Shown piece by piece: positions 1 to 5,513 of a stretch of 5,513 bases of DNA (positions are counted from its first letter, which is position 1; each line of letters starts with the position of its first letter). Source of the stretch: a virus (lineage: Duplodnaviria > Heunggongvirae > Uroviricota > Caudoviricetes); the IMG/VR virus record IMGVR_UViG_2713896790_000006, one strand, 5' to 3'. The translations under genes were made by a program, and so were the position numbers. The notes under the pieces were generated by a model. It searched no databases, was not told where the DNA came from, and saw only the letters and a program-made list of their open reading frames with translations.

Positions 1-481
1 TTTCTTCCTCCGTTGCAATTTCCAGATCTGCAGCATCCTGAAGCGGCGCAATATGCTCACTGGCTACCTGCATCAGGTTGTTTTTTGTTTCTTCCGCCTC
101 CCGGATCCGGAACAGTTTTTCTGCTTCCGTATCCTTCACCCAGGCTGTGCCGTTCCACTTCTGAAACTCCCCTTCCGGCGATAACCAGGTAACATTTTCC
201 GGTAACGGACCGAGTTCAGAAATAAATAACGCGTCGCCGGAAGCCACGTCATAGACGGTTTTTCCCCGATGATCTTCAACGAGATGCCACGATGCCTCAT
301 CACTGTTGAAAACAGCCACGAAGCCTGCCGGAATATCTGGCGGTGCAATATCGGTACTGTTTGCTGGCAGACCTGTATGAGGCGGAATATATGCGTCACC
401 TTCACCAATAAATTCATTAGTTCCGGCCAGCAGATTATAAATTTTTATGGTCTGTGGTTGTTCACTCATTCTGAATGCCAT
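1..481 (-). CDS. tfa: Tail fiber assembly protein Tfa (lambda Tfa-like), partial: start codon in window, 3' end lies beyond the window start
   Basis: Absent from the supplied ORF track (no in-window stop). Manual reverse-complement translation from ATG (complement of 479..481) is open for 160 codons to position 2: [131 protein letters not shown]... This matches the phage lambda Tfa N-terminal region as I recall it. GAGG Shine-Dalgarno (complement of 490..493) lies 8 nt upstream. The ATG overlaps the stf stop by 1 nt (TAATG). Confidence 0.88.
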
Positions 482-3444
482 TATGCAAGCCTCACAATAT
501 AGTTAAATGCGATGTTTTTGACGGTGTTTTCCGCGTTACCAGCAGCGTTAACGGTGATGGTGTGTCCATGTGAACCAATCGCAACGGAGTGCGTATGAGC
601 ACCAATACCGACAGTATGTGCATGTGCGCCTGCGCTTGCAGCAGTGCCGGACAGCGAGTGGGTATGAGCACCATCTGATGATGTCTTCCCTGCATTACGA
701 GTCTGGCCACTACCGCTTGTTGTGCTCATAATCCCCGCGCTTAGATTTGAAATCGCGGTATAACCATTAGGGAAAATGCTCGTGTTCGTGCCACCAAATG
801 CACCGGAACTCTTGTGTTGGTGCGCACCGGCACTATTTGCAGTCCCGCTAATACTATGGGTATGCGCCCCGGTGTTATTCGTGGATTTGGTTCCGTAATC
901 AAACGACGATGTGTTTTTCGTCCCCAAATCCGTACTGGATGCGCTGGCGCTGTGGGTGTGCGATTTAATGCCGTCCTGTTCCTGAGACAATACGGCACGA
1001 CCACTGGCGGGTTTGCCCTTAATCGTCCAGCCACGCATATCAGGGATCACGCCTGACGGATAAGCGGCTGCAAGTTTCGGGTATGCAGATTTGTCAAAAG
1101 TCTGCCCCTGCATCAGGGCATAGCCAGACGGAACGGTATCTGATGGCCACGGGATTGGTGCGCCAGGCGGATAAAACTGCTCTGATGGCGTATAGAGTGA
1201 ATAAACTGTACCGTCCGTTAACCCTTCCGGCTTATTAGCAGAATATGCTGGTGACGTATGAATCGTCACGCTGGCATTACTGGTATAATCCCATTGAATA
1301 TTTACACCAGTCGCATAATTTCCGATTGCAACGTAAATATCGTAAGTATCACCAGATGTATTGACCCAGGCAAAATTTGTAAACCCTGTCGATGTGCGCT
1401 GCCATAAAGCACCAGTAATCCCCTTCGGATTACCATTACCTGCACGCAAAACAAGTTCAGATATACCTGCCTGTTGAGGTGACCCCACGTTAAATCCCGC
1501 GCCACCAATCAACGTAATTGAAACAACAGAACTCGCCTGTGGCATGGTTACCGTTGCTAATTTGAACCAACCAGCACCACCGCTGAATGACATTGTTGTT
1601 GAGTTAAGCGTACCAATATCTTTCGGCGTCAGTGTTATATCCGCTGAAAGCGCCTTACCATTCACCTTACGGGCAGAAGGTACCCGACCATTCGCGTTAT
1701 CATTAGCTGCTTTCACTGCTTTCGGTGTCGCGGCAAGCGTTTCAGATGCGCTGTTGGTTGCACTACTGAGCTGGACAATTCCTTTTTGTGCTGTCGTAGC
1801 GTTCTGAGCAGTATATTTCCCGTTAGCAAGGTCATAGGCTGCCTTTACCGACTTTGGCGTTGCCGCCAGCATTTCAGATGTGCTGTTGGTCGCGTTGCTA
1901 AGCTGAACTATCCCTTTCTGTGCTGTCGTTGCATCCTGTGCGGTGTATTTCCCGTTAGCCAGCTCATACGCGGCCTTAACGGCTTTTGGTGTTGCCGCCA
2001 GTGACTCGGAAGTGCTGTTAGTCGCACTGCTGAGCTGTACTATCCCCTTTTTCGTCGTGCTCGCATCCTCAAGCGCGACGGCGGATGCAATATCCTCTGC
2101 CCGTTTTGCCGCTGTCTCGGCGCGCGTTGCCGCGGATTCCGCCGTACTTTTGCTCTGAGCTGCCGCCGTCGCACTGCCAGCTGCCTCTGTCGCCTTCGTG
2201 GATGCCGTCGTGGCGCTGCCCTTTGCTGCTGACGCCTGTCTGGTCGCCTCATCTTTTGAAGCAGACGCAGATAATGCCGATGACGCCGCCGAACTGGCGG
2301 ACGATGCGGCAGCCGTTTTTGAGGATTCTGCGCTGGTTTCCGACGCTTTCGCGTTCGTCTCGGATGTCTTCGCTGCGGAAGCAGACCTCGCTGCTGCGCT
2401 GGCCTGTACAGCGGCTTCGCCAGCCTTCGTTGTGGCTGTTGAAGCGGACGATGCAGCACTTTCTGCCGATTTTCCGGCGGCGGTGGCACTGGCTGAGGCC
2501 TGCCCGGCATTTGTTGACGCGGCGCTGGCAGATGAGGCAGCCGCTGTTTTTGAGTCTGCTGCTGCGGAGGCACTCTGTGCTGCTGCCGTCTCAGAAGACT
2601 TAGCGTTCGTCTCGGACGTTTTTGCCGCCTTCGCGGAATTTCCTGCCGCTGTTGCCGAGGAGGCTGCACTACTGGCGCTCGAGGCTGCGCTCGTTTCTGA
2701 TGATTTTGCCGCCTCTTTTGAGGCCGCCGCATCCCGGGCTGAGGTGGCAGCTTCTGACGCCTTCGTGGTCGCGGCGGATGCAGAAGTGGCTGCTGATTGT
2801 TGTGACGCTGCCGCATTCGTTTCTGACGTTTTCGCGGCACTGGCACTGGTAGCTGCCGCGCTTTTTGAGGACTCTGCAGCGGCAGCACTTTTTGATGCTT
2901 CAGTAGCCTTTGTTGATGCCGTTCCTGCGCTGGAAGACGCTGACTGAGCCGACGTCGCGGCCTGCCCGGCTGATGTGCTGGCTGCACGTGCTGAGCCTGC
3001 AGCATCAGTCGCATGGGTTGCCGCCTCACGGGCTGATGTGCTGGCATCGCTGGCTGACTTCTTCGCGGCTGCTGTGTTCTGCGCCACTGCGGACGCGTTA
3101 CGCGCCACCTCTTCCACCATCAGTTCAAAACGGCGCAGTGCCTCAGGACGGGCATCATCCTCCGTCATGGCACCGAGAAAATCATTCAGCGTACCGGGTC
3201 GGGAATCTTCATACACGGTGATGGTCCCGGCATGTGACGGCGGGAATCCTTCCACCAACAGAATAACGCTGTACTGACCGTACTCAACGTCCATGCTGTA
3301 ACGCCCGGCCTCATCCGGATTTTCTGAGGCCAGCGTGTTCACCACCACCGTGGTGCTGTTACGTTTTGCTTTCAGCTGGATTGTGCAGTTCTGTACCGGT
3401 TTTCCTGTGCCGTCTTTCAGTACACCTGAAATCTTTACTGCCAT
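481..3444 (-). CDS. stf: Side tail fiber protein Stf (lambda Stf / T4 gp37-like tail fiber), full length, 987 aa from ATG
   Basis: Single uninterrupted minus-strand ORF. N-terminus [26 protein letters not shown]... is the conserved lambda Stf anchor region. Followed by a long Ala/Ser/Thr-rich low-complexity shaft, three tandem ~44-aa repeats ([35 protein letters not shown]), the conserved tail-fiber motif [47 protein letters not shown], and seven HxH His boxes near the C-terminus, ending ...[11 protein letters not shown]. The track starts at a GTG at 3450 (MNM...); I prefer the ATG at 3442..3444, which gives the conserved MAVKISG start with a G-rich SD-like run 5 nt upstream. Stop is TAA (complement of 481..483). 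Confidence 0.93.
1690..2058 (-). repeat. In-frame tandem repeat inside stf: about three copies of a 129-132 bp unit (43-44 aa phage tail-fibre repeat)
   Basis: Translated copies: [43 protein letters not shown] / [44 protein letters not shown] / [37 protein letters not shown] (third copy degenerates). At DNA level the motif tatttcccgttagc recurs at 1814 and 1946, a 132-bp period. Confidence 0.85.
2059..3132 (-). repeat. Low-complexity Ala/Ser/Thr-rich coding region of stf (fiber shaft) with degenerate short repeats
   Basis: Stf residues ~105-462 consist almost entirely of A/S/T/K/E, with recurring AAKTSETNA(K/A)(S/A)SET... units. The GC-rich, codon-biased DNA lacks stops in several frames, which explains the long overlapping track ORFs 2040..3047(-), 2198..2947(+), 2085..2603(+) and others. 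Confidence 0.7.
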
Positions 3445-3453
3445 ATTCACCCC

Positions 3454-3482
3454 ACAAAAAAGCCCGCCTGAACAGGCGGGCT
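3454..3482 (-). terminator. Rho-independent terminator between lom and stf, oriented for minus-strand transcription
   Basis: Perfect GC-rich inverted repeat: 3461..3468 agcccgcc pairs with 3475..3482 ggcgggct, loop tgaaca. On the minus strand it is followed by TTTTTGTGGG (complement of the A-run at 3456..3460). It lies 27 nt downstream of the lom stop and about 10 nt upstream of the stf ATG. Confidence 0.7.
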
Positions 3483-3508
3483 GTCATAACACTGTGTTAC
3501 CTGGCTAA

Positions 3509-3998
3509 TCAGAACTTATAACCGACACCCACGATGNNNNNNNNNNNNNNNNNNNNNNNNNNNNNNNNNNNNNNNNNNNNNNNNNNTGTTGTCAGTTACG
3601 CGGAGATAATCCCCGGAGAAAGTCGACACACGGCTGTAAGCCACACCCGCCATCGCATACGCGCTGAACCATTCATTCACGCGCACAGACGGCCCCACCA
3701 TCACGCTGAACCAGCGGTTACGCACGGAATCTTCATGCCAGCGGGTATCGCTGTAACGGGTAAGCTGGCGATTCTTGTCTCCTGCATAGCTGAATGACGT
3801 CACCAGCCCCAGTGTGTCCGTAAACTCATAACGGTATTTCACGTTAATCCCGTTAAGATCATCGCTGCCGGGAACGTTCGTCGAGGCATGAAGATACCCC
3901 GCGCTCAGCGTGGACTGATGTTCAGATGCCCATGCAGGCGCACCGGATACGGCCAGACAAATGGCTGCGGACAAAATGGCGGCATAAAGTTTACGCAT
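3509..3998 (-). CDS. lom: Lom outer membrane protein (Ail/Lom/OmpX family beta-barrel; lambda lom moron), interrupted by an N-run
   Basis: Translation from ATG (complement of 3996..3998): [137 protein letters not shown], with a signal peptide and AWA/S cleavage site. This matches lambda Lom as I recall it. After the N-run the sequence encodes ...IVGVGYKF-stop (TGA, complement of 3509..3511), a typical outer-membrane-protein C-terminal strand ending in Phe, but in a different frame from the N-terminal part. GAGG SD (complement of 4004..4007) is 5 nt upstream of the ATG. The track ORF 3516..3998 stops at a frame-shifted TAA that is an artefact of the N-run length. Confidence 0.85.
3537..3586. 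other. Run of 50 N (assembly gap or masked segment) inside lom
   Basis: Fifty consecutive ambiguous bases. The lom flanks are out of frame across it, so the run is not length-preserving. Confidence 0.95.
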
Positions 3999-4019
3999 AA
4001 TTACCTCTCGCTTTTCTGC

Positions 4020-4046
4020 AATAAAAAAGGCACCATTTCTGGTGCC
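4020..4046 (-). terminator. Rho-independent terminator between J and lom, oriented for minus-strand transcription
   Basis: Perfect 7-bp stem: 4029..4035 ggcacca pairs with 4040..4046 tggtgcc, loop tttc. On the minus strand it is followed by TTTTTTATT (complement of 4020..4028). It sits 22 nt downstream of the J stop and about 20 nt upstream of the lom ATG. Confidence 0.75.
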
Positions 4047-4067
4047 CTTATATGGGTTATAACAATT

Positions 4068-5513
4068 TCAACGAATACTGATGCCGGAAGCGGCTTTTTT
4101 GGTCACAATCACCGTACAGTCGGTGATATTACCTGCCCACTGATTGCCTTTATGGAAAACCTTAAACTCCAGAGTGACGCTTCCCCTGCCACTCGGCATA
4201 TCAATAACCGCACTGTAGCTACCGGGAATGGCCCCTTTAGTTTCTCTGGATGCGATTAATACACCGTTTTGGCGAACTTCAAAACCATAACCCGTGTATC
4301 TTGTACCTCCCGGGTTATTACCACTTCCCGGATCGCTATACGCTATTCCGTTAAAGATAATGGGCGGAATAATGATTTGACGGTCAAAGTTATGATCATC
4401 GCTTATGGTGACTGTAACCGTCCCGTTTGGTGTTTCCGTGTTACCCCACGTACCAGCCTGTTTCGGAAATGATTTGGATACAGCTTTAACGAAATCCCCT
4501 CTGACCTGAGTCGCCTCCAGCATGCCCTTAATCGTACAGTTTTCATTTACCGTGACATTGTTGAGCGTCCCGGCGTTCGCATTCACACTGCCACTGATAT
4601 CCGCATTTTTAGCGGTCAGCTTTCCGTCTGATGTCAGGGAAAATACCGGTGGATTTCCACCGCTGGTAATGGTGGGGGCCGTCAGGCGCTTCAGGAACAC
4701 GTCGTTCATGAATATCTGGTTGCCCTGCGCCACAAACATCGGCGTTTCATTCCCGTTTGCCGGATCAATAAACGCGATACGATTGGCGGCAACCAGAAAC
4801 TGGCTCAGTTTGCCTTCCTCTGTATCCTCCATGCTGAGGCCAATACCCGCGACATAATGTTTGCCGTCTTTGGTCTGCTCAATTTTGACGCCCCACATGG
4901 CATTCCACTTATCGTTAGCATCCTTCCACTCTTTCGAAAACTGCTCCAGTCTGCTGGCGTTATCCTCCGTCAGGTCGACTTTTTCCAGCAGCTCTTTACC
5001 GAGATGGGATTCGGTTATCAGGCCTTTGAAAAAATCCAGGTAACCTTCGGCATCATCGCTCGCCCGACCAACAGCCTCCACGAATGCCGATTTGCCAACG
5101 GTGTTCACACTGCGAACGTAAAAATAATAATTATGGCCCGGCCTGATATTGATACTGGCGGCTATCCAGTACAGCGCCGTGCCAAGATAGCGTGCTGTGG
5201 TTTCAACCTGCCTGATATCCGCAATCCGCTTTTCCGAGAACCAGAACTCAAACTGTACCGTCGGGTCATAAACCGCAAGATGCGGCGTGGCGGTTATCTG
5301 AAAATAGCCCGGCGTCAGCTCAATCCGCGACGGCGCTGCCGGTGCGGCAATCCGGAACGATACCGACGCCGGATCGCCCTGCTGCTCCCACGCATTTACT
5401 GCCCGGACTGTCAGCCTGTAGTTCCCCAGAGCCAGTTGTGTGAAGCGGTAAGTGGTTTCCGTCGTCCGGGCCGTGCTGACCAGCCGCTCACTGCCGTCAT
5501 CCGCTGCCACGGT
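4068..5513 (-). CDS. J: Host specificity protein J (central tail fiber / tip attachment protein), C-terminal ~481 codons; 5' end lies beyond the window end
   Basis: Minus-strand frame is open from the window edge to a TGA (complement of 4068..4070). The track's initial M is a GTG at the window edge, not a true start. The translation (...[63 protein letters not shown]...[54 protein letters not shown]...) matches the C-terminal third of lambda J as I recall it. Its position immediately upstream of lom reproduces lambda J-lom-stf-tfa synteny. Confidence 0.9.

Follow-up and report, generated by a model that had tools for sequence, protein, structure and literature searches.

The window (that is, the whole 5,513-nucleotide stretch of viral DNA analysed here, IMG/VR record IMGVR_UViG_2713896790_000006) very probably carries the side tail fibre gene stf and its partner tfa from an E. 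coli Qin-type lambdoid prophage, the role of Stf being assigned by homology to Ur-lambda. Judged from its sequence, the 987-amino-acid product is a complete lambda-type Stf in which all modules are present, and the gene is a modular mosaic that is not the stf of lambda. The pair appears to be the undeleted counterpart of the truncated stfQ–tfaQ remnant of strain K-12. Genes in the window follow the order J–lom–stf–tfa, with the edges falling inside J and inside tfa, and a run of 50 N in lom marks no lesion but a 160-nt stretch that was not read. The best match to the window is 99.3% identical and another near relative is 98–99% identical, and lambdoid phages match 80–84% of the window at 95–96% identity.

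As the first-pass annotation had proposed, stf (481..3444, minus strand) runs uninterrupted for 987 codons, from the ATG at 3444 to the TAA at 483..481, an assignment backed by the list of open reading frames, Pfam, PDB matches and a RefSeq homologue. The listed frame spans 481..3450 and would give 989 amino acids from a GTG at 3450 or 987 from the ATG at 3444; the latter (MAVKISG...) is the start modelled in the solved lambda Stf N terminus and the RefSeq start for 2964-nt homologues. Direct reading places GTGGGG, then TGAAT, then this ATG, and we infer that the first two (3445..3455, minus strand) form a candidate ribosome-binding region of stf. The gap between lom and stf also holds a terminator-like hairpin with a T-run (3461..3482, minus strand), for which a terminator scan gave a stem of 9 pairs (GC, 7/9) followed by TTTTTTGT. 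A chance reading frame is ruled out by the 987-codon length (by our own arithmetic, as many open codons would arise with a probability of (61/64)^987, or approximately 1e-21), by homology and by dN/dS.

At its other end, stf reads ...GCATAATGGCA, so that the stop codon TAA (483..481) and the ATG of tfa (481..479) have one base in common within ATAATG (479..484, minus strand), and GAGG at 493..490 lies 8 nt upstream of that ATG. Annotated coordinates place the same one-base overlap in lambda, in PhiR26_1 and in the E. coli relatives LSN03-016011/A (hereafter LSN03) and KH_005. From position 481, the tfa frame (1..481, minus strand) stays open for 160 of approximately 191 codons up to the window edge. 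The translated part matches Pfam Caudo_TAP (PF02413, E = 2.6e-23), is identical to lambda Tfa at 154 of 160 residues (96%) and agrees with the 191-residue TfaQ of KH_005 across all 160 residues in the window. The earlier suggestion of a Tfa partner with overlapping stop and start codons thus stands on the sequence at 479..484, the translation and the lambda Tfa match.

All modules of Stf are encoded on the minus strand. The tail-attachment domain and linker (residues 1–101; 3142..3444) match Pfam PF08400 (phage_tail_N) over its full length (E = 1.3e-71), and residues 1–94 match 9e7m, the solved lambda 'tail fiber protein' (E = 1.4e-51), which confirms the conserved N-terminal anchor noted at first reading. 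Residues 1–101 are identical to Ur-lambda at 94 of 101 positions and to PhiR26_1 at 101 of 101; in Ur-lambda, Stf residues 1–91 form a 12-copy collar where gpV meets gpM (PMC12617516). There follows an Ala/Ser-rich, heptad coiled-coil shaft (residues 102–455; 2080..3141), recognized by the spacing of its alanines, which over residues 105–460 peaks at 3.5 and 7.0 residues with a power of 10.1, whereas none of 200 shuffles exceeded 2.4. This periodicity agrees with the coiled-coil model of Ur-lambda Stf, in which the proximal coiled coil spans residues 102–393 (PMC12617516), and the shaft of approximately 350 residues corresponds to that element. The coiled coil is longer here than in Ur-lambda, with a conserved motif at residues 447–460 rather than at 341–354.

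Three tandem 44-residue Phage_fiber_2 repeats (residues 456–590; 1675..2079) are matched by Pfam PF03406 in three stretches (E = 1e-51), and Tandem Repeats Finder reports a 132-nt period with 2.4 copies at 1736..2046. The repeat occurs once in Ur-lambda and twice in PhiR26_1; the third repeat of the present protein matches the Mu tail fibre S structures 5yvq and 8ju3. Beyond the repeats lies a middle module without a Pfam family (residues 591–755; 1180..1674) that showed no homology to its positional counterpart in Ur-lambda, in PhiR26_1 or in the K-12-type stfQ fragment. It does recur in P1-like, Mu-like, ST64B and T4-like tail fibres and matches PHROGs 3299, 21552 and 6722. An AlphaFold2 model, built from a 34-sequence alignment whose homologues are mostly partial proteins from short contigs, is all-beta with medium confidence (pLDDT 73.9, pTM 0.71), and in a Foldseek search it matched part of the tailspike-like protein WceF (6tgf; E = 1e-7, TM 0.57–0.60) and, further, a phage Gp37 model. 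We therefore describe the module as a predicted beta-sandwich common to tailspike-like and tail fibre proteins, which is as far as the fold matches reach.

The C-terminal part consists of a collar and outgoing needle strand (residues 756–877; 814..1179; Pfam Collar at 761–808) with His-x-His motifs 1–3 at residues 829, 861 and 875, a distal head of the StfQ variant that is the presumed receptor-contact region (residues 878–926; 667..813), and a returning needle strand with motifs 4–7 (residues 927–987; 484..666). The collar and outgoing strand are identical to Ur-lambda at 104 of 130 aligned columns and to the K-12-type stfQ fragment at 117 of 122; for the returning strand the counts are 56/70 (Ur-lambda), 59/61 (PhiR26_1) and 61/61 (K-12-type stfQ fragment). 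Residues 744–987 align with the T4 gp37 tip (2XGF, gp37 residues 785–1026; E = 9.2e-83) through the last residue, so that the 244 C-terminal residues are matched end to end, the final approximately 30 residues are alike, and the seven His-x-His motifs of Stf equal the number counted in the aligned gp37. The first reading had taken the C terminus to be complete, and both the alignment and the motifs agree; a homology comparison for a shortened receptor-binding end revealed no truncation relative to the T4 gp37 tip. The remainder of T4 gp37 and its attachment to the virion are unrelated to Stf, and its head between motifs 3 and 4 is unlike the present one in both length and sequence. T4 fibre assembly uses gp38 and gp57A, and no Tfa.

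Ur-lambda agrees with the present pair in gene position, in the one-base stop/start overlap and in the conserved parts of the protein (N-terminal domain, 93% identical; first 326 residues, 83%; collar and needle, approximately 80%). It differs in having a Stf of 774 residues (213 fewer than here; its Tfa has 194), an unrelated middle module and eight rather than seven His-x-His motifs. PhiR26_1, which shares the J–lom–stf–tfa order with mEp460 and with the window, encodes a 1025-residue Stf that is 100% identical in the N-terminal domain and 94% in the coiled coil, yet has a different middle module, a different head (17/44) and two fibre repeats rather than three. The first-pass annotation had also contrasted the intact gene with the frameshifted stf of laboratory lambda. 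The contrast itself is real: the laboratory (PaPa) record PV340536 annotates stf as two pieces (orf-401 and orf-314, whose N- and C-terminal parts are homologous to the present Stf) and, at stf nt 1184 (codon 395), is one C short where an intact-stf lambda record reads CCCC, whereas the gene described here reads through without a break and contains nothing homologous to the segment in which lambda's frameshift site lies. The contrast nevertheless overstates how rare an intact gene is: among 5426 complete E. coli genomes, 1276 hold at least 80% of this stf and 5108 hold Stf-like DNA. Intact stf looks common among natural prophages, with the frameshifted laboratory gene as the special case, and the gene is an ordinary one, with near-identical copies in hundreds of sequenced genomes.

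Among the relatives, the Stf proteins of LSN03 (WP_087650878.1, 'prophage tail fiber N-terminal domain-containing protein') and KH_005 (WP_115725822.1) have 987 residues, the same module order and the same J, lom and tfaQ neighbours as here. The LSN03 protein differs by 6 amino acids and its gene by 35 nucleotides, 33 of which fall within the N-terminal third at 2836..3351, a cluster that looks like a recombination tract. Across 2964 nt, the two nearest relatives differ from this stf by 28–29 synonymous and 7–8 non-synonymous changes (dN/dS 0.08–0.09), a ratio that shows, at the level of codon comparison, purifying selection on stf. The relatives occupy the Qin site, between rspB and ydfJ, where tfaQ, pinQ and ydfK accompany them, and the K-12 Qin remnant ('stfQ–tfaQ–pinQ) shares this chromosomal site; by way of these relatives, the window is probably of the Qin type. 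In K-12, the region from nohA to the C-terminal part of stf has been lost and the module preceding the collar differs. An exact-match scan of one-genome-per-species contigs recovered a K-12-type Qin remnant with an identical head, and the K-12-type fragment in L004 is identical to the present Stf in both the head (49/49) and the returning needle strand (61/61).

On the basis of homology to Ur-lambda, we propose that Stf trimerizes and is attached to the tail with the geometry described for that phage, although trimer assembly, attachment geometry and adsorption role are all extrapolated from this comparison. The coiled coil of approximately 350 residues, the three repeats and the beta-sandwich would hold the collar, the metal-stapled needle and the head outward, and the head (residues 878–926) may be the first part to touch a receptor on the outer surface, in a reversible manner. 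Such a contact would speed adsorption ahead of the irreversible binding of the J central fibre. Translation of Tfa would begin at the overlapping start codon, and the protein would act as a chaperone for the folding of the C-terminal tip.

Which receptor the head would contact is a separate question. We take residues 878–926 to be a gp37-type head, with boundaries set by the gap in the T4 gp37 alignment between His-x-His motifs 3 and 4, together with the layout of the T4 gp37 tip structure. The head is identical to Ur-lambda at 15 of 50 aligned columns, to PhiR26_1 at 17 of 44 and to the K-12-type stfQ fragment at 49 of 49, whereas the flanking needle is 80–97% identical, and the gaps in the T4 gp37 alignment coincide exactly with it. 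Over 165 nt, its DNA agrees with that of K-12 DH1 at every position (100% identity), and it is present in 994 of the 5426 complete E. coli genomes. Ur-lambda Stf and Tfa accelerate adsorption through OmpC (PMC12617516; PMC7291167; bioRxiv 10.1101/2022.09.30.509847), but as the present head is only approximately 30% identical to that of Ur-lambda, OmpC binding should not be assumed. The fibre may instead function without OmpC, with a StfQ-type head that recognizes a different porin or some lipopolysaccharide structure, and we regard this as only slightly less probable than its opposite. Stf specificity can be swapped, as a lambda–P2 chimera that targets lipopolysaccharide demonstrates (bioRxiv 10.1101/2022.09.30.509847), and for Gifsy-1 Stf targeting is reported to be tied to O-polysaccharide (PMC12312913). 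Against this, T4 gp37 and Ur-lambda Stf, whose fibre tips are functionally exchangeable (PMC7291167), both use OmpC despite their unlike sequences (PMC7291167, PMC12617516), so divergence alone is no proof of a new receptor. Searching the literature for stfQ brought up no work on its receptor or function.

A second alternative is that the gene pair, intact as it is, sits inside a decaying, non-inducible prophage that makes no fibres, and that the genes persist as a cassette for recombining lambdoid phages; we consider this less likely than not. In its favour, K-12 retains just the truncated stfQ with tfaQ and pinQ, the LSN03 prophage has an IS66-family element inserted in its tail module as well as a tail assembly gene with a frameshift, and the early region of KH_005 contains an IS fragment along with pseudogenes. 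Deletions running from nohA to stf are suggested for other strains too by database entries in which the Stf C terminus is fused to a terminase small-subunit domain, and lambda picks up markers from the stf/tfa regions of Qin and Rac at a frequency of approximately 2e-6 (PMC3945230), consistent with use as a cassette. Opposing this reading, dN/dS is approximately 0.09 across the gene, which speaks for selection having acted on the protein recently, the window itself bears no damage (the N run in lom included), and the 48-kb KH_005 prophage is apparently complete, with int, xis, Q, lysis genes and full head and tail modules (that is, the whole set for integration, regulation, lysis and virion assembly). 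A third reading, in which the stf C terminus and tfa form a phase-variable invertible segment under PinQ (compare Mu G, P1 C and e14 P), is very improbable and we reject it: in the relatives a serine recombinase gene (Pfam Resolvase and HTH_7) does lie approximately 100 bp past tfaQ and convergent with it, but no inverted repeats longer than 27 nt or above chance quality were found that link stf to the tfaQ–pinQ spacer, neither the window nor a 50-kb stretch of KH_005 matched a gix/hix/pix-type consensus when as many as 3 mismatches were allowed, and there is no second, inverted set of fibre tip or tfa.

Returning to the reading of an intact stf with its tfa partner in a Qin-type prophage, we regard its main value as correct annotation: what survives in K-12 as a stump is present here undamaged. 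The gene also illustrates how tail fibres are assembled from exchangeable modules (that is, anchor, coiled coil, repeats, beta-sandwich, needle and head), and an intact natural Stf/Tfa pair with a non-lambda head could be used as a source of parts when lambda-based delivery particles are to be retargeted, as in the lambda–P2 chimeras. More speculatively, the StfQ-type head may confer a non-OmpC specificity, full-length Qin-type prophages may be live phages that use it, and the K-12 remnant may be a capturable cassette of tip and chaperone, a combination that we consider unlikely as a whole. If this reading of the StfQ head is true, infecting lambdoid phages could capture the K-12 tip-plus-chaperone cassette by homologous recombination.

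All genes in the window lie on the minus strand (ORF list and sequence reading), starting with J (its C-terminal 480 codons, 4068..5510), lom (3516..3998) and stf. The stf frame, for which a chance ORF was excluded, ends at 481 and can be read from GTG 3450 (989 codons) or ATG 3444 (987 codons); the latter gives MAVKISG..., the same start as modelled in the solved lambda Stf N terminus, and RefSeq places the start of 2,964-nt stf homologues at the equivalent ATG. A GTGGGG precedes ATG 3444 at a distance of 5 nt. The final A of the stop codon (TAA, 483..481) is also the first base of the tfa ATG (481..479), which has GAGG 8 nt upstream and opens a frame from 481 that runs to the window edge, where its translation is cut at codon 160. 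Given this shared A and the single long ORF, the first-pass annotation, which had reported one unbroken stf frame at 481..3444 overlapping tfa, was correct in its coordinates, frame and overlap. Two long ORFs in other frames, of 335 aa (2040..3047, minus strand) and 249 aa (2198..2947, plus strand), run across the Ala/Ser-rich region of stf (GC content approximately 61%). They would encode low-complexity strings rich in Arg/Pro/Gln or in Ala/Asp and most probably reflect the abundance of GCN codons there, not genes.

Upstream, terminator-like hairpins with T-runs (terminator scan, minus strand) directly follow J (4026..4049) and lom (3461..3482) and bracket lom as a separate cassette within the late operon, so that stf–tfa would depend on read-through, such as by Q antitermination. 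Within lom, 50 consecutive N occupy 3537..3586; alignment with the 99.3% identical relative leaves a 110-column gap in the window (lom is 600 nt in relatives), so the run stands for approximately 160 nt and is masked or unassembled sequence, not a lesion. The last 150 codons of J occupy 4068..4517 (minus strand), and the LamB specificity of lambda is probably not shared by this central fibre.

Pfam searches of the 987-aa product recovered phage_tail_N (aa 1–134, E = 1e-71), three Phage_fiber_2 repeats (the first from aa 462; lambda has one) and a Collar domain (aa 761–808). Among solved structures, aa 1–94 match the lambda 'tail fiber protein' chain of 9e7m (E = 1e-51), the last fibre repeat matches the Mu tail fibre S, and aa 744–987 match the T4 gp37 receptor-binding tip (2XGF, E = 9e-83). 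The tfa product matches Caudo_TAP (E = 3e-23, Pfam), is identical to lambda Tfa at 154 of the 160 residues inside the window, and shows no difference from a relative's 191-aa TfaQ over the same 160 residues. These Pfam, structural and Tfa matches bear out the identification as a side tail fibre gene with a tfa partner. A truncated C terminus was looked for and is absent, as the 2XGF alignment extends to a common C-terminal end of 11 residues and Stf carries seven His-x-His motifs (aa 829, 861, 875, 927, 941, 950 and 959), the same count as in the aligned T4 gp37 sequence, whereas Ur-lambda Stf has eight.

Between these ends, aa 105–460 are 38% Ala and 23% Ser, with Ala periodicity peaks at 3.5 and 7.0 residues (power 10.1; the highest of 200 shuffles reached 2.4), and are predicted to form a long in-phase heptad coiled coil. 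This agrees with the published Ur-lambda Stf model, in which StfN (residues 1–91) and a linker (92–101) precede a proximal coiled coil (102–393), a hinge and a distal domain, and in which 12 N-domains, from four trimeric fibres, make up a collar where gpV and gpM join (PMC12617516). The shaft is longer than that of lambda, a conserved 14-residue motif lying at aa 447–460 rather than 341–354. The following module (aa 591–755) falls in no Pfam family and lacks an equivalent in lambda Stf; P1-like, Mu-like, ST64B and T4-like phages carry it in their tail fibres. Its AlphaFold2 model (34-sequence alignment) is all-beta (pLDDT 73.9, pTM 0.71) and resembles part of the tailspike-like WceF (6tgf, E = 1e-7, TM 0.57–0.60) as well as modelled phage Gp37 and EPS-depolymerase proteins; it may be a structural or possibly glycan-contacting knob.

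Comparison with Ur-lambda, the lambdoid phage PhiR26_1 and a K-12-type stfQ fragment (identical residues over alignment columns) reveals a mosaic. The N-domain (aa 1–101; 94/101 and 101/101) and coiled coil (aa 102–455; 204/341 and 334/354) are shared with Ur-lambda and PhiR26_1, respectively, and lacking from the fragment; the middle module is unrelated in all three. The collar and outgoing needle (aa 756–877; 104/130, 113/122 and, in the fragment, 117/122) and the returning needle (aa 927–987; 56/70, 59/61 and 61/61) flank a head (aa 878–926) that matches at only 15/50 and 17/44 in the two phages and at 49/49 in the fragment. His-x-His motifs 3 and 4 flank this head; in the gp37 tip the chain between them forms the distal receptor-contact domain, and it is exactly here that the gp37 alignment is gapped. 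Fold and assembly route thus seem conserved, and the presumed contact surface is of another allele; the specificity of Ur-lambda Stf and T4 for OmpC is therefore not simply transferable. The 320-aa fragment (L004, a K-12-type Qin remnant, 1154..2116; CP178308) has the same head and needle but a pre-collar module of the PhiR26_1 type, which makes the boundary just before the collar a recombination joint.

Lambdoid phages annotated with J, Lom, side tail fibre and tail fibre assembly protein match 80–84% of the window at 95–96% identity, and the best matches in complete E. coli genomes are 99.3% identical over its whole length. Compared with strain LSN03-016011/A, Stf shows 6 residue and 35 nucleotide differences, 33 of the latter within 2836..3351 (516 nt, N-terminal third) and 2 in the other approximately 2,400 nt, a clustering that suggests a recombination tract. 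Against the nearest relatives, dN/dS is 0.08–0.09 (28–29 synonymous versus 7–8 non-synonymous changes). In strain KH_005 the gene sits in a prophage of approximately 48 kb between rspB and ydfJ, with int, xis, dicA/dicC, Q, lysis genes and complete head and tail modules, then J, lom, stf, tfaQ and pinQ; at the same site K-12 DH1 has nohA, a partial stf, tfaQ, pinQ, ydfK, ynfT and a truncated ydfJ. Given these gene orders and head DNA 100% identical to that of DH1, the window would be the undeleted form of the Qin stfQ–tfaQ pair. Database proteins joining terminase domains (PF07471 or PF05876) to the Stf Collar or C terminus (P0007, P0033, P0042, P0097 and P0098) point to deletions in other strains that fused packaging genes to the stf end, as at the K-12 nohA–stfQ junction.

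Alternatively, the window may belong to a decaying prophage in which stf–tfa serves only as a store for recombination: decay is visible in K-12 and in LSN03, whose copy of the prophage seen in KH_005 has a frameshifted tail assembly gene and an insertion of the IS66 family, and the stf/tfa regions of Qin and Rac are sources from which lambda acquires markers at about 2e-6 (PMC3945230). Inversion of a segment by the neighbouring serine recombinase PinQ is disfavoured: pinQ, a Pin/Gin-type gene (Resolvase + HTH_7), is convergent with tfaQ in every relative (L003, L004, L005 and L007; in L005 at 47303..47893, after a 98-bp spacer), but no crossover-like inversion sites (gix/hix/pix-type consensus at up to 3 mismatches, scanned in the window and in 50 kb of KH_005), no meaningful inverted repeats, and no alternative fibre segment or second gene set were found; pinQ looks like an orphan invertase.

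The stf gene itself is intact, complete in its modules, modular and under purifying selection, and functional side fibres, as the first-pass annotation proposed, are a reasonable expectation by analogy with Ur-lambda and T4. Stf would trimerise with Tfa chaperoning the C-terminal tip, its N-domains would dock where tube meets tip, and the coiled coil and distal modules would keep the head distant from the tail; reversible binding of the head to an outer-surface receptor could then speed adsorption before J engages its own receptor. Such genes are widespread in natural prophages: Stf-like DNA occurs in 5,108 of 5,426 complete E. coli genomes, and, counted as DNA with or without an open frame, at least 80% of this stf occurs in 1,276 and its head variant in 994, while in laboratory lambda the frame is broken by a single missing C at stf nt 1184. 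As a prophage gene pair, the window's stf–tfa is routine and already catalogued; mildly interesting are the StfQ-type head and how clearly stf displays the shuffling of modules.

Follow-up and report, generated by a model that had tools for sequence, protein, structure and literature searches.

The stf locus and its neighbours

The window, a 5,513-nucleotide stretch of DNA from the tailed-phage record IMGVR_UViG_2713896790_000006 (Caudoviricetes), carries the side tail fibre gene stf on its minus strand at 481..3450 (stop codon 481-483), as identified from the open reading frame list and by Pfam. The reading frame encodes 989 aa when counted from a GTG at 3450 and 987 aa when counted from an ATG at 3444; the ATG is likely the true start, and the start is annotated there in a near-identical genome. 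Stf residues are numbered below from the GTG, and 2 has to be subtracted if the ATG is used. The Pfam matches on Stf were phage_tail_N, three copies of Phage_fiber_2, Collar and Phage_fiber, and we conclude that the gene is genuine and intact, with all domains present. The N-terminal tail-attachment domain (3043..3444, minus strand, aa 3-136) was matched by PF08400 phage_tail_N at E=1.3e-71; in Ur-lambda, the Stf N-terminus is a collar on the tail (PMC12617516). The shaft holds the Phage_fiber_2 repeats at 1736..2046 on the minus strand (three PF03406 matches, E=1.3e-51), and TRF reported a tandem repeat unit of 132 nt present in 2.4 copies. The Collar domain lies at 1021..1164 on the minus strand (aa 763-810; PF07484, E=6.2e-12, score 45.7 bits where 24 is the cut-off), contains GAPIPWPSD and IPDMRG, and aligns with the collar of the T4 gp37 tip structure (PDB 2XGF).

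The tail fibre assembly chaperone gene, tfa (2..481, minus strand; Caudo_TAP, E=2.6e-23), follows directly, and only its first 160 aa fall within the window. Its ATG (479-481) overlaps the stf TAA by one base (TAATG). The Tfa protein is 98.8% identical to TfaQ of K-12, 96% identical to Tfa of HK630 and 35.5% identical to T4 gp38 (E=3e-16). The gene order J-lom-stf-tfa, deduced from the open reading frame list and from Pfam Lom and J domains in the neighbouring frames, is that of lambda and agrees with the annotation of a near-identical E. coli locus; a seeming truncation of lom proved to be an artefact of a run of N. That locus, in E. coli LSN03-016011/A, is 99.3% identical and its gene is annotated as a prophage tail fibre; the C-terminal 245 Stf residues are identical in it.

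The C-terminal tip of Stf matches the tip of T4 gp37

The first-pass annotation had placed a PIPWP motif and seven HxH boxes between 559 and 1161, and the minus-strand translation, running from APIPWPSD to SHGHT, reads exactly as it was quoted there. PIPWP occupies aa 765-769 (1144-1158, minus strand). The boxes, all on the minus strand, are SHTHS (box 1, aa 830-834, 949-963), AHTHS (box 2, aa 862-866, 853-867), AHQHK (box 3, aa 876-880, 811-825), AHTHS (box 4, aa 928-932, 655-669), AHAHT (box 5, aa 942-946, 613-627), AHTHS (box 6, aa 951-955, 586-600) and SHGHT (box 7, aa 960-964, 559-573). The label "GxHxH-type" that had been given to them was apt, with G at position -2 in six of the seven, and the Phage_fiber match (PF03335) falls on box 2. 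The boxes hold 14 of the 17 histidines of Stf. Shuffling the whole protein 20,000 times never produced seven HxH motifs (mean 0.27), and when only the last 160 aa were shuffled, again 20,000 times, the mean was 1.13 and the maximum 6, so that the HxH count in the tip is far above chance.

In a phmmer search the last 244 aa of Stf hit 2XGF, the crystal structure of the T4 gp37 tip (gp37 aa 785-1026), with E=1.4e-83 (aa 29-272 of a 272-aa query against chain residues 15-242), and a profile search with the Stf tip retrieved 2XGF at E=3.5e-109; no other solved relative covering the full tip appeared in the structure search by profile. All seven Stf boxes align one to one with seven of gp37: boxes 1-3 pair with AHSHS, GHTHS and EHSHY, and boxes 4-7 with NHSHT, DHSHS, AHTHT and SHGHT. 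The C-terminal 15 residues of the two proteins are near-identical, and identity is 64% over 242 aa. These alignments bear out the earlier proposal that 559-1161 encodes the C-terminal receptor-binding module of Stf and that its HxH boxes are of the gp37 type. Box-by-box alignment to gp37 divides the region beyond the collar, on the minus strand, into an ascending needle arm with boxes 1-3 (811..1020, aa 811-880), a putative receptor-binding head insert of 47 aa (670..810, aa 881-927), and a descending needle arm plus C-terminus with boxes 4-7 (484..669, aa 928-989). Both tips thus share the order collar, needle, head and return needle, and in both phages a chaperone gene lies directly downstream. 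They differ in the head, which has 32 aa in T4 and 47 aa in Stf, the two being not alignable; in setting, since gp37 is the 1026-aa distal half-fibre of a myovirus whereas the Stf tip is borne by a siphovirus side fibre whose N-terminus is of the lambda type; and in the chaperone, which is gp38 in T4 and a lambda-type Tfa here. An AlphaFold2 run on the monomer (alignment of 43 sequences) gave a low-confidence model of a single chain, with mean pLDDT 43.6 and pTM 0.19. A low pLDDT is expected for the monomer because the tip would be an obligate intertwined, metal-bound trimer.

A single hypervariable segment lies between conserved needle arms

We examined variability between the His boxes across a set of 88 distinct homologues of the tip. 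Hypervariability was confined to the segment between boxes 3 and 4 (aa 881-927), with a mean identity of 0.31 and lengths of 8-51 aa. The segment between boxes 2 and 3 had a mean identity of 0.72 and the remaining four ranged from 0.93 to 0.98, the one between boxes 1 and 2 being at 0.95. The descending arm and C-terminus had mean identities of 0.93-0.99. The suggestion that the inter-His segments at large determine specificity therefore stands for the long one that had been quoted, aa 881-927, but not for the other five, which belong to the conserved needle (0.72; 0.93-0.98).

In a wider set of 222 tips, the heads were 11-67 aa long and fell into at least 66 types. For the arm lengths, the head was located by a rule anchored at the C-terminus, since one based on the largest HxH gap misplaces it where SFDYGTK repeats are duplicated. 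The ascending arm ranged from 57 to 82 aa and the descending arm from 47 to 70 aa; across the 11 length classes, in which tips carried 5-8 HxH boxes, the difference between the two arms was 9-13 aa in 218 of the 222 tips. The arms thus co-vary in length, which fits an antiparallel hairpin needle, as such a fold requires this coupling. Together with the single hypervariable insert between boxes 3 and 4, this is indirect, comparative evidence that the needle runs out and back, with the head halfway along the sequence.

The specificity region of gp37 has been assigned to aa 932-965 (PMC9659904), and T4 receptor mutations fall on head residues 938-955 (PMC5221442). Stf aa 881-927 corresponds to this head region of gp37 and is likely the specificity determinant of Stf. 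Given that the Stf head is 15 aa longer than that of T4 and cannot be aligned with it, the receptor is not deducible from it.

The tip is an exchangeable module that is widespread in E. coli

DNA identity to K-12 stfQ, mEp332 and HK630 rises sharply from 35-48% to 90-98% just 5' of GAPIPWP; the exchangeable tip module begins there, at about 1165-1220, just upstream of the Collar domain. Of 5426 complete E. coli genomes, 994 (~18%) carry head DNA at least 95% identical to that in the window, among them K-12, in its Qin prophage, and the same tip is present in the phage records mEp332 and ev099. In K-12 Qin, the head DNA is 100% identical, the tip DNA is 95-100% identical in each 60-nt bin, TfaQ is the close homologue described above, and the chromosomal neighbourhood ydfJ-ynfT-ydfK-pinQ-tfaQ is shared with related strains. 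The K-12 stfQ is, however, an N-terminally truncated pseudogene adjoining nohA, whereas the window carries a full-length stf with lom and J.

In related genomes pinQ adjoins tfaQ. A Pin-invertible tip, like the G segment of Mu or the P segment of e14, was considered and rejected, as inverted crossover sites were not found around tfa and the tip; the search turned up just four inverted repeats, which were weak and scattered.

Relationship to other phage tail fibres

The first-pass annotation had also held the PIPWP motif to be common to the distal fibres of lambda, P2, Mu and the T-even phages. This was correct for lambda Stf and T4 gp37, and the motif extends to Stf of Gifsy-2, with Pfam Collar matches in both gp37 and the Gifsy-2 protein, but it did not hold for P2 gpH or for S and S' of Mu. 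In these proteins Pfam gave no Collar match at E<=0.01, none of PIPWP, PDxRG and HxH was present, and BLASTP against the Stf tip gave no match. The similarity of P2 gpH and Mu S to Stf is limited to the Phage_fiber_2 repeat upstream of the tip, where identity between Stf aa 462-545 and P2 gpH aa 168-251 is 80%.

Stf of Ur-lambda is a structural homologue of gp37 that binds OmpC and speeds adsorption (PMC12617516). Compared through the lambda-like phage HK630 as its stand-in, Ur-lambda has the same J-lom-stf-tfa order, the same tip family and, as judged by Pfam alone, the same type of N-terminal domain; the tip DNA of HK630 is 80-100% identical outside the head, and its Tfa is likewise close. 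Lambda itself has eight HxH boxes rather than seven, a different head, and, relative to the Stf described here, an extra SFDYGTK repeat in the outbound arm and an extra IGAHQHPVV in the inbound arm. The Ala/Ser/Thr-rich shaft of the present Stf is ~200 aa longer than that of lambda. The gp37-type tip family, described by Magaziner and Salmond in 2022 (PMC9659904) as a T4- and lambda-based family of enteric receptor-binding proteins, counts over 200 phage members, in which the downstream chaperone is conserved. Our Stf resembles that family, which includes ORF6 of the Citrobacter phage PhiNP, in its conserved distal module of ~215 aa, in divergence limited to the gp37 specificity region, and in the gp38/Tfa-like gene that always lies directly downstream; from PhiNP ORF6 it differs in the head sequence only, and the receptor of PhiNP is Glc-II of LPS (PMC9659904). 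The characterised relatives of the Stf tip have OmpC or LPS-core sugars as receptors.

Interpretation of the tip and alternative readings

We are confident, with little reserve, that the region at 559-1161 codes for the distal Stf tip of a lambdoid prophage, a module of the T4 gp37 type with an exchangeable receptor-contact head. By analogy with the solved T4 homologue, three chains would form the collar domain (aa ~760-815), from which each chain would extend along a thin needle (aa 816-880, boxes 1-3), intertwine with the others as a small head (aa 881-927), and then double back down the needle as far as the collar (aa 928-989, boxes 4-7). Six histidines, two from the HxH motif of each chain, would coordinate one metal ion on the threefold axis at every box. 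According to a passage in PMC11705849 that cites Bartual 2010, the gp37 motifs bind seven iron ions; the putative Stf trimer would accordingly hold seven metal ions if, as in T4, each site is occupied, with iron as the metal by analogy. Tfa is homologous to lambda Tfa and T4 gp38 and, judging from this homology and from conserved gene order, would act as a folding and trimerisation chaperone. The head would be the receptor-contact surface and an exchangeable specificity cassette, and the collar and needle a conserved scaffold offering homology for recombinational swapping of tips or heads among unrelated phages. As in Ur-lambda, the fibre may let the phage attach quickly and reversibly to a component of the outer membrane, with binding of J to its own receptor following.

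The most serious alternative accepts Stf as described and regards the gene as a non-functional remnant, left in a Qin-like prophage that is decaying, whose product never enters particles. Identical tip and head DNA does occur in the defective K-12 Qin prophage, where stf is N-terminally truncated, and in the LSN03-016011/A locus the annotation marks a tail assembly gene upstream as frameshifted. The stf gene here, however, is intact at 987-989 aa with all domains, it is accompanied by tfa, lom and J in the lambda order, the lom truncation is only apparent, and the same tip is found in the mEp332 and ev099 phage records; we therefore regard a relic as unlikely, though it deserves some weight.

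The other two alternatives concern the tip itself. A small gene directly after the fibre gene is also the arrangement in T2-type phages, so its product could be an adhesin on the fibre tip, like gp38 of T2- and S16-type phages, taking the place of the Stf head in receptor contact. Yet this product is a Caudo_TAP chaperone with 96% identity to HK630 Tfa and 35.5% to the gp38 chaperone of T4, the gp38 adhesin of T2-type phages is an unrelated protein according to the T4 record, and the hypervariability sits in the Stf head, all of which makes a downstream adhesin very improbable. It is harder still to credit a receptor domain of the gp12 short-tail-fibre type, with a collar and a single metal site instead of a gp37-type needle: although 9cuy, a short tail fibre of known structure, was hit by the collar region at E=9.7e-8 (query aa 41-129 of 272), that similarity ends after the collar, and the whole 242-aa tip with all seven boxes matches gp37.

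The Stf tip is thus real but ordinary, a close relative of the well-described tip of the T4 long tail fibre. The homology of lambdoid Stf tips to gp37, the needle with its metal-binding HxH motifs, the variable head and the conserved downstream chaperone have already been published (PMC9659904, PMC12617516, PMC5221442); the coupled arm lengths and the number of head types are small quantitative additions to the family. A literature search for the receptor, covering stfQ and mEp332, returned nothing relevant. We consider the chances evenly balanced that this 47-aa head recognises an E. coli receptor other than the OmpC or LPS-core glucose of T4 and Ur-lambda. The practical value of the locus is another catalogued head variant for host-range engineering, and if the proposal about the receptor is true, the StfQ-type head would be a widespread, uncharacterised specificity cassette that could be used to retarget lambda- or T4-based particles.

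Gene content and order of the window

The relevant genes are all carried on the minus strand and are arranged as in lambda: the 3' portion of J (4068-5510, identified by Pfam J domains), lom (3516-3998), a 989-aa ORF, stf (481-3450), and a partial ORF for a Caudo_TAP tail fibre assembly protein, tfa (2-481), which runs off the window at base 1. The tfa ATG overlaps the stf stop codon by one base (TAATG), and the encoded Tfa is 98.8% identical to TfaQ of E. coli K-12, 96% identical to Tfa of the lambda-like phage HK630 and 35.5% identical to T4 gp38 (E=3e-16). The lom ORF is interrupted by a run of 50 Ns (3537-3586) that stands for about 160 nt in a 99.3% identical genome; the apparent truncation of Lom to 160 aa is therefore artefactual, caused by masking or a gap, and the homologue is intact at 199 aa. 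The interval separating the lom stop from the stf start carries, directly upstream of stf, a strong terminator-like hairpin, AGCCCGCCTGTTCAGGCGGGCT (3461-3482, minus strand), followed by TTTTTT, the T-run extending to about 3451; two terminator-like sites were observed against 0.1 expected in shuffles.

Judged by its Pfam domains, the 989-aa protein is a lambda-type side tail fibre, Stf: it has phage_tail_N (aa 3-136, E=1.3e-71), three Phage_fiber_2 repeats (window 1736-2046, a 132-nt tandem repeat with 2.4 copies and 79% matches), Collar (aa 763-810, E=6.2e-12) and a 14-residue Phage_fiber repeat (aa 858-871) that coincides with a His box. Residues are numbered from GTG 3450, the mechanical ORF start (MNMAVKISG...); ATG 3444 (MAVKISG...) is the likelier start and matches the 987-aa annotation of a near-identical genome. 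The shaft (aa about 110-460, window about 2070-3120) is Ala/Ser/Thr-rich and of low complexity, with a GC content of 0.57-0.62 versus about 0.48 in the flanks and an AT skew as low as -0.45, and it yields long spurious ORFs in other frames (e.g. 2040-3047 and 2198-2947).

The Stf tip is homologous to that of T4 gp37

Translation of 559-1161 on the minus strand exactly recovered the PIPWP motif and seven HxH boxes quoted in the first-pass annotation. PIPWP occupies aa 765-769, and the boxes begin at aa 830 (SHTHS), 862 (AHTHS), 876 (AHQHK), 928 (AHTHS), 942 (AHAHT), 951 (AHTHS) and 960 (SHGHT). They hold 14 of the 17 histidines of Stf, and seven HxH were reached in none of 20,000 shuffles (shuffles of the whole protein averaged 0.27 and those of the last 160 aa 1.13).

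The proposal that this segment is the C-terminal receptor-binding tip of Stf was borne out by a PDB sequence search, in which the last 272 aa matched nearly the entire crystallised T4 gp37 tip, 2XGF (E=1.4e-83; profile search, E=3.5e-109), in an alignment taking in the collar motif, all seven boxes and the C-terminus. The remaining solved relatives matched far less: 9cuy, a short tail fibre, by its collar only, and the Mu S structure by columns upstream of the tip, none of them in the tip itself. In BLASTP, the tip was 64% identical to T4 gp37 and 56% identical to Gifsy-2 Stf, each over 242 aa, and by tblastn 620 phage records contained the module, those of T4-like myoviruses, lambda-like siphoviruses and Gifsy-2 among them. 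An AlphaFold2 model of the single chain, a monomer, had a pLDDT of 43.6 and was uninformative. In the account of Bartual et al. 2010 given in PMC11705849, each HxH motif of the three gp37 chains contributes to the coordination of one of seven iron ions on the needle axis; the Ur-lambda fibre tip has been described as a structural homologue of gp37 and binds OmpC (PMC12617516).

PIPWP had also been described as common to the distal fibres of lambda, P2, Mu and T-even phages. This holds for T4 gp37 and for lambda and Gifsy-2 Stf, but not for P2 and Mu, as no Collar match, PIPWP, PDxRG or HxH box was found in P2 gpH, Mu S or Mu S'. What the window Stf truly has in common with the P2 gpH and Mu S fibres is the upstream Phage_fiber_2 repeat (Stf aa 462-545 is 80% identical to P2 gpH aa 168-251 over 84 aa). 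The collar was detected by tblastn in some P2-sized Yersinia phages.

Variability is confined to one segment between coupled needle arms

We aligned 88 distinct tips drawn from 115 sequences (the query, protein-search matches, T4 gp37, HK630 Stf, Gifsy-2 Stf and phage mEp332). Relative to the query, identity averaged 0.92 from the collar region to box 1, 0.95 between boxes 1 and 2, 0.72 between boxes 2 and 3, 0.31 between boxes 3 and 4 (aa 881-927), 0.93, 0.98 and 0.97 across the next three intervals, and 0.99 after box 7. Given this low identity and a length range of 8-51 aa, the hypervariable inter-His segment is a single one, the box 3-4 segment, or head, that had been quoted as an example; the others, likewise suggested to be specificity determinants, are scaffold (0.72-0.98). 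Among 222 complete tips there were at least 66 head types, 11-67 aa long. The gp37 counterpart of aa 881-927 is the specificity region at aa 932-965 (PMC9659904), within which T4 mutations altering OmpC or LPS recognition fall, at residues 938-955 (PMC5221442).

Measured from the collar to the final box ahead of the head, the ascending arm of these 222 tips spanned 57-82 aa. The descending arm, which starts at the first box past the head and ends at the C-terminus, spanned 47-70 aa, and the tips formed 11 length classes with 5-8 boxes. The difference between the arms was nevertheless 9-13 aa in 218 tips, and each of the other four had a lost or mutated box. HK630 Stf has an extra SFDYGTK repeat in the ascending arm and an extra IGAHQHPVV unit in the descending one, giving eight boxes, whereas Gifsy-2 Stf lacks matching pieces from both arms and has five. 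Such coupling is a requirement of an out-and-back antiparallel needle, and lends independent support to the predicted hairpin.

The tip and its head behave as exchangeable cassettes

Upstream of about 1165-1220, DNA identity to K-12 stfQ, mEp332 and HK630 was 35-48%, and from GAPIPWP on it rose sharply to 90-100%; in HK630 it fell again across the head only. Phage mEp332 has the same tip (95% identity) but a different shaft. From the identity jump, the drop at the head and the exchanged shaft, we infer that the tip, and the head inside it, behave as exchangeable cassettes, and the mosaic junction at about 1165-1220, just 5' of the GAPIPWP codons, where identity reaches 90-98%, marks the edge of the tip module. 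Recombinational exchange between the His boxes, as first proposed, agrees with this pattern, although it involves one variable cassette rather than several.

The related-genome locus at the Qin site reads ydfJ-ynfT-ydfK-pinQ-tfaQ-stf-lom-J, the stretch beyond window base 1 being L008 5218-6481 and L007 1549-2812. As a Pin-family invertase gene adjoins tfaQ there, an invertible host-range segment was considered, but it was rejected because tfa and the tip are not bordered by inverted crossover sites.

Over its full length, the window shares 99.3% identity with a prophage that occupies this ydfJ-pinQ site in the chromosome of other strains. Of 5426 complete E. coli genomes, 994 carry the head DNA (670-810) at 95% identity or more and 3906 contain at least part of 481-1300 (820 bases). 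The head DNA is 100% identical in K-12, where it lies in the truncated remains of stf in the Qin prophage, adjoining tfaQ, pinQ and nohA. In many database 'proteins' the tip is fused to domains of terminase, portal or Lom (P0006, P0030-P0034, P0082, P0097, P0108); these may reflect decayed or rearranged prophages, or gene-calling across junctions, and nohA beside the stf remnant in K-12 Qin offers a parallel.

Proposed role in adsorption

The original observation is correct and the module was already known, a family with a variable region and a conserved downstream chaperone having been described in 2022 (PMC9659904). Receptors of characterised relatives are OmpC (T4, Ur-lambda) and LPS-core sugars (T4, PhiNP; PMC9659904). 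Gifsy-1 Stf, a possible further relative, recognises core Gal II (PMC12312913). Building on the directly established homology, motif alignment, variability pattern, coupled arms and gene context, we propose as most likely a mechanism in which the trimer, the metal and the chaperone and adsorption roles are drawn from homologues. Stf would assemble as a trimeric side fibre, and Tfa would help its tip fold into a collar, a metal-stapled needle with seven axial sites and, distally, the head. This head would bind an outer-membrane component reversibly, and this binding would speed J-dependent irreversible adsorption.

Follow-up and report, generated by a model that had tools for sequence, protein, structure and literature searches.

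The distal tail module

The stretch of DNA analysed here (the window; 5,513 nucleotides, IMG/VR virus record IMGVR_UViG_2713896790_000006) carries all of its genes on the minus strand; together they make up the distal tail module of a lambdoid prophage. The tail-tip gene J, present with its 3′ part, occupies positions 4068..5513 and runs off the window; it was assigned from its open reading frame (ORF), from a gpJ annotation, and from the Pfam families Phage_Tail_Tip and Ig_GpJ_C on the neighbouring gene. J is followed by lom, and lom by stf (481..3444), whose ORF encodes a side tail fibre of 987 aa from an ATG at 3444. The placement of lom between J and stf is that of lambdoid tail modules. 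The 5′ part of tfa, the tail fibre assembly gene, occupies positions 1..481, and its translation matches the 191-aa Tfa of a clonal locus (L005), with the family Caudo_TAP. After the module, the clonal genomes have genes for a pin-type invertase, a ynaE/ydfK-like product, an MFS transporter and a mannitol dehydrogenase.

Two terminator-like hairpins, both on the minus strand, flank lom. The hairpin that lies after the J stop codon and ahead of the lom start (4026..4049) has a 10-pair stem followed by a T-run, TTTATTGCAG, while the hairpin between the lom stop and stf (3461..3482) has a 9-pair stem with seven GC pairs, followed by the T-run TTTTTGTGGG. The record of phage 434 has terminators annotated in the same lom–stf interval.

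The fibre genes of the window have several features of their own. The stop codon of stf and the start codon of tfa share one base (TAATG, 479..483, minus strand), an overlap that suggests translational coupling. No Pfam family is on record for the 987-aa Stf. Its gene contains a 132-nt tandem repeat at 1736-2046 (minus strand), counted as 2.4 copies by TRF and as three copies (100, 76 and 62%) by a repeat finder, which encodes repeated units of the fibre. A long low-complexity region rich in Ala, Ser and Thr lies at ~2050-3050 (minus strand) and includes 41-nt repeats at a spacing of 231 nt (family D2 in the chromosome LR134238.1, described below), together with long spurious plus-strand ORFs. 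The C-terminal domain (~560-960, minus strand) contains six His-x-His motifs (GAHTHS, GAHQHK, GAHTHS, GAHAHT, GAHTHS and GSHGHT), which we take to be similar to the metal-binding HxH repeats found at the tips of long tail fibres. In LR134238.1 (L006 6964-8228), no tfa is called and the invertase has 153 aa where sister contigs have 196 aa, while the tfa DNA translates cleanly; these departures probably reflect a difference in gene calling or an indel further downstream in the assembly.

The lom gene and its run of N

The lom gene starts with an ATG at 3998..3996 on the minus strand and is readable in two parts. The 5′ part (3587..3998, minus strand) comprises codons 1–137 and the first base of codon 138, is 100% identical to LR134238.1, and is annotated as Ail/Lom in relatives. 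The 3′ end (3509..3536, minus strand, reverse-complement frame 1) comprises the last base of codon 191, codons 192–199 (IVGVGYKF) and a TGA stop codon. The two parts are separated by a run of 50 N at 3537..3586, a feature without strand that we treat as a placeholder of unpreserved length; by letter count, these 50 letters are the sole non-ACGT letters of the whole window. The window itself thereby shows 145 of the 199 lom codons.

The reading frame does not run through the N at their literal length. Specifically, the Asn137 codon (AAC) is the complement of 3588..3590 and codon 138 opens with base 3587, while the frame to the left of the N-run reads ...IVGVGYKF*, with the TGA as the complement of 3509..3511. 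The Asn137 codon and the stop codon are separated by 76 nt (3512..3587), or by 79 nt with the stop codon included, and both numbers equal 1 modulo 3, indicating that 50 N is not the true length of an intact lom. Read literally, the lom ORF of the window slips frame and stops at 3516..3518, yielding 160 aa that end in ...HRGCRL*. The frame result is plain counting, to which a chance test is not applicable; the initial annotation had given the same coordinates for the N-run and the same break of frame (79 nt, 1 modulo 3), and both proved correct on recount.

Both termini of the protein can be read in the window. The N-terminus is, judged by eye, signal-peptide-like, with MRK, a hydrophobic core, and A-W-A before SEHQ. 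The C-terminus ends in Phe (...GYKF), and a C-terminal aromatic residue is the β-signal usual in outer-membrane barrels.

The hidden stretch in an identical chromosome and in relatives

To look up clonal genomes by exact sequence, we used as query the Stf protein, which is complete and adjoins lom. The exact protein is encoded on at least 24 contigs (24 of 34 index blocks read). One of them, LR134238.1 (L006; assembly GCA_900636225.1), is a complete E. coli chromosome of 5.28 Mb, with the locus at positions 4,499,647-4,510,610, and it matches the window at 1927 of 1927 bases on one side of the N-run and at 3536 of 3536 bases on the other. Between these two blocks lie 160 nt, none of them N. 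The initial annotation had read the N-run as a placeholder or mask and not as real sequence length; the 160 nt, free of N, that stand in place of the 50 N in a chromosome with 100% identical flanks bear out this reading, as does the spacing of 160 nt in all other related loci fetched with both flanks.

The identity of the window with this chromosome is further defined by a private variant. At position 1696, the window and LR134238.1 have a synonymous base in common that is absent from the five other clonal loci that align gap-free (L005, L007, L009, L010 and L011). LR134238.1 alone agrees with the window at this position and is 100% identical to both of its flanks; on the 5463 matching bases and the one private variant, we therefore identify the window as the LR134238.1 chromosome or a clone thereof. 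Among complete RefSeq E. coli genomes, a set without NZ_LR134238, the best match of the whole window is 99.3%, which places the source of the window outside this set.

When the 160 nt of LR134238.1 are put into the window, they yield a lom ORF of 600 nt and 199 aa. The hidden stretch corresponds to lom gene positions 413..572 (L006 3749-3908), which begins and ends on the second base of a codon (138 and 191, respectively), and covers residues 138 to 191. The view of the initial annotation that the integrity of lom cannot be judged thus holds for the window alone, but not with the clonal genome at hand, where lom is intact over its 600 nt. The initial annotation had also expected ~180 nt to be missing, an estimate based on the 206-aa Lom of phage lambda; lambda Lom (NP_040601) does have 206 aa, and its 621-nt gene predicts 181 nt, but the measured length is 160 nt, as the allele of the window has 199 aa and 600 nt.

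The reconstructed Lom matches the Pfam family PF06316 (Ail_Lom) with 399.2 bits, against a cut-off of 23, and residues 1-199 of the gene product restored from LR134238.1 fall on profile positions 1-199 of 199. Among solved barrels, it aligns with lambda Lom (PDB 9wso chain C, E 8e-49), OmpX (1qj8/2m06, E 4e-18) and Ail (3qra, E 9e-17), and all three alignments reach residue 199. By homology, the gene product unambiguously belongs to the Ail/Lom family of outer-membrane β-barrel proteins, the solved barrels of which (Lom, OmpX and Ail) are eight-stranded. Since the 54 hidden residues form part of the barrel, their true loss would inactivate Lom. A search of the restored region against Rfam returned nothing at gathering score or close to it; the best hit had 24 bits, against a required 50, to an irrelevant eukaryotic lncRNA model.

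Lambda Lom belongs to the same family, PF06316, and is encoded in the same slot between J and the side tail fibre gene. The alignment covers residues 11-199, and the C-terminal 27 aa are nearly identical, whereas the N-terminal two thirds are well diverged, the nucleotide alignment to lambda is only partial, and the window allele has 199 aa against the 206 aa of lambda. The lom of the window is a 434/h434-type allele (199 aa), which is common among E. coli prophages and present in most of them. The lom gene of lambda is transcribed in lysogens, and its outer-membrane product has been implicated in adhesion to buccal epithelial cells (PMC1151598, PMC4198210).

The spacing of 160 nt recurs across relatives of the window. 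Of 11 loci, ten have 160 nt between the flanks (L001, L003-L010 and L014), and one (L002) was judged by its 600-nt lom and a span of 1111 bases; the loci with 160 nt include E. coli S40, two IMG/VR contigs, six further contigs encoding the identical Stf, and one metagenome contig. The 160 nt themselves are base-for-base identical in eight of the nine loci from which they were extracted. Lambda h434 has a 600-nt lom and spans 1111 bases for a query of 1001 bases, and the same span was obtained for this query, which includes the 50 N, in all of the best 30 complete E. coli genomes. In a sample of two-piece matches spread over the whole ranking, a 250-base query gave spans of 340-360 bases, and once trimming of the query ends was allowed for, nearly all of them were 357-360. 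The short cases were H123 (355) and H124 (341), corresponding to spacings at the site of the N-run of ~155 nt in H123 and, with trimming allowed for, ~144 nt in H124. The reconstructed 360-nt stretch was found to at least 80% in one place in 3925 of the 4735 matching E. coli records. An exact 200-nt pattern had two matches in IMG/VR, one in the metagenome collection, and none among species-representative genomes; the three matching loci are 93-97% identical to the window elsewhere, which rules them out as its source, and all have 160 nt at the gap. No run of N was present in lom in any of the 24 contig blocks read, nor at the lom site in LR134238.1 and the six other places returned. Neither the related loci nor the identical chromosome gave evidence of a deletion. 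Taken with the restored ORF, these comparisons support the conclusion that lom in the clone of the window is intact, being neither frameshifted nor deleted nor interrupted, and that it is an ordinary, very common prophage gene. Lom-like sequence is also multi-copy in E. coli genomes, with a median of two and up to 14 places per genome.

Two of the clonal loci differ from the window in other respects. In L007 (3337-3936), lom is a mosaic, in which the first ~378 nt show a divergence of ~18% from the window whereas the remaining 3′ part, like all of stf, is essentially identical, a pattern that indicates recombination within lom between prophage lineages. In L008 (LR134246.1, 1-3936), J is in four called fragments and lom has 147 aa, with nine gap openings relative to the window, while the hidden 160 nt are still identical; this fragmentation looks like uncorrected long-read indel error, not real decay.

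Lom homologues interrupted by an insertion sequence do exist. In the Rac prophage of E. coli K-12, lomR is split by IS5, in the arrangement lomR'-insH5-'lomR (PMC11677980; bioRxiv 10.1101/2021.11.15.468771). K-12 lomR is near-identical to the restored lom, at 159 of 160 positions in the hidden stretch and at 209 of 210 in the adjoining part, but it carries the 1.2-kb IS5 and is without the 5′ end of the gene, whereas the clone of the window has an uninterrupted full-length lom and no IS5 end. The 3′ fragment of K-12 lomR beyond IS5 consists of the hidden 160 nt and the terminal 28 nt of lom. According to a preprint, this C-terminal portion of LomR is by itself able to induce the VqmA-directed lysis programme of vibriophage VP882 (bioRxiv 10.1101/2021.11.15.468771).

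The right edge of the N-run falls at this IS5 site. Specifically, the 4-bp target duplication of K-12 IS5 (CTTG on the plus strand of the window, CAAG in the gene) corresponds to reconstructed positions 3695..3698, and the hidden stretch ends at reconstructed position 3696, placing the right edge (3586/3587) inside the duplication; the corresponding sites of the K-12 duplication are L013 1799-1806 and 2993-3000. For a mask placed at random, this coincidence is a ~1% event, judged post hoc, and it may be due to chance. Alternatively, the limits of the stretch may have been set by an alignment against a 3′ fragment of the K-12 type, or by a branch of the assembly graph at a second copy of lom::IS5. 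The left edge of the N-run is not a divergence point relative to K-12 Rac. We also considered the edges as repeat or mosaic boundaries, such as a collapsed short-read assembly would produce, and rejected this, as the divergence of L007 tapers at gene positions 378-452, with no break at 412/413. The hidden stretch shows no extra conservation relative to the rest of lom and is not repeated within 11 kb.

Origin of the N-run

We propose that the 50 N are a fixed-length placeholder for 160 bp of ordinary coding sequence that lie within the 3′ third of lom. In all likelihood, the N-run stands for part of an intact prophage lom and is a data artefact, with no biological oddity behind it. The run resembles a conventional placeholder in being pure N, in having a length unrelated to the true one, and in having flanks that are seamless with the reference; it differs from a conventional placeholder in that none is present in the assemblies of the clone that were read, and in its length. 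By INSDC convention, gaps of unknown length are given as 100, not 50. Since the length departs from this convention and no such N-run is present in the clonal assemblies read, a mask applied by whoever prepared the data is the likelier origin. An insertion of the N after deposition, by a data preparer or masker, is also favoured because the identical record LR134238.1 is gap-free and because some stretches in the sequence collections used are documented as having been replaced with N, and we consider it probable, with no great confidence.

A genuine scaffold gap, in which the 50 N would join two contigs in a short-read draft of the same clone, is possible but rather doubtful, and would leave lom equally intact around the same 160 bp. 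Such a gap could arise if an assembler failed to resolve the 3′ part of lom, shared by several lambdoid prophages within one genome, and lom-like sequence is multi-copy (median two, maximum 14). Moreover, a short-read metagenome contig (L011 1-107) has its first base within the hidden stretch, 107 nt short of the lom end, showing that short-read assemblies do break in lom here, and the right edge lies in the K-12 IS5 target duplication, as would result from a graph branch at a second lom::IS5 copy. However, the one record with 100% identity is a complete chromosome free of gaps, the contigs read (24 of 34 blocks) contain no such gap, and the left edge matches no divergence point, either with K-12 Rac or with the mosaic allele of L007; nor is the hidden stretch extra-conserved or repeated within 11 kb, as noted above. 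We thus rank a mask applied after deposition above a scaffold gap in another assembly of the clone, and the biology is the same either way.

Readings in which lom itself is damaged fare far worse. The initial annotation had raised an insertion sequence as a possible content of the gap, and a mobile element interrupting lom, such as IS5 at the K-12 CAAG site, would have broken the assembly and would make the N-run stand for more than 1 kb of foreign DNA. The idea is sound in that a lom homologue with an insertion exists (K-12 lomR::IS5), whose target duplication straddles the position of the right edge, and in that K-12-derived genomes (H198-H201) break at position 99 of the reconstructed query. 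It fails for the window, in which no IS5 terminal repeat was found anywhere at up to three mismatches, and for the identical chromosome and all clonal contigs, in which lom is uninterrupted. In addition, if an insertion were the sole event, the 160 nt should persist to one side of the N-run, where the window does not have them, and in the spread sample interrupted copies of lom occur only in K-12-lineage strains and in one other record. The initial annotation had itself stated that uninterrupted lom-like sequence across the gap would exclude an insertion, and such sequence is what lies there. We consider an interruption very improbable, and the same applies to a source isolate that differs from its clonal chromosome, for example by a second IS5-type insertion at CAAG, possibly with loss of the 160 bp, the N-run then marking the point at which assembly failed. 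If such a second insertion were true, the CAAG site in lom would be a recurrent IS5 target. Least credible is that the 50 positions are real but uncalled, which would make lom a pseudogene with a 110-bp deletion and a frameshift. This reading draws solely on the literal ORF of the window, 160 aa and out of frame, while a spacing of 50 nt is present in no related locus and in no complete genome sampled; the spacings seen are 160 nt, as in the identical chromosome, and rarely ~155 (H123) or ~144 (H124).

The placeholder reading was reached without raw reads, as an exact neighbouring protein and a private variant suffice to pin the window to one deposited chromosome and so resolve the gap. Its importance is limited to data hygiene, and knowledge of Lom, of lambdoid prophages and of IS5 is unchanged by it. 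A literal annotation of the window would, however, miscall lom as a frameshifted pseudogene of 160 aa.
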